Of a stretch of 64,000 nucleotides of DNA, positions 1 through 64,000 are shown piece after piece. Each line of letters starts with the position of its first letter. Positions within the stretch are counted from its first letter, which is position 1. A program made the position numbers and the translations under genes. Under the pieces are notes generated by a model. It was not told where the DNA came from. It made no database searches and saw only the letters and a list, made by a program, of their open reading frames with translations. Source of the stretch: an uncultured Bacilli bacterium (GTDB lineage Bacteria; Bacillota_I; Bacilli_A; RF39; UBA660); assembly GCA_947589435.1 (NCBI GenBank), contig CANQBI010000002.1, forward strand, positions 886 to 64,885, written 5' to 3'.

Positions 1-1
1 G

Positions 2-1738
2 GCTAATTACGAAAAAAGAGCCATTAATTTAATTAAAGATATTAAATTAGAAATAAAATATTTAAAACTAGAAGAAAAAATTGAAAATCGTGTCGAGATG
101 CGGCTTTCTAAAGAACAAGAAGAATATTATTTAAAAGAAAAACTAAAAGAAATTGAAAGTGTTTTAGGAATTAAAGATGAAAATGAAAACGTTAGAGTTT
201 ATTATGATCGATTAAATGAATTAACTTTAGAGAAGAAGACGAAAGAAAAATTAGAAGGGGAAATTAAAAAATTAGAAAGAATGAGTACCTCTTCTCCGGA
301 AAAAGCTTCTTTACAAAGCTATTTAGATTGGGTTTTATATTTACCTTGGAATATTAGTAGTAAAGAAAATCTAAATGCTAAAAAAGTAATGAGTTCTTTA
401 AATAAAAGTCATTATGGTTTAACCAAAATTAAAAATAGAGTAATTGATTATTTAAATGTGAAGAATTTAAATAATGATATTCCGAGTCCCATCATTTGTT
501 TAGTAGGGCCTCCCGGAGTTGGTAAAACAACGATTACTAAAAGTATTGCCTCATCTTTAAACCGGGAATTTTATAAAATAAGTGTGGGAGGTTTAAATGA
601 CTCAACCGAACTTATTGGTTCTAGAAGAACTTATCTTGGGGCTTTACCTGGTAAAATAATCGAAGCTTTAAAAAAATGTAATACTAATAATCCGGTTATT
701 TTAATTGACGAAGTTGATAAAATGGTTAAAGATTTTAAGGGTGACCCCGCAAGTACCTTACTTGATATTCTAGATAGTACCCAAAATAAATATTTTACTG
801 ATTATTATATTGAAGAACCATTTGATTTAAGTAAAGTAATGTTTGTTTTAACAGCCAATGAAATAAGTAATATTCCTTATACTTTAATTGACCGTTTAGA
901 GGTTATTGAACTATCTAGTTATAATGTTTATGAAAAATTAGATATTGCTAAAAAATATTTATTACCAAGTATTTATAATGAATTTAATTTAACCAAAAAA
1001 TTAGTTATTAAAGATGATACTTTAATGTATTTAATTAATAATTATACGAGAGAATCAGGAGTTAGAAACTTAAAAAGAGTATTAAGAACTTTAGTTACGA
1101 AAGTCGTATCTAGTAAATCATCTTATACGATAACGACAAAATCTTTAAGTAAATACTTAGAAGACTTAAAAGAAGAAGTAAATATTAATATTACTTATCC
1201 GGGAGTAGTTAATGCTCTTGCTTATACTCCTCTTGGTGGTATAACCTTTAAAGTAGAATGTAGTATTTATGAAGGTAAAGAAGAAATTATTGTAACGGGT
1301 TCTTTGGGAGATGTTTTAAAAGAAAGTGTGATGGTAGGACTTTCTTACTTAAAAGAAAATAATTTAATTTCGAAAGATGACGTTAAAGATAAAACAATTC
1401 ATTTGCATTTCTTAGATGCCTCCACTAAAAAAGAAGGACCTTCTTGTGGAGTATCAATTATTACCGCTATTTTATCGAAAATTAAAAATGTTATAATTGA
1501 TAGTAAAACAACATTTACGGGGGAAATTTCTCTAAAAGGAGACATTTTAAAAGTGGGGGGCATTAAAGAAAAAATTATCGCCGCTTATAATGCCGGGATT
1601 AAAACAATTTATATACCTTTAGATAATGCGAGCGACTTAAAAGAAATCCCTAAAAAGATCCTTGATAAGTTAGAAATTAAAAAGGTCAGTAAATATAGTG
1701 ATATATATAAAGAAATATTTAAAAATAATATAGCGTAA
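2..1738 (+). CDS. lon: Lon protease (LonA type), 5' end cut by window edge
   Basis: The frame is open from nt 2 with no stop before the first ATG at 98. Motifs seen: Walker A GPPGVGKTT, sensor RESGVRNL, protease Ser motif KKEGPSCG and Lys motif GGIKEKIIAA. Confidence 0.9.
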   Translation, partial: ANYEKRAINLIKDIKLEIKYLKLEEKIENRVEMRLSKEQEEYYLKEKLKEIESVLGIKDENENVRVYYDRLNELTLEKKTKEKLEGEIKKLERMSTSSPEKASLQSYLDWVLYLPWNISSKENLNAKKVMSSLNKSHYGLTKIKNRVIDYLNVKNLNNDIPSPIICLVGPPGVGKTTITKSIASSLNREFYKISVGGLNDSTELIGSRRTYLGALPGKIIEALKKCNTNNPVILIDEVDKMVKDFKGDPASTLLDILDSTQNKYFTDYYIEEPFDLSKVMFVLTANEISNIPYTLIDRLEVIELSSYNVYEKLDIAKKYLLPSIYNEFNLTKKLVIKDDTLMYLINNYTRESGVRNLKRVLRTLVTKVVSSKSSYTITTKSLSKYLEDLKEEVNINITYPGVVNALAYTPLGGITFKVECSIYEGKEEIIVTGSLGDVLKESVMVGLSYLKENNLISKDDVKDKTIHLHFLDASTKKEGPSCGVSIITAILSKIKNVIIDSKTTFTGEISLKGDILKVGGIKEKIIAAYNAGIKTIYIPLDNASDLKEIPKKILDKLEIKKVSKYSDIYKEIFKNNIA

Positions 1739-1786
1739 AGTTATATTATTTTTTTTCTATCATAGTATTTTCTAGGAGATGATAAT

Positions 1787-2428
1787 ATGTTTGTTAAAAT
1801 ACCTTTTGAGAGTGTAATTCCTTTTAAAACACCGATATATGAAATAACCAAAATGTCTTTAGAACATGATTTTAATGTCAATGATGGCGTTGTTTTAGGT
1901 AATTTTTATGTAACTGGAGAATATCGTAGCCATGAAGTAAGTGTGAATAGTGAAAACTTTAAATATACGCTTCCTTTTACGGTTGAACTTAATAATCGCA
2001 TTAAAACTGATACTTTAGAATTTAATATTGAAGACTTTTCTTATGATGTTTTAGAGGGTAATAAGCTAAAAGTTAATATTGAATATTCCCTTGAAGCGGA
2101 AGGCGAAGAAGAAAGAGAAGAATTATTTGAAGAAGTTAAAGATGATGATTTAAAAGAAGAAATGAGCATTTTAGAAGAAAAAGAAGAGGTAAAAGAAGAT
2201 AGTGAAGAAGAAAGAATAAGTCCAGAAGAAGAAAAAACCATTATGGAATCAGTTCCTTTAGATGATGATACCTATGTTACTTATCACATCCATATTGTAA
2301 AAGAAAGTGAAACTTACGAAACCATTAGTACCTTATATAATGTTCCATCATCCTTAATAAAAGAATACAATAACTTAGATGAACTTGCTACCGGTGATAA
2401 AGTCTTAATTCCAAAATGTGATGAATAA
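1787..2428 (+). CDS. SpoVID/SipL-like spore-coat morphogenetic protein (N-terminal SpoVID-type domain, acidic linker, C-terminal LysM)
   Basis: The N-terminus has the pattern F..V.PF...I.EI..MSL....V.D.VVLGNFYVTGEY, which resembles the SpoVID N-domain. An E/K-rich linker follows. The C-terminal YHIHIVKESETYETISTLYNV...GDKVLIP is a LysM motif. The RBS is AGGAGA. Confidence 0.5.
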   Translation: MFVKIPFESVIPFKTPIYEITKMSLEHDFNVNDGVVLGNFYVTGEYRSHEVSVNSENFKYTLPFTVELNNRIKTDTLEFNIEDFSYDVLEGNKLKVNIEYSLEAEGEEEREELFEEVKDDDLKEEMSILEEKEEVKEDSEEERISPEEEKTIMESVPLDDDTYVTYHIHIVKESETYETISTLYNVPSSLIKEYNNLDELATGDKVLIPKCDE

Positions 2429-3317
2429 TTTAGATCATTTAAAAAGTATTTATAAACCTTATCGCTATACCATTAGAGGTAAATGTATGGTTATGGAAAG
2501 CACCAGTGGCAACTTTGTCGTTAAAGAAAGACCTAAAAATAAAGATATTCCGAGTATCTTTAATTATTTAAAAAGTCGTAATTTTAATTATTTTCCCGAA
2601 ATATATATCGATAGTCGAAGTGATAATTACATTTATGAATATATTGAAGATAAAGAAAAAATAAATCCCCAAAAAAGTGAAGATTTAATCTCTTTAGTGG
2701 GGCTTTTACATTCCAAAACCTCTTATAATAAGGAAGTAGAAGAAGAAACTTATAAAGAAATCTATGAAAATATTTTAAGTAATATCCTTTATTTAAAAGA
2801 TTATTATCAAAAACAATATGAAATGTTTTTAATTCCTATTTATATGAGTCCTTCCGAATATGAATTTGTAAGAAACTATTCCAAGATTAAAGCCGCTTTA
2901 GATTTTTCTAATTCTAATTTAGATGATTGGTATAGTAAAGTTAAAAATAAAAGAAGAGAAAGACTTTCTCTAATTCATAATAATTTAAGTATGGATCATT
3001 ATCTTAAAAGTGATAAAGATTACTTAATTAGTTGGGATAATGCTAAATTTGACACTCCTGTCTTAGATTTGTTTAAGTTTTATGAAAGAAGTGCCATTGA
3101 TTTAGAATTTTCTTCTCTTTATGAAAGATATAAAAGTATTAATCCTTTAAATAAAGAGGAAGAAGAACTATTCTTTATCTTAATTAGTTTAGTTCCCAAA
3201 ATAGAATTTAGGGGTAGTGAGTTTGAAAAATGTAAAAATATGCGAAAGGCTCTCGATTATGTTTATAAAACTGAAGAGTTTTTAAAACCATACTATGCGA
3301 CTGATAGCGAAGAATAA
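2418..3317 (+). CDS. CotS/YsxE-like spore-coat kinase-fold protein (aminoglycoside-phosphotransferase-like)
   Basis: The motif LIHNNLSMDHYL...YLISWDNAKFDTPVLDL resembles the HGDxxxxN / DWxxA kinase-like core of the CotS family. It overlaps the upstream gene by 11 nt. B. subtilis ysxE-spoVID are also neighbours. Confidence 0.45.
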   Translation: MMNNLDHLKSIYKPYRYTIRGKCMVMESTSGNFVVKERPKNKDIPSIFNYLKSRNFNYFPEIYIDSRSDNYIYEYIEDKEKINPQKSEDLISLVGLLHSKTSYNKEVEEETYKEIYENILSNILYLKDYYQKQYEMFLIPIYMSPSEYEFVRNYSKIKAALDFSNSNLDDWYSKVKNKRRERLSLIHNNLSMDHYLKSDKDYLISWDNAKFDTPVLDLFKFYERSAIDLEFSSLYERYKSINPLNKEEEELFFILISLVPKIEFRGSEFEKCKNMRKALDYVYKTEEFLKPYYATDSEE

Positions 3318-3455
3318 GAAGAATATTTCAAGGGTTAAGATAAAAATATTGTATCTAAAAGGTAAAATAAACGTAATAATTAATTGATAAAATATTAAAA
3401 TACATAAGCCTAAAGCTAAAAGAATATAGAAAGTGGGATTAGGTCTTGGTCTCAT
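3282..3455 (-). CDS. possible 57-aa hydrophobic peptide, convergently overlapping the end of the previous gene
   Basis: An ATG at 3455 is preceded by AGGTGA with 5-nt spacing. The product MRPRPNPTFYILLALGLCILIFYQLIITFILPF... has two hydrophobic stretches. It is below the length cut-off of the ORF track. Confidence 0.25.
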   Translation of the reverse strand: MRPRPNPTFYILLALGLCILIFYQLIITFILPFRYNIFILTLEIFFLFFAISRIVWF

Positions 3456-3497
3456 TATATCACCTAATATATTATATTTATCTTATATTTTTTAGTG

Positions 3498-3524
3498 AAA
3501 CATCCAAATAGAGGATGTTTTTTC
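3498..3524 (+). terminator. rho-independent terminator
   Basis: The stem AAACATCC / GGATGTTT is followed by a T run. Confidence 0.6.
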
Positions 3525-3592
3525 TATTTAGTAATTATTTAAAATATTAGTAATATAATATAAGGAAATTATATCTTTTTTTGTAAATAAGC

Positions 3593-3635
3593 GATATTTG
3601 TCAAAAATTAGTAAAAATATATCTTGACAAATATC
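3593..3635. repeat. perfect 12-bp inverted repeat GATATTTGTCAA / TTGACAAATATC, 19-bp spacer
   Basis: The arms lie at 3593-3604 and 3624-3635. The right arm contains the -35 hexamer of the surface-protein promoter. Confidence 0.85.
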
Positions 3636-3654
3636 ATACGGGGGGGGGTATAAT
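3624..3654 (+). promoter_or_regulatory. sigma-A-type promoter with a G9 tract in the spacer
   Basis: TTGACA (3624-3629), then a 19-nt spacer ending in G9, then TATAAT (3649-3654). An AAGAGGA RBS and the ATG at 3683 follow. Confidence 0.7.
3640..3648. repeat. G9 homopolymer tract
   Basis: The sequence reads atacGGGGGGGGGtataat. It is one of only two G/C runs of 7 or more that I saw in the window. Confidence 0.95.
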
Positions 3655-3682
3655 TAGGACATAGAAAGGAAAGAGGAAAAAA

Positions 3683-5092
3683 ATGAAAAATTTAAAAATG
3701 TTTGCAATTGCTGTTATGGCATTCGCTGTAATGGCTATGGGTGTTCATGCTGATAATGTCGCAAGATATACTGATAAAGACGGTTATAAACATGAATTTA
3801 CTACTTTAACACAAGCTTTAGCAGATGTTAAAGATTCTGAAGAAAATGTAACTGTAACTGTTTTAAAAGATATTACTAATGAAACATTTACTGCCGTTAC
3901 AATCAGCGGTAAAGTTACACTTGATTTAGATGGACACAAGGTTTCTTTAACTGGTGGAAATATTAAAGTTGAGAAAGGTACTTTAGTAGTTACTGGTAAA
4001 GAAGGAAGTACAATTTATAGAACTGGAAATACTGGAGGGACTTTATTTGTTGTTCTAGGAAGAAGTTCTCATTTAACTGTTGATACAAATGTAACAGTTG
4101 GATCAAAAGATTCAACAGATACTGCTGTTGGATTATTTAGTGACAAGGGCGCTGCACAATTAGGAAGTGCTGTTAATGCTACAATTGATATTAAAGGAAC
4201 TTTATTATCTAAATCAGGATTTGCTTTCAGTGTTGAAGGATGTGTTGAAGAAGCAGAAAAAAATCCTGCTAAAGTTACAATCTATGATGGAGCAAAATTA
4301 GTTAGTAAAGAAGGCATGGCTTTATATCAAGCTGGTTATGCTATAACAACTATTGGAAAGGCTACAATTGAAGGAGATAGTGGTGTTGGCGCTAAAGCTG
4401 GTTCTATTACATTTAATGGAACTACTGTTACTGCTAAAGGTGAACACGTTGATGAAGCAGGAGATATGAATGGCGGAATCAATGCTGTTGGTGCTGCTAT
4501 TCAAGTAGAAAGTAGTGAAGAAGGAACAACATATGCAAGTCCAGCAACTATTACATTAAATGGTGGTACTTATACATCTGAAAAAACAAATGCAATAGTA
4601 ATTAACAACTGGAGTAAGACAAAAACTGCCTTAGATGAAAAATCAGTTATTGATGGTGGAGCTGTATTAAATAGTGCTGAAGATGAAGATGGTGAACCAT
4701 TACCTGGTATTGCTATTACTGCTGCTGAAAAAGATATAGCTGAAAAATTATTAACAAATCTTGAAGGCTTTGTTAAAGATGCAGAATTTAATGGTGCTAT
4801 TGTTGGAGATTTACTTGTTGGTGATAACACTAAAGATGCTAGTGCTATTCAAGCTACTTTAACAAAAGGTTCTAATGTTAACACTGATGATGAAGGTAAT
4901 ACTACTGTTGGTGGTAATACTGAAGGACAACAACCAGGAACTACAGAACCAGGAACAACTGGTGATGGAAATCAAGGTGGAACAGAAAACGTTAAAAATC
5001 CAGAAACTAATGATAATATCTTAGTATATGCTGGTCTAGGACTAGTAAGTCTTGCCTCTGTTGCTTTTACAGCAAAGAAAAGAGAAGACTAA
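3683..5092 (+). CDS. cell-surface protein with signal peptide and C-terminal sortase-type sorting signal (NPETN + TM + KKRED)
   Basis: The N-terminal signal MKNLKMFAIAVMAFAVMAMGVHA is followed by a Gly/Thr/Val-rich repetitive beta-strand-like body. The C-terminus is NPETNDNILVYAGLGLVSLASVAFTAKKRED. Confidence 0.75.
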   Translation: MKNLKMFAIAVMAFAVMAMGVHADNVARYTDKDGYKHEFTTLTQALADVKDSEENVTVTVLKDITNETFTAVTISGKVTLDLDGHKVSLTGGNIKVEKGTLVVTGKEGSTIYRTGNTGGTLFVVLGRSSHLTVDTNVTVGSKDSTDTAVGLFSDKGAAQLGSAVNATIDIKGTLLSKSGFAFSVEGCVEEAEKNPAKVTIYDGAKLVSKEGMALYQAGYAITTIGKATIEGDSGVGAKAGSITFNGTTVTAKGEHVDEAGDMNGGINAVGAAIQVESSEEGTTYASPATITLNGGTYTSEKTNAIVINNWSKTKTALDEKSVIDGGAVLNSAEDEDGEPLPGIAITAAEKDIAEKLLTNLEGFVKDAEFNGAIVGDLLVGDNTKDASAIQATLTKGSNVNTDDEGNTTVGGNTEGQQPGTTEPGTTGDGNQGGTENVKNPETNDNILVYAGLGLVSLASVAFTAKKRED

Positions 5093-5235
5093 TTAAATAA
5101 GTTACCTAATTTTGTTAAATAAATTGTTTAAATAGAAATTTAGGGACTCGCAAACACCCTAAAATTCATTCTCACAAACCTTTCCACATAACTTGTGGTA
5201 ATTGTAAAACAATTATTAACAAATTGGTATAAATG

Positions 5236-5265
5236 AAACATACTATTTCGGTAGTATGTTTTTTT
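5236..5265 (+). terminator. rho-independent terminator
   Basis: The stem AAACATACTA / TAGTATGTTT is followed by a T run. Confidence 0.7.
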
Positions 5266-5330
5266 GAACAGCTTGATAAAGTATCGAATTTGATATATAA
5301 TATTGTTGCGATATGTAAAGGTGGTCTAAA

Positions 5331-5510
5331 ATGAATTGGTTAAAGAAAATATTTGGTATTAAGAAAAATGTAGAGTATGAAAGTGAAGCTGACTTAGAAC
5401 GAGTGAAATGGACTAGAAAAGATTCAAGTCAAGTAGATAAAGATATGCCTAAATGGCTAGTTAAATTTTTTGAAGAAAATGAAAATGAAGAAAGAAATAG
5501 CAAAATTTAA
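5331..5510 (+). CDS. hypothetical 59-aa protein
   Basis: It has its own promoter (TTGATA 5273-5278, 17-nt spacer, TATAAT 5296-5301) and an AAAGGTGG RBS. A hairpin plus T run at about 5492-5533 follows the stop. No recognisable motif. Confidence 0.4.
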   Translation: MNWLKKIFGIKKNVEYESEADLERVKWTRKDSSQVDKDMPKWLVKFFEENENEERNSKI

Positions 5511-5569
5511 AATTTAAAACTATTTCTTTTTTTAATGGGCGTTTTTTAATCAAAAAATAAATTAAATAT

Positions 5570-5600
5570 AACTTGAGGTGCCAGTTTGGCACCTCAAGTT
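5570..5600. repeat. palindrome/hairpin 1: AACTTGAGGTGCCA gtt TGGCACCTCAAGTT (14-bp arms)
   Basis: The arms are perfect complements and there is no adjacent T run. Confidence 0.9.
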
Positions 5601-5719
5601 AAGAAAAATAATTTTATAGTTCAAAATATTTTCAAGTTCCTAAGTTGGGACCTTAGAAATTATACATATAAATTGGAATTAACAATAATAATGTTTTTGC
5701 GTTTATTAACAAATATATT

Positions 5720-5746
5720 TTTAAGGTCGCAAATTGCGACCTTAAA
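5720..5746. repeat. palindrome/hairpin 2: TTTAAGGTCGCAA a TTGCGACCTTAAA (13-bp arms)
   Basis: Perfect inverted repeat. Confidence 0.9.
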
Positions 5747-5778
5747 GAAGTAATAGTAGTCAATATATTTAAATTGAT

Positions 5779-5805
5779 TTTTCGGTTTCATATTGAAACC
5801 AAAAA
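5779..5805. repeat. palindrome/hairpin 3: TTTTcGGTTTCA tat TGAAACCaAAAA
   Basis: A 7-bp core is extended by 4 A-T pairs across one mismatch. Confidence 0.7.
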
Positions 5806-5870
5806 CATAAAATCATCAGTGTATTATAAAATTAGTTATATAAATTCTTTCTTTAAGTTAGAATTTGTTT

Positions 5871-5897
5871 TTTGTGGTCGCAATTTGCGACCACAAA
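5871..5897. repeat. palindrome/hairpin 4: TTTGTGGTCGCAA t TTGCGACCACAAA (13-bp arms)
   Basis: Perfect inverted repeat. Confidence 0.9.
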
Positions 5898-5939
5898 TAA
5901 TAAATTAAAATGCAAATTACAAAAATGTTACAAAAGTTC

Positions 5940-5968
5940 TTGACAAATATTAGTTCGCACAATATACT
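5940..5968 (+). promoter_or_regulatory. promoter of the ORF6N gene
   Basis: TTGACA, a 17-nt spacer, then TATACT. The extended -35 string CTTGACAAATAT is identical to that of the promoter at 3623. Confidence 0.55.
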
Positions 5969-6007
5969 TGATATAAAGTTGTAAGCATAGAGAGGAGATT
6001 AACAATA

Positions 6008-6916
6008 GTGAATAACTTAATAGTAAGTGAAAATGAAATAACAAATAAAATTTATAATATCAGAGGAGTTCAAGTAATGCTTGATAGTGATTTGGCAGAA
6101 CTATATCAATGTAAGAATGGAACTAAAGAAGTTAATCAAGCTGTAAAAAGAAATATAGATAAATTTCCAGAAGATTTTTATTTTCAATTAACTAAAGAAG
6201 AATATAATAATATTTCAAGGTCACATTTTGTGACCTTGAAGAAAGAAAATAAAAGGGGTTATAATCTTAAATATTTGCCTTATGTTTTTACTGAAGGTGG
6301 TGTAGCTATGCTTGCTACAATATTGAAAACTGAAGTTGCATCAAAGGTTAGTGTAGCTATAATGAAGGCTTTTGTTATAATGCATAAATATATATCTAAT
6401 AATTTACTTGAACAAAAATATATAAATAATCAGGTATTTAAAAATACAGAAGATATAAAAGTATTAAAAGAGTCTTTTGACAGTTTTAAAGAAACAAAAA
6501 AAGTAAATGAAATATATTATGATGGACAAATATGGGATGCTTATTCTAAAATACAAGATATATTTAAACTTGCTAAAAACAAATTAATTATAATAGATGG
6601 TTATGCAGATAATAGTGTCTTAGATATTATAAAAAGGTTAGATAATATAGAAGTAGTAATAATAACTAAACCAAATAATTTATTAACTAAACAAGACATA
6701 GAGAAATATAATAAACAATATCATAATTTAAAAGTAATATTTAATAATAGTTTTCATGATAGATATTTTATATTAGATGATAAGACCATCTATCACTGTG
6801 GTTCTTCCATAAATAGAATTGGTTATAAAACGTTCAGTATAAATCTAATTAATGATAAAGAAATAACAGATTATTTCTTAGGAAAAGTAAAAAATGTAAT
6901 AAAAAATAAAAATTAG
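6008..6916 (+). CDS. ORF6N-domain DNA-binding protein fused to a PLD-like (HxK-type, K replaced by R) C-terminal domain
   Basis: The N-terminus IRGVQVMLDSDLAELY...VKRNIDKFPEDFYFQLTKEE...LKYLPYVFTEGGVAMLATIL is a typical ORF6N domain. The C-terminal HDRYFILDDKTIYHCGSSIN fits HxKxxxxD(x6)GSxN with K changed to R. GTG start with GAGAGGAG RBS. Confidence 0.7.
   Translation: MNNLIVSENEITNKIYNIRGVQVMLDSDLAELYQCKNGTKEVNQAVKRNIDKFPEDFYFQLTKEEYNNISRSHFVTLKKENKRGYNLKYLPYVFTEGGVAMLATILKTEVASKVSVAIMKAFVIMHKYISNNLLEQKYINNQVFKNTEDIKVLKESFDSFKETKKVNEIYYDGQIWDAYSKIQDIFKLAKNKLIIIDGYADNSVLDIIKRLDNIEVVIITKPNNLLTKQDIEKYNKQYHNLKVIFNNSFHDRYFILDDKTIYHCGSSINRIGYKTFSINLINDKEITDYFLGKVKNVIKNKN
6214..6240. repeat. palindrome/hairpin 5, inside the ORF6N coding sequence: TTCAAGGTCACA ttt TGTGACCTTGAA
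   Basis: Perfect 12-bp arms. It encodes the conserved SRSHFVTLK stretch of the ORF6N domain. Confidence 0.9.
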
Positions 6917-6940
6917 CACTCATATATTGACAAGTGCTAA
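6913..6940. promoter_or_regulatory. CIRCE element 1 (HrcA operator)
   Basis: TTAGCACT ... AGTGCTAA are perfect 8-mers. The spacing is one nt longer than the consensus TTAGCACTC-N9-GAGTGCTAA. It overlaps the -35 hexamer. Confidence 0.8.
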
Positions 6941-6955
6941 ATATAATATTATAAT
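6927..6955 (+). promoter_or_regulatory. promoter of the hrcA-grpE-dnaK operon
   Basis: TTGACA (6927-6932), 17-nt spacer, TATAAT (6950-6955). Confidence 0.75.
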
Positions 6956-6959
6956 AGGA

Positions 6960-6986
6960 TTAGCAATTCTGGAATGGGACTGCTAA
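6960..6986. promoter_or_regulatory. CIRCE element 2
   Basis: TTAGCAAT-N11-ACTGCTAA has the canonical spacing and one mismatch per arm. It lies between the -10 hexamer and the RBS. Confidence 0.7.
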
Positions 6987-7002
6987 AAAGGTGGTGATGA
7001 AG

Positions 7003-8007
7003 ATGGATGAAAGAAAGAAAGCCCTACTTAAAGAAATAGTGGAAAATTATGTTAAAACTGTAAAACCAGTTGGTAGTAATTCTCTATGTAAGAAGTTAAA
7101 ATGTTCTAGTGCCACAATTAGAAATGAAATGGCGGTCTTAGAGAATATGGGCTATATAGAGAAGAACCATATCTCAAGCGGTCGAATACCTAGTGAACTT
7201 GGTTATAAGTACTATGTGGAACATTTAATGGAACCTAAAGATTTAACGGGAGAAGATATGTTAAAATTACAAACAATATTTTCAAATCATGAACTAAAGG
7301 TGAGTGATGCCGTTACCAGATGTTTAGAAATCATTAGTGATTTAACTAATTATACATCGGTAGTTTTAGGTAGAAGTAGTAGTGATAATTTATTAAGACA
7401 ATTAAATATTATAGCCTTAGATAACCAAAAGATAGTAGCTATAGTTTGTACGGATAAAGGAATTGTCGAAAATAAAGAATTTAGTTTACCAGAGAATATT
7501 GACGCCGTAGAAATTGTCAAAATAGGCGAAATGGTTAATAAAATGTTAGTGGGTACACCAATTAATAAGGTGGCGGAAAAATTAGAATTTGAAATAAAGC
7601 CTATTATTGCCAAAAGAGTTAAAGATTATGAAACGGTTTACAATATTTTCTATGATGCTTTCAATGATTTTCTTCTTCATAACACGAATATTCATGTTTC
7701 GGGAAGAGTAAATTTACTTAAAGAACCGGAATATGATAATACCACGAGTATTAAAAGAATTGCCTCTAAGTTAGAGGATGATGCTTTTAAACAAATGGTT
7801 AATGATACTCCTGGTGGTGATGATTTACAGATTTATATTGGTAAAGACAGTAAATTTGATGATAATGTTACCGTAATTAAGAAAAAATATAAATCTAATG
7901 GCGAAGAAGGAACCATTGCCATCATTGGACCAAAGCGAATGGAATACGAAAGAGTCGTATCACTTCTTAACTATATGGTAGATAGAATTGAGGGAAAAGA
8001 TGAATAA
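7003..8007 (+). CDS. hrcA: heat-inducible transcription repressor HrcA
   Basis: The N-terminus MDERKKALLKEIVENYVKTVKPVGS is the typical HrcA wHTH, and two CIRCE sites lie upstream. The start is set at the ATG 8 nt after AAAGGTGG; the ORF track offers 6991. Confidence 0.9.
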   Translation: MDERKKALLKEIVENYVKTVKPVGSNSLCKKLKCSSATIRNEMAVLENMGYIEKNHISSGRIPSELGYKYYVEHLMEPKDLTGEDMLKLQTIFSNHELKVSDAVTRCLEIISDLTNYTSVVLGRSSSDNLLRQLNIIALDNQKIVAIVCTDKGIVENKEFSLPENIDAVEIVKIGEMVNKMLVGTPINKVAEKLEFEIKPIIAKRVKDYETVYNIFYDAFNDFLLHNTNIHVSGRVNLLKEPEYDNTTSIKRIASKLEDDAFKQMVNDTPGGDDLQIYIGKDSKFDDNVTVIKKKYKSNGEEGTIAIIGPKRMEYERVVSLLNYMVDRIEGKDE

Positions 8008-8530
8008 CGAAGAAATTAAAGAAGAAGTAAAGTGTGAAAAAAAAGAAGAGAAAAAGAAAGAACATAAAAAAGAAAATAAAGAAACATTAAAATTACAAGA
8101 AGAAAAAATGTTATTAAATGATAAACTCTTACGTATTAGTGCGGAAATGCAAAATATGAAAAAAAGATTTGAAGATGACCTTGCCAAAAGTTATAAATAT
8201 GGTGGTGAAGATGTCATCGTCAAAATGTTACCCATAATAGATAATTTTGAAAGAGCCATTAAACTTGATGATAGTAATTTATCTGATGAACTTTCAAAAT
8301 TCCTAGAGGGATTTAAAATGATTTATGGTAATTTAGTTAACATTTTAAATAGCTTGGATGTTAAAGAAATAGATTGCTATAAAAAAGAATTTGATCCTAG
8401 TTGTATGGAAGCAGTACTAACAAGTCATGAAGAAGGAATTGCACCAGGTATAGTAATTGATATCATGCAAAAAGGATATACTTATAAAGATAAAGTTATT
8501 AGAGTCGCTATGGTAAAAGTTAGCGAATAA
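8000..8530 (+). CDS. grpE: nucleotide exchange factor GrpE
   Basis: The N-terminus is a K/E-rich coiled coil. The core reads LLRISAEMQNMKKR...LPIIDNFERA...IMQKGY. The gene sits between hrcA and dnaK. The start at ATG 8000 overlaps the hrcA stop. Confidence 0.9.
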   Translation: MNNEEIKEEVKCEKKEEKKKEHKKENKETLKLQEEKMLLNDKLLRISAEMQNMKKRFEDDLAKSYKYGGEDVIVKMLPIIDNFERAIKLDDSNLSDELSKFLEGFKMIYGNLVNILNSLDVKEIDCYKKEFDPSCMEAVLTSHEEGIAPGIVIDIMQKGYTYKDKVIRVAMVKVSE

Positions 8531-8571
8531 AATTAAAAATACTCTTAAATTTAATAGAAAGAAAGGAATGA

Positions 8572-10398
<1,827 letters not shown>

Positions 10399-10406
10399 TA
10401 AGTTTT

Positions 10407-10440
10407 GTTAGGTTCTAAGATTTCTTAGAGCCTAACTTTT
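10407..10440 (+). terminator. rho-independent terminator after dnaK
   Basis: A 13-bp stem GTTAGGTTCTAAG / CTTAGAGCCTAAC (one G-U pair) is followed by TTTT. Confidence 0.7.
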
Positions 10441-10461
10441 AAGTTTAGAAAGGTAAGTCTT

Positions 10462-12264
10462 ATGGGAAAGAAAAGAAGCGAATTTAAAAGTGAATATAAA
10501 TGGAATACTAGTGATTTATTTAAAAGTGATGAAGAGGCTTTAAAAGAAATAGATAATTTAAGCAAAGAAGTTGATAAAGTAAAAAAATATGAAGGCCATA
10601 TTTTAGATAGTGCTTCTAGTTTATATGAATTATTAACTTTTGATACTAATTTAGAAAAAAGATTAGAAAGAGTATTTATCTATGGACACTTAAATAATGA
10701 TGCCGATACGAAAGATGTTAATAGTCAAACGTTATTTGGGAAATCAAGAAATGTTTATAGTAAATATTTAGAAAAATCAGCTTTTATAATACCTGAATTA
10801 TTAGAAAGTGATTATGAAAAAATAGAAAAGTATTTAAAAGAAGAACCTAAATTAAAAGAATTTGAGAGAATGCTTAAACATATTTATAGAGAAAAAGAGC
10901 ATGTTTTAAGTAAAGAAGTTGAAAGTGCTTTAGCAATATTTTCCAAGAGTTTTTCCGCACCCGAAGAAATTATGCAAACTTTAAGTGATAGTGATTTTAC
11001 TTTTGATGATATAGAAGTTGAGGGTAAAAAGGTAGAACTAACCGAAAGTAATTTTTCTACTTATATTAAAAATCCTAATCAAGAAGTAAGAAGGCAAGCC
11101 TTTGATTCTCTATATAAAACTTTTGAAAAATTTAAAAATTCCATTGCGGTTATTTTAAAAAATGAAGTAGAGAAGAATGCATCTAGTGCGAAATTAAGAA
11201 AATTTAAAAGTAGTCTATCTTCTTCCTTATTTAGTAATGAAATAGATGAAAAAGTATATTATAACTTAATTGAAGGAGTTCATAAACACCTGCCTTCACT
11301 TTATAAATACTTTGCTTTAAAGAAAAAAGAATTAGGTTTAAAAGAATTACATATCTATGATACTTATACATCTCTAGAAAGTAAAAAAACTAAAAAATAT
11401 ACTTTTGAAGAAGCTAAAGAATTAGTTTTAAAAGTATGTGCACCTTTAGGTAAAGAATATACAGGTATTTTAGAAAGAGCCTTCACGGAAGGTTGGATTG
11501 ATTCATGTAATAATGAAGGTAAAAGGGGAGGAGCTTATTGTACAGCTTGTTATATGACCCATCCTTATGTCTTATTAAGTTATGAAGGAACATTACAAGA
11601 TGTTTCCACGCTTGCTCATGAACTTGGTCATGCTATGCATTATTACTACGCTATTAATAATCAAAATTATCAAGATTATGGTTATAGTATCTTTGTGGCC
11701 GAAGTAGCCAGTCAAGTAAATGAAATATTACTTAGTCGGTATTTACTTGATAATTCGAAAGATAATCATGAAAAGAAAAAAATTATTGATGATTTGCTTC
11801 TTTCTTATAAGGCTTCTTTATTTAGACAAACAATGTTTGCCGAATTTGAGTTATTTATTCATGATTTTACGGAAAAAGGTAATATTTTAACTTATGAAAA
11901 TATGAGTGATAAATATTATGAACTTAATAAACTATATTTTGGCAAGGCAGTCGTAGTTGATGATAAAATAAGATATGAGTGGGAAAGAATACCCCATTTC
12001 TATATGAATTTCTATGTTTATCAATATGCCACATCTTTTACGGCAGCAATTAGTTTAGCAAATAAAATATATGAAGGTGATCAAGATACCTTAAAGAAAT
12101 ATTTAGAATTCTTAAAACTAGGATGTACTAAAGATCCAGTTGCTTCATTAAAAGTAGCGGGGATTGATATGACTAGTAGTAAAGTAATGGATGATGCGAT
12201 TTTATACATGGATAAATTATTAGAAATGTATGAAGATTTACAAGGAAGTGATAAGAGTGAATAA
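10462..12264 (+). CDS. pepF: oligoendopeptidase F (M3B family)
   Basis: It has the HELGHAMH zinc motif, a length of 600 aa, and the typical PepF N-terminus W.....F...... Confidence 0.85.
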
Positions 12265-13381
12265 AAAGGATTATTATGAAATATTGGGAGTTTCGAAAGA
12301 CGCCACCGATGAAGAAATTAAAAGAGCCTTTAGAGTTTTAGCTAAAAAATATCACCCTGATGTTAACAAAGAACCAGGGGCTGCTGAAAAGTTTAAAGAA
12401 ATAGGGGAAGCTTACCAAGTTTTATCTGATAAAAATAAAAGAAGTCAATACGACCAATTTGGTCATGCCGCTTTTGAAAACGGGGGAGCTTCAAACTTCG
12501 ATATGGGTGATATCAATTTAGATGATATCCTTTCGAGTATTTTTGGCGATAGCTTTGGTAGTTTTTCTTCCTTCTCCGACTTTGGGGGCTTTGGAAGAAG
12601 AAGACAATCTAATAAAGCTCGTCGAGGTGAAGATTTATTAATGCGCATTCGCCTAACTTTTGATGAAGCCGTTAACGGCTGTAAAAAAGATATTAAAGTT
12701 AAGGTTAGTGAGGTTTGTGATAATTGTCATGGTGAAGGTGGCTTTAATCCTTCAACTTGTCCAACATGTAAAGGTCGGGGCGTTGTAATTGCCGAACAAA
12801 GAAGTTTATTTGGAGTTATTCAAACGCAAAAGACTTGTCCGGAATGTGAAGGAACCGGTAAAATTTATCGTGAGGTATGTAATGAATGTCATGGTAGTGG
12901 AAACGTCGTTAATAACAAAGTTTTAAGTGTTAATGTTCCAGCTGGTGTTGATACTGGTAGCCAACTTCGTCTTAGCGGTAAAGGTGGGTCCGGGACTAAT
13001 GGGGGACCTAATGGCGACATTTATTTAGAATTTCAAGTTGAAGAACACAAATACTTTGAAAGAAACGATAATGATATTTACTTAGAAGTTCCAGTTACCA
13101 TTACGGATGCCATTTTAGGATGTAAAAAAGAAATTCCTACTCTAGATGGTAATGGCTATATTGAAATTAAACCGGGAACGCAAAATTATACAAAATTAAA
13201 ATTAAAAGGTAAAGGTATTAAAGAAGTAAATGGTAGTGGAAGAGGAGATATGTACGTTGTTGTTAATGTTATTATCCCAACAAAACTATCTAAAACTCAA
13301 AAAGATTTATTAAAAGAGCTTGCTGATACTAACTTAGAAAATGAACCCGAATTTGTCGATTTTAAAAGGTCTTTAAAATAA
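12257..13381 (+). CDS. dnaJ: co-chaperone DnaJ
   Basis: The J domain reads [10 protein letters not shown]...HPD. A G/F-rich region follows. There are four CxxCxGxG zinc motifs: [24 protein letters not shown] and CNECHGSG. The start is set at GTG 12257 after AAGGAAGTGA and overlaps the pepF stop by 8 nt. Confidence 0.93.
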
Positions 13382-13390
13382 GGATTAATT

Positions 13391-13936
13391 ATGGAATATG
13401 TTGATGTTTATAATAACTTAGGAGAAAAACTAAATTATACTAAAGAGCGGAATAGTCTTCAAAAAGGGGAAAATAGAATATCTTGCTTTGCTTGGATACT
13501 AAATAGTAAAAATGAAATATTAATTCAACAAAGAGCAAGTAGTGTCAAAAATATGCCTAATATGTGGGAAACAGTTTCTGGTGGAGCCAAGACTGGAGAT
13601 ACTCCGTTATCGGGAACTATTAGAGAAATAAAAGAAGAATTAGGCATTGAGGCAAGTAAAGATAATATGGAACTTATTGGTTCATATAAAAGATATAATG
13701 ATTTTGTTGTTGTTTATTTATTAAAACAAGATATTAATTTAAACTCTATTAAAATGCAAGAAGATGAAGTTCAAAATGTTAAATATGTATCTTTAGAAGA
13801 ATATGCAAAGATGATTACGGATGGTCTTGCTGTCTCAAGTGGCTTTAATATTTTAAAAGAATACTTAGATAATTATTATCAAAAATATATGATTTTTAAA
13901 GATGGTAAGAGACTTATTTTAAGTTATAAAGACTAA
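13391..13936 (+). CDS. Nudix hydrolase
   Basis: The Nudix box is GGAKTGDTPLSGTIREIKEELGI. Confidence 0.8.
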   Translation: MEYVDVYNNLGEKLNYTKERNSLQKGENRISCFAWILNSKNEILIQQRASSVKNMPNMWETVSGGAKTGDTPLSGTIREIKEELGIEASKDNMELIGSYKRYNDFVVVYLLKQDINLNSIKMQEDEVQNVKYVSLEEYAKMITDGLAVSSGFNILKEYLDNYYQKYMIFKDGKRLILSYKD

Positions 13937-13990
13937 AAATATAAACTTTTAGACAAAATAGAACAAAACACGACAAAATTCGACAAAACT
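13931..13990. repeat. 10-bp-phased GACAAAA repeats (4-5 copies)
   Basis: The sequence is agacaaaata gaacaaaaca cgacaaaatt cgacaaaact, with an exact period of 10. A degenerate copy gactaaaa precedes it. Confidence 0.8.
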
Positions 13991-14015
13991 TCCTATGGAC
14001 ATTAGGAAGTTTTTT
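13985..14015 (+). terminator. rho-independent terminator
   Basis: The stem AAAACTTCCTA / TAGGAAGTTTT is followed by a T run. Confidence 0.75.
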
Positions 14016-14048
14016 GTGTTTAATAATACTTTAAAGAAAGGAGGGTTT

Positions 14049-14864
14049 ATGAAAATATTGAAAAAAGTATTATTAATTCTTTGTTTAATTTTATTTATCA
14101 GTTTAATAATTTTAAATATTTATCAATACACTAAAAATAATGATAAGATAGTTGTATATAAAATAGAAGAAACAATTAAAAATGATATACCTATTAAAGG
14201 AGCATTCTTTAAAACTAATAATTCTTTATTTTTAGGAATAGTTATTTATTCTCAAAGATATTTTGATGAAGATACTTATACAAAATTAGAATTATATTCG
14301 GAAAAAGATAACCAATTATTAAAAACAGAAAATTATAGTAAATATATGATTCTTAATGATTATGAATTGTATCATAATTATCTTGATAAAAATAATAAAT
14401 TAATTTTAAAGATTTATTATAAAGATAATACGGAAGAAGAAGTAAGTATTGATTTTAAAGAAATTTATCAAAATAGTTTAAAAAACACTTTAGAAAAATT
14501 TAAATTAAAAAGTTCTAAAGAAAAAATAATTGAAAAGGTAAATAATACTAAAAACAAATTAATTCTTAATATGATTCCTCAAGCTAATTTTTATATTTAT
14601 ATGTTTAATAATCATGAATCAGCGACATATATTCCGGAAAATAACACTTTGTCTTATTATCATTTATTAAAAGATAATGAGTATGATAGATACTATTTAG
14701 ATTTAAATAAATTAGAATTAATATATACTTATAGTGTTAATGATGAAGATGTTAAAACATATATTTATTCTTTAAATCATGATTATTGTGAAAAAGAAGA
14801 ATGTCAAGATTATAAGGCCAAAAAAGAAAATTTTGATAATTTAATATTAAAAATTATTTCTTAA
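14049..14864 (+). CDS. hypothetical membrane-anchored protein
   Basis: The start is set at the ATG after the AAAGGAGGG RBS. The track start at 13995 lies inside the terminator. The N-terminal TM is KKVLLILCLILFISLIILNIY. No recognisable motif. Confidence 0.6.
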   Translation: MKILKKVLLILCLILFISLIILNIYQYTKNNDKIVVYKIEETIKNDIPIKGAFFKTNNSLFLGIVIYSQRYFDEDTYTKLELYSEKDNQLLKTENYSKYMILNDYELYHNYLDKNNKLILKIYYKDNTEEEVSIDFKEIYQNSLKNTLEKFKLKSSKEKIIEKVNNTKNKLILNMIPQANFYIYMFNNHESATYIPENNTLSYYHLLKDNEYDRYYLDLNKLELIYTYSVNDEDVKTYIYSLNHDYCEKEECQDYKAKKENFDNLILKIIS

Positions 14865-14932
14865 ATTGTGCAACTTAAATTGACATATTTTGGCTATTTA
14901 GATATAATTTTTATATAGGAGATGCTGTATAA

Positions 14933-16186
14933 ATGGAGAGTGAAAGACTAGTAAAACTTAAAATGCGTAAAATCTATAAGTTAGGTTTATCATTTGTGGG
15001 ATTACTAATCTTTTTAACTTCTTTTTTAGGGGTATGTTACTTATTTTATGATAAAGTAATAGATCCTTCCAATGATATTGAAGTAAATGGAGCTTTATCC
15101 ATTAATTATGTTGATGGTAAAAGTTTTGATATTACTAAAAATAATAAAATAAAATTTTCGATTTCTAATAGTAGTGAAGATGTGCAATATTATAATATTG
15201 TTTTCTTAAAAATAAGAGGAGATGGAAGTTATAAAATTTTATATAATGATACTTTAATTAATGAAGGAAGTCTTAGTACGAAAGATGAAGTAGCTACGGA
15301 TTCTATTAGTATTGATGCTTTAGAAACTAAGATATATACCTTAGAAATTGATTCTAATGAAAATAATTTAAAAGGAGTAGTTAGTGTAAGAAGTTCTAAA
15401 GGTAAACAAGAAAATTTTGCATCGACTATTTTAAAAAATAATCCTTTTAGTGATAATTCCTTAACTAAAATTGGAAGTGATGCTGGAGTGGAAAATGAAG
15501 GCTTAATTAAAAGCAGTGATGATATTGGGGTATCTTACTTCTTTAGAGGTAATATATCTAATAATTATGTTAGTATTAATGATGTATTATGGCGAATTGT
15601 AAGAATTAATGGTGATGGCACTGTAAGATTAGTTTTAAATGATGTAACTAATGCGGTATCTAATTATTATAATACTGGGGAATTTGTTACGGATTATAAA
15701 GAAAGTAATATCTATTCTTATTTAGATACTTGGTTTCAAGAAAACTTAAGAGGTTATACATCAAATGTGGCTAATACAAGATTTTGTAATGATACAAGTG
15801 TTAATAATGAAGGTATATATTCGTCATATGCGCGGGTTATAACTAATAAAATACCAACTTTTAATTGTTTAAGTAATTCATTTACAAGTAAAATAGGCAT
15901 TTTAAGTGTGGATGAAGTCGTTATGGCCGGAGCTTATCCTGATGGAGGTAATAATAATTATTATTTATATAATAGTGAAATAAGCGATTCTTGGTTTACC
16001 ATGAGTGGCGCCAAGGGAAGTGATGCAACGCTTAATCTCTTTATGATTGATGCCAGTGGTAAAATAAAAAGTGATATAGCTGGAAGTGCTTATCACAGTG
16101 TCCGTCCTGTTATTAATTTAATTAAAAATACGCAAGTTACGGGTGATGGAACAATAGATAATCCTTACCAAATCGTTACCGAGTAA
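14933..16186 (+). CDS. membrane-anchored surface protein related to the C-terminal domain of cassette proteins B1/B2
   Basis: The N-terminal TM is LGLSFVGLLIFLTSFLGVCYLF. Motifs shared with B1/B2: YFFRGN.SNNYV...LWRIVRINGDGTVRL, GILSVDEV, SWFTMSG, VRPVINL...TGDGTIDNPYQIV. Confidence 0.6.
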   Translation: MESERLVKLKMRKIYKLGLSFVGLLIFLTSFLGVCYLFYDKVIDPSNDIEVNGALSINYVDGKSFDITKNNKIKFSISNSSEDVQYYNIVFLKIRGDGSYKILYNDTLINEGSLSTKDEVATDSISIDALETKIYTLEIDSNENNLKGVVSVRSSKGKQENFASTILKNNPFSDNSLTKIGSDAGVENEGLIKSSDDIGVSYFFRGNISNNYVSINDVLWRIVRINGDGTVRLVLNDVTNAVSNYYNTGEFVTDYKESNIYSYLDTWFQENLRGYTSNVANTRFCNDTSVNNEGIYSSYARVITNKIPTFNCLSNSFTSKIGILSVDEVVMAGAYPDGGNNNYYLYNSEISDSWFTMSGAKGSDATLNLFMIDASGKIKSDIAGSAYHSVRPVINLIKNTQVTGDGTIDNPYQIVTE

Positions 16187-16319
16187 TTGAATACTTTATA
16201 ATATTGTGTTATAATAAGTGTCAACATTTGCAAACATTCATGTAAAGCAAATGCTAGATACTTATTTTTATTTACATAAAGTGTTAAAATGGTTATGTAA
16301 CTAATTAGGTGGTGAAAAT

Positions 16320-16907
16320 ATGAAGTTATTAGAAGATATACTTTATTTAATTAATTCTTTTAGTATGGTTGATATTATCTTTTTCTTTGCCATCATTGCT
16401 TTACTAATCTTGCTAGTAACTTTAGTTTATTTTATAAAGATTAATAAAGATGTTTTAGATAGTGATGATTTATTTAAACATTTAGAAGATGATTTAAAAG
16501 AAGATGAGAAAAAAGAAGAAGTAGTGGAAAAAGTTAAACCCGAAGAACCCGAAAAGAAAGAGGAAGAAGAATTTAATGATGAAGAAGGAGAACTTTTAGA
16601 TTTAAAGGCTTTAACAGAAAAACTCCAAAAAGAAAATATTGAATCCTCAAGTAATTTTGAATATGAAAAAGAACAAGAAGAAAAAGCGATTATTAGTTAT
16701 GATGAGTTATTACAAAAGAAAAATAAGTATGCCGTAAATTATGAAAAAGAAGAAGTAATGGATGATTTAGTCGTTAAAAAAGTTGATTTAAATGATTTAG
16801 TTAATAAAAATGAATTAGATGAAGTAAAAGAAGTAAGAGTTATTAGTTATGAAAAAGAAGAAGCTTTCTTAAATGCTTTAAAGGAACTTAATAAACTCTT
16901 AAATTAA
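16320..16907 (+). CDS. hypothetical membrane-anchored acidic protein
   Basis: An N-terminal TM IIFFFAIIALLILLVTLVYFI is followed by an E/K-rich region. Confidence 0.55.
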   Translation: MKLLEDILYLINSFSMVDIIFFFAIIALLILLVTLVYFIKINKDVLDSDDLFKHLEDDLKEDEKKEEVVEKVKPEEPEKKEEEEFNDEEGELLDLKALTEKLQKENIESSSNFEYEKEQEEKAIISYDELLQKKNKYAVNYEKEEVMDDLVVKKVDLNDLVNKNELDEVKEVRVISYEKEEAFLNALKELNKLLN

Positions 16908-16919
16908 AGGGTGGTTTTA

Positions 16920-18167
16920 ATGAAGTTTTATATTGAAACTTTTGGTTGTAAAGTAAATGCTTATGAATCAAATTATTTAAAAGAAGCCTTATTGAGTGAA
17001 GGCTTCTTATTTACACATGACTTAAATGAAGCGGAGATTGTTTTAGTTAATACTTGTACTGTTACCAATACTTCTGATAGTAAATGTAAAAAGTTTGTAA
17101 GAAAAGTAAAAAGAGAAAATCCTAAAGCTATTCTTGTGGTATTTGGTTGTAGTAGTCAAAATAAACCGGAAGAATATAAAGAGATTGGAGTAGACATTTT
17201 ACTTGGTAATAAAAATAAAGTAAAGATACCAAGCCTTATTAAAGATTATTTAAAAACTAAAGAAAAATATTACTATGTCGATAAAAATCGTGATTTAGAA
17301 TTTGAAAGTATGATGATAAATGATTTTAATCATACAAGAGCATTTATTAAAATTCAAGATGGTTGTGATAATTTTTGCTCTTATTGTATAATTCCTTTTA
17401 TGAGAGGTAAATGTCGCAGTAAAAACTTTGAAGAAATTATTAAAGAAGCTAAGGAACTTTCCAAAAACCATCAAGAAATAGTTTTAACGGGTATTCATAC
17501 CGGTTCTTATAGTGATAATGGTCATGATTTAGTCGATGTTATTAATGAATTATCTAAAATCGATAATATTAAAAGAATAAGACTATCTAGTGTCGAAATT
17601 ACCGAGTTAAATGCTAAGTTTATGGATATGCTTAAAACTAATGAGAAATTCTGTAATCATTTACATATCCCCCTTCAAGCTGGAAGTAATCACGTTTTAT
17701 CTTTAATGAACAGGAAATATAATATGGAATATTTCTTTAATAAAATAAAAGAAATTAGAAGTATTAGACCTGATATTGCTATTTCTACCGATATTATTGT
17801 GGGATTTCCAGAAGAAACTGACAAAGATTTTATGGAAACTTATGAAAATGCCAAAAAATTAGCATTTAGTAAAATACACGTTTTCCCTTATTCTAAAAGA
17901 GATGGCACCAAAGCTAGTCTAATGAAAGAAGTACCATCTATAGATAAATCTAAAAGGGACCATAAACTTCTTAATCTATCCGATATTCTAGAAAAACAAT
18001 ATCAAGATAAATTTATAGGTAAACCTTTAGATATTCTAATTGAAGAAGTAAAGAATGGTAAATCTATTGGACATTCTTCAAACTATATTAGAGTAGTAAT
18101 AGATAAAGAATTAACTAAGAATAAAATTTATAATATTATCTATGATGGTAATAAAATAAACTCTTAA
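16920..18167 (+). CDS. mtaB: tRNA methylthiotransferase, MtaB-like radical SAM enzyme
   Basis: The N-terminus is FYIETFGCKVNAYES and the radical SAM motif is CDNFCSYCIIP. Its position downstream of dnaJ matches yqeV in B. subtilis. The start is set after the AGGGTGG RBS. Confidence 0.75.
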   Translation: MKFYIETFGCKVNAYESNYLKEALLSEGFLFTHDLNEAEIVLVNTCTVTNTSDSKCKKFVRKVKRENPKAILVVFGCSSQNKPEEYKEIGVDILLGNKNKVKIPSLIKDYLKTKEKYYYVDKNRDLEFESMMINDFNHTRAFIKIQDGCDNFCSYCIIPFMRGKCRSKNFEEIIKEAKELSKNHQEIVLTGIHTGSYSDNGHDLVDVINELSKIDNIKRIRLSSVEITELNAKFMDMLKTNEKFCNHLHIPLQAGSNHVLSLMNRKYNMEYFFNKIKEIRSIRPDIAISTDIIVGFPEETDKDFMETYENAKKLAFSKIHVFPYSKRDGTKASLMKEVPSIDKSKRDHKLLNLSDILEKQYQDKFIGKPLDILIEEVKNGKSIGHSSNYIRVVIDKELTKNKIYNIIYDGNKINS

Positions 18168-18196
18168 GATAAGAATTAAAATATCTTATCTTTTTT
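18166..18196 (+). terminator. rho-independent terminator
   Basis: The stem AAGATAAGA / TCTTATCTT is followed by a T run. Confidence 0.75.
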
Positions 18197-18217
18197 ACAT
18201 TTCTAAAAATCTTCCTA

Positions 18218-18246
18218 TTGACTAAATAAAATAAATATTATATTAT
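18218..18246 (+). promoter_or_regulatory. promoter of cassette 1
   Basis: TTGACT, 17-nt spacer, TATTAT. A TCCTATT motif (18213-18219) overlaps the -35 hexamer. Confidence 0.5.
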
Positions 18247-18284
18247 TTAAATGTAAGGTAGAAGGATATTTTTTATTTGTAATT

Positions 18285-18306
18285 AATATTCGGTATTTAC
18301 AACATA
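18285..18306 (+). promoter_or_regulatory. conserved 5'-leader motif AATATTCGGTATTTACAACATA (copy 1 of 3)
   Basis: Related copies lie at 36428-36449 and 54588-54607. The consensus is ATAT(T)CGGTAT-N4-AACAT. Confidence 0.5.
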
Positions 18307-18355
18307 AGTATAAAATTAAATAAATATATAAATAATATAAAAGAGGTAAAAGAGT

Positions 18356-18445
18356 ATGAAGAAAGAGAATAAAAACTTAGTATTATATGTAGGATTAACT
18401 ATATTAGTAGTTCTAATAAGTAGCATCGGGGGGGGGTTATTGTAA
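18356..18445 (+). CDS. 29-codon leader ORF carrying a G9 tract (probable detached N-terminus of the next gene)
   Basis: An AAGAGGT RBS lies 9 nt before the ATG. The product is MKKENKNLVLYVGLTILVVLISSIGGGLL*. The G9 tract at 18428-18436 encodes GGG. The stop comes 2 codons later. Confidence 0.6.
   Translation: MKKENKNLVLYVGLTILVVLISSIGGGLL
18428..18436. repeat. G9 homopolymer tract inside coding sequence
   Basis: The sequence reads gcatcGGGGGGGGGttattg. Confidence 0.95.
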
Positions 18446-18572
18446 CACCCTAATATCTTTAGTATTCATACCATTTAATAATCTAAAATATAAACTTTAT
18501 AATATAAAAGAAAAATATAATAATTTAAAATATAAACGAGAAATAACCTATATCATTCTCGGTCTTTTTGTT

Positions 18573-19184
18573 ATGACTTTATTTAGAATAATAAGCACCA
18601 CTCATGCTTATTATAATTATGAGATGGCTCCAGTACCTATATTTACCAGTAAAGTTGGAAACTTTGCTGGTGAAGGAGAAACAGTAAAAGATGGCCCTTT
18701 AAGTGGTAAAAGTACAGATGTTAATGTTATATGGTATACTCAAATGCCAGATAATCCAAAGAAGTATAAAGAGAATAAAGAAGTACCAGTAACAGGATTT
18801 ACATTAAATCAAGATATATCTAATTGTTATCCTAAAAATAATGAAGACGGAACAACATATAATCCAGATTATAAAATAAGTGAAGATGGAACAGTAGATA
18901 TAACAGTATCCGAAACTAAACCAAATCAAATAGTATGTCGATTATATTATGATAGAGATAAGATATCAGATGTAATAGTATATGCTTATATTCAAGACAC
19001 AACTGGTGATAGAGAATATGAAGGAAATAAATATAAAATGAGTAGTACAATACCAACAGGAAAGACATATGTAGGATATAAATGTTCCAATACAAGTGTT
19101 GCCACCAATATAAATTACAATGATACAGATGGATTTACAATAGATACAGATGGACCAAATACATGTTATGCTTATTTTAAGTAA
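18573..19184 (+). CDS. cassette 1 protein A1: secreted protein with TasA/camelysin-like (SipW-type) signal-peptide motif, as annotated lacking most of its signal peptide
   Basis: It is a paralogue of 54608-55324. Shared features are THAYYNYEMAPVPIF..VGNF, two Cys-bracketed modules (..C..-x30-40-..VCRLYYD and ..CSN..-..CYAYF) and the C-terminus GPNTCYAYFK. The homologous N-terminal residues EKYNNLKYKREITYIILGLFV lie upstream of the first ATG. Confidence 0.6.
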   Translation: MTLFRIISTTHAYYNYEMAPVPIFTSKVGNFAGEGETVKDGPLSGKSTDVNVIWYTQMPDNPKKYKENKEVPVTGFTLNQDISNCYPKNNEDGTTYNPDYKISEDGTVDITVSETKPNQIVCRLYYDRDKISDVIVYAYIQDTTGDREYEGNKYKMSSTIPTGKTYVGYKCSNTSVATNINYNDTDGFTIDTDGPNTCYAYFK

Positions 19185-19197
19185 GGAGTGAAAATAT

Positions 19198-20439
19198 ATG
19201 AAAAAGAAAATAATCTTAAAATTAATAGTTATATTAATAACAATAGGAATAATCTATGAAGGGTATGGGATGATAAAAGAATTTAAAAAATCAAATAAAG
19301 TTTTAGAGGACATTAAAACAATAGATGTATTCAGTAAGAAAGATAAATCACTAGCTATAATGATACAAAATGATGGAATAAGCGCAGATGAAACAGAATA
19401 TGGCTGGCATGAGGCAGAAGATAGAAGTAAATGGCCAGATAAAAATACCTACACATATGCAGGAGCCGAGTGTACTGATAGTGAAGGAGTAAGTGTGCCA
19501 AGTAAAAATATTTTGTCATTTGATGAAACAACATATACAGCACACATTAAAACAAAACAAACCATATATTGTACGCTATACTTTGGAAAAGGAAGACATG
19601 CATTAGAAACATTAGACGCTCAAGGAGGACAATATTATGCAAATGGAAATAATACAGCAGTAGAAGGATTATATAGATTTAAAGGGACATATAGTCAAGT
19701 AACAAATAACTTTATCTGTATAGGAGGACCAAAAAACCCCGAAACATGCGGAAGTGTCGAAGGAAACAAATACTTATATAGAATAATAGGAGTAACAGAT
19801 GGGACCGAAGCAGCAGAAAGTAATTCATTAGGATTAGATAAAGGAATGCTAAAAGTAATAAAAGTCATACCATCAAGTACAAACCAAAAATGGGCTTCTT
19901 CTTCTAATAAATATGATAATTTCACATGGGACTATGAGCCTAGTTCTCAGACAACTGGAGCAATGGCGAGATGGACATTAAATAATACATTCTATAATGG
20001 ATTAGGAGGAGAAAAAAATTTAATAAAAGAGGTATATTGGTGGAAAGGAGATAGAAATAATGCACCATCAAGTGGAGCTGAAGCAAAAACAAGAACAAGT
20101 GAAAAATATTCAATAGGCTTAATGTATGCAAGTGATTATTATAATTCATGGACATATCCAACAGCCTCTTATGGGATTCACAACGATAGTTGGCTTCACC
20201 TTTCTCGAACTATGAGTGGAAAAACAAATACATATCAATCTAAATATGAATGGACCATGACCAGAGGTGGAGAAACCGTTTCTAGTATAATTGATGGTGA
20301 TGGTTTTGTATCCTATATAGATCTTACTTATTCGACTATAGTTCGCCCAGTATTTTATCTAAAATCAGATGTTGCTATAATGGGATTTGGAACAGAACAA
20401 AGTCCATACATAATAACATCTCCTCTAATAAATAATTAA
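19198..20439 (+). CDS. cassette 1 protein B1: membrane-anchored surface protein
   Basis: The RBS is AAGGAG. The N-terminal TM is ILKLIVILITIGIIY, followed by one Cys-bracketed module (AECTD...IYCTLYFGKG). The C-terminal domain carries LYRIIGV, GLMYASDY, SWLHLS, VRPVFYL...GFGTEQSPYIITS. By eye about half the residues are identical to B2. Confidence 0.7.
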   Translation: MKKKIILKLIVILITIGIIYEGYGMIKEFKKSNKVLEDIKTIDVFSKKDKSLAIMIQNDGISADETEYGWHEAEDRSKWPDKNTYTYAGAECTDSEGVSVPSKNILSFDETTYTAHIKTKQTIYCTLYFGKGRHALETLDAQGGQYYANGNNTAVEGLYRFKGTYSQVTNNFICIGGPKNPETCGSVEGNKYLYRIIGVTDGTEAAESNSLGLDKGMLKVIKVIPSSTNQKWASSSNKYDNFTWDYEPSSQTTGAMARWTLNNTFYNGLGGEKNLIKEVYWWKGDRNNAPSSGAEAKTRTSEKYSIGLMYASDYYNSWTYPTASYGIHNDSWLHLSRTMSGKTNTYQSKYEWTMTRGGETVSSIIDGDGFVSYIDLTYSTIVRPVFYLKSDVAIMGFGTEQSPYIITSPLINN

Positions 20440-20447
20440 TTGCATAT

Positions 20448-20484
20448 AAAAAGATATTTAAGTGTTTAGCCTAAATATCTTTTT
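20448..20484. terminator. bidirectional terminator between cassette 1 and lexA
   Basis: The stem AAAAAGATATTTA / TAAATATCTTTTT has A/T runs on both sides. Confidence 0.7.
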
Positions 20485-20503
20485 GGCTGTTTTAAATTAT
20501 TAA

Positions 20504-21127
20504 TTAGAACTTACGATATAATCCAATGGCTTTTCCTAAGATAACACAATTATCTAATATAATTGGGTCCATGGTATCGTTTTCTGGTTGTAATCTAATA
20601 TGGCCATTTTCTTTATAGAAGGTTTTAATTGTGGCTTCCCCTTCCATAGTCATAGCCACTACGATATCACCATTTCTTGCTGTGCTTTGTCTTTCGACAA
20701 TAACATAATCGCCATCATAAATACCGGCATTAATCATACTTTCACCACTTACATGAAGAGTGAATATTGTGGCTGCAGCTGGTACTAAGGATGCGGGAAT
20801 CTTAAAGAACTCGTTTGGTTGTTCAATGGCTGTAATTGGACTACCTGCTGTTACTTTACCAAGAAGAGGTACTTTAATAACATCTTCATTAACTGGTAGA
20901 TATTCATTTTCACATAAAATTTCGATTGTTCTAAACTTATTACTTGTTGTTTTAATATAACCTAGATTCTCTAAGTTTTTTAAATGAACAAATACCGTCG
21001 CAGGACTACTTAAGCCAACTCCTTTACAAATTTCTCTAATTGCAGGTGGGTATCCATGTTCTGCTGTGTATTTTTTAATAAATTCTAAAATGTCATTTTG
21101 TCTTGGTGTAAGTTCTGGTATTGTCAT
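20504..21127 (-). CDS. lexA: SOS repressor LexA
   Basis: The N-terminal wHTH is LTPRQNDILEFIKKYTAEHGYPPAIREI. The cleavage site is VTAGSP. The catalytic residues are the Ser in VSGESM and the Lys in EATIKTF. Confidence 0.95.
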   Translation of the reverse strand: MTIPELTPRQNDILEFIKKYTAEHGYPPAIREICKGVGLSSPATVFVHLKNLENLGYIKTTSNKFRTIEILCENEYLPVNEDVIKVPLLGKVTAGSPITAIEQPNEFFKIPASLVPAAATIFTLHVSGESMINAGIYDGDYVIVERQSTARNGDIVVAMTMEGEATIKTFYKENGHIRLQPENDTMDPIILDNCVILGKAIGLYRKF

Positions 21128-21150
21128 AAAATTATCATCTCCTTAAAATA

Positions 21151-21179
21151 ATTTTACAACAATAGTTAAAAAATGTCAA
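21151..21179 (-). promoter_or_regulatory. lexA promoter
   Basis: On the minus strand: TTGACA (21179-21174), 17-nt spacer, TAAAAT (21156-21151), then an AAGGAG RBS. Confidence 0.6.
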
Positions 21180-21190
21180 ACAAATGTTTA
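21177..21190. promoter_or_regulatory. SOS-box-like palindrome CAAACAAATGTTTA
   Basis: It is an AAAC-N4-GTTT variant of the Firmicute GAAC-N4-GTTC Cheo box and abuts the lexA -35 hexamer. Confidence 0.45.
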
Positions 21191-21216
21191 AAATTTATTA
21201 AATTTATTTTTTGCTC

Positions 21217-21245
21217 TTGATTACAAACTTATGTTTTGGTATTAT
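21217..21245 (+). promoter_or_regulatory. divergent promoter with a second SOS-box-like site in its spacer
   Basis: TTGATT, 17-nt spacer, TGgTATTAT. The spacer contains CAAACTTATGTTTT (21224-21237). Confidence 0.45.
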
Positions 21246-21272
21246 TAGTTTAGAAAGAAGGAGTGATATATA

Positions 21273-21413
21273 ATGAAAAAAATGTTAAGTCGTTTTGGAG
21301 GACTAATCTTATTTTACAGCGTAATTGTTTTAGGAGTATTACTCCTGGAGGTAAGATTTTCTTATCTTAATGAACTAGCAGATAATAACTATAATGTAAC
21401 AATGAATAAGTAA
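21273..21413 (+). CDS. 46-aa single-pass membrane peptide divergent from lexA (candidate SOS-induced division inhibitor)
   Basis: A strong AAGGAG RBS precedes the ATG. The product is MKKMLSRFGGLILFYSVIVLGVLLLEVRFSYLNELADNNYNVTMNK. It is below the length cut-off of the ORF track. Confidence 0.45.
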   Translation: MKKMLSRFGGLILFYSVIVLGVLLLEVRFSYLNELADNNYNVTMNK

Positions 21414-21466
21414 ATTCATTGTTTTATTTTGCATTTTGTTTTATAATTAATAAGAGGGTAAGAAGT

Positions 21467-22597
21467 ATGAAGAAAAAAGTTCTAGTATTATATGCTCGTT
21501 ATGGTTCAGGTCACGAAGCAATTGCTAAATATGTAGCTAATTATTTAAGTGTAGATAAAAACTTAAATGTTAAACTTTTAGATATTAGCGACTATGGTAA
21601 TTTTTTAGGACGCATTGGTGTTAAAGTAATGGATTTTGTGGGAAAATATCGTCCGGCTTTAATCTTTAATTTTTTCTATGAATTAATGGACCATCGCCTT
21701 ACCACTTTAGCTCACAATCAGTTTGCTAAGAAGAGCTATGATAATGAAACTTTAAGAAATGTTATCGTGGATTATAATCCCGATATTGTTATCTCCACCC
21801 ATTTTTATGCGAGTAACATAATTACTTATTATAAAAAATTAGGTTTAATTAAACCTAAATTATATACGATTATTACGGATTATAGGCCTCATGAATGTTG
21901 GATTAGAAACAAAAATTTAGAAGATGGTTATATTGTTGGTAATAATGTTGTTAAAGAAGAACTAATCGAAAGAGGAGTGGAAAGTAAAAAAATCTATCCA
22001 TTTGGCCTTCCTTTAAATATTGATAAAATAAAGCATCTGGATAAGATAGAAGACATTTATAAAAGATATAATTTAAAGAAAGATAAAAAGATTTATTTAT
22101 TCTTTGGAGGTTCATCTGTTGGTAGCATGTACTACTATGATTATTTTAAAACCATTTGTAAATTAAACTTAGATAAATATATTATCTTTATAAGTGGCAA
22201 GAATGAAAAATTAAGAGTAAAATGCGAAGAATATGTTAATAAAAATAAAATTGATAATGTTTTAGTTTTAGGATATTCCAAAGATGTTTTAAATTTAATG
22301 AAGATAAGTACTCTTGTTATATCCAAACCGGGAGGGGCCACCGTTACGGAATCTTTAGAGATGCGGCTTCCAATGATACTAGTTCCCGGTGTTGGTGGTC
22401 AAGAAAAATATAATGCGAGATTTATAACCAGAAAAAGATATGGTTTAAAAGTTAGAACTGTCTGGGGATTTAAAAGAGTTTTAGAAAGACTAGAAGTAAA
22501 TGATACATTTATAAAAAAGGCCCATGAAAGGTTAAAAAAATTAGATAATAATGAATCAGTAGAAAAAATACATAATTTAATAGTTAGTAAGAGGTAG
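21467..22597 (+). CDS. diacylglycerol glycosyltransferase (MGDG-synthase/UgtP family)
   Basis: The N-terminus KKVLVLYARYGSGHEAIAKYV resembles UgtP (RVLILTANYGNGH). The C-terminus is GT-B like: KPGGATVTESL. The start is set after the AAGAGGG RBS. Confidence 0.65.
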   Translation: MKKKVLVLYARYGSGHEAIAKYVANYLSVDKNLNVKLLDISDYGNFLGRIGVKVMDFVGKYRPALIFNFFYELMDHRLTTLAHNQFAKKSYDNETLRNVIVDYNPDIVISTHFYASNIITYYKKLGLIKPKLYTIITDYRPHECWIRNKNLEDGYIVGNNVVKEELIERGVESKKIYPFGLPLNIDKIKHLDKIEDIYKRYNLKKDKKIYLFFGGSSVGSMYYYDYFKTICKLNLDKYIIFISGKNEKLRVKCEEYVNKNKIDNVLVLGYSKDVLNLMKISTLVISKPGGATVTESLEMRLPMILVPGVGGQEKYNARFITRKRYGLKVRTVWGFKRVLERLEVNDTFIKKAHERLKKLDNNESVEKIHNLIVSKR

Positions 22598-22601
22598 TTT
22601 T

Positions 22602-24548
22602 ATGAGTAAGAAAGATAAGTTAATAATCAATAATTTAAAAATGCTAAGTTTAGATATGATTAGTGAATCTGGTCATGGCAATGTTTTCTTAAATATTGCG
22701 GCATCTAAAGTGTTTTATACTTTGTATTTAAAACATTTGATGTTTGAAATTCATCGTCCTAATTATATTAATAGAGATAGAGTATTAGTTAGTAATGAAT
22801 TTTTACCAACCTATTATGCGGCAAATTATTTATTTACGAGAAACTTAACTATTGATAATTTAAAAGATTTTAAAAGAATGGATAGTCCGACACCGGGAAT
22901 ACTTTCTAGTATTACTCCCGGAGTCCAAGTAGGGGGCATAAATCCTGGAGACATTATTGGTGAAGCTGTCGGTATTTCTTTAGGTAAAAGATACTTAGAT
23001 ACTTTAATTAAAGATGAACTCAAGAAAAATAGTATCCTAGATTTTAAAACTTATTGTATTTGTAAGTTAAGTGATTTAATGAGTGGAACTTCTTATGAAG
23101 CCTTATCTTTTGCCTCAACGGAAGAAGTAAAAGATTTAGTTTATATCGTTATTAATGATGATATAAGTAAAGATAGTAAAACTAGCGAAGTATTTACGGA
23201 AGAATTAATGGACCGATTAATGGCTTTAAATATTGATTTAGATGTTATTAATGATAATTTAAGTGCGATTGACGATGCCATTGATGATGCGAAAAGAAAT
23301 AAAAAAGCGACTGTTATATTAATTAATATTAAAGATAAAGAAGATGATGAGTTCTATACCGATCTTCCTTTAGATAAAGATAATATGGAAGCATTAAGAA
23401 GTGAATATGGTATACCTTCTGCTTTTGCCACCATTGAAGAAGTAAAAGTAGAAGTTAAAGAGGAACTTGCGAAAAGACTTGCGAAACCCCTTAGTAAATG
23501 GCATGAACTAGTGGAAGAATACAGAGAAAATAAAAAGATAAATGAAATAATTGACTTTTTGGAAATTGGACGAGTTAATGTTAATTTTAAAAGTGAAAAC
23601 ATTAAAATAAATGATAGTTATGAAGAAGAATTAATTTTAAGTAATAGTAAAATATTTAATTTAATTGCGGCCAAAAGTCCATTTGTGTTATCCGCTAGTA
23701 ATGATAATTTTTACTATAATAAATGTTTAATTAATAATACTTCTTTTATGAATAAAGAAGAAAAAATGGGTAGAAACATTTTATTTGGCGAAAGGCCTCT
23801 GGCTTTAGGTAGTGTATCTTTAGGTCTTGCTAGTTTAGGTTTCAAAATGTTTGTCTCAACTTCTTTAACATGCGAAAGCGCTATAGAATCATTTATTAAA
23901 ATAGCCAGTTTAAATAATTTAGATATTACTTATGTATTTACCGAAGATACTTTCTTAAATACCTATGCTGAACTTGGTTATCATCCCGTAAATGAAATTA
24001 ATAATTTAAGAAGTATTCCCGGTCTTATTACTTTTAGACCAGCCGATATTAATGAAGTTTTAGGAGTATATGAAATAATCACGAGTCATAAAAAAACAAC
24101 GGCGATTATTGTCGGTAATAGCAATACAAAAAAATTAGAAGATACTAATCCTAAATATGTTTTGGCGGGAGCTTACCGCGTAAGAAGAGAAAGAGAAGAA
24201 GCGAATGCGATTATTATTTCTTCAGGAAGTGAAGTCCCAATTGCTTTGAGACTCGCTACCGAACTTGCTCCTTATGGGATTGACTTTAGAGTTGTATCAA
24301 TGCCTAGTAGTGATTTATTTGCTATGCAAAATGAAAAATATCAAAATATGTTACTGCCTTCAAATGTTAAAACATTTACCTTAGAATATAGTAGTAAAGA
24401 TTTTTGGTATAAGTACGCTACAAGTAAAGAATATATATTAGGAATTGATAAATATGTTCTCGGAGGTACTAAAGAAGAATTATTAAATGCTTATAATCTA
24501 AACATTGATAGTTTAAAAGCTCAAATTATTGAACAAATGAAGAAATAA
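22602..24548 (+). CDS. transketolase homologue with degenerate cofactor-binding and catalytic motifs
   Basis: It is collinear with Tkt over its full length (LSLDMISESGH, NRDR, TPG, FRPADINE, SSGSEV, VVSMPS). However, SAGH is replaced by SNEF, GHPE by GILS, GDGDLMEG by KLSDLMSG, and THDS..GEDGPTHQP by TEDT..YAELGYHP. Confidence 0.75.
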   Translation: MSKKDKLIINNLKMLSLDMISESGHGNVFLNIAASKVFYTLYLKHLMFEIHRPNYINRDRVLVSNEFLPTYYAANYLFTRNLTIDNLKDFKRMDSPTPGILSSITPGVQVGGINPGDIIGEAVGISLGKRYLDTLIKDELKKNSILDFKTYCICKLSDLMSGTSYEALSFASTEEVKDLVYIVINDDISKDSKTSEVFTEELMDRLMALNIDLDVINDNLSAIDDAIDDAKRNKKATVILINIKDKEDDEFYTDLPLDKDNMEALRSEYGIPSAFATIEEVKVEVKEELAKRLAKPLSKWHELVEEYRENKKINEIIDFLEIGRVNVNFKSENIKINDSYEEELILSNSKIFNLIAAKSPFVLSASNDNFYYNKCLINNTSFMNKEEKMGRNILFGERPLALGSVSLGLASLGFKMFVSTSLTCESAIESFIKIASLNNLDITYVFTEDTFLNTYAELGYHPVNEINNLRSIPGLITFRPADINEVLGVYEIITSHKKTTAIIVGNSNTKKLEDTNPKYVLAGAYRVRREREEANAIIISSGSEVPIALRLATELAPYGIDFRVVSMPSSDLFAMQNEKYQNMLLPSNVKTFTLEYSSKDFWYKYATSKEYILGIDKYVLGGTKEELLNAYNLNIDSLKAQIIEQMKK

Positions 24549-24573
24549 TTTTAAATAAAAAATAGCCAAAATT

Positions 24574-24609
24574 AAATACATCTTTTAATGTCAAAAGATG
24601 TATTTTTTT
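24574..24609 (+). terminator. rho-independent terminator
   Basis: The stem AAATACATCTTTT / AAAAGATGTATTT is followed by a T run. Confidence 0.8.
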
Positions 24610-24837
24610 GACATTTATATAACATTTGGTTTTTAGTAAATCAAATGTATATTAAAGTTATATTTTGTGTCAAATTTGACAAATTTATAAATTTTTTTAA
24701 GAAATTTACTCTGAAAAAAAGGAAATTCGAGATTTTTTTACAATAATATAAGTGAAGGGAGGAAAAATAAGCACAAAATCAAAAAGAATAAAAAAGGGTA
24801 AAATATCATTTAAAAAAAGAAAGAAAAGAGGTAAAAA

Positions 24838-25401
24838 ATGAAAACAAAAGAATTTTATGAAATAAGCAAAATAATTGAAAACGAGAAAGCAGATGAAATG
24901 GTTAGAAAGATCGAAAACAATCGAGAAGACTTACATATGAAATGGTCGGTCGGAAAACTAATTCAAGAAATGCAAGAAGAACCTGATTATAATCCAGAGA
25001 TTATAAGTAAATGGTCAAAAAATTTCACTTCAAAGTATGGGAAAAATTACAACGAATTTAATTTGAAATTAATGCAAGAGTTTTATAATACATTTAAAAA
25101 TTGCCCTGTAATATCTGCTCAAGTAAGTTGGCCATATATTTTGGAATTGCTGCCAATAAAAGATGATAACGAAAGGAATTATTATCTTAACAAAATAATT
25201 AAGAATAAAATTTCATTATATAGTCTTTATAAAGAGATAAAAAATGATAGTTTTAATAAATTATCTGAAAATTCTAAAAAGAATATTAAATTATTTGATG
25301 ATATACTTAATTTTTCTTTAGAAACAGGTGAGTCAACTATAGTAATCGAGGGAATGGAAGAAGTAATGGAGGCGATGAGAAAAAACTGTGAAAGTAAATA
25401 A
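24838..25401 (+). CDS. DUF1016 (YhcG) N-terminal-domain protein, lacking the PDDEXK nuclease half
   Basis: The stretch KWSVGKLIQE...KYGKNYNEFNLKLMQEFYNTF...AQVSWPYILELLPIKDDNERNYYL matches the YhcG N-domain pattern. No PD-(D/E)xK motif is present. Confidence 0.5.
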   Translation: MKTKEFYEISKIIENEKADEMVRKIENNREDLHMKWSVGKLIQEMQEEPDYNPEIISKWSKNFTSKYGKNYNEFNLKLMQEFYNTFKNCPVISAQVSWPYILELLPIKDDNERNYYLNKIIKNKISLYSLYKEIKNDSFNKLSENSKKNIKLFDDILNFSLETGESTIVIEGMEEVMEAMRKNCESK

Positions 25402-25414
25402 TTTAATGGTTATG

Positions 25415-25446
25415 GTTAATTTAGCGAAAAACTTCGCTAAATTAAC
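25415..25446. repeat. perfect 14-bp-stem hairpin GTTAATTTAGCGAA aaac TTCGCTAAATTAAC
   Basis: The hairpin was read directly from the sequence. There is no clear T run, so it may be a terminator or a protein-binding site. Confidence 0.8.
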
Positions 25447-25528
25447 ATAATCAATAATTTGTTTATCACTCGACACCATTCGACATTTTATTTGTGAATA
25501 CTATTATATAATGAAGATGGTGATAATT

Positions 25529-25945
25529 ATGCGATGCTTTTATATTTTTAAAATTAACCGGGAAATGACTATTTTAACTAAAGAAACTCCTTATAATTTG
25601 TATAAAACAATTGAAGGACTATATTATTTAGATACTTATGACCTCGGAGCTTCTTATGAAGTATATGATGATTTATTTTTATCCTTTGATCCTATCTATG
25701 TAAATAAAAGAATCTATAATTTGTTTAAAAATAATCGTTATTATAATTATATTGAAAAGAAACATATTATATATAATAAATATCGTGGTGAAGAAAGTAT
25801 TTTAAAAGTTTATCCTAGTCATATTATTTTAAAAAGTAATATTATTAATCCCACTTTACTTTTAAATTATTTAAATAGTGATAATTTATTTGTCTGTGAT
25901 TTTCAAAATAAAGATTATTTTTGGTTAAATGAGTTTGTAAGATAA
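25529..25945 (+). CDS. SirA-like protein (sporulation inhibitor of replication family)
   Basis: The C-terminus NLFVCDFQNKDYFWLNEFV resembles B. subtilis SirA CFLAMDFNSKRYGWLNPV. The size is similar (138 aa). The position after lexA and tkt matches B. subtilis. The start is set after the GATGGTGA RBS. Confidence 0.45.
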   Translation: MRCFYIFKINREMTILTKETPYNLYKTIEGLYYLDTYDLGASYEVYDDLFLSFDPIYVNKRIYNLFKNNRYYNYIEKKHIIYNKYRGEESILKVYPSHIILKSNIINPTLLLNYLNSDNLFVCDFQNKDYFWLNEFVR

Positions 25946-25979
25946 AGATTTATGTGCTAAAATTAAATAGTGGTGAATA

Positions 25980-26612
25980 ATGAAATTTAAGTTGAATGAT
26001 TACATTATTAATTATGAAGTAGTAAGAAAAGATAATAAAAATCTTTATTTTCGTTTTGATGAAAATTGTAATTTAATTATAACAGCGCCCAGATTTATTA
26101 GTGATAAAGAAGTTCAAAATTTAATTATGAAAAATTCAAGTGCGATTTTAAAGATGTATGAGGATGCCTTAGAGCGAAGTAAAAGAGATGAAAAGTTTTG
26201 GTATTTAGGTAAAAGTTATGAAGTTAATTTTGATAACAGGGTAAAAGATATTGAAGTTGGAGAAGATACGATTACTTGTTTTAATGAAGAGGCTCTAGAA
26301 GATTTTTATGCTAAAGAATGTGAAAGAGTATTTAAAGAGGAAATAGATGTTTGTAAAAAGTGTTTTAATAATTTACCGGATTTTGATTTAAAGATAAGAA
26401 GAATGCGGACTAGATGGGGAGTTTGTAATACTAGGAAAAATATTATTACCCTAAATAGTGAGTTACTTAAAAAAGATATATCTTTAATTGATTATGTTAT
26501 AGTTCATGAAATGGCCCATTTTTTTGAGGCTAATCATAGTAAGAATTTCTGGCATATCGTAGAAGAAGTAATACCGGATTATAAGATTAAAAGAAAGAAA
26601 CTTAGATATTAA
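25980..26612 (+). CDS. YgjP-like metal-dependent hydrolase (DUF45/M48 family)
   Basis: Motifs seen: RWGVCN, and HEMAHFFEANHSKNFWHIVEEVIPDY containing HExxH. Confidence 0.75.
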   Translation: MKFKLNDYIINYEVVRKDNKNLYFRFDENCNLIITAPRFISDKEVQNLIMKNSSAILKMYEDALERSKRDEKFWYLGKSYEVNFDNRVKDIEVGEDTITCFNEEALEDFYAKECERVFKEEIDVCKKCFNNLPDFDLKIRRMRTRWGVCNTRKNIITLNSELLKKDISLIDYVIVHEMAHFFEANHSKNFWHIVEEVIPDYKIKRKKLRY

Positions 26613-26678
26613 TAAATACTTATAGATTAATATGGTTATTTCTTGTATTATTAAATTAAAAATAGTATAATAAAGGCT

Positions 26679-29222
26679 ATGAAAAGAAATGAAGTAGACA
26701 GAAATAAACTAAGTCCCATGATGAGACAATATATGGAAATCAAAGATAATTATGAAGATGAACTTCTATTTTTTCGCTTGGGGGATTTTTATGAATTGTT
26801 TTTTGAAGATGGACTTACAGCCTCAAGAGAACTAGAGCTTACTTTAACAGGTAAATCTTGTGGACTAGAGGAAAGAGTACCCATGTGTGGGGTTCCTTAT
26901 CATGCGGTTAAAGGTTATATTGAAAAACTAGTTAATAAAGGTTACCGAATTGCTATTTGTGAACAGTTAGAGGACCCTAAAATGACTAAAGATACTGTTA
27001 AAAGAGGGGTTGTTGATGTTATTAGTAAAGGGACAATAACCGATTATGAACTTTTAGATGATAAAGTAAATTCTTATATAGCAAGTATCTTAGAATTTAG
27101 TGATATTTATATTATTACTTATGCGGATATTTCTACTGGGGAACTATCTAGTATTAGTTTAAAAAAAGAAGAAAATACTCTTTATAGTGAAGTTTTAAAT
27201 TTAGGAATTAAAGAAGTTATTTTAATAGATAATACCAATGTTACTTTAGTGGATACTCTCAAAAATAAATATGGGATTGATATTGTTTTTAGTAATGCCT
27301 ATTATAATGAAGAACTACCTTTCTTAAAAAAAGTAAATGATGCTAGGAAGAAAATGGGGGTTAATCACTTATTTTATTATTTAGTGGTTAAAGAATTAAA
27401 AGATTTAAGTCATTTTAACGAACTCAAAGAAATTAATAAATTAGACTATTTAGAAATGGATGTCCATACTGTTCGTAACTTAGAATTATTTGAAACAATT
27501 AGATTAAAAGATAGAACTTATTCTTTGATTTGGCTTTTAGATAAATGTAAGACGGCGATGGGTTCAAGAAAACTTAAAAGTTTTTTAATGCATCCTTTAA
27601 AAGATATAAATTTACTTAATCAAAGATATGATAGAATTGAATGCTTAAATAATAATTTTATATTAAAAGATGAACTTAAAAATTTATTAAATGAAATATA
27701 TGATATTGAAAGATTATGTGGAAAAGTAGCGACCGGTAGTGTTAATGGAAGAGATCTTCTGCAACTAAGAAATAGTTTAAAAGTTTTACCAAGATTAAAA
27801 GAAATATTAATTAAACTAGACATATATCCGGATATTGATACGCATCAAGATATTTATATGTTACTCGAGGCCTCTTTATATGAAAATCCTCCCATTAGTG
27901 TTAAAGAAGGCTATTTAATTAAAGAAGGTTATAATAAAGATTTAGATGAGTTAAAAAGTATCAGAAGTAATGGCAAAGATTTTATTTTACAATTTGAAAA
28001 TAAATTAAAAGAAGAAACCGGAATTAAGACTTTAAAAGTTGGTTTTAATAAAGTCTTTGGTTATTTTATTGAAGTATCTAAAGGAATGGCTAAAGAAGTT
28101 AAAGAAAATTTTGGCTGGGAAAGAAGACAAACTTTAACTAATTGCGAAAGGTATATCTCTCCCGAGTTAAAAGAAAAAGAAGCTTTAATTTTAAATGCGG
28201 AAGAAAAGATTATTGATTTAGAATATAATTTATTTACGGAAATTAAAAATATTATTAAAAAAGAAGTTTTAAAAATTAAAAAGACGGCGGATATTATTAG
28301 TGAAGTTGATGCTTTAGTATCTTTATCCATTTGTAGTGAAGAATATAATTTAATAAGACCAACTTTAAATGAATGTAAAGATTTAGAAATAATTGAAGGA
28401 AGACACCCTGTTGTCGAAGTAGTTAGTAAAGATAATTATGTGGCTAATGATTGTGTGATGAATAATAATCAAAGTACTTTACTTATAACAGGCCCTAACA
28501 TGAGTGGTAAATCAACATTTATGAGAGAAGTAGCTATTATTATAATTATGGCGCAGATGGGTTCTTTTGTTCCCGCTAAAAGAGCGAAAATTCCGATTAT
28601 TGATAAAATATTTACCCGAATTGGAGCCTCTGATGATTTAGTTTCCGGCGAATCAACATTCATGGTGGAAATGAAAGAAGCCGAAAATGCTCTTGCGAAT
28701 GCGACTGAGAAAAGTTTAATTATTTTTGATGAACTAGGAAGAGGTACCGCGACTTATGATGGTATGAGTTTAGCCCAAGCCATACTTGAATATGTTTGTG
28801 AAAATATTAAAGCTTTAACATTATTTTCGACCCATTATCACGAGTTAACTAGTTTAGAGAAAAAGTTTAAACTAATTAAAAATGTGCATGTGGAAGCCGT
28901 GGAAAATAATGGAGAAATTACTTTCTTACATAAAGTGAAAAATGGCGCGATTGATAAAAGTTATGGTATTCATGTCGCCAAACTGGCGGGATTACCTCCA
29001 AGTCTTTTAGAAAGAGCTAGTGATATTTTAAAAAATTATGAAAGTAATAAAAAGAGTAATAAACAAATTGAAAAAGTGCAATTAAGTTTTGACTTTGAAG
29101 AAGAAAAAGATAAAGATGAAGACTTATTAAAGAGTGAGTTAAATAAAATAGATCCTGTTAATATGACTCCTCTTGAAGCTTTAAATTATTTGTATGAATT
29201 AAAAAGAAAGGTCCAAAAATAA
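26679..29222 (+). CDS. mutS: DNA mismatch repair protein MutS
   Basis: Motifs seen: TPMMRQYMEIK, the FYELFFEDG mismatch-binding motif, Walker A GPNMSGKST, and DELGRGT. Confidence 0.97.
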   Translation: MKRNEVDRNKLSPMMRQYMEIKDNYEDELLFFRLGDFYELFFEDGLTASRELELTLTGKSCGLEERVPMCGVPYHAVKGYIEKLVNKGYRIAICEQLEDPKMTKDTVKRGVVDVISKGTITDYELLDDKVNSYIASILEFSDIYIITYADISTGELSSISLKKEENTLYSEVLNLGIKEVILIDNTNVTLVDTLKNKYGIDIVFSNAYYNEELPFLKKVNDARKKMGVNHLFYYLVVKELKDLSHFNELKEINKLDYLEMDVHTVRNLELFETIRLKDRTYSLIWLLDKCKTAMGSRKLKSFLMHPLKDINLLNQRYDRIECLNNNFILKDELKNLLNEIYDIERLCGKVATGSVNGRDLLQLRNSLKVLPRLKEILIKLDIYPDIDTHQDIYMLLEASLYENPPISVKEGYLIKEGYNKDLDELKSIRSNGKDFILQFENKLKEETGIKTLKVGFNKVFGYFIEVSKGMAKEVKENFGWERRQTLTNCERYISPELKEKEALILNAEEKIIDLEYNLFTEIKNIIKKEVLKIKKTADIISEVDALVSLSICSEEYNLIRPTLNECKDLEIIEGRHPVVEVVSKDNYVANDCVMNNNQSTLLITGPNMSGKSTFMREVAIIIIMAQMGSFVPAKRAKIPIIDKIFTRIGASDDLVSGESTFMVEMKEAENALANATEKSLIIFDELGRGTATYDGMSLAQAILEYVCENIKALTLFSTHYHELTSLEKKFKLIKNVHVEAVENNGEITFLHKVKNGAIDKSYGIHVAKLAGLPPSLLERASDILKNYESNKKSNKQIEKVQLSFDFEEEKDKDEDLLKSELNKIDPVNMTPLEALNYLYELKRKVQK

Positions 29223-29272
29223 TCTAGTAAATAAATAGGACATTTGGTATAATTGAAAGTGTGGTGATAATT

Positions 29273-29677
29273 ATGGCCAAGACAAGAAGTGAATTAAGAG
29301 AAAAATGTATGATTATTTTATATCAATGGGATTTATTTAAAAAAAGTCCTAATACTAATATTGATGAAATAATTAAAGATAATATGGAAATTGAAAATGA
29401 TTTCGTGAAAGATATTGTTTATGGAGTTATTACATATCAAAATACCATTGATGAGATTGCTAATAAATATATGAAAGATTGGGAAATTTCCAGGATTGAT
29501 AAAACGGGAGCTTCCATTTTAAGAATGGGTATTTTTGAGTTATTGTATACTGATACTCCGGATATTGTTGTCATTAATGAAGCGATTGAACTAGCTAAAA
29601 AATATAGTGATGATAATGTTAGAAAAATTATTAATGCCGTATTAGATAAGGTTACCAAAAATGAAATTAACGAATAA
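29273..29677 (+). CDS. nusB: transcription antitermination factor NusB
   Basis: Motifs seen: RSELREKCMIILYQ, ILRMGIFELLY, VVINEAIELAKKY. The start is set at ATG 29273. Confidence 0.85.
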   Translation: MAKTRSELREKCMIILYQWDLFKKSPNTNIDEIIKDNMEIENDFVKDIVYGVITYQNTIDEIANKYMKDWEISRIDKTGASILRMGIFELLYTDTPDIVVINEAIELAKKYSDDNVRKIINAVLDKVTKNEINE

Positions 29678-30509
29678 GGATTTTCGAAAAATTAAAAGAG
29701 TAAATAATGTTCGGGAAGTTTCTCTTTCTTGTGGGGACTTCTATGTTAAAGATACGTGGAATATAAAACATGCTGTTAATGAAGTAATTGGCAGAAGACT
29801 AGCCTCCATTTTCAATTTAAAGTGTCCAGATTACAAAGTAGTTATTTTTGATTATGATGGTGATACTACTTTAAATTCTCAATATCATAAATATTATAGT
29901 TTAAGTCAAGATTTATTTAATGAGCACGGTAAATTTGAAACGGCCAGAGAAATTGGCATTTTGTTTGAAGAAAATTATTCTTTATACCAAATTTGGTTTA
30001 AATTAGAAAGATTATATGGGACTGGTAAAGTTGCTGATTTAATGACAGATATCGTGAAAGTATATATTTTTGATCTTCTTTTTGGAGGTTCTGATAGACA
30101 CGCTAGCAACTGGGGTATTTATTTTACCAATACGACGCGAAAAGTAACTATTCTTGATAATGAATTCTTATTTGATAATCTAGAAGGTATGATATCATCT
30201 TATTTTTCGAAAGAAGTTTATAATGCGATTGATAAAGTTAGCAGTTATGAGGATTTTAAAAGAAAAGAATTTGCTAATTTCTTAAATGATTCCAGTGAAG
30301 AATTTATAAAATTGTTTTTAGTTTATTATAATTTATTTACCCCGGAATATTTAGAAGAATTATTATTAAGTATTGAAGGTGAAGAAAAATTCATTACAGA
30401 ATTTGGAGAAGTACAATTTGTGATTCCTCATAAAGAGGAGATAATGGAAAATTATCTAAAAAATTATGAATTACTCGGAAGTGTTTTAGAAGAAAGAAAA
30501 TTAAAATAG
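29661..30509 (+). CDS. HipA-C/PI-kinase-like putative kinase
   Basis: A catalytic-loop-like FGGSDRHASNWGI is followed by ILDNEF. It overlaps the nusB end by 17 nt. Confidence 0.35.
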   Translation: MKLTNKDFRKIKRVNNVREVSLSCGDFYVKDTWNIKHAVNEVIGRRLASIFNLKCPDYKVVIFDYDGDTTLNSQYHKYYSLSQDLFNEHGKFETAREIGILFEENYSLYQIWFKLERLYGTGKVADLMTDIVKVYIFDLLFGGSDRHASNWGIYFTNTTRKVTILDNEFLFDNLEGMISSYFSKEVYNAIDKVSSYEDFKRKEFANFLNDSSEEFIKLFLVYYNLFTPEYLEELLLSIEGEEKFITEFGEVQFVIPHKEEIMENYLKNYELLGSVLEERKLK

Positions 30510-30521
30510 AAAGGAGGACTT

Positions 30522-31865
30522 ATGTTTGGAGAAATACAATATTTAGGAGTATCTGAAGTAAATGAATATATTAAAAGTTTATTAGATAGTGATTTATTCT
30601 TAAATAGAATTTATTTAAAAGGCGAAATATCAAACTTTAAAAGTCATACCAGAGGACACTTATATTTTACTTTGAAAGATGACGGCGGAAGAATTAGTGC
30701 CGTTATGTTTGCAAATAATACGCGAACTTTAACTTTTACTCCTGAAGATGGGATGAATGTTTTAGTAAAGGGGCGCATTTCCGCGTATCCAGCGATGGGA
30801 AGTTATCAAATATATGTTGATTCCATGGAACTTGATGGTTTAGGTAATTTGTACTTAGAATATGAAAAGTTAAAAGAGAAATTACTTAAAGAAGGATTAT
30901 TTAATAAAGACCATAAAAAACCAATTCCCAAATACCCGGAAAGAATAGGCATTGTTACGGCCGATACAGGAGCTGCCGTAAGAGATATTATGAGCACCAT
31001 TAAAAGAAGATATCCTTTATGTGAAGCCATATTATTCCCATCCCTTGTCCAGGGAAAAGATGCGGCGCCGAATATCGTAAAACAAATTGAAGTTGCTGAT
31101 AACTTTGGATGTGATGTTCTAATTGTTGGAAGAGGTGGCGGATCTATTGAAGACTTATGGGCTTTCAATGAAGAAATTGTCGCTAGAGCCATTTATAATG
31201 CGAAAACGCCAATTATAAGTGCTGTCGGACATGAACCGGACTTTACCATTGCCGATTTTGTCGCGGACCTAAGAGCGCCAACTCCAACCGGAGCAGCCGA
31301 AATGGCAGTACCTACCATCTTAGATATTAATAATTTAATTAATCAATATAAATTAAGACTTAATAAAAATATTAAAAATTTAGTTAATACCAAGTTTATA
31401 TCTTTATATAATTTAAAAAATTCTTTTATTTTAAAAAATCCGATGAGTTTATATGAAATAAAAGAACAAAAATTAGATAAACTTTTAGATGATTTACAAA
31501 AGAATATGACTTATTATATGGATAATAAAAAAGTCTTATTAGAAAGAAATTTAAACAGATTACAGTTTGTAAGTCCCATGGCTTTAATTAATACAAGTGA
31601 AAATATTTTAAAAAGTTTAAGAACTAATCTAAATAATTTGATGGATAAATATTTAATTAAAAAACATAATTATTTAGATAATATGATTACCACTTTAAAA
31701 CTCGTTAATCCTTTAAATATTTTAAGTAATGGTTATTCTTTAGTTAAAAAGGATGATAAAGTAATTAAGGATACAAGTAAGTTAAAAGTAAAAGATAAAA
31801 TAACAATTAAGTTTTATAAAGGGGAAGTTACTAGTGAAGTTTTGGAGGTAAGAAATAATGAATAA
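30522..31865 (+). CDS. xseA: exodeoxyribonuclease VII large subunit
   Basis: The OB-fold N-terminus is VSEVNEYIKSLL...LKGEISNFK.HTRGHLYFTLKD. The core reads GIVTADTGAAVRDI...VGRGGGSIEDLWAFN. Confidence 0.93.
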   Translation: MFGEIQYLGVSEVNEYIKSLLDSDLFLNRIYLKGEISNFKSHTRGHLYFTLKDDGGRISAVMFANNTRTLTFTPEDGMNVLVKGRISAYPAMGSYQIYVDSMELDGLGNLYLEYEKLKEKLLKEGLFNKDHKKPIPKYPERIGIVTADTGAAVRDIMSTIKRRYPLCEAILFPSLVQGKDAAPNIVKQIEVADNFGCDVLIVGRGGGSIEDLWAFNEEIVARAIYNAKTPIISAVGHEPDFTIADFVADLRAPTPTGAAEMAVPTILDINNLINQYKLRLNKNIKNLVNTKFISLYNLKNSFILKNPMSLYEIKEQKLDKLLDDLQKNMTYYMDNKKVLLERNLNRLQFVSPMALINTSENILKSLRTNLNNLMDKYLIKKHNYLDNMITTLKLVNPLNILSNGYSLVKKDDKVIKDTSKLKVKDKITIKFYKGEVTSEVLEVRNNE

Positions 31866-32568
31866 AGAAATGTTAAAAGAATACTTAGCAAAATATGATG
31901 AAATAAAAACAGAATATGCGTATTTGGAAAATGCGAAAGATTATTTAAAAATTGAAAAAGAAAGAGATGGTCAAGAAAGAGATGACTTTCATAAAGAATT
32001 AACCATTAAAAGATCTAGTTTGTTCCATGAAAAATGGGATGAACTTAACAACATGAAAGAATTTGCTAATAGAACTTATCATAAAAATTTTATTAATTTA
32101 ATTTTAGCAGGACTTTCAATGATTTTAGTCGGCGCTATTGGCGGAAGAGTTATGCAAAATCCCGAATTTACTTTAGCTTTCAGTGGTATTGTTTGTCCAG
32201 TTGTAACGGTAGCAAGTCTTGTTGCTACCTTTGTAAGACATAAAAAAGATTTAAAAGAAATTGATAATATCGAAATTAAAGATGTTACAAGTCCCGAATA
32301 TGAAGAACTAATGAAGGATTACACTAAAAGTGATGAAAGATGTAAAGAAGTCGAAGAATCTTTAAATATAGTAAATGAAAGACTTACCAAACTTGGTTTA
32401 GTAAAACTTGATATTGAAAATTTAATATTATGTTTATTTTCGACTCTTAAAGATATTAAAAGAAATAAAAGTAATGCGGCGATGCCTTATGCTACATGGT
32501 TAAATGTTAGTAATATTGATGAAGAACCAACATTAGAAATGGGTTCAAATATAAGAAGAGGAAGATAG
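31858..32568 (+). CDS. hypothetical two-TM membrane protein inserted between xseA and xseB
   Basis: Its ATG overlaps the xseA stop (ATGAATAA). It has coiled-coil-like ends and central TMs FINLILAGLSMILVGAIGG and LAFSGIVCPVVTVASLVATFV. Confidence 0.6.
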   Translation: MNKEMLKEYLAKYDEIKTEYAYLENAKDYLKIEKERDGQERDDFHKELTIKRSSLFHEKWDELNNMKEFANRTYHKNFINLILAGLSMILVGAIGGRVMQNPEFTLAFSGIVCPVVTVASLVATFVRHKKDLKEIDNIEIKDVTSPEYEELMKDYTKSDERCKEVEESLNIVNERLTKLGLVKLDIENLILCLFSTLKDIKRNKSNAAMPYATWLNVSNIDEEPTLEMGSNIRRGR

Positions 32569-32578
32569 GAGGATAATA

Positions 32579-32830
32579 GTGAAAGAAGAAAAGAAAGAAA
32601 AATCAAAAGTTGCCGAAAAAACATTTGAAAGCAATTTAAAAGATTTAGAAGATTTAGTTAAAGAATTAGAAGCTGGTAATGTTCCTTTAGAAGATGCCAT
32701 TATTAAATATACGGAGGCAATGGAACTTGCTAAAGATTGTAGTGAAAAACTTAATAATGCGACCGAAAAAGTTAATAAAATATTATCAAGTGATGGGGAG
32801 TTAAAAGAATTTACGACACCTGAAAATTAA
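32579..32830 (+). CDS. xseB: exodeoxyribonuclease VII small subunit
   Basis: The product reads FESNLKDLEDLVKELEAGNVPLEDAI..YTEAMELAK.C. GTG start, 6 nt after AGGAGG. Confidence 0.88.
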   Translation: MKEEKKEKSKVAEKTFESNLKDLEDLVKELEAGNVPLEDAIIKYTEAMELAKDCSEKLNNATEKVNKILSSDGELKEFTTPEN

Positions 32831-32916
32831 TTATGGAAACATAGTTAATTTTTTTTGAATTTATCTTTAATTTACATAAATTTTGTAATAAAATGAATAA
32901 TAGTAGTAGGTGGGAT

Positions 32917-34050
32917 ATGAAGAATAAAAAGAATTTAATTTGGTTAATCATTATAATTATTATTCTAGTTATTATAAGTTTAATATTTGGGATTAATTAT
33001 GCTCTAAATAGAAAAGATAAAAATATTATTAATAGAGAGATTACTTTAATTAAAGAAACTAATAATTCATCTTTTTTAGGTAAAGATTTAGAAAAAGAAT
33101 ATTTAGATACGATTACTTATAATGATTTAATTGATACTTTTATAGATAGAGAAAAAATATCTAAAAATACCAGCATTTCTTTAGAATATAACAACGTTTT
33201 ACTAGAGGGTAGTGAAGATATTACATTCTCTTTAGTGGGAGAAAACAAATTAAAAATAATTTTAGAAACGGATTATAATTATAAAAATCATCATGAAGAT
33301 ATAATAAGTTCTAAAGAGTATACCATTTTAGTTAAAGATACAATTTATCCCGTTATAAATGGCTTAAGTGATAAAACTATTTATGTGGGAGATTCAATTA
33401 ACTTAGAAGAAGGAATAACAGCCACCGATGAAAAAGAAGGTGAGGTATCTTTTACAGTTGAAGGAAGTGTAGATACCAAAAAAGCGGGAACTTATGAAGT
33501 ATTGGTTAAAGCAACAGATCAAAATGGTAATGTAGTGGAAGGTACATTTAAAGTAACAGTTAAAAATAAAACCACAAGTAAATCAAATACTAATAATAGT
33601 AATCAAAGCAATAACAATAATAGTAATAGTAGTAATAATAACAATAATAATCAAACTAAACCAAGTGGGGAATTAACCGCCAAAGAAAAAGAAGCTCAAG
33701 CTCGGGTAATTGCGAGAGAAATAGCCAGAAGCATAACAGGAAGTACGGACTTAGAAAAAGTAACTAAGGCCGCTGAAAGGGTAAGTGAATACTATCAAAA
33801 AGGAGTTCATAAAGAAAGTGGCGTTGATTATAGAACAGCTTATGGAGTTTTTATTAAAGGAGAGTCTTCTTGTGCCGGAACAACTAGAGCCTTAGGAATG
33901 GTCTTAGAAGAAATGGGTTATAGTTGGACCCATGCTAATGAGAATCAGTGGACGCATCAATGGGTAATACTGACTATGGATGGTCGTGTAGGTTATGCCG
34001 ATGGTCAAGTTGGAATTGCCGGTTATGGTGTTCATCCGATTGCCGAATAG
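32917..34050 (+). CDS. membrane-anchored protein: Ig-like domain, Asn/Ser-rich linker, transglutaminase-like Cys-His-Asp C-terminal domain
   Basis: The N-terminal TM is LIWLIIIIIILVIISLIFGI. The Ig-like segment is PVINGLSDKTIYVGDSINLEEGITATDEKEG...GTYEVLVKATDQNGN. The N/S linker lies at about 33580-33657. The C-terminus reads SSCAGTTRALGMVLEEMGY...HQWVILTMDGRVGYADG. Confidence 0.5.
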   Translation: MKNKKNLIWLIIIIIILVIISLIFGINYALNRKDKNIINREITLIKETNNSSFLGKDLEKEYLDTITYNDLIDTFIDREKISKNTSISLEYNNVLLEGSEDITFSLVGENKLKIILETDYNYKNHHEDIISSKEYTILVKDTIYPVINGLSDKTIYVGDSINLEEGITATDEKEGEVSFTVEGSVDTKKAGTYEVLVKATDQNGNVVEGTFKVTVKNKTTSKSNTNNSNQSNNNNSNSSNNNNNNQTKPSGELTAKEKEAQARVIAREIARSITGSTDLEKVTKAAERVSEYYQKGVHKESGVDYRTAYGVFIKGESSCAGTTRALGMVLEEMGYSWTHANENQWTHQWVILTMDGRVGYADGQVGIAGYGVHPIAE

Positions 34051-34111
34051 AAAGTTAAATACTTTCTTTTTTATTTCATTTATTTTATAATTTATATAAG
34101 GAGGACTTTTT

Positions 34112-36298
34112 ATGTATGCGGAAGTTTTAATTGAATACCCAACGAAAAAAATTGATAAATATTTTACTTATGAAGTTCCTCTTAAGATGCGAAATACTTT
34201 ACAAGCTGGAATGAAAGTAAAGGTTCCTTTTGGTAGTAAAACAATTAATGGTTTTGTGATGAAAATAACAGACACCTTTAATAGTGATTATGAATTAAAA
34301 GAAATCGTGGAAGTAGTCGACCCGGAACTCAAACTAAATGATGAATTAATGCGTTTAGGTCTTTATTTAGAAGAAAAAACTTTATGTCCTAAGATAAGTG
34401 CTTATCAAACTATGCTTCCGAGTTCCTTAAAAATAAAAGATAATGATACTAATTATAATTTTTATAAAACTTATTTAATGCTTAATAAAACGAAAAAAGA
34501 GGTATTAGATTATTTAGTAAGTTATGGTAAAGAAAATAAACAAACTATTCTTTTAAATACATTATTAAAAGAAGAAAAAGTCTTAAAAAAAGATTATGAT
34601 TCTTATACCGTTAAAGCTTTAAAAGAAAAAGAATTAATTAAAGAAGTAAAAGAACAAGAATACAGGATTAATAAAAGTAATTTAGAAGGATTAGTTAAAC
34701 ATCCTTTAAATGTGGAACAACAAAAAGTATTTGAAACGGTTAAAAATACCAATGAATTTAAAACCTTTTTACTGGAGGGAATTACGGGAAGTGGTAAAAC
34801 CGAAGTTTATTTAAACTTAATTGAGGATACTTTAAATAAAGGGAAGACGGCGATTATGTTAGTGCCAGAAATTAGTTTAACTGTCGCATTAGTAAATCGT
34901 TTTTATGAGTGGTTTGGAAGCAGGGTAGCAATATTACACAGTGCCTTATCAAATGGGGAAAAATATGATGAATATTTAAAGATTATCCGAGGGGAAGTCT
35001 CTTTAGTTGTGGGTACACGTTCCGCCATATTTGCCCCTTTAGAAAATATTGGGATTATTATTATTGATGAAGAGCATAGTGATACTTTTAAACAAGATAA
35101 TATGCCGAGATATAATGCTAAAGATATTGCCATGGTGAGATGTAAATATCACAAGGCCCCTTTAGTTTTAGGAAGTGCGACTCCAACTTTAGAAAGTAAA
35201 GCAAGAGCCTTAAAAGGAGTATATAGTCATTTAAAACTTACGAAAAGAGCAGGTTTTGGGACTCTTCCTCAAGTAACTATTGTCGATATGCTTGAAGAAG
35301 TCAAAAAAAAGAATTTTATTTTTAGTGATGAATTAATTACTAAATTAAAAATGCGAATTAGTGCCCATGAACAAGCCATGATTTTACTTAATAGAAGAGG
35401 TTATAGTACAACAATTACTTGTTCTAACTGTGGTTATACTTATAAATGTCCTAACTGTGATATTACCCTAACTTATCATAAATCCACAAATAATTTAAGA
35501 TGCCATTATTGCGGGTATAGTATTTCCAAAGATAGTGTTTGTCCTAATTGTCATGAAGATGCCCTAAATTATTTAGGTTTAGGTACCGAAAAAGTCATGG
35601 AAGAATTACAAAAAATAATTCCGGAGGCTAAAATTATTCGCATGGATCAAGATACCACGAGCAAGAAAGGTTCTCATGAAAAAATTATTGAAAGTTTTAA
35701 AAATCATGAATATGATATTTTACTTGGCACCCAAATGATTAGTAAAGGTTTTGATTTTCCTTATGTTACTTTAGTGGGTATTATTAATGCGGATAGTTCT
35801 TTAAATATTCCCGATTTTCGCAGTAACGAAAGAACATTTTCTCTTTTATATCAAGCAAGTGGAAGAGCCGGAAGAAGTAATTTAGCTGGTGAAGTCATCT
35901 TGCAAACTTATAATCCCGATAATTATGTCTTAAATTGTGTTAAAGAAAATAATTTTAATAAATTCTTTAATTATGAAATGAATATTAGGAAAATTTTAAA
36001 ATATCCTCCATATTATTATTTAGTAAGTTTAAAGATTATTGCGAAAGATTATGATAAGTCTTTAGAAAATGCCACCAAGATAGCCAACTACTTAAGAAAA
36101 AGTATTTCTCCATCATCCATTGTTTTAGGGCCAACGACGGCTAGTTTATTTAAATTTAATAATACATATCGTTTTCAAATCGTTATTAAATACCGCTATG
36201 ATGAAAAATTAATGAGTGTTTTAAAATACTTAGATAATATTTATTTGAATGATAAAGATGTTAATTTAGAAATCGATATTGACCCTTTACATATCTAA
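34112..36298 (+). CDS. priA: primosomal protein N' (PriA helicase)
   Basis: Motifs seen: Walker A GITGSGKTEVY, DEEH, and the zinc-binding CSNCGY..CPNCD...CHYCGY...CPNC. Confidence 0.95.
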   Translation: MYAEVLIEYPTKKIDKYFTYEVPLKMRNTLQAGMKVKVPFGSKTINGFVMKITDTFNSDYELKEIVEVVDPELKLNDELMRLGLYLEEKTLCPKISAYQTMLPSSLKIKDNDTNYNFYKTYLMLNKTKKEVLDYLVSYGKENKQTILLNTLLKEEKVLKKDYDSYTVKALKEKELIKEVKEQEYRINKSNLEGLVKHPLNVEQQKVFETVKNTNEFKTFLLEGITGSGKTEVYLNLIEDTLNKGKTAIMLVPEISLTVALVNRFYEWFGSRVAILHSALSNGEKYDEYLKIIRGEVSLVVGTRSAIFAPLENIGIIIIDEEHSDTFKQDNMPRYNAKDIAMVRCKYHKAPLVLGSATPTLESKARALKGVYSHLKLTKRAGFGTLPQVTIVDMLEEVKKKNFIFSDELITKLKMRISAHEQAMILLNRRGYSTTITCSNCGYTYKCPNCDITLTYHKSTNNLRCHYCGYSISKDSVCPNCHEDALNYLGLGTEKVMEELQKIIPEAKIIRMDQDTTSKKGSHEKIIESFKNHEYDILLGTQMISKGFDFPYVTLVGIINADSSLNIPDFRSNERTFSLLYQASGRAGRSNLAGEVILQTYNPDNYVLNCVKENNFNKFFNYEMNIRKILKYPPYYYLVSLKIIAKDYDKSLENATKIANYLRKSISPSSIVLGPTTASLFKFNNTYRFQIVIKYRYDEKLMSVLKYLDNIYLNDKDVNLEIDIDPLHI

Positions 36299-36391
36299 AA
36301 GTTAACGATACATAGGTAAATTTAAGCAAAAGGGTAGATAAAAAACTAAATATATTTTATATTTATAATGTCTAGTTTAATATATATTGTA

Positions 36392-36419
36392 ATATGGTAT
36401 TAGATTTAATACCATATTA
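36392..36419. repeat. hairpin AATATGGTATTA gatt TAATACCATATT
   Basis: It has perfect 12-bp arms and lies downstream of priA, so it may be a terminator lacking a clean T run. Confidence 0.6.
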
Positions 36420-36427
36420 TGTGAAAT

Positions 36428-36449
36428 ATATATTCGGTATATGTAACAT
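36428..36449 (+). promoter_or_regulatory. conserved leader motif copy 2: ATATATTCGGTATATGTAACAT
   Basis: See the copies at 18285 and 54588. Confidence 0.45.
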
Positions 36450-36544
36450 TTTAAATAAATTCTTGGGGCAGATAGAAATATTTGCCTTTTTCTTTTAATA
36501 TAAGAAAATTTATGATATAATCACTATATAATAAGGAGAGTATT

Positions 36545-38443
36545 ATGAACGACTTTAATTATGATAATGAGATAATTGAATTAGAAAGTGAAACGGAAGA
36601 AGAAAAAAAAGAAGAATTACTTGAAGAAATACCTAAAGAAAAGCCTCATAAAAAGAAGAAAAAGAGTTTAAAAGATTTTTGGAATAATTTAAATAAATGG
36701 CAAAGATTAGGAATTGTTATAGGTATTGGTTTAATTTTACTGGCTATTGCGGGGGTAATTATTTATTTTGTGGTCTTTAAAGGAAGTAAGCCAGAGGAAG
36801 AAGAAAAAGATCCCGTTATAGTGGAAAAAGATAACTATCGTTATGAAGATGGTAATTTAATATTCTTAGACCGTAACGAAGTAGAGTTAGGTAGATACGA
36901 ATGTAATGTCAAAGATAGTGAACAATGTCTAGTGGCTAAAAGTGATTATACAGGTGATGAAATCGAAAGAATAATGAATGTTAATGAACTTGGTGAAGAA
37001 ATCATTAAACCTAGTAAAATATATTTAGATAATTATGTTTTTGTGAAAGATGGGGAAGAGGTATTCTTATATGATATTAAAGGAAAAGATAAAGCTTTAA
37101 TGGTTCATAATTTTAAAGAATATTTAACGAGTAGAGATGTAATTGTCATATCTGATGAATCTGACCGTTATGGTTTAATTGAAATAACCGGCGAAGGTGT
37201 TAATTATTTAATTAGACCATCTTATGATAATTTAGCCATTGTTAATGGTAATTACCTTTATTTAGTCGCTAAAGATAAAGATACTTCTTACATTATTGAT
37301 AGTGCTTCTAAAAAGTTAAGTGGTAATATTAAAGGAGTTATTGCGAGTGCTTCTGATAGTTATGTTGTCAGCAAAGAAAATAGTAAATATATTTTATATG
37401 CTTTAGATGGCACGAAACTTTTAGAAGATTATGATTATATTGGCTTACATGATGGTATTATTTCTTTAGTTAGTAAAGGTCATTTATATTTAGTAAATAA
37501 TGATTTACAAAAATTATATGAAGAAGGAATTAGACTTACGAGTAGTGATTATGTTAAAAAGTATATCTATGATAAAGATAATAATTTAAAAGAAACAAAA
37601 GTGGCTTATGAAATAACTGTTAATGGAAATGAAGTTTTAGTTAATTTAGGAAGCAGTAGTGAGACCATTAATCTAAATGAAGGCAAAGTAAGTGGCACAA
37701 CTTCTTATATGAGTTATTTTGATGGTACTTTATACTTCTATAAAGATGATGAAAAACAAGATTTATTAAGTACTTATAAATGTGTTAATAAAAATGAGTT
37801 AAAAGATAATGCTATATTAGACAGGTGTACAATCTATACTAAAGATAATAAGTATAGTGGTATATATAACAACAACTATGTCTTTATATATGATAATTTA
37901 TCCAATACGGATGCCAAAATCTATTTATATGATTTAAAGACCAAAAAGAATAAAGGAACTTATAGTGATATTATCTTTGTAAATGATACTGATATGGATT
38001 TAGATATTAAACAAATTGATACGACATCCACCTATGTTATTGCGAAAAGTGCGACTGGAGAAAACTCCGGCAACTATGGGGTTATTGAAATAACGGATAA
38101 TAATGTTAAAGGGAAAGTGGAATTTAAATATAAAGAAATAAAAAATAATAATAAACATTATTTAATGGTTAATAAAGAAGACTCTTATAGTGTCTATGAT
38201 AGTAATTTTAAAAAGATAAGTAATGAATTTGATTATATTGATTTATATGATAAATACTATGTAGGTATTAATAACAATAGTTTAAATGTCTATAAATATA
38301 GTAGTGCTTTAGGTATTTTAAATAGTGATTTAGATGTTAAAGATAATAAATATGAAATTAAATTTGATGAAAAAGGTTTTGTTATCACCATTGATGATGA
38401 AGAATACAAATATGATTTAGAAGGATATAGTCGTTATGATTAA
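36545..38443 (+). CDS. membrane-anchored protein with WG-like beta repeats
   Basis: An acidic N-terminus and the TM LGIVIGIGLILLAIAGVIIYFVVF are followed by recurrent segments such as RYGLIEITGEG..YLIRPSYDNL and NYGVIEITDNNVKGKVEFKYKEI. Confidence 0.45.
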   Translation: MNDFNYDNEIIELESETEEEKKEELLEEIPKEKPHKKKKKSLKDFWNNLNKWQRLGIVIGIGLILLAIAGVIIYFVVFKGSKPEEEEKDPVIVEKDNYRYEDGNLIFLDRNEVELGRYECNVKDSEQCLVAKSDYTGDEIERIMNVNELGEEIIKPSKIYLDNYVFVKDGEEVFLYDIKGKDKALMVHNFKEYLTSRDVIVISDESDRYGLIEITGEGVNYLIRPSYDNLAIVNGNYLYLVAKDKDTSYIIDSASKKLSGNIKGVIASASDSYVVSKENSKYILYALDGTKLLEDYDYIGLHDGIISLVSKGHLYLVNNDLQKLYEEGIRLTSSDYVKKYIYDKDNNLKETKVAYEITVNGNEVLVNLGSSSETINLNEGKVSGTTSYMSYFDGTLYFYKDDEKQDLLSTYKCVNKNELKDNAILDRCTIYTKDNKYSGIYNNNYVFIYDNLSNTDAKIYLYDLKTKKNKGTYSDIIFVNDTDMDLDIKQIDTTSTYVIAKSATGENSGNYGVIEITDNNVKGKVEFKYKEIKNNNKHYLMVNKEDSYSVYDSNFKKISNEFDYIDLYDKYYVGINNNSLNVYKYSSALGILNSDLDVKDNKYEIKFDEKGFVITIDDEEYKYDLEGYSRYD

Positions 38444-39341
38444 TAAAAAGACTGTCCTGGCGACCATTATTGCTCTTTTAATAATTTTTGTTCCTTTAAC
38501 AATTGCGTCATACTTCTTAAAAGAAAAAGAAAACCCTTTTGATAAAAATCCGGGACATGATTTTTATTATAAAGAGATGCTGTGGTTTTATGAAGGTAAT
38601 GATTTAATTAATACATATCATTGTAATACCACTTCTTGTGATTATGCCGAATATGTTATTGATGATGAAGATATTAATTATTATAAAGATGGTAATCTAA
38701 AAAAGAGTGAAGTTATAAATAATAATTATGTTTTTATTAAAGATGGGGCTTTAACTAATCTTTATAGTTTAGATTATGGTAAAGTTTTACAAAGTTATAA
38801 ACAAGTAAAAACTTATAATACCAAAGTTTTTGATAATACTTATATTTTACAAAATCAAGATAATTTATGGGGAGCTATCAGTGTTTCGGAAAACATTAAT
38901 AGCGTTTTACCTTTTGAATATAGTTTTGTGGGATTAAGAGATAATTTAAATGAAGATGGCTCTTTAAATACCGATATGTTTATTGTATCTAAAAATAATA
39001 AATGGTATTTAGTAAGTAAAGATAATGAAAAAAAGTCTTCGGAGTTTGATAGCAAAATAGTTGATTTCAATGATAAATTAATTGTTACTAAAGGAAGTAG
39101 TTATCATATTTATAACTATGATAAAAATGAATATTTAATTGATTATAATATCAATGATTATGGGTTAGTTAAAGATTATCTTTTAATTATTAGTAATAAT
39201 ATGTTATATATTTATAAAGATATTAGTAATGGTTATTTAAAGAGTTATAATGTTTCCAGTGGTAAGTTAAATACCGAAATAGAGAATAACAAAATAATCA
39301 TTAAAATTGGGGAAAATGTGATTGATACTCTTGATGTTTAA
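38436..39341 (+). CDS. membrane-anchored protein with WG-like beta repeats (paralogous to previous gene)
   Basis: It overlaps the upstream stop by 8 nt. The TM is VLATIIALLIIFVPLTIASYF. Repeat-like segments include LWGAISVSENINSVLPFEYSFVGL and KWYLVSKDNEKKSSEFD. Confidence 0.45.
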   Translation: MINKKTVLATIIALLIIFVPLTIASYFLKEKENPFDKNPGHDFYYKEMLWFYEGNDLINTYHCNTTSCDYAEYVIDDEDINYYKDGNLKKSEVINNNYVFIKDGALTNLYSLDYGKVLQSYKQVKTYNTKVFDNTYILQNQDNLWGAISVSENINSVLPFEYSFVGLRDNLNEDGSLNTDMFIVSKNNKWYLVSKDNEKKSSEFDSKIVDFNDKLIVTKGSSYHIYNYDKNEYLIDYNINDYGLVKDYLLIISNNMLYIYKDISNGYLKSYNVSSGKLNTEIENNKIIIKIGENVIDTLDV

Positions 39342-39369
39342 AAATAATTTTGATAAAATTAAAGAAGTT

Positions 39370-39550
39370 TATATGAAGAAGTTGAGGGATATAGGATTTC
39401 TTTTAAAGAGAGTTAGTGGATGGTGCAAACTAATAAAAGAAGAATATATTTGTTGCAATGGAGTATAAAAGCAGAAATGCGTTATAATTTAAAGAAAAAA
39501 TAAAGGTGGTACCGCGGTAATTTCGCCCTTTGGTATAGCCTTTTTCTTTT
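39370..39550 (+). promoter_or_regulatory. T-box leader (tRNA-sensing riboswitch) controlling valS
   Basis: AGAGAGT (39407-39413) is followed by the distal GGATGGTGCAAAC. The T-box sequence AAAGGTGGTACCGCG lies at 39502-39516. The terminator 3' arm GGTATAGCCTTT plus T run lies at 39532-39550. A GUU triplet at 39452-39454 is a possible Val specifier. Confidence 0.85.
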
Positions 39551-39562
39551 GGAGGAAAGTTT

Positions 39563-42079
39563 ATGTTAGAAAAAAAGTATAATCATTTAGAAGTAGAGAA
39601 AGGAGTTTATGATAATTGGCTAGAGTCACATTATTTTGAATGTGGGGATACCTCAAAAAAGCCATACGCTATTGTTATTCCCCCACCTAATGTTACAGGA
39701 AAACTTCATTTAGGACATGCTTGGGATACGGCTTTACAAGATATTATTATTCGTTTTAAAAGAATGCAAGGTTATGATACTTTGTGGCTTCCGGGAATGG
39801 ACCATGCCGCCATTGCGACTGAAGCTAAGGTAGTTCATCGGTTAAAAGAAAAAGGTATCAATAAGTATGAACTTGGAAGAGAAGAATTTTTAAAAGAATG
39901 TTTTAAATGGACAGACGAGCATAAAGATATTATTCATAAACAATGGGCCAAACTAGGTCTTTCGGTTGATTTAACTAAAGAAAGATTTACCCTTGATGAA
40001 GGACTAGAAAAGGCCGTTAAATATGTTTTTGTTAATCTTTATAATAAAGGATTAATTTATCAAGGGGAAAAGATTATTAACTGGGACCCGGTAGCGAAGA
40101 CCGCCTTATCTAATGAAGAAGTTATCTATAAAGATGTTAAAGGAGCTTTCTATCATTTAAAATATTTTATTGAAGGTACCACTGACTTTTTAGAAGTAGC
40201 TACAACAAGACCAGAAACTTTATTTGGAGATACGGCAGTGGCCGTAAATCCCGAAGATGAAAGATATAAAGATTTAATTGGTAAAAATGTTATCTTACCA
40301 GTTGTAGGTAAGTTAATTCCGATTATTGGGGATGAACACGCGGACCCTGAATTTGGAACAGGTGTTGTTAAAATTACGCCCGCGCATGACCCCAATGACT
40401 ATGAAGTAGGACTTAGACATAATTTAGAGAGAATAAAAGTCTTAAATGAAGATGGTACGATGAATGAATATGCGGGTAAATATGAAGGAATGGACCGTTT
40501 TGCAGCAAGAGAGGCCTTAGTTAAAGATTTAGAAAAAGAGGGTATCTTAATAAAAATTGAAGAAATTACCCATAGTGTGGGACATTCGGAAAGAACAGAT
40601 GCCATGGTGGAACCATATTTATCAAAGCAATGGTTTGTTAAAATGGATGAACTATCCAAAAGAGTAGTGGAAAATCAAAAAAATAAAGATACTAAAGTTA
40701 ATTTTATTCCTCCTCGTTTTGAAAAAATTATGAATAATTGGATGAGTGATTGCCACGATTGGTGTATATCTCGGCAACTTTGGTGGGGACATAGAATTCC
40801 CGCTTGGTATAAAGATGATGAAGTGTATGTAGGGTATGACGCACCGACGGGTGAAGGTTGGCATCAAGATGAAGATGTTCTAGATACTTGGTTTTCATCT
40901 GCTTTATGGCCATTTGCGACAATGGGTTGGCCAGATGAAACAGACCTTTATAAAAGATATTTTCCAACCGATGTTTTAGTTACGGGTTACGATATTATTT
41001 TCTTCTGGGTTTGCCGGATGACTTTTGAATCTTTAGAGTTTACGGACCAAAGACCATTTGAAAAATGTTTAATTCATGGTCTTATAAGAGACAAACTTGG
41101 TAGAAAAATGAGTAAGTCTTTAGGAAATGGGGTAGACCCAATGGATATGATTGAAACTTATGGCGCCGATGCTTTAAGATATTACTTAACAACCTCAACG
41201 GCCCCAGGTATGGACTTAAGATTCGATGAAGAAAAGTTAAAATCCACTTGGAACTTTATCAATAAACTTTGGAATGCTTCTCGTTTTGTACTCATGAATA
41301 TTGAAAGTGTTAAAGAAGTAGATTTAACTAATTTACAAAAACACGATGAATGGATTTTAACTAAATTAAATCAGACGATTAAAGATGTTACGAAAGCGAT
41401 GGAGAAGTTTGAATTCAATAATGTTAATACCGCCATTTATTCCTTTATTTGGAATGATTTCTGTGATAACTATATTGAAATGGCGAAGTTTAGTATTGAT
41501 ACTGTTGGTACCAAGAGTACCTTACTTTATACTTTAACTTGTATTTTAAAAATGTTACATCCATTTATGCCTTATGTAACTAGTGTCATTTATGATTATC
41601 TGCCAATTAAAGAGGAAAATATTATGATTAGTTCTTATCCTGTCTATGATAAAAAACAAATATTTCCGGATAGTGAGATAGAAGTAGATGAAATAATTGA
41701 ATTTATCAAAAACTTTAGAACAACTATTAAAGAAAATAATATTTTACCAAGTTATGAAGTTAAATTGAACTTTAATGAAATCTTAGTTAATAAAATCTTA
41801 AAGTTAGAAGGTAAAATAATAAATGAAGATAAAGATATAACGGCCTTTAAAGTAAATACTAAAAATTATGAAGCAATTATCTATTATGAAAAAGAAATTA
41901 CGGAAGATGATTTAAGATTAAAAGAAAAACAAATTAATGAATTAAAAGTATCAATCGAAAAAAGAGAGAATTTACTTAATAATGCTAATTTTGTCAGTAA
42001 AGCTCCAAAAGATTTAGTGGAAAAAGAAAAACAAAAATTAGCAGATGAAAAAGAAGAATTAAATAAATTATTAAGTTAA
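39563..42079 (+). CDS. valS: valine--tRNA ligase
   Basis: The HIGH-type motif is [14 protein letters not shown] and the KMSKS motif is KMSKSLGN. The C-terminus is a coiled coil. Confidence 0.97.
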
Positions 42080-42083
42080 AATA

Positions 42084-42118
42084 AAAATGCGAGATAACTT
42101 AAATTTCTCGCATTTTTT
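42084..42118. terminator. bidirectional terminator shared by valS and def
   Basis: The stem AAAATGCGAGA / TCTCGCATTTT has A and T runs on either side. The def stop codon lies in the loop. Confidence 0.8.
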
Positions 42119-42650
42119 CTTTATCTTTAAACGGATTTTTAGGATCTATCTTATCCACAAATAATATCCCATTTAAATGGTCCATTTCATGTTGGAAGGC
42201 TACTGAAATATCTTCTCTTACTCTTATTTCTTTAGTGTTTCCTTCCATATCTTGATATTGAACTCGCATTCTTGCATATCTTGGAACAATACCACAAACC
42301 TCTCTATTAACTGATAAACAGCCTTCACCTTCACCAACATAGATTAATTCTTCACTATGACTAAGCATTTTAGGATTAATAATAATATAGTTTTCAAACT
42401 CACCTTTATCGACTTCTTCCACGATAACAAAAATATTTTTAGGAATACCTAGTTGAATAAAAGCCAGTCCCATACCTGGTCTTAAATCATATTTTTCAGA
42501 ATATTCTTCAATTTGACTCATAGTAAGATAAGTAATTATATCTTCGATAGTCTTTTTATCTTCTTTAGATAAAGGAAATGTAACTTCATTACTTATTTTT
42601 CTTAAGGTTTTATTTTTTTCATCTAATATTTTTAAATCTGGTAACTTCAT
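42099..42650 (-). CDS. def: peptide deformylase
   Basis: Motifs seen: GMGLAFIQLG, EGCLS, HEMDHLNG. Confidence 0.93.
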   Translation of the reverse strand: MKLPDLKILDEKNKTLRKISNEVTFPLSKEDKKTIEDIITYLTMSQIEEYSEKYDLRPGMGLAFIQLGIPKNIFVIVEEVDKGEFENYIIINPKMLSHSEELIYVGEGEGCLSVNREVCGIVPRYARMRVQYQDMEGNTKEIRVREDISVAFQHEMDHLNGILFVDKIDPKNPFKDKEKMREI

Positions 42651-42663
42651 AATTTATTCCTTT

Positions 42664-43479
42664 CTATTTAGCATAAGGATCTTTTCTTGCTTTCTTAAAT
42701 CTTTTGGTTGCCACTGCTTCCATATTAAGTCTTTGGGTTGTGGCTAATTCTTCTTTAATATCTTTTATTCTAGATGTGTATGCTTCTTTTTCTTCTTCAG
42801 TTGGATTATCCCTTAAAAGAGCATATAAGTTTTGTAATTCTAATTTAATATCTTCACCATTAAAACTATGTTTAACCTTTCGCTTTGGATTAGTTCTGTT
42901 TTCATAATTGATTGCCAAACCTGCGAGTAATTTTATTCTTTTAAAGTCTGTTCCAAAGTAGCCTTTAATTCGATTATGATATGATGAATATTCATAGATA
43001 AATCTTTGCATTTCTAAAAGAGCTCTCTTTTTTAAATCTTTATCTAAAGTACTTTGATGTTCTAGTTCTAAGTAGACTTTTCTAAATAAGGGATTACCCC
43101 AGTTGTTATTATGAAACTGATAATAAAATTCTTTCATAAATTTAGCATCTTCAATATGATTTTGATAATATTTAACTAAATAATCTCTATTTAAGAAAAT
43201 TCTATCTTCCGCAAATGTTAAATTAAAAAATAAGGTACAAGGATAGGGGCCATTACCAAATTCGGCGATGGCTAAATTCTTTGACCAATCAGATGGTGTT
43301 ATTATACCAGAGTCCATAAGCCAGTATTTTAAAGCATTTAAACTGGTAAATTTACTTGTAAATTCCGTAATACCTTCTAGTGTTTTTTCATTCGTTTTAA
43401 AACCAGGTATATCACTATATCCCTTTAGTTCTTTTTGGAAACGATTACCATTACATACAACTAAACTGTACCTCATCAT
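42664..43479 (-). CDS. hypothetical protein (271 aa), distant paralogue of 59987-60637
   Basis: The start is set at the ATGATG after the GAGGGGGA RBS. The track start at 43530 falls in the -35 hexamer. It shares with the other protein an N-terminal beta-strand plus an I(T/D)(E/N)FTS(K/R)FT motif. Confidence 0.6.
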   Translation of the reverse strand: MMRYSLVVCNGNRFQKELKGYSDIPGFKTNEKTLEGITEFTSKFTSLNALKYWLMDSGIITPSDWSKNLAIAEFGNGPYPCTLFFNLTFAEDRIFLNRDYLVKYYQNHIEDAKFMKEFYYQFHNNNWGNPLFRKVYLELEHQSTLDKDLKKRALLEMQRFIYEYSSYHNRIKGYFGTDFKRIKLLAGLAINYENRTNPKRKVKHSFNGEDIKLELQNLYALLRDNPTEEEKEAYTSRIKDIKEELATTQRLNMEAVATKRFKKARKDPYAK

Positions 43480-43501
43480 AATCCCCCTCATATCTGGGTA
43501 A

Positions 43502-43530
43502 ATTATAGCACTTTTTCTTAAAATTGTCAA
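43502..43530 (-). promoter_or_regulatory. near-consensus promoter of the 271-aa gene
   Basis: On the minus strand: TTGACA, 17-nt spacer, TGcTATAAT. A second TTGACA lies 5 nt further upstream. Confidence 0.7.
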
Positions 43531-43626
43531 GTTTGTGTCAATTTAAATATGAAATTCAGAAGAATAAAATCAATTAAATAACATATAATAATTATATAGA
43601 AATTATATAAAAAATACATAAAATCG

Positions 43627-43655
43627 TTGATTTTAGGGTACAAATATGGTATTCT
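43627..43655 (+). promoter_or_regulatory. promoter of the toxin-antitoxin operon
   Basis: TTGATT, 17-nt spacer, TGgTATTCT. Confidence 0.5.
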
Positions 43656-43677
43656 TATCTGGTAAGGAGATGAAATT

Positions 43678-44001
43678 ATGGCTAATATGACAACGACCAT
43701 AAGTGTTCAAATTAATACTAAAGACAAGGAAGAAGTAGGCAAAATACTGCAAAAATTAGGTATAACTTTAAGTGGCCTTATTAATATGACTATTAAGCAA
43801 ACCATCTTAAAAAAGAAAATACCTTTTGAAGTATCTGCCGAAGAAGAATATGAAGATGACATTGAAAAATTTTTCACTAAAAAAGAAATCAAAGAAATGA
43901 TGAAAGAAGTAAAATATATTAAAAAGCACATTGATGAATATCCAAAATACGATAATTGGGAAGATTTAAAGGAAGCCTTATTATCGGATGATGACGAATA
44001 G
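43678..44001 (+). CDS. RelB/DinJ-family antitoxin
   Basis: The ribbon-helix-helix N-terminus is TTTISVQINTKDKEEVGKILQKLGITLSGLINMTIKQ. It overlaps the toxin gene by 14 nt. Confidence 0.8.
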   Translation: MANMTTTISVQINTKDKEEVGKILQKLGITLSGLINMTIKQTILKKKIPFEVSAEEEYEDDIEKFFTKKEIKEMMKEVKYIKKHIDEYPKYDNWEDLKEALLSDDDE

Positions 44002-44287
44002 TCCTTATAAATATAAAGTTGTTTATTCATCACAGTTTAAAAGTGCTTTAAAAAAAGTTACCAAACAAGGTAAAGATTTAGAAAAATTAAGAGTGGTTGT
44101 TCAAAAGTTATCAATTAAAGAAAAATTAGATCCTAAATATCTTAATCATCCATTAAAAAGAAGTAAGAAATATAAAAATTGTTTTGAATGTCATATTGAA
44201 CCTGATTGGTTATTAATCTATGAGTATGTAGGTGATGATTTAGTTTTATTGTTAGTTAATACCGGAAGTCATAGTGATCTTTTATAG
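43988..44287 (+). CDS. YafQ/RelE-family mRNA interferase toxin
   Basis: Motifs seen: F.SALKKVTKQGKDL, LDPKYLNHPLK, CHIEPDWLLIY, and the C-terminus NTGSHSDLL. Confidence 0.8.
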   Translation: MMTNSPYKYKVVYSSQFKSALKKVTKQGKDLEKLRVVVQKLSIKEKLDPKYLNHPLKRSKKYKNCFECHIEPDWLLIYEYVGDDLVLLLVNTGSHSDLL

Positions 44288-44341
44288 CACTAACTTCTTT
44301 TTTTTGTGGGCTTTTTATGTTATTATATTGGTGGTGTTTAT

Positions 44342-46147
44342 ATGCAAGAAGAGAATATACGAAATTTTTCCATTATTGCTCATATTGATCATGGTAAGAG
44401 TACTCTTGCTGATCGGATTTTAGAATATACCGGTGCGGTTTCTAAAAGAGAATTAAAAGAGCAAATGTTAGATAGTATGGACATTGAAAGAGAAAGAGGC
44501 ATAACTATTAAACTTAATACAGTTAAGTTAAAATATCAAAAAGATGATAAAGAATATATTTTGAATTTAATAGATACGCCCGGACATGTCGATTTTTCGT
44601 ATGAAGTAAGTAGAAGTTTAGCGGCTTGTGAAGGAGCCATTTTAGTCGTGGATGCGGCCCAAGGAATTGAGGCTCAAACACTTGCTAATTTATATTTAGC
44701 GATGCAAAATGATTTAACCATAATTCCAGTTATTAATAAAATAGATTTACCTAATGCGGATATTCCTAAAGTTTCTAAAGAATTACATGATGTTTTAGGT
44801 TTTAAAGAAGAAGAAATCATCTTATGTAGTGGCAAAACTGGCGAAGGCGTTAAAGACTTATTAGATGCCGTAGTAGATAGAATTCCGGAACCTAAAATTA
44901 ACTTAAATAATCCAACAAGGGCTTTAATATATGATTCTTATTTTGATAGTTATAAAGGAGTTGTTTTATTAGTTAAAGTTGTCGATGGGGAAATAAAATT
45001 AAAAGATACAATTAAAACGATGGCTACCCATAAAAGTTTTGAAGTGACGGAACTCGGTGTTAAAACTCCCAAAGAAGAACAATTAAAATCTTTAAAAAGT
45101 GGCGAAGTTGGTTATGTTTGTGCGGCGATTAAAGATATTTCAAGTGTTCACGTAGGAGATACTATCACCACTAAAGAAAGAGAGGCCACTACACCACTTG
45201 AGGGATATAAACCAATGAAACCGATGGTTTATTCCGGTATTTATCCAGTTGAAGCTAATAAATATGAAATGTTAAAAGATGCTTTAAATAAATTAAAATT
45301 AAATGATGCTTCCCTTATTTTTGAACCGGTTACCAGTGAAGCCTTAGGTTTTGGTTTTCATACTGGGTTTTTAGGCCTTTTACATTCGGAAATAATTACA
45401 ACAAGACTTGAAAGAGAATTTAACTTAGATATTGTGGTAACAAGTCCGACAGTTTTATATGAGGCTTACCTTACAAATGGGGATGTTGTGATGGTGGATA
45501 ATCCGAATAAAATGCCTCCAAGGGAAAGACTAGCTAAAATTGAGGAACCTTATATATATACCAGTATTATTGCTCCCTCATCATACATTGGGAGCATTAT
45601 GGAACTTTGTCAAAATAAAAGAGGAATTTATAAAAGTATTGAATATATTAATGACACCAGAGTAAATATTCATTATGAACTACCTCTTGCGGAAGTTGTC
45701 TATGATTTTTATGATAAACTTAAAAGTAGAACCAATGGTTATGCTTCATTTGATTATGATTTAATTGGGTATAAAGAAAGTGATTTAGTTAAAATGGATA
45801 TTTTACTAAACGGGGAAAAAGTTGATGCTCTATCTTTAATTATTCATAAAGATTTTGCTTATGAAAAGGGAAGAAGTATCACCGAAAAATTAAGAACAGT
45901 TATTCCAAGACAAATGTTTCAAGTATCTATTCAAGCAAGTATTGGTTCTAAAGTAATTGCAAGAGAAAATATCAGTGCGATGCGGAAAAATGTCTTAGCT
46001 AAGTGTTATGGTGGCGATGTTTCCAGAAAAAGAAAGTTACTCGAAGCCCAAAAAGAAGGTAAAAAGAGAATGAAGATGGTGGGAAGAGTGGAAGTTCCGG
46101 CCGAAGCCTTCTTAAGTATTTTAAGTAGTGAGGATGATAAAAAATGA
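44342..46147 (+). CDS. lepA: translation elongation factor 4 (LepA)
   Basis: Motifs seen: [29 protein letters not shown], and the LepA C-terminal [14 protein letters not shown]. The start is set at ATG 44342 after GGTGGTG. Confidence 0.96.
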
Positions 46148-46554
46148 ATGAACAAATAAGAGAAGTTGCCGAATATATAATAGATATGCATACCATAAGG
46201 GAAGCCGCTAAACATTTTGGTAAATCCGAAAGTAGTATTAAAAAATATTTAAGTGTGGTAAGAGATAATACTAAAGAAGGGTATGATGCGATTCTCCATC
46301 AAAAGTTAGACCTTGCTCAACAAAAGATAATGTTACTCGGAGTTAAAAAAGGTGGTATGGTTGGAAAAAGAAAAAGTACTATAGATGAAGATACTGCTAA
46401 AATGTTGGGGGAAGATTACATTAAAAACGGTCTATCTTTAAGAGAATTAGAGGCTAAAAGTGGAATACCTAAGTCTACTTTACATGAAAATATTCATAAA
46501 ATAGAAGATTCAGAATTTCAAGAAGAATTAAATCATTATACTAAAGGACATTAA
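46144..46554 (+). CDS. putative HTH regulator with two SpoIIID-like helix-turn-helix segments
   Basis: [30 protein letters not shown] and [21 protein letters not shown] both resemble the SpoIIID HTH. The call is weak and made by eye only. Confidence 0.3.
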
Positions 46555-46555
46555 A

Positions 46556-47647
46556 ATGGAAGAAGTTAGTAGTGTTTATATTCATATTCCTTTTTGTCAT
46601 AAAATTTGTCCTTATTGTGATTTTTGCAAAGTTATTTATAATTCTTCTTGGGTTAAAGCCTATCTTCCTAAATTAAAGGAAGAAATAATAGAAAGTTATA
46701 TGGGCGAAGATATTAAAACCATCTACATTGGGGGTGGTACTCCCAGTGCTCTTTCACTTGAAGAAATAGAATATGTTTTAAATTTAACAAATATCTTTAA
46801 TAAAGACAAATTAGAAGAATTTACTTTTGAATGTAATATTGAAGATATAAATAATGACTTAATAAGTTTACTTAAAAGATATGGCGTAAATAGAATAAGC
46901 CTAGGCATTGAAAGCTTTTTAGCCCAAAATTACCCTTATTTAAAAAGAAAAAATGATTTTAAAGAAGTAGAAAATAAAATAAAAATGATTAAAGATATGG
47001 GAATAACTAATATCAATGTCGATTTAATTTATGCAATTCCTGGTGAAGAATTAAAAGACTTAAAAGAAGATTTAAAATACTTTTTAAAATTAGATGTTCC
47101 GCACATTAGTACTTATAGTTTAATGATTCAAGATAATACTTGTCTAGGTATTGATAAGGTTAAAGAAATACCAGAAGAACTTGATTATGAAATGTATGAA
47201 TTAATTCAAAAAACTTTAACTAAAAATGGTTACACGCAATATGAACTATCTAATTATGCTAAAGAGGGGTATGAATCGAAACATAACTTAGTTTATTGGC
47301 ATAATTTAGAATATTATGGCTTTGGCTGTGGCGCTTCTGGTTATACTTTTGGGGTTCGCTACGATAATACTAAAAGTTTAACTAATTATTTAAATGGGAA
47401 AAGAAGAGATAAAGAAGAACTTTTAGATAAAATGGCTATCATGAAATATGAAGTTATTTTAGGTTTAAGAAAAACTAAAGGTATTAATATAAGAAAATTT
47501 TATGATAAATATGGTGTTAATATTGCTGATGTTTTTCCGGTAAAAAAACTACTGCAAAATAAAGAATTATTATATATTGATGGCTATTTAAAAATTAATC
47601 CCACATATTTATATGTGATGAATGAAATTTTAATTAAACTAGTATAA
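46556..47647 (+). CDS. hemW: radical SAM heme chaperone HemW (HemN-like)
   Basis: Motif YIHIPFCHKICPYCDF is present. The gene follows lepA as in B. subtilis. Confidence 0.88.
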   Translation: MEEVSSVYIHIPFCHKICPYCDFCKVIYNSSWVKAYLPKLKEEIIESYMGEDIKTIYIGGGTPSALSLEEIEYVLNLTNIFNKDKLEEFTFECNIEDINNDLISLLKRYGVNRISLGIESFLAQNYPYLKRKNDFKEVENKIKMIKDMGITNINVDLIYAIPGEELKDLKEDLKYFLKLDVPHISTYSLMIQDNTCLGIDKVKEIPEELDYEMYELIQKTLTKNGYTQYELSNYAKEGYESKHNLVYWHNLEYYGFGCGASGYTFGVRYDNTKSLTNYLNGKRRDKEELLDKMAIMKYEVILGLRKTKGINIRKFYDKYGVNIADVFPVKKLLQNKELLYIDGYLKINPTYLYVMNEILIKLV

Positions 47648-47678
47648 AAAAGTTTTATCATCCCAAACTATTTAAGGG

Positions 47679-48086
47679 ATGAATATGATATATGATTTAA
47701 AAATTTTAAATGGGGATTTAGAACTGCCTTTTAATGAATATACTTATAGTTACACCGTTAAAGTCAAAGAAGATGTAACTTCTTTAGAGTTTTCTTATAA
47801 ACTAGCCGAAGATACTTATGTGGAAATTAAAAATAATGAGTTAAATGAAAAAGACAGCATTGTTACCTTAGATGTTTATAATGTTAATGAAGATGTTTTA
47901 TATACTTTTTATGTATCCAAAGAGTCTTCAGAAGATGTATCGGGAATAGAAAACTATATGCATAGTTTAGAGGTAGGAAAAGATGAAGAATTAAATGTTT
48001 TAAATGTCCAATTATTGTCTTTGGGAGTATTCTTTTTAATTATTTTCTTTTTTGCTTTAATATTTAAAAGAAGTAAGAAAACTTAA
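47679..48086 (+). CDS. hypothetical protein with cadherin-like beta-sandwich segment and C-terminal TM anchor
   Basis: The segment reads L.ILNGDLELPFNEYTYSYTVKVKEDVTSLEF. The C-terminus is LLSLGVFFLIIFFFALIF followed by KRSKK. Confidence 0.45.
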   Translation: MNMIYDLKILNGDLELPFNEYTYSYTVKVKEDVTSLEFSYKLAEDTYVEIKNNELNEKDSIVTLDVYNVNEDVLYTFYVSKESSEDVSGIENYMHSLEVGKDEELNVLNVQLLSLGVFFLIIFFFALIFKRSKKT

Positions 48087-48141
48087 GACTTGTAATCTTA
48101 AAATTTTTCCTTTATAATATTCTTCATTAAGGAGGAAACTT

Positions 48142-48843
48142 ATGAAAGAGAAAGAAAAAATTGCTTTAAAAACAAGATTAAAAAGATTAGGATATCACGA
48201 TAGTAAAATTAAAATTATCTTAAGTATTGATGATAATTTACTTAAAAAATTATATTTAATTAGTAGTAATAAATCTTTATGTGAAAGTGTCGATACTATT
48301 TTTAATTTATATACCGAAATGCATGAAGATAATGATATTTATTTAAAAAATCTAGCGGAATATAAAAATAGATATTCTACTGAAGACTATGAAGAAGGCG
48401 TCAATTTATTAACATCTTTACATGGTTATAAAAAGAAACTTGCTTATCAAGTTTTAATTAATGAAGATTTAATGACCATGCAAAAGAATATCGAAAGTGT
48501 CCGTATTTTATTAATGGCTCATGATGAAATGCACGCTACTTTTGTTACTAATGTGCTTACGAATACAGAACTTATCATCTTAAATGTTTCTTTAGAAGTA
48601 GCCAGCATCCTCGTGGAGCCTTATAGTTTTGCGAATATTGAAGAATTAAGAGGAAAGTTAGATACTCCGGAAAAAGAACAATTATTTAAAAACACTTTAA
48701 AAACTTTACAAAATAGTTTAAGAGTATTTATCTCTAGCCCTGAAAAAGATATTAGATGTGCCTCTAAAGATTTAGATGATACTCTAAAAGATATTAAAGT
48801 ATTTATTATGAATGATGATTTAATTAAAACTAATTCTAAATAA
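48142..48843 (+). CDS. hypothetical protein
   Basis: It is a long ORF with an AAGGAGG RBS and no motif I recognise. Confidence 0.6.
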   Translation: MKEKEKIALKTRLKRLGYHDSKIKIILSIDDNLLKKLYLISSNKSLCESVDTIFNLYTEMHEDNDIYLKNLAEYKNRYSTEDYEEGVNLLTSLHGYKKKLAYQVLINEDLMTMQKNIESVRILLMAHDEMHATFVTNVLTNTELIILNVSLEVASILVEPYSFANIEELRGKLDTPEKEQLFKNTLKTLQNSLRVFISSPEKDIRCASKDLDDTLKDIKVFIMNDDLIKTNSK

Positions 48844-48869
48844 TAATATTACCTAGTATATTTTACTAG

Positions 48870-49469
48870 GTGATTTTTTTGGCTAAATTAATTAAACATC
48901 GGGGTGCATATTCCAAAGATATTAAAGAAAATACTTATGAAGCAATCAAAATGGCAATAGATGATTCTAAATACTTAGGAGTTGAATTTGATATAAGAGA
49001 AACTATCGATAACGAGTTTGTTGTCTTTCATAATCCTACTTTAAAAGGTAAATTAATAAGAGAATATAAATTTAATGAACTTCCCAAATATATTCCGCGA
49101 CTTAAAGATATTTTAAAAATTAAAACTAGTAAGATATTTTTAATTGAAATCAAGAATATTATGAGTTTTCCAAAGTTTTTAAATCTTTTAAAAAAGTTTA
49201 ATTATCAAAACATTTATGTTATGAGTTTTTCCAATGCCATAATTAATAAATGTTTAATAAAAAATAGAACTTATAAAGTAGGTATCTTAAATTATGTAAT
49301 AAACACCGAAGATAACTTAAGAGAATTAGATTTTGTCTGTATTTTAAATAATTTACTTAATGATAATTTAATTAAAAGTTTAAAGGATAAAGAAATTTTT
49401 TCTTATGGCCTATTAAGTGAAAATACGAATTATAAATATCCAAATGTTTACTATATTACGGAATATTAA
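48870..49469 (+). CDS. glycerophosphodiester phosphodiesterase-family protein
   Basis: The motif HRGAYSKDIKENTYEAIKMAI...GVEFDIRETIDNEFVVFHN is present. The exact start is uncertain. Confidence 0.6.
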   Translation: MIFLAKLIKHRGAYSKDIKENTYEAIKMAIDDSKYLGVEFDIRETIDNEFVVFHNPTLKGKLIREYKFNELPKYIPRLKDILKIKTSKIFLIEIKNIMSFPKFLNLLKKFNYQNIYVMSFSNAIINKCLIKNRTYKVGILNYVINTEDNLRELDFVCILNNLLNDNLIKSLKDKEIFSYGLLSENTNYKYPNVYYITEY

Positions 49470-49535
49470 GTAAAGTAAATACCATTTAACTACTAATTTT
49501 ATCTCTTTTATTGTATAATTTAAGTAGGTGATTAT

Positions 49536-50621
49536 ATGCGCTTAGTAATATCGGCTGGGGGAACTGGAGGACATATTTATCCCGCTCTAGCTATTTTAAA
49601 TAAATTTAAGGAACGTGAAAAAGATTTAGAAGTTTTATATATTGGAACTCATAACAGAATGGAAACGGAAATTGTGCCATCCCATAATATTCCTTTTAAA
49701 AGTATTAAAATCTATGGCTTTAGTAAAAATATTTTAAAAGATTTTAAAAATTGTTATTTAGTTATGAAGGCCTATTATGATGTTATTGATATCTTTAAAG
49801 AATTTAGGCCTGATGTGGTAATTGGAGTAGGTGGTTATGTTACCATGCCCGTTATTATGGCCGCGAAAAAATTAAAGATTAAATGCTATATTCATGAACA
49901 AAATAGTATTCCCGGGAAAACTAATAAATTTTTAAGTCGCGGAGTTAATGCCGTATTTACATCCTTCGAAGATAGTTCTAAGTATTTTCCCCAAAATATA
50001 AATATCGTTTACAGTGGTAATCCTTCTGGAGAAAATGCGGGAAGTATTAAAAGTATTCCCAAAACTTCTTTAGGTTTTAATAAAAACAAAAAATTAGTTT
50101 TAGTGGTCGCTGGTTCTTTAGGTAGTACTTCCCTAAATGCCAAAATGGTTGATTTTTTAAAACAATGTTCTAGTGTAGATTATGAAGTTTTATATATCAC
50201 AGGTAAATCTTCTTATGAAGAATTTAAGAAAAATAAATTTAGTAATAATGTTAAAGTCATTCCTTATTTAGATAATCTTTCATCCTTCTTTAAAAATTGT
50301 GATTTAATTATCAGTAGAGCTGGGGCTGGAGTTTTAAGTGAAATAGTCGATGCCAAAATTCCTTCTATTTTAATTCCATCCCCAAACGTTGCCAACAATC
50401 ATCAATATTATAATGCTTTATCCTTAGTTAATAAAAATGAAGCCTTAATGTTAGAAGAAAAAGATTTAACTAGCGATTCATTACTTGCGATGGTTAATGA
50501 TTTACTTAATAACAAAGAAAAGTATGATAAAATAAAAAATAATTTAAAAAGTGAAAAAACAATTTCCAGTAGTGAAGTTATTTATAACTATATTAAGGAG
50601 GACTTAAAAGATGTTAAGTGA
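49536..50621 (+). CDS. murG: UDP-GlcNAc:lipid I N-acetylglucosaminyltransferase MurG
   Basis: Motifs seen: ISAGGTGGHIYPALAI, GGYVTMP, SRAGAG. Confidence 0.93.
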   Translation: MRLVISAGGTGGHIYPALAILNKFKEREKDLEVLYIGTHNRMETEIVPSHNIPFKSIKIYGFSKNILKDFKNCYLVMKAYYDVIDIFKEFRPDVVIGVGGYVTMPVIMAAKKLKIKCYIHEQNSIPGKTNKFLSRGVNAVFTSFEDSSKYFPQNINIVYSGNPSGENAGSIKSIPKTSLGFNKNKKLVLVVAGSLGSTSLNAKMVDFLKQCSSVDYEVLYITGKSSYEEFKKNKFSNNVKVIPYLDNLSSFFKNCDLIISRAGAGVLSEIVDAKIPSILIPSPNVANNHQYYNALSLVNKNEALMLEEKDLTSDSLLAMVNDLLNNKEKYDKIKNNLKSEKTISSSEVIYNYIKEDLKDVK

Positions 50622-51486
50622 TTATGGCGAAGTTTTCGAAAATGTCTCTTTAGAAAATTATAATACTTATGGTATTAAAGTTAAAACAAAGTATTTAATT
50701 AAACCGGATACCATTAATCATGTTAAGGATTTAATTAATTATTTAGATAAAGAGGGTATGCCTTACTATTTATTAGGCAAAGGATCTAATGTGATTTTAC
50801 CCGATAATGATTTTGAAGGAGTCATAATTAGTTTAGAAAATTTAAATAAAATTACCATTGATGATTATATGGTTAAAGCGGAATGTGGTGTTATTTTAGG
50901 AAAACTTGTAAGAGAAGTTATTAATAATAATTTAAAAGGCTTAGAAACTTTAGGAACTATACCTGGTACTTTAGGGGGAGCCCTTTATGGTAATGCCTCA
51001 TTTTATAAAGATAAATCAATATATGATTATTTACTTTCCGTTTTAGTTTTAGAAGATAATGAACTTAAAGTAATTGAACGAAAAGATATTAAAATAGGAC
51101 ACAGGTATTCTAGTTTTAAAGAAAGAAAAGTAATATTGCTGGAAGCTACTTTTGAATTAGCCAAAGGTATAAAAGAAGAGATGGAAGAAGAAATAAAGAT
51201 ATGCCAAGAGAAAAGATTAAAAACTCAACCAACGGATAAAAGAAATGCCGGAAGTGTTTTTAAAAATCCGGAAGGGTATGCCGCGGGTAAGTTAATTCAG
51301 GATGCCCACCTTAAAGGATACACTATTGGCGGGGCTCAAGTATCGGAAAAACATGCTAATTTTATTGTAAATTTAGGAAATGCTACTAGCAAAGATATTA
51401 AAGATTTAATAAAAGTTATTAAAGAAAAAGTTTATGCAGAATTTAAAGTCAATTTAGAATTAGAACAAATAGTAATAGAATGGTGA
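50611..51486 (+). CDS. murB: UDP-N-acetylenolpyruvoylglucosamine reductase MurB
   Basis: Motifs seen: LGKGSNV, AGSVFKNP, GGAQVSEKHANFIVN. The gene ends in TGA. Confidence 0.93.
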   Translation: MLSDYGEVFENVSLENYNTYGIKVKTKYLIKPDTINHVKDLINYLDKEGMPYYLLGKGSNVILPDNDFEGVIISLENLNKITIDDYMVKAECGVILGKLVREVINNNLKGLETLGTIPGTLGGALYGNASFYKDKSIYDYLLSVLVLEDNELKVIERKDIKIGHRYSSFKERKVILLEATFELAKGIKEEMEEEIKICQEKRLKTQPTDKRNAGSVFKNPEGYAAGKLIQDAHLKGYTIGGAQVSEKHANFIVNLGNATSKDIKDLIKVIKEKVYAEFKVNLELEQIVIEW

Positions 51487-51493
51487 AAAAATT

Positions 51494-52252
51494 ATGGAAA
51501 ACAAGAAGAAAAAAAGAAAATTAAAATTTAAAGGAATAATTTTAATCGTATTCTTTCTTTTTCTCATTTTTTTGTTTTTCTATTATTTATGGACTTTACC
51601 TATTAAAAATATTGAAATAAAAGGAAATACTTATTTAAAAGATAATGAGATTATTAGTATGTTACCCCTAAAAGGAAAATCCGTCCTTAATGTTAGCAGG
51701 AGGAAAATAAAACAAACTTTACTTAATTCAGAAATAATTAGTGAAGTAAAAATTCATAAAAATTATTTTGGGACATTGACTATTACCGTTAAAGAAGAAA
51801 ATATTTTATTCTATAATTTAAATACCCAAAAAGTTATTTTATCTAGTGGAAGAGAAGTAGATTACTTAGATTCCTTCTTGGGAGTTCCCACTTTAATTAA
51901 TTATGTTCCTGATGAAATATATAAAGAATTTGTGCAAAAACTTAAAATAATTAATCCGGAAGTATTAAGTAAAGTTAGTGAAATAGAATATAGTCCTTCC
52001 AAAATTAATGATAAAATTATTGATGATAAAAGATTTTTATTTCGGATGAATGATGGTAATACGGTTTATATAAATACGATTAATATTGAAAAATTTAATA
52101 ACTATTTAGAAATATATGAAGTAATTGCTAATAAAAATAATGGCGAAGTTAAAGGATGCTTATATTTAGATAGTAATAGTGAAAATAATCACTTTAATAA
52201 ATGTGAAGAAGAAGTAGTAAATCCACCAGAAGGAGAACAGCCAAATGAATGA
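51494..52252 (+). CDS. divIB: cell division protein DivIB/FtsQ
   Basis: An N-terminal TM is followed by a POTRA-like IKNIEIKGNTYLKDNEIISML. The gene follows murG-murB. Confidence 0.8.
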   Translation: MENKKKKRKLKFKGIILIVFFLFLIFLFFYYLWTLPIKNIEIKGNTYLKDNEIISMLPLKGKSVLNVSRRKIKQTLLNSEIISEVKIHKNYFGTLTITVKEENILFYNLNTQKVILSSGREVDYLDSFLGVPTLINYVPDEIYKEFVQKLKIINPEVLSKVSEIEYSPSKINDKIIDDKRFLFRMNDGNTVYINTINIEKFNNYLEIYEVIANKNNGEVKGCLYLDSNSENNHFNKCEEEVVNPPEGEQPNE

Positions 52253-52859
52253 GAGAATTAATTATGATAAAAAATTAGAAAGCATTATTGAAAGTTTAGA
52301 GGGAAGACCTAAACTCCTTTTACATAGTTGTTGTGGTCCTTGTTCTAGTTATGTTATTACTTATTTAAAAGATTATTTTGATATTACGGTTCTTTATTAT
52401 AATCCAAATATTGAACCAAAAAGTGAATACGAGAAAAGAAAGGCCGAACAAATAAGATTAATTAAAGAACTAAATTTACCAAATGTAAAATTAAAGGATA
52501 TTGATTATGAAAATGAGAAATATCGCGAAGTAATTGTGGGACATGAAAAAGATAAAGAGGGTGGCAATCGTTGCCACATTTGTTATAATTTAAGACTGGA
52601 AAAATGTGCCGAGATAGCTAAAAGTGAGGGTTATGATTATTTTGGAACTACTTTAACAGTAAGTCCTTATAAAAATGCCCAAGTTTTAAATGAACTAGGA
52701 GAAGAGTTAGAACGAAAATACCAAGTAAAATGGTTATATAGTGATTTTAAGAAAAAAGATGGTTATAAAAAAAGTATTGAATTATCTAAAGAATATAATT
52801 TGTATCGCCAAGATTATTGCGGTTGTGAATTTAGTAATTATCATCATATTGAAGAATAG
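52245..52859 (+). CDS. queH: epoxyqueuosine reductase QueH (DUF208)
   Basis: Motifs seen: LLLHSCCGPCSSY, CHICY, DYCGCEFS. Confidence 0.85.
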   Translation: MNERINYDKKLESIIESLEGRPKLLLHSCCGPCSSYVITYLKDYFDITVLYYNPNIEPKSEYEKRKAEQIRLIKELNLPNVKLKDIDYENEKYREVIVGHEKDKEGGNRCHICYNLRLEKCAEIAKSEGYDYFGTTLTVSPYKNAQVLNELGEELERKYQVKWLYSDFKKKDGYKKSIELSKEYNLYRQDYCGCEFSNYHHIEE

Positions 52860-52941
52860 TTAAATATAGTTTGGTTGAAAAATATAGATTTTTCATCTTT
52901 TTTTTGCTATAATAACGGAATTATTTGAAAGAAGTGATTGG

Positions 52942-54183
52942 ATGAAATTACCAAATATTGAAAGACATAGTTTCGTTGATGCAATAGATAGTGACATTTC
53001 AAAAAAGCGTTTAGAAGAAATAAAAAGAGTTAATTTAATTAAGAGTCAGTTTAGTTTAAATGATATGCCTATTTTATGTACTCCGGATTTATTAGAAGAA
53101 AATATTGAAAAAATAAAAATATGGTTTCAAGATGGGGGTAGAATTAAACAATATAGTAAAATAACTCCATTTAAAAGTGGTTTATCAGTTGTAACATTAA
53201 AGGATTTAAATGTTAATAAATTTTTTTGTGATGTTGTTGATAAAATTGGCGTTATAAATGAAGAGGGTACAGAAATAATCCCATGTTCAACTCAATTTAA
53301 AGATATTGTCATTTTAAATGAAAATTTAATTAGAGTTCAAAATCATGACGATAGTTACAGTTTGTTTTCCCTATTAACTGGTAAAGAATTAGAACCTAAG
53401 AAATTATATTACCTTGATGCTGATTTTCATGACGGTTTATTAGTGGGTTTAGTAAATTCTCCTAAAGTTAATACTGATTATGAGTCTTCTCAATCTAATT
53501 TGTATGTTTATTTTGATGAATATGGAAATATTGCTTTATCCTCTAATAATTATGCTCTTATGGGTCAATTTAAAGGCGGTTTAGCCATTGCTTCTTCTGA
53601 AAAATGTATTTCTCCTTGTCCTTATATTTCTCAAGAACATATATTTATTAAAAGACCAGATAATTCCTATTACAGGATTCCTGAGTTTGCTCCTTATGAG
53701 TATATGTATGAATATCATAAATATTTGATAAATAAAAAGGGTGAAAAAGTTAAAGACTTGGGTACAGAAATTGTTGGGGCAGAGAATAATTTATCAGCGC
53801 GACGTGATAGTTCTTCTTTGATAAAAGATATTATTTTTACCTCTGATTTTCCTAAAGAATTTAATAAAAATATTATGGGTGATTTAAAATTTTCTTTAGT
53901 TAAAAAGAAAGAATCTTTACCTAAGGGAAGAACAGAAGATTTAAGAACTTATATTTTAAATAATGGTTATAATCCAGAAAAAGAAATAGAAAAAACCATT
54001 GAAAAAGTTATATATTTAACTAATAATTGGGAAGAAATAATTGAATATATTGATTATAATGATGATGTTACAATAAAAGAAATTCATAGTCAAAAAGTCC
54101 CTTATATTTATTATTTAAATAGAGATAGTTATAAGTTAGATAGAGGCTATGTTTATACTTCAGATAAAGGTTTATTAAAATAG
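52942..54183 (+). CDS. WG-repeat-like hypothetical protein
   Basis: Repeat-like segments are IGVINEEGTEIIPCSTQFKDIVILNENLIRV, FHDGLLVG, YFDEYGNIALSSNNYALMGQFKGGLAIAS. Confidence 0.45.
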   Translation: MKLPNIERHSFVDAIDSDISKKRLEEIKRVNLIKSQFSLNDMPILCTPDLLEENIEKIKIWFQDGGRIKQYSKITPFKSGLSVVTLKDLNVNKFFCDVVDKIGVINEEGTEIIPCSTQFKDIVILNENLIRVQNHDDSYSLFSLLTGKELEPKKLYYLDADFHDGLLVGLVNSPKVNTDYESSQSNLYVYFDEYGNIALSSNNYALMGQFKGGLAIASSEKCISPCPYISQEHIFIKRPDNSYYRIPEFAPYEYMYEYHKYLINKKGEKVKDLGTEIVGAENNLSARRDSSSLIKDIIFTSDFPKEFNKNIMGDLKFSLVKKKESLPKGRTEDLRTYILNNGYNPEKEIEKTIEKVIYLTNNWEEIIEYIDYNDDVTIKEIHSQKVPYIYYLNRDSYKLDRGYVYTSDKGLLK

Positions 54184-54207
54184 TAATATATATGAATAAA
54201 TTAAATT

Positions 54208-54244
54208 AAAAATAACAGAATGTTAAAAATCTGTTATTTTTTTT
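54208..54244. terminator. bidirectional terminator
   Basis: The stem AAAAATAACAG / CTGTTATTTTT has flanking A/T runs. The stop of the XRE gene lies in the right arm. Confidence 0.75.
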
Positions 54245-54467
54245 CGTTGGTAATAATTATTTTTAAATTATGTTTTTTGGCAATATCCATTAACGTTTCA
54301 AAATAGAATCTATTAGAGCCACTTTCAATTTTTTTAATGCCATGATAACTTTTTCTGTTTAATTCATTAGCCAACTCAGTTTGGGTAAGTCCTGTATATT
54401 CTCTTACCATTCTAAATACTTCTTTTGGTTCATAATCATTTGCAACTATTCTCATTTTATCACTCAT
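54234..54467 (-). CDS. XRE-family helix-turn-helix regulator
   Basis: The HTH is VREYTGLTQTELANELNRKSYHGIKKIESG. It is divergent from cassette 2. Confidence 0.8.
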   Translation of the reverse strand: MSDKMRIVANDYEPKEVFRMVREYTGLTQTELANELNRKSYHGIKKIESGSNRFYFETLMDIAKKHNLKIIITNEKK

Positions 54468-54473
54468 TTCAAG

Positions 54474-54566
54474 ACCTATTTTAATATATAAATAGAACCT
54501 ATTAGTTAAAATAGTACTTGACAGTTCCTATTTAAAATATTATTATAATAATAGATACTAATAGGT
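54474..54566. promoter_or_regulatory. operator-like repeats (A/T)CCTATT x3 plus inverted AATAGGT around the cassette 2 promoter
   Basis: The copies are ACCTATT at 54474 and 54497, TCCTATT at 54527, and inverted AATAGGT at 54560. ACCTATTAG (54497-54505) and CTAATAGGT (54558-54566) form a 9-bp inverted pair. Confidence 0.5.
54518..54546 (+). promoter_or_regulatory. promoter of cassette 2
   Basis: TTGACA, 17-nt spacer, TATTAT. The architecture matches the cassette 1 promoter. Confidence 0.55.
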
Positions 54567-54587
54567 ACTATAGAATGTGTCCAATTT

Positions 54588-54607
54588 AATATCGGTATTA
54601 GCAACAT
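54588..54607 (+). promoter_or_regulatory. conserved leader motif copy 3: AATATCGGTATTAGCAACAT
   Basis: It lies about 35 nt downstream of the predicted transcription start, as in cassette 1. Confidence 0.45.
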
Positions 54608-55324
54608 ATGAAAGGATGTGATAGTTTGATAAGAGAAAAATTAAAAAATGTGAGGTATAAAAAAGAAATAATAGCAATTATAGTTCTTGTTATTTTTGCA
54701 ACCGTTATTATCACTTTAAGAGGAACCCATGCTTATTATAATTATGAGATGGCCCCAGTTCCTATATTTACAGGCAGGGTAGGAAACTTTAGTGGTAAAG
54801 GTGACACCTCAAATTTAGATAAACCAACAGATGTTAATTTAATGTTTTATGTTCAAGATATAACAAATCCAAAAAATTACACTATCATGGATGGTCCACC
54901 TGTATTGGTATCAGGATATATTATTAGTGACAAAAAAAGCAATTGTATACCAGTTAATGGAACATACGATAAGATTGATGATAAAGTATATTCTATTTCT
55001 GAAGACGGAACAGTAACAGTTAAAATAAGTCAAAGTAAACCAAATCAAGTTGTTTGTCGAATTTATTACGATTATGAAAAAGATTTAACAAAAGAAGATA
55101 TTATAGTTTTTGCTTTAAAAGAAGATGATTTAGGAATGATTATTTATAATGACAAACATTATATAATGAGCGAAACTATACCTAGTACTGGTTTTACTTA
55201 TAATGGCTCAAACTGTAGTAATACAGAAATAGCAACTGAAATTAACTATAATACTACAAATGGGTTTACTTTTAAAACTGAAGGTCCAAATTTATGCTAT
55301 GCCTATTTTAATAAAACAAATTAA
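54608..55324 (+). CDS. cassette 2 protein A2: secreted protein with TasA/camelysin-like (SipW-type) signal-peptide motif
   Basis: The n-region and TM are KKEIIAIIVLVIFATVIITL, followed by RGTHAYYNYEMAPVPIFTGRVGNF. It has two Cys-bracketed modules and the C-terminus GPNLCYAYF. The true start may be the in-frame TTG at 54626, 9 nt after AAAGGA. Confidence 0.7.
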   Translation: MKGCDSLIREKLKNVRYKKEIIAIIVLVIFATVIITLRGTHAYYNYEMAPVPIFTGRVGNFSGKGDTSNLDKPTDVNLMFYVQDITNPKNYTIMDGPPVLVSGYIISDKKSNCIPVNGTYDKIDDKVYSISEDGTVTVKISQSKPNQVVCRIYYDYEKDLTKEDIIVFALKEDDLGMIIYNDKHYIMSETIPSTGFTYNGSNCSNTEIATEINYNTTNGFTFKTEGPNLCYAYFNKTN

Positions 55325-55336
55325 GGAGATGAAATA

Positions 55337-56614
55337 ATGAAGAAAGAAGTATATTTAAGAGTTATAATAATTGCTTTGGTATTATTATCGTGTTATGAAA
55401 GTTATGAGTATTTTTGTGATTTAAGAGTTTCTAATAAGGTATTTGAAGATGTTAAACAAGTAGAGGCTTTTAATGATAAGGAGAAAGCACTAACAATAAT
55501 GATTCAAAATGATGATGATTACGATTATCATGAAGCTCCAGATAGAAGTAAATGGCCAAGTTATACAGAATATACATATGCGGGAACAAAATGTGAAGAT
55601 GCATCAGGTAATAACATAGAAAATACTAGACAGTATGTGCAATTTGATGAATTAAGTAATATGGCAACAATTACCACAAAAAAAACTATATACTGTACTT
55701 TGTATTTTTCAAAAGGACGTCCAGCAGCTGAAGTATTGCCTAAGAATGCCGTAGGTGGAAACGGAGTAACAGTATTTACAGAAAATGATGTAGATGGCCT
55801 ATACAGATTTGCTGGTACATATACAGAAGTTAACAATAATTTTCTTTGTTTTGGCGCAGTAACAAATCTAGAAGAATGTGTAAGTTCCACTGGTAATAAA
55901 AATAAATATCTTTATAGAATAATTGGAATAGTAAGTAAAGATGATGATACTTTAGGTCTAAAAAAAGGTCAAATGAAAATAATTCGTGCAAATTATTCAA
56001 GAAGCGGATCAAATATTTGGGCTAATACTGGTGATCCAGTAAATTTAGATTGGGAACAAACTATTGGTACTTTATACAATGTTACGTCTTTTTATAATAG
56101 TTTAGATCAAAAATTAAAAAATTTAATAACAACTCAATATTGGTATAAAGGAGATATAAAAAATGATCCTCCAACAACACAACCGAAAATTCGCACATCA
56201 AAACAATATTCAGCAGGTTTAATGTATGCTAGTGATTATGTTAATTCTTGTCCAACAGGTGTAAAAACTTATGGTAGTAAATGTTATTGGTATCAAAAAC
56301 CTATTCCTAGTTGGTTACATTTAAGTCATGGACATTCGAATGTTAGTCTTGGTCAATACTATAGAGAATTGACCAAGACACATTATGGTAGTTATACTAA
56401 CTCATATACGTACATGGTGGAATACCATCATTGGGAAATATCTGCTGATTCTGATTATGATGATGGCCAATTAGTTTTTAATGATGATCGAAATTGCGAT
56501 GTAGGTACTTATATACGACCCGTTTTTTACCTTGATGCCTCTGTTCCTATTGCTGGTTTTGGTACAGAACAAAGTCCATATATTATTACAAGTATTGCTG
56601 GACCACAAGGATAA
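55337..56614 (+). CDS. cassette 2 protein B2: membrane-anchored surface protein
   Basis: It is a paralogue of B1. Shared motifs are SNKVFEDVK, IMIQND, DRSKWP, IYCTLYF, GLYRF.GTY, NKYLYRIIG, GLMYASDY, SWLHLS, RPVFYL, GFGTEQSPYIITS. Confidence 0.75.
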   Translation: MKKEVYLRVIIIALVLLSCYESYEYFCDLRVSNKVFEDVKQVEAFNDKEKALTIMIQNDDDYDYHEAPDRSKWPSYTEYTYAGTKCEDASGNNIENTRQYVQFDELSNMATITTKKTIYCTLYFSKGRPAAEVLPKNAVGGNGVTVFTENDVDGLYRFAGTYTEVNNNFLCFGAVTNLEECVSSTGNKNKYLYRIIGIVSKDDDTLGLKKGQMKIIRANYSRSGSNIWANTGDPVNLDWEQTIGTLYNVTSFYNSLDQKLKNLITTQYWYKGDIKNDPPTTQPKIRTSKQYSAGLMYASDYVNSCPTGVKTYGSKCYWYQKPIPSWLHLSHGHSNVSLGQYYRELTKTHYGSYTNSYTYMVEYHHWEISADSDYDDGQLVFNDDRNCDVGTYIRPVFYLDASVPIAGFGTEQSPYIITSIAGPQG

Positions 56615-56829
56615 TAAAAAATATACACATTCAAAAAAGCGGGAACTTTCAATTTTATTTTAAGAATTTGATAATTTCGCTTGTTTTAATGCATATAATT
56701 TGATAAAATACTATTGGCTATTTAAGTCAAATATACATTAATATTTAGCCTGCGCCTAGTGCTTATTAATAATAAGTGGTAATGGTATTAAATATTAAGA
56801 AGAGAAAACGAAAGGAAGAGTGATTATTT

Positions 56830-57840
56830 ATGGCCGTAGTTTCTATGAGTTATTTATTAGAAGCTGGAGTTCATTTTGGACATCAAACTAAAAGATGGAA
56901 TCCAAAAATGAAAGAATATATCTTTACAGCAAGAGAAGATATATATATTATTGACTTGCAAAAAACCAAAGCATTACTTGAGGATGCTTACAATGTAGTA
57001 AAAGAAATTGCTACTAATGGAGGAAAGTTCTTATTTGTGGGAACTAAAAAACAAGCTCAAGAAGTTTGTGTAGAAGAAGCTACTAGAAGTAAATCTTACT
57101 ATGTAACGGAAAGATGGTTAGGAGGAACTCTTACTAACTTTAGAACAATTAGAAAAAGAGTTAAAAGACTAGAAGAAATTGAAGAAATGGAAACTTCAGG
57201 TAAATTTGAAGTATTACCTAAAAAAGAAGTTATTGGTCTTAAAAAAGAATATGATAAATTAAATCGTATTTTAAGTGGTATTAGAGATATGGATAAATTA
57301 CCACAAGCGTTAATTGTTGTAGATCCTAAGAAAGAATACAATGCTGTTAAAGAAGCAAGAAAATTAAAAATACCGGTATTTGGTATAGTAGACACTAATG
57401 GAGATCCTGATGATGTAGATTATGTTATCCCAGGAAATGACGATGCTGTTCGCTCTATTAAAGTTATGCTTGGTGTCTTAAATAACGCTATTTGTGAAGC
57501 AAATGGTCTAGAAATGGTTGATTATGTAACAGAAGAAGATAAAAAAGGTTCTGCTAAAGAAGAAAAAATGGAAGATTTAATTAAAACTAGTGATTTTGAT
57601 AAATCTAAAAAAGATGATTTAGCACCTGAAGTACCAGTTAAAGAATTTAAACATAAAGATAAAAAAGAATTCAAAAATAAAGAAGAAAAACATGAAGATA
57701 CTCCTAAAAAGGAAGTAAAAGAAGAAAAAGTTGATTTAAATTCTAAAACTTTAGCGGAATTAAAAACTATGGCTAAAGAAGCTGGAATTAAAGGTTACAG
57801 TTCAATGAAAAAAGATGAATTAATTAGTAATTTAAAATAA
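56830..57840 (+). CDS. rpsB: 30S ribosomal protein S2 with ~100-aa K/E-rich C-terminal extension ending in a Rho_N/SAP-like motif
   Basis: The S2 core runs [19 protein letters not shown]...VDTN.DPD. The extension spans 57535-57840. Its last residues are [31 protein letters not shown]. Confidence 0.95.
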
Positions 57841-57860
57841 TAAAAAGGAGGGAAAATATT

Positions 57861-58739
57861 ATGGAAATTACCGCAAGTATGGTTAAAGAATTAAGAGAAA
57901 CTTCTGGAGCTCCAATGATGGATTGTAAAAAAGCCTTAAGTGAATGTAATGGTAACATGGATGAAGCCATGAATTACTTAAGAGAAAAAGGTATTGCAAA
58001 AAGTGCTAAAAAAGAATCTAGAATTGCTGCCGAAGGTCTTGCTAATATCTTTATTGATGGCAATAAAGCCGTTATCTTAGAAGTAAATAGTGAAACAGAC
58101 TTTGTTTCTAAGAATGAAGAATTCGTTAATATGATTAAAGTTATTGGTACTTCTTTACTTAAGAGTGATGCTAAAACTTTAGAAGAAGCAAATGAAGTTG
58201 AAACTGAAAATGGTAAAGTTAAAGATTATATCATTTCTATGGTAGCTAAAATTGGCGAAAAATTATCTTTAAGAAGATTTGAAATTGTTAATAAAAGGGA
58301 TGATGAAGTCTTTGGTGATTACCTACATATGGGTGGAAGAATTGCGGCCCTTACAGTTTTAAAGGGAGCAAACGCTGAAGTAGCTAAAGAAGTATCAATG
58401 CAAGCTGCTGCAATGAAACCATTATATTTAAATATTAATGATGTTCCTGAAGATGTTTTAGAAAACGAAAGAAAAATCCAAAAGGAACTTGCTATGAATG
58501 AAGGAAAACCTGCAGACATAGCCGAAAAAATGGTGGAAGGAAGAATTAAGAAATTCTATAAAGAAATTTGTTTAGTTGAACAACCATTCATTAAAGATGG
58601 TGATGTATCTGTTAAAGACTACGTAGCTAAAAACGGTGGAGAAGTATTAAAAATGGTTCGTTATGAAGTTGGCGAAGGTATGGAAAAAAGAAACGATAAC
58701 TTTGCTGAAGAAGTAATGAGTCAAGTTAAAGGAAATTAA
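57861..58739 (+). CDS. tsf: translation elongation factor Ts
   Basis: Motifs seen: ITASMVKELRETSGAPMMDCKKAL and EVNSETDFV. Confidence 0.96.
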   Translation: MEITASMVKELRETSGAPMMDCKKALSECNGNMDEAMNYLREKGIAKSAKKESRIAAEGLANIFIDGNKAVILEVNSETDFVSKNEEFVNMIKVIGTSLLKSDAKTLEEANEVETENGKVKDYIISMVAKIGEKLSLRRFEIVNKRDDEVFGDYLHMGGRIAALTVLKGANAEVAKEVSMQAAAMKPLYLNINDVPEDVLENERKIQKELAMNEGKPADIAEKMVEGRIKKFYKEICLVEQPFIKDGDVSVKDYVAKNGGEVLKMVRYEVGEGMEKRNDNFAEEVMSQVKGN

Positions 58740-58766
58740 GGAAAGTCAAAGGACTTTCTTTTTTAA
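58738..58766 (+). terminator. rho-independent terminator after tsf
   Basis: The stem AAGGAAAGTC / GACTTTCTTT is followed by a T run. Confidence 0.8.
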
Positions 58767-58775
58767 TTGCTACTA

Positions 58776-58804
58776 TTGTCAATTGCATCATTATTTGGTA
58801 TAAT
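58776..58804 (+). promoter_or_regulatory. promoter of the Fic gene
   Basis: TTGTCA, 17-nt spacer, TGgTATAAT (extended -10). Confidence 0.6.
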
Positions 58805-58832
58805 GGTGCATATAAAGAAAAGGGTGAGGCAA

Positions 58833-59885
58833 TTGCGTAACTTTAATTTAAAAGAAGTCTATGATAAAGTCATAACTAATAGTAATATTATTAGTTTAAT
58901 AAGTAAAATACATGAATATAAAGGTAAAGAAGAATATTTACTTTCAACTAAAAAGGATACTTTAGAAACCTTACTGAAGGTTGCTAAGATAGAAAGTACT
59001 TCTTCTTCAAATAAAATTGAAGGTATATCCACAACAGATAAAAGAATTAAAGAAATAGTGGTTCAAAAATTAGAACCAAAGAATAGAAATGAAGAAGAAA
59101 TAGCGGGCTATAGAGATGTTTTAAATTTAATTCATGAAAATTACGGATATATTGATATTAATAAAAATACTATTTTACAATTACATAGAGATTTATATAA
59201 ATATACTGGCTATTCTTATGGAGGAAAATTTAAAAATTCTCAAAATTATATAGAAGAAACAGATAAAACTGGAAAAAAGAAAATAAGATTTACTCCTATG
59301 TCTGCAGTTGAAACTCCAATTGCAGTTGAATATTTATGTCAAAATTATAATGAACTTGTTACAAATGAAACTTGTGATATACTTATATTGATACCAATTT
59401 TTATTTTAGATTTTTTATCAATTCATCCCTTTAATGATGGTAATGGAAGAATAAGTAGATTATTAACTTTACTTTTGTTATATAAAGCTAATTATATGAT
59501 TGGCAAATATATAAGTATTGAAAAAATAATTGAAGATACTAAAGATAGTTATTATGATGTTTTAGAAAAAAGTTCAATAAATTGGCATGATAATAAAAAT
59601 GATTATTCTTACTTTATAGAATATTATTTAGGAATTATATTAAATGCTTATAAAGAACTCGATAGTAGAGTTAATGTTTTTGATAATAAAAAAATAACGG
59701 CATATGATAAAATAATAAATGTATTTAAAGAAAGTTTAATTCCTATTGATAAAGCCTTTATAATAAATAAATGTCCTGATTTAAGCGAAACAACTATTGA
59801 AAGAAATTTAGGTATTTTATTAAAAGAAAAGAAAATTATCAAATTAACTGGGGGAAGATATACTAAATATAAATGGAATAGTTAG
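58833..59885 (+). CDS. Fic-family protein (AMPylase-type), class II with N-terminal inhibitory motif
   Basis: The Fic motif is HPFNDGNGRISRLL. The inhibitory-helix motif SNKIEG fits (S/T)xxxE(G/N). The start is set at the in-frame TTG after AGGGTGAGG, because the track start lies upstream of the promoter. Confidence 0.8.
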   Translation: MRNFNLKEVYDKVITNSNIISLISKIHEYKGKEEYLLSTKKDTLETLLKVAKIESTSSSNKIEGISTTDKRIKEIVVQKLEPKNRNEEEIAGYRDVLNLIHENYGYIDINKNTILQLHRDLYKYTGYSYGGKFKNSQNYIEETDKTGKKKIRFTPMSAVETPIAVEYLCQNYNELVTNETCDILILIPIFILDFLSIHPFNDGNGRISRLLTLLLLYKANYMIGKYISIEKIIEDTKDSYYDVLEKSSINWHDNKNDYSYFIEYYLGIILNAYKELDSRVNVFDNKKITAYDKIINVFKESLIPIDKAFIINKCPDLSETTIERNLGILLKEKKIIKLTGGRYTKYKWNS

Positions 59886-59930
59886 GATTTTAACTGTTCT
59901 TTTTTTGTGAAGTTTTAAAATTGGCCTATA

Positions 59931-59960
59931 TTGACATAGCTATATACTTAGTGTTATAAT
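59931..59960 (+). promoter_or_regulatory. promoter of the 217-aa gene
   Basis: TTGACA, 18-nt spacer, TGtTATAAT. Confidence 0.6.
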
Positions 59961-59986
59961 AAATGTCCTTGAAAAAGGGGGAAATA

Positions 59987-60637
59987 ATGATGAAAGATAT
60001 AATATATTGTTTAGTTTTAGAAAGAAAAATTGGAGATGTTAATCCTGTAGAATGTCAAGAATTAGACTTATGTATACAAAGTGGTTTAAAGGTTGATAAT
60101 ACTTTAATTGGAATTGATAATTTTACCAGTAGATTTACGGAAGAAGAGATAAGAAATTCCATTAAAAATAGTAATATGCCTAGACCCGAATTTTGTGAAT
60201 ATCCTTTAATGATTTATGGTTATGTAAAACATGGCGAAAATTTAAAAAGAGTTAAAAGATATCCGGTAACTTATAAAGATACTGTTAAAACTATCAATGA
60301 TTATTCCCAAAATGATTTAATATTAGAAATTAATGACCGTAATAAATTATATGGTGAATTTAAAAAGATAATTGAAAAATTATTTACTGATGTTAGTGTA
60401 ATTAGCAAATTATTAAATAGTTTTAAAGAAGCTTTAAAAGAAAATGATAAAAATAGATTATTCGGCATTATTGAGGAAGTTGCGGAATCTTCTTATTCTG
60501 GGGCTAGAGAAATCTATTTTACCATTTATGAATTAGAGACTAAAAGAAAACAAAATATTAGTCAAATAAATGAATATGGCGAAGTTGAAATATTAGATAA
60601 AGAAAGAACTTTAAGAAAGTATGAGGAAGTTGCCTAG
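59987..60637 (+). CDS. hypothetical protein (217 aa), distant paralogue of 42664-43479
   Basis: The RBS AAGGGGGA precedes an ATGATG start. It shares the motif IGIDNFTSRFTEEEI with the other protein. Confidence 0.6.
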   Translation: MMKDIIYCLVLERKIGDVNPVECQELDLCIQSGLKVDNTLIGIDNFTSRFTEEEIRNSIKNSNMPRPEFCEYPLMIYGYVKHGENLKRVKRYPVTYKDTVKTINDYSQNDLILEINDRNKLYGEFKKIIEKLFTDVSVISKLLNSFKEALKENDKNRLFGIIEEVAESSYSGAREIYFTIYELETKRKQNISQINEYGEVEILDKERTLRKYEEVA

Positions 60638-60653
60638 CGACTTTCTTTTTTTT
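60613..60653 (+). terminator. rho-independent terminator
   Basis: The stem AAGAAAGT / ACTTTCTT has a 19-nt loop and is followed by a T run. Confidence 0.6.
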
Positions 60654-60669
60654 GTGCTATAATTTTAGT

Positions 60670-61563
60670 ATGAAAATAGAGGATGCTAAAAATAAATTTT
60701 TAGAATATTTAGAAAAAGAATTAAATTATTCTAAGATGACTATTGTTGATTATGAAAGTGATTTAAATATCTATCATAACTTTTTAAAAGGCTCTAATTT
60801 AGATTATTTAAAAGTGGATAAAAAAGATATTATGAATTATTTAAAATTTTTAGATAATCTAAAATATAGTAATAAAAGTATATCGCGTAATTTAAGTGCT
60901 TTAAGAAGTTTTTATAATTATTTAGTAGAAGTAAAGTTACTTGAAGAAAATATTTTTAGAAGAATTAGAAATCCGAAGTTAGAAAAAAAACTTCCAAACT
61001 TTCTAAATGAAGCTGAAGTTTCGCAAGTGCTTGATAAAATGGAAGAAGAAAATCCTGATGAAATTAGAAATAAGTGCATTTTTGAACTTTTATATTCAAC
61101 TGGTTTAAGAGTATCCGAATTAAGTGATATAACCTTAAATAATTTAGATATGAATGAATATACCATTAGAGTTAAAGGTAAAGGAAGTAAAGAGCGGATT
61201 GTCTACTTTGGAGATTTTGCGGCGTGTTTATTAGAAAAATATTTGAGTGTTCGAAATACTTATTTAAAGAAAGGTGATATTCCTTATCTTTTTGTCAATA
61301 AGGTTGGGGGAAAATTAAGTCGGCAAAGTATTGAGGCCATTATTCAAAAAGTATCTTTAACGTCCGGACTTAATCATAATTTTTCACCCCATACATTAAG
61401 GCATACCTTTGCCACCCATTTACTTGATGAAGGAGCAGACCTTAGAAGTGTTCAAGAACTTTTAGGCCATGAAAATTTAAATACAACGGAAATATATACG
61501 CATGTTAGTAATGAAAGATTAAGAAGCGTTTATTTAGAGTGTCATCCCAATAAGAAAAGATAA
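60670..61563 (+). CDS. tyrosine site-specific recombinase, XerC/XerD family
   Basis: The N-terminal core-binding domain is FLEYLEKELNYSKMTIVDYESDL. The catalytic residues are in ELLYSTGLRVSEL, HTLRHTFATHLL and LLGHENLNTTEIYTHV. Confidence 0.88.
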   Translation: MKIEDAKNKFLEYLEKELNYSKMTIVDYESDLNIYHNFLKGSNLDYLKVDKKDIMNYLKFLDNLKYSNKSISRNLSALRSFYNYLVEVKLLEENIFRRIRNPKLEKKLPNFLNEAEVSQVLDKMEEENPDEIRNKCIFELLYSTGLRVSELSDITLNNLDMNEYTIRVKGKGSKERIVYFGDFAACLLEKYLSVRNTYLKKGDIPYLFVNKVGGKLSRQSIEAIIQKVSLTSGLNHNFSPHTLRHTFATHLLDEGADLRSVQELLGHENLNTTEIYTHVSNERLRSVYLECHPNKKR

Positions 61564-61638
61564 GTGTTAAATGTTAAATCATAAAATCTTTTCTTTTTTT
61601 AATTTAAGACCTATGATAAAATATTTATTAGGAGGAAA

Positions 61639-64000
61639 ATGGAAAATATGAAAAAATTTGTTTACCTATTTAATGAAGGTAATAAAGATATGAAAGATAT
61701 CCTCGGTGGAAAAGGGGCTAATTTAGCCGAAATGACTAATTTAGGTTTACCTATTCCCGAAGGATTTACAATTTCAACGGAAGCTTGTACGGCTTACTAT
61801 GAAAATGGTAAAAGTATAAGTAAGGAAATTGAAGAAGAAATACTGGCTTCAATTAAAAAACTAGAAGATATTACAGGCAAAAAATTTGGTGATGAAAACA
61901 TGCCATTATTAGTATCTGTAAGAAGTGGTGCTAGAGCTAGTATGCCAGGAATGATGGATACGATTTTAAACTTAGGTTTAAATGATGTATCCGTAGAAGG
62001 ATTTGCGAAAAGTACCAATAATCCTCGTTTTGCTTATGATTCATATAGAAGATTTATTCAAATGTATTCTGATGTCGTTATGGAAGTTAATAAATCATTC
62101 TTTGAAAAAATTATTGATGAATTAAAAAGTGAAAGAGGAGTTACTTACGATACGGAGTTAACTACCGAAGATTTACAAGAATTAATTAAAAGATTTAAAA
62201 AAGTTTATAGTGACCATATGAATGGGGAAGAATTCCCACAAGATGTTCATGTTCAATTAATGGAAGCTGTTAAAGCAGTATTCCGTTCGTGGGACAATCC
62301 AAGAGCTATAGTATATCGTAGAATGAATGATATTCCAAGTAGTTGGGGTACGGCCGTAAACGTTCAAAGAATGGTCTTTGGTAACATGGGTAATACTTCT
62401 GGAACAGGTGTAGCATTTACAAGAAACCCTGCAACTGGTGAAAAAGGTATTTATGGTGAATACTTAATTAATGCTCAAGGTGAAGATGTAGTTGCGGGTG
62501 TAAGAACACCAGAACCAATAACCAAACTAGAAAGTGACCTACCTGAATGTTATCAAGAATTTATGAGTCTTGCTCAAAAACTTGAAGACCATTATGCCGA
62601 TATGCAAGATATGGAATTTACAATTGAAAATGGTAAGCTTTATTTCTTACAAACAAGAAATGGTAAAAGAACTGCTTATGCGGCGATTAAAATTGCTTGT
62701 GACTTAGTAGATGAAGGTAAAATTAGTGAAAGTGAAGCTGTTTTAAGAATCGAAGCGAAAAGTTTAGACCAATTACTTCATCCAACATTTGTGGCTGATG
62801 CCCTAAAAAATGCGGAATGTATTGGGGAAGCCCTACCAGCATCTCCGGGAGCTGCTGCTGGTAAAGTAGTATTTAGTGCGGAAGATGCTAAAAAACTTGG
62901 CAAAGATGGTAAAGGCGAAAGAGTTGTCTTAGTAAGACTTGAAACCACTCCGGAAGATATCGAAGGCATGGTAGCCAGTCAAGGTATCTTAACTGTTCGT
63001 GGTGGTAGAACTAGTCATGCCGCTGTTGTCGCTAGAGGCATGGGAACTTGCTGTGTTGCTGGTTGTGGTGACATTAAAATTAATGAAGAAAAGAAAGAAT
63101 TTAGTTTAGGAGGATATACATTTAAAGAAGGTGATTATATCTCTTTAGATGGTAACACTGGTAAAATTTATAAAGGCGATGTGGAAACTGAAGATGCTAA
63201 AGTTGCTGGTGATTTTGGCAGGATTATGGCTTGGGCCGATAAATATCGTCGTCTAGGAGTTAGAACTAATGCCGATAATCCAAGAGATACTAAAAAAGCC
63301 ATTGAACTTGGGGCTGAAGGTATTGGTTTATGTCGGACGGAGCATATGTTCTTTGAAAGTGATAGAATTCCAAAGATAAGAAAAATGATTTTATCTAGTA
63401 CGAAAGAAGAAAGAGAAGCCGCTTTAAATGAACTTATTCCATTCCAAAAGAATGACTTTAAAGCGATGTATAAAGAACTTAAAGGGCTACCTATGACCGT
63501 TCGTTATTTAGATCCACCTCTACACGAATTCTTACCAACAACGGAAGAAGAAATCAAAGAACTTGCTAAAGATATGGGCGTAAGTGAAGAAACAATTAAA
63601 AATAAATGTACGGAATTACACGAATTTAACCCAATGATGGGGCATAGAGGCTGTCGTTTAGCAGTTACTTACCCAGAAATTGCGCGGATGCAAACAAGAG
63701 CCTTAATGGAAGCGGCGATTGAAGTTAAAGAAGAAGATGGTTATGATATTAAACCAGAAATTATGATTCCATTAGTTGGCGAAGTAAAAGAGTTAAAATT
63801 TGTTAAAGATATAGTTGTCGAAGTAGCTGAAGAAGTCAAAAAAGAAAAGCATAGCGATATGGAATACCATATTGGAACCATGATTGAAATTCCAAGAGCG
63901 GCCTTAACTGCAGATAAAATTGCCGAAGAAGCTGAATTCTTCTCATTTGGTACTAACGATTTAACGCAAATGACCTTTGGTTTCTCCAGAGATGATGCGG
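61639..64000 (+). CDS. ppdK: pyruvate, phosphate dikinase, 3' end cut by window edge
   Basis: This gene is absent from the ORF track because no stop is reached. I translated it myself: MENMKKFVYLFNEGNKDMKDILGGKGANLAEM..., the phospho-His motif GGRTSHAAVVARGMG, and NDLTQMTFGFSRDDA at the end. AGGAGG lies upstream. The start is ATG 61639 or 61648. Confidence 0.93.
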   Translation, partial: MENMKKFVYLFNEGNKDMKDILGGKGANLAEMTNLGLPIPEGFTISTEACTAYYENGKSISKEIEEEILASIKKLEDITGKKFGDENMPLLVSVRSGARASMPGMMDTILNLGLNDVSVEGFAKSTNNPRFAYDSYRRFIQMYSDVVMEVNKSFFEKIIDELKSERGVTYDTELTTEDLQELIKRFKKVYSDHMNGEEFPQDVHVQLMEAVKAVFRSWDNPRAIVYRRMNDIPSSWGTAVNVQRMVFGNMGNTSGTGVAFTRNPATGEKGIYGEYLINAQGEDVVAGVRTPEPITKLESDLPECYQEFMSLAQKLEDHYADMQDMEFTIENGKLYFLQTRNGKRTAYAAIKIACDLVDEGKISESEAVLRIEAKSLDQLLHPTFVADALKNAECIGEALPASPGAAAGKVVFSAEDAKKLGKDGKGERVVLVRLETTPEDIEGMVASQGILTVRGGRTSHAAVVARGMGTCCVAGCGDIKINEEKKEFSLGGYTFKEGDYISLDGNTGKIYKGDVETEDAKVAGDFGRIMAWADKYRRLGVRTNADNPRDTKKAIELGAEGIGLCRTEHMFFESDRIPKIRKMILSSTKEEREAALNELIPFQKNDFKAMYKELKGLPMTVRYLDPPLHEFLPTTEEEIKELAKDMGVSEETIKNKCTELHEFNPMMGHRGCRLAVTYPEIARMQTRALMEAAIEVKEEDGYDIKPEIMIPLVGEVKELKFVKDIVVEVAEEVKKEKHSDMEYHIGTMIEIPRAALTADKIAEEAEFFSFGTNDLTQMTFGFSRDDA

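Follow-up and report, generated by a model that had tools for sequence, protein, structure and literature searches.

Repeat-mediated contingency loci are textbook material in Neisseria, Haemophilus, Campylobacter, Helicobacter and the mycoplasmas. The vlp genes of M. hyorhinis encode a surface lipoprotein family that has a conserved 5' region and carries a poly-A tract in the promoter spacer, and C. jejuni is not known to have MutS/MutL mismatch repair. In gut Firmicutes, the phase variation described to our knowledge mainly involves invertible DNA. For pilC of N. gonorrhoeae, the summary given in PMC5354566 places a homo-guanine tract within the sequence that encodes the signal peptide (Jonsson et al. 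1991) and describes frameshifts in this tract that turn the gene ON and OFF independently of RecA, with two paralogous copies holding independent states. Neisseria has up to 12 opa genes, all transcribed constitutively, with CTCTT repeats in the part of each gene that encodes the leader peptide; the copies are independently in or out of frame, and cells express none to several of them (PMC5354566). The polyG/C loci of C. jejuni have tracts of 8-11 with a mode of nine, and there G8 changes mostly by insertion and G11 mostly by deletion, a bias that explains the G9 mode (Bayliss et al. 2012, PMC3401435).

We analysed a 64,000-nucleotide stretch of DNA from an uncultured Bacilli bacterium (the window), in which a G9 tract lies ahead of the body of a gene that we call A1. 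We consider it probable that this tract, part of a conserved 5' module, acts through changes in its length as a translational phase-variation (contingency) switch.

The A1 locus and its reading frames

The locus, its partner gene B1 and a paralogous cassette in the same window have the following features.

18218..18246, + strand: promoter-like site TTGACT-17 nt-TATTAT, the best promoter-scan match (10/12), putative promoter at the 5' end of the module
18247..18355, + strand: conserved 5' UTR of ~110 nt, column identity 0.8-0.9 across 17 loci
18343..18346, + strand: Shine-Dalgarno-like GAGG, 9 nt before the leader ATG (context aaGAGGt)
18356..18445, + strand: leader ORF in the G9 state, 29 codons plus TAA, product MKKENKNLVLYVGLTILVVLISSIGGGLL
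18428..18436, + strand: G9 homopolymeric tract inside the leader ORF, proposed slipped-strand switch
18437..18572, + strand: linker and Lys-rich n-region in the A1 frame, YCNTLISLVFIPFNNLKYKLYNIKEKYNNLKYKREITYIILGLFV, open and with no start codon
18573..19184, + strand: A1 body callable at G9, 203 aa, beginning within the hydrophobic core
19198..20439, + strand: B1, 413 aa, with an N-terminal TM, 13 nt after A1 and with its own AAGGAG
54608..56614, + strand: paralogous cassette of A2 (54608-55324) and B2 (55337-56614), with no leader and no tract

The first-pass annotation had proposed that the ATG at 18356 has a good ribosome-binding site and opens an ORF that runs through the tract to an early stop, and the GAGG 9 nt upstream and the 29-aa product bear this out; the sequence AAAGAGGT at the Shine-Dalgarno site shows no variation among 12 aligned UTRs. 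The tract is flanked by AGTAGCATC on its 5' side and TTATTGTAACACC on its 3' side, and in the G9 state the leader ends as ATC GGG GGG GGG TTA TTG TAA. In the A1 frame, a TAA at 18417-18419 is followed by open sequence from 18420 onward, as had been claimed, and the 51 codons before 18573 contain 0 ATG, 0 GTG and 0 TTG. Since the linker and n-region are open yet start-less, they can be translated only by read-through from the leader. The start-less stretch was said to be homologous to A2; it does align with the A2 N-terminus, and homology at the DNA level begins at ATA AAA GAA (18504). Here A1 has AAT-ATA-AAA where relatives show ATG/TTG-ATA-AAA, so that its own start has been lost, leaving the leader ATG as the only way to a full n-region, h-region and T-H-A/Y-Y site. 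The ATG at 18573 lies within the hydrophobic core with no purine-rich Shine-Dalgarno sequence 5' of it, in agreement with the earlier judgement that a start there is unsuited to a signal peptide. We also weighed a non-canonical ATA start (body codon 6, 16 nt past the G run, with the G run as Shine-Dalgarno sequence), which we judged improbable because of the spacing and because ATA is a very weak start.

Varying the tract in silico, we found that G8 yields a 275-aa and G11 a 276-aa fusion, as expected from the claim that removing one G or adding two joins the leader to the gene, while G6, G7, G9, G10 and G12 yield products of only 28-32 aa. Tract length, as computed from the sequence, toggles between a full-length and a prematurely terminated product, and this matches the gene calls of 270-278 aa in relatives. 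With G8 or G11, the leader would read Ile-Gly3(4)-Tyr-Cys-Asn straight into A1, and the fusion product would presumably be exported and processed; the predicted junction peptide is SSIGGGYCNTLISLVFIPFNNLK (IGGGYCNTL) and the predicted mature N-terminus is YYNYEMAPVPIF. With G10 or the G9 of the window, ribosomes would stop 2-5 codons past the tract and no A1 would be made.

A G9 run in DNA this rich in AT had been called very unlikely to be neutral, and its presence is indeed beyond chance: at a window GC of 28%, GGGGGGGGG occurs 2 times against 0.03 +/- 0.17 expected from dinucleotide-preserving shuffles, of which 0/100 reached 2 copies. The tract is built from GGG, the rarest Gly codon here (9.8%). 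The second G9 of the window lies in a promoter spacer (3640-3648), which suggests that G tracts serve this genome at control points of more than one type; a length of G7 or G8 there is predicted to bring the spacer back to 17-18 nt. A related contig (L030), reached via the truncated variant P0065, likewise has G9 in the promoter. An exact look-up of the 469-aa surface protein gave no match.

The 5' module and its tract in relatives

The module of ~300 bp comprises the promoter, the UTR, the leader ATG with its Shine-Dalgarno sequence, 24 leader codons that encode a basic and hydrophobic segment ahead of the tract, the G tract itself and the linker. As a whole it is 80-98% conserved against ~50-60% for the gene bodies, whose column identity across the 17 loci aligned for the UTR is only ~0.5-0.6; the -10 region is kept in most of these 17 loci. 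By local alignment, the UTR motif TTAATATTCGGTATTTACAACATA (18283-18306) is common to the region upstream of A2 (54586-54609). A structured RNA or riboswitch in the 5' UTR was rejected: an Rfam scan gave only a sub-threshold snoRNA match on the opposite strand, and the RNAalifold consensus reached -0.69 kcal/mol with essentially no covariation. Among 17 distinct leader sequences, the leader frame contains 0 stops, where the two alternative frames have 114 and 24. The sites that vary in the leader are divided about equally among the three codon positions (12, 11 and 10), suggesting no strong peptide-specific constraint beyond hydrophobicity. We discarded a lipoprotein reading of the leader (IGGGY-C) on inspection, as Tyr at -1 does not fit a lipobox.

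Comparing tract length in related strains had been put forward as a check on the switch. A genome-contig scan with the tract flanks returned 12 loci, of which one rabbit-gut Bacilli MAG has 5 and another 7; pooled with ENA contigs and after removal of duplicates, the matches gave 23 contigs on which the module precedes A-type genes. At the same position, the tract is G8 on three of these contigs, G9 (the out-of-frame state) on 17, G10 on one and G11 on two, and one locus of five in the first MAG and one of seven in the second are in frame. Every G8 and G11 allele has been called in public assemblies as a fused protein of 270-278 aa: the sequence upstream of the G8 allele (P0006/P0056, 270 aa) is the same in each of three independent assemblies (L015, L027 and L028), and the G11 alleles encode 278 aa (P0054) and 273 aa (L013). 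The latter locus and a G9 locus of the same MAG (L009) have identical leader DNA (72/72). We found no family member in the JGI metagenomes, with 0 matches to the flank pattern and 0 confirmed loci from a protein-profile search; the A1 family is absent from that collection.

The body frame is maintained whether or not the tract places it in frame. All 17 distinct alleles have 0 body-frame stops, complete bodies run to 243-665 codons, and the first 83 body-frame codons contain 0 stops against 9-22 in the other frames. The first in-frame ATG, GTG or TTG falls at codon 32 or later and always within the hydrophobic core; no homologue has a start between the tract and this core, making the leader ATG the only route to a complete signal region. 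In-frame alleles thus exist and OFF alleles keep an open body frame, which supports the slipped-strand ON/OFF reading of the first-pass annotation, and the intact ORF of the OFF alleles points to selection on the ON product. In the switch that we propose, slipped-strand mispairing during replication would change tract length and give a heritable, reversible ON/OFF state. The module heads a multigene family, with at least 5-7 loci in each genome among the related MAGs, and with the same module at many loci a population could display different combinations of secreted or surface proteins.

Pairs of ON and OFF contigs with nearly identical bodies are instructive in another way. The bodies of L027 (G8) and L026 (G9) differ by 1 mismatch over 1500 nt and those of L025 (G11) and L029 (G9) by 1 mismatch over 756 nt; both pairs differ by exchange of the whole leader, with the crossover just 3' of the tract. 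The length difference within each pair is therefore attributable to recombination, or to assembly chimeras at a repeat in contigs with 2-7x coverage, and not demonstrably to slippage. It is conceivable, if rather doubtful, that the module also acts as a recombination cassette that re-assorts leaders among paralogous bodies and chromosomal sites. Exchange within the invariant stretch of 40-80 nt that directly follows the G tract would move the promoter context together with the current tract length, and the ON/OFF state would then pass between family members by recombination as well as slippage. Consistent with this, L026 joins an L011-type upstream region, leader and G9 to an L015-type body, L029 joins an L009-type leader to the L025 body, and L018 joins a LigD-side upstream region to the A1 of the window, with crossovers that map to the interval from the tract to +46 or from +22 to +82. 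It is just as possible that all three mosaics are metaSPAdes chimeras formed at a repeat. If the cassette is real, an uncultured gut Firmicute would have a system of antigenic variation with two layers.

The prevalence of G9, also at the syntenic locus, is a point against the switch, and it bears on a different account, which we regard as unlikely, in which G9 is the working state and transcriptional slippage (one G lost) or a +1 frameshift on GGG GGG GGG gives constitutive low-level A1 expression. G9 is found on 17 of the 23 contigs and in 3/3 assemblies of the syntenic mtaB-lexA locus (the window, L018 and L019), and, judging by frameshift sites in general, runs of a rare codon such as GGG and G-rich sequence resembling a Shine-Dalgarno site could favour pausing or slipping. 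However, in-frame alleles (G8 and G11) are recovered reproducibly, the G10 allele would stay out of frame after a +1 shift as well as after loss of 1 nt from the RNA, the stop lies only 2 codons past the tract with no known stimulatory element and no Rfam match, and a mutational bias such as that of C. jejuni accounts for a modal G9 (PMC3401435). Programmed frameshifting is expected to keep all orthologues and paralogues out of frame, and the G8, G11 and G10 alleles depart from that pattern. Recoding can nevertheless coexist with phase variation, as leakiness.

We give little credence to a locus of two independent genes, with the 29-aa hydrophobic peptide functioning either as a small membrane protein or as a regulatory uORF and with translation of A1 beginning at an internal or non-canonical start. 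The leader is always open and follows a good Shine-Dalgarno sequence, and the G9 state would indeed yield such a peptide; yet the variable sites of the leader fall evenly over codon positions, the A1 frame has no canonical start ahead of one within the h-region that lacks a Shine-Dalgarno sequence, and the A2-homologous Lys-rich n-region has been kept in frame though on this account it would never be translated. It is more improbable still that A1 is a decaying gene, frameshifted in a chance homopolymer while A2 serves as the functional copy: A1 is out of frame in the window and two other assemblies and A2, with its own start, lies in the same window, but the bodies of 243-665 codons lack stops in all 17 distinct alleles where other frames have 9-22 per 83 codons, conservation across the locus is highest at the tract and its flanks, and in-frame alleles exist. 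Nor do we place much weight on a sequencing or assembly artefact hiding an intact G8 gene, which is very unlikely despite the error-proneness of homopolymers, the 2-7x coverage of the related contigs and one contig (L017) that breaks exactly at the tract: a same-locus search by exact look-ups of B1, A1 and LexA returned, besides that broken contig, only G9, in assemblies with 98.9% (L018) and 91-95% (L019) identity, so that a one-off error is unlikely, while 14 other contigs from different samples and assemblies also have G9, and the recovery of G8 three times with identical flanks means that assemblies can tell G8 from G9.

The A1 family and its partner

The phase-variation model places the tract in the pre-sequence of an exported protein, and the A1 N-terminus is compatible with this. 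A conserved T-H-A/Y-Y motif (18600-18614) is a plausible signal-peptidase I site by the -3/-1 rule and follows an n-h-c signal-like region, and A84, Y86 and four Cys are invariant in the family. A point against is that two hydrophobic segments precede the signal core in the fused N-terminus. Since the predicted cleavage motif lies 3' of it, the tract would fall within the pre-sequence, but in an extra N-terminal hydrophobic extension and not in the canonical h-region. Most database homologues (~225-240 aa) begin directly with MIKEK or MIREK, and A2 probably uses its own start at TTG 54626 (MIREK...). A SipW-dependent TasA/camelysin-type signal peptide, considered for A1, was dropped: the N-terminal 57 residues of A1 and A2 had no SipW-cognate match in NCBIfam at E up to 10, and the whole proteins had no match to a TasA/camelysin family in Pfam or NCBIfam.

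The AlphaFold model of A1 has a pLDDT of 72.5, falling below 50 around residues 25-32, and its mature part is modelled as beta-rich. A Foldseek search of the PDB returned no match at E <= 0.001; its top matches, all non-significant (probability <= 0.14), are cadherin-like or S-layer-like tandem beta-sandwiches, and we describe the predicted fold as beta-sandwich-like at most. Pfam and NCBIfam searches assigned to A1 no family that would confirm a surface role. Long relatives have an fn3 match of 26.2 bits (cut-off 25) and weak matches to Big_13 and DUF6273. This is a small family without annotated function: a set of 1.84 billion proteins contains just 116 representative clusters of it.

An A-B gene pair lies downstream of the switch module on eight contigs (L001, L002, L004, L019 and L025-L028), B1 and B2 are 42% identical, and in long relatives a single protein combines an A-type N-terminus with a B-like C-terminal domain. 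A PDB sequence search with B1 gave only an uninformative 40-residue Sel1 match (E 2e-4). The switch may also affect B1.

Comparison with known contingency systems

If the switch operates as proposed, genes now called as fragments of 29 aa and ~200 aa are single genes whose annotation would change, and a frameshifted gene in a MAG consensus is not necessarily a dead gene. In host-commensal biology, such a switch could let the surface repertoire vary stochastically, for example under IgA or phage pressure.

Like the vlp family, the locus has a conserved promoter, UTR and signal module over divergent paralogues and a homopolymer as the candidate switch, and both occur in AT-rich members of the wider Bacilli/Mollicutes branch; the G9 in a promoter spacer of the window is a further likeness. 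The two differ in that the vlp switch is transcriptional and that of A1 would act on the reading frame, and they show no homology. A1 is not a lipoprotein, because GGGY-C forms no lipobox.

The resemblance to C. jejuni lies in the G8-G11 range with a modal G9, the many loci per genome and the AT-rich genome. In C. jejuni, by contrast, the tracts are scattered in unrelated genes, mostly for surface-glycan modification, with no shared 5' module. The window, unlike C. jejuni, encodes MutS (26679-29222), and slippage rates may be lower here than in repair-deficient Campylobacter.

With opa, the A1 family has in common that each copy of a multigene family carries its own repeat in the leader region, and the differing tract lengths of paralogues suggest that A1-family copies may switch independently; the A1 repeat is a homopolymer and not a pentamer, and the proteins are unrelated. 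As far as the summary of pilC extends, that gene and A1 both have a poly-G tract in the 5' part of the coding sequence, ahead of the mature part of an exported protein (export being predicted for A1). They differ in that the A1 tract belongs to an extra N-terminal extension placed before a complete n-h-c region that has no start of its own, and in that the host is a Gram-positive-type gut bacterium of 28% GC, the family has at least 5-7 copies and switching is predicted from sequence. A1 has no match to the PilC or Opa families in Pfam, NCBIfam or the PDB; the likeness is confined to mechanism.

Neisseria pilC/opa and the Campylobacter polyG loci are the closest known systems. The mechanism is familiar; the lineage and the gene family are new, and uncultured rabbit-gut Bacilli of 28% GC appear to run a secreted or surface protein family through one portable poly-G module.

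Leader, tract and the start of A1

The gene under study, A1, lies in a window with a G+C content of 28.0% and Firmicute housekeeping genes of typical kind (hrcA-grpE-dnaK-dnaJ, lexA, mutS and valS). The relevant features are as follows.

18218-18246: promoter-like TTGACT-17-TATTAT, at the 5' end of the module
18356: leader ATG, with an SD-like aaGAGGt 9 nt upstream
18428-18436: uninterrupted G9, the tract
From ATG 18573: A1 as callable, 203 aa
13 nt after A1: start of B1, the co-oriented partner gene, with its own AAGGAG
3640-3648: second G9, upstream of the gene at 3683-5092; the only other G run of at least 7 in the window

The first-pass annotation had described an ORF that opens at 18356 with a good ribosome binding site, passes through the tract and stops two codons later, and this 29-codon ORF indeed reads ATG…ATC GGG GGG GGG TTA TTG TAA. 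The A1 frame is open upstream as far as 18420, following a TAA at 18417-19, and no ATG, GTG or TTG occurs among the 51 A1-frame codons that precede 18573. ATG 18573 falls within the hydrophobic-core segment (…ITYIILGLFV-M-TLFRIIS-THA↓YY…) with no purine-rich SD ahead of it, so a start there would cut the signal region short, as had been claimed. The paralogue A2 (54608-55324) has an N-terminus homologous to the start-less stretch; at the DNA level, homology starts at ATA AAA GAA (18504), the codon after A2's TTG 54626, and the preceding codon is AAT in A1 and ATG in most relatives (MIKEK…). When the tract was replaced in silico, G8 gave a product of 275 aa and G11 one of 276 aa; G6, G7, G9, G10 and G12 gave 28-32 aa. 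Two G9 runs occur in the window against 0.03 expected from dinucleotide-preserving shuffles (0/100 shuffles with two), and GGG is its rarest glycine codon (9.8%). From the anatomy, frame arithmetic, shuffles and codon usage, all sequence statements of the first-pass annotation therefore held, including that losing one G or gaining two fuses the leader to A1.

We consider it likely that slipped-strand changes in the A1 tract act as a translational phase switch, and that this switch is part of a portable 5' module common to a multigene family; G9 and G10 would be OFF (leader out of frame with the body) and G8 and G11 would be ON.

Tract lengths and reading frames among relatives

Using the in-silico G8 product of A1 as query, we obtained 41 homologues, all of them lacking a functional annotation. 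Most are 225-240 aa with a direct start at MIKEK/MIREK, as in A2, several are ~200-208 aa and start within the hydrophobic core, as does truncated A1, and a single one, P0006 (270 aa, NCBI MAG GCA_947628485.1), is a complete fusion (MKKDNKNLVLY…ISQIGGGYCNTLISLVFIPYN…). The P0006 contig has G8 at the position homologous to the tract; on the contigs of the truncated homologues the tract is G9, and the 29-aa ORF is called as a gene of its own. A scan for the tract flanks across one genome per GTDB species returned 12 loci, all within two MAGs titled "uncultured Bacilli bacterium" (isolates Lapin-017__bin11 and Lapin-021__bin69; 5 loci in one and 7 in the other), with tracts of G8 (1), G9 (9), G10 (1) and G11 (1). 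Each MAG has one in-frame locus, encoding 270 aa with G8 or 273 aa with G11. Two loci of the same MAG, L009 and L013, have identical 72-nt leaders and tracts of G9 and G11, respectively. Adding ENA contigs through exact-protein look-ups and cluster members brought the tally to 23 non-duplicate contigs (G8 in 3, G9 in 17, G10 in 1 and G11 in 2), and every G8 and G11 allele among them is a fused ORF of 270-278 aa. The tract-length differences between relatives that the first-pass annotation had looked to are thus present, from G8 to G11, across these contigs, but the strictly syntenic mtaB-leader-A-B-lexA locus has only G9, in the window and in the related contigs L018 and L019 (the latter at 91-95% identity). 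No further G run of at least 7 was found in ~139 kb of fetched loci. The A family is small (116 representative clusters at E <= 1e-3 among 1.84 billion proteins), and neither a flank-pattern scan nor a protein-profile locus search found it in the JGI metagenome collection.

Reading frames are maintained on both sides of the tract. Across 17 distinct alleles there is no stop in the leader frame (114 and 24 in the other two frames) and none in the first 83 body-frame codons (9-22 per allele in the other frames), and complete bodies are all open (243-665 codons). In each of these alleles the earliest in-frame ATG, GTG or TTG downstream of the tract comes at codon 32-60, always within the hydrophobic core; because there is no earlier start codon, the leader ATG is the family's sole route to a product with a Lys-rich n-region.

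These alleles also bear on other explanations. Recoding, in which transcriptional slippage or +1 frameshifting would act on a G9 template, is compatible with the slipped-strand switch as leakiness, but as the main mechanism it is unlikely given that in-frame alleles and a G10 allele exist. We think it very improbable that the leader is an independent small peptide or uORF with A1 initiated internally, as the n-region is conserved though otherwise untranslatable. That A1 is a pseudogene is scarcely credible with bodies perfectly open, and we give as little credence to an assembly error, G9 and G8 each having been recovered independently.

Two pairs of proteins differ in frame with nearly the same body. 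P0056 (270 aa; L027 and L028; G8) and P0057 (205 aa; L026; G9) have bodies differing by 1 nt in 1500, and P0054 (278 aa; L025; G11) and P0048 (209 aa; L029; G9) by 1 nt in 756; each pair is therefore essentially one gene that some samples carry in frame and others out of frame. Leaders differ between the members of each pair: L026 joins the L011 leader, G9 and upstream Ku-LigD context (97.5% identity) to an L015-type body, and L029, whose body is that of L025, has a leader of L009 type. By informative sites, the exchange in one pair maps to the interval from the tract to +46 and in the other to that from +22 to +82, both in the invariant 40-80 nt segment just 3' of the tract. L018 matches the window from 18240 onward (98.9% identity; region compared, 18240-19524), with no mismatch over the 1088 nt that follow the tract, and has a LigD-like gene in place of mtaB upstream; it is 100% identical over 1079 nt to L017, a contig that breaks right after the tract. 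The mosaics L018, L026 and L029 may be real recombinants between paralogous loci, or they may be de Bruijn assembler chimeras at the repeat, in contigs of 2-7x coverage.

The 5' module, its products and a second tract

The 5' module consists of the promoter-like site, a ~110-nt UTR, the leader, the tract and the first 40-60 nt of the linker; column by column, it is 80-98% conserved, compared with ~50-60% for the bodies. The UTRs of A1 (18283-18306) and A2 (54586-54609) have in common the motif TTAATAT(T)CGGTATTTACAACATA, in which TTCGG and ACAAC are near-invariant across 12 aligned UTRs. No RNA structure or Rfam family was found for this motif, which may be a protein-binding site. The listed start of A2 is ATG 54608 (MKGCDSLIREK…); the family consensus MIKEK/MIREK (for example P0023, which begins MIREKLKNVRYKK) and an SD-like aaaggatg suggest TTG 54626 as its true start (window 54608-54628).

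In the A family, the A-Y of the T-H-A↓Y-Y motif and four cysteines are invariant, and the motif, which fits the -3/-1 rule, is a putative signal peptidase I site. A SipW-type signal peptide was unsupported by search. In the fused protein, both the N-terminus (MKKENKN) and the loop NNLKYKLYNIKEKYNNLKYKRE are strongly basic, with LVLYVGLTILVVLISSI-GGG-YCNTLISLVFIPF between them. By the positive-inside rule, this arrangement is consistent with a short membrane hairpin that would come before the real signal core, with the tract-encoded Gly3-4 at a turn that should tolerate GGG or GGGG; the AlphaFold model is unreliable around the turn (pLDDT <50 at residues 25-32). Mature A1 is beta-rich in this model of moderate quality (pLDDT 72.5 overall, 70-93 for residues 120-275), with no significant Foldseek match in PDB. 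A1, A2, B1 and B2 have no Pfam or NCBIfam match; B1 and B2 are 42% identical. The module heads bodies of various kinds. In some cases a short A-type protein is encoded, with a B gene next in line; in others the protein is long (354-665 aa) and combines an A-type N-terminus (THAYY…PV(P/Q)IF.GKVGNF), Ig/fn3-like repeats (fn3 match 26.2 bits, cut-off 25; weak Big_13 and DUF6273 matches) and a B-like C-terminal domain. Just upstream of mtaB (13995-16186) are two further membrane-anchored proteins without assigned function. The 417-aa protein at 14933-16186 has the C-terminal end '…VRPV(I/F)(N/Y)L…G.GT..(N/S)PY.I' in common with B1 (E 0.001), so the B-like domain also occurs in other genes of the region. 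In Lapin-017__bin11, near a 665-aa leader-type gene, contig L007 encodes a 679-aa ABC transporter (716-2755, minus strand) with an N-terminal Cys-protease-like segment (…DCGICCMQW…), which may resemble C39-peptidase bacteriocin-type exporters.

The second G9 occupies the spacer of a promoter whose two boxes, TTGACA (3625-3630) and TATAAT (3649-3654), are both perfect, and it looks like a promoter-spacer phase switch. The spacer is 19 nt with G9 and would be the usual 17-18 nt with G7 or G8; the promoter scan passes over this site (3625-3654) because the spacer exceeds 18 nt. The product of the downstream gene (469 aa) has a signal peptide as well as an NPETN + hydrophobic + KKRED anchor at its C-terminus (weak LPXTG-anchor match), and it belongs to a family rich in paralogues. 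A second assembly of this gene, L030 (99.8% identical), also has G9 in the promoter. L030 carries a 1-nt deletion at window ~4394, within the gene (gctAAAgct to gctAAgct), that shortens the product to 261 aa (P0065) and may represent a genuine frameshift allele or an error at low coverage (3x).

Comparison with known phase-variable systems

In Campylobacter jejuni, mutational bias in polyG tracts produces such a predominance of G9: the modal length is nine, most mutations of G8 are insertions and most of those of G11 are deletions (PMC3401435). A MutS homologue of 847 aa is encoded at 26679-29222. The organism probably has mismatch repair, unlike Campylobacter, which is not known to have it, and this would affect tract mutability.

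Among the systems nearest in mechanism, none of them related in sequence to the A1 system, are the Mycoplasma variable-lipoprotein families, which like the A family have a conserved 5' module common to paralogues. The others are the polyG contingency loci of C. jejuni (PMC3401435) and two from Neisseria (both in PMC5354566): gonococcal pilC carries a homo-guanine tract within its signal-peptide region, and the opa genes, up to 12 in number and constitutively transcribed, carry CTCTT repeats in their leader-peptide region. The mechanism of the proposed A1 switch is already familiar; the finding is real, well supported and testable on existing reads. Particular to the A1 system are the tract's location in an added N-terminal extension, acquired together with loss of the native start codon, the whole promoter-UTR-leader-tract-linker unit common to paralogues with very different bodies, and the host, an uncultured, MutS-encoding, AT-rich gut member of Bacilli.
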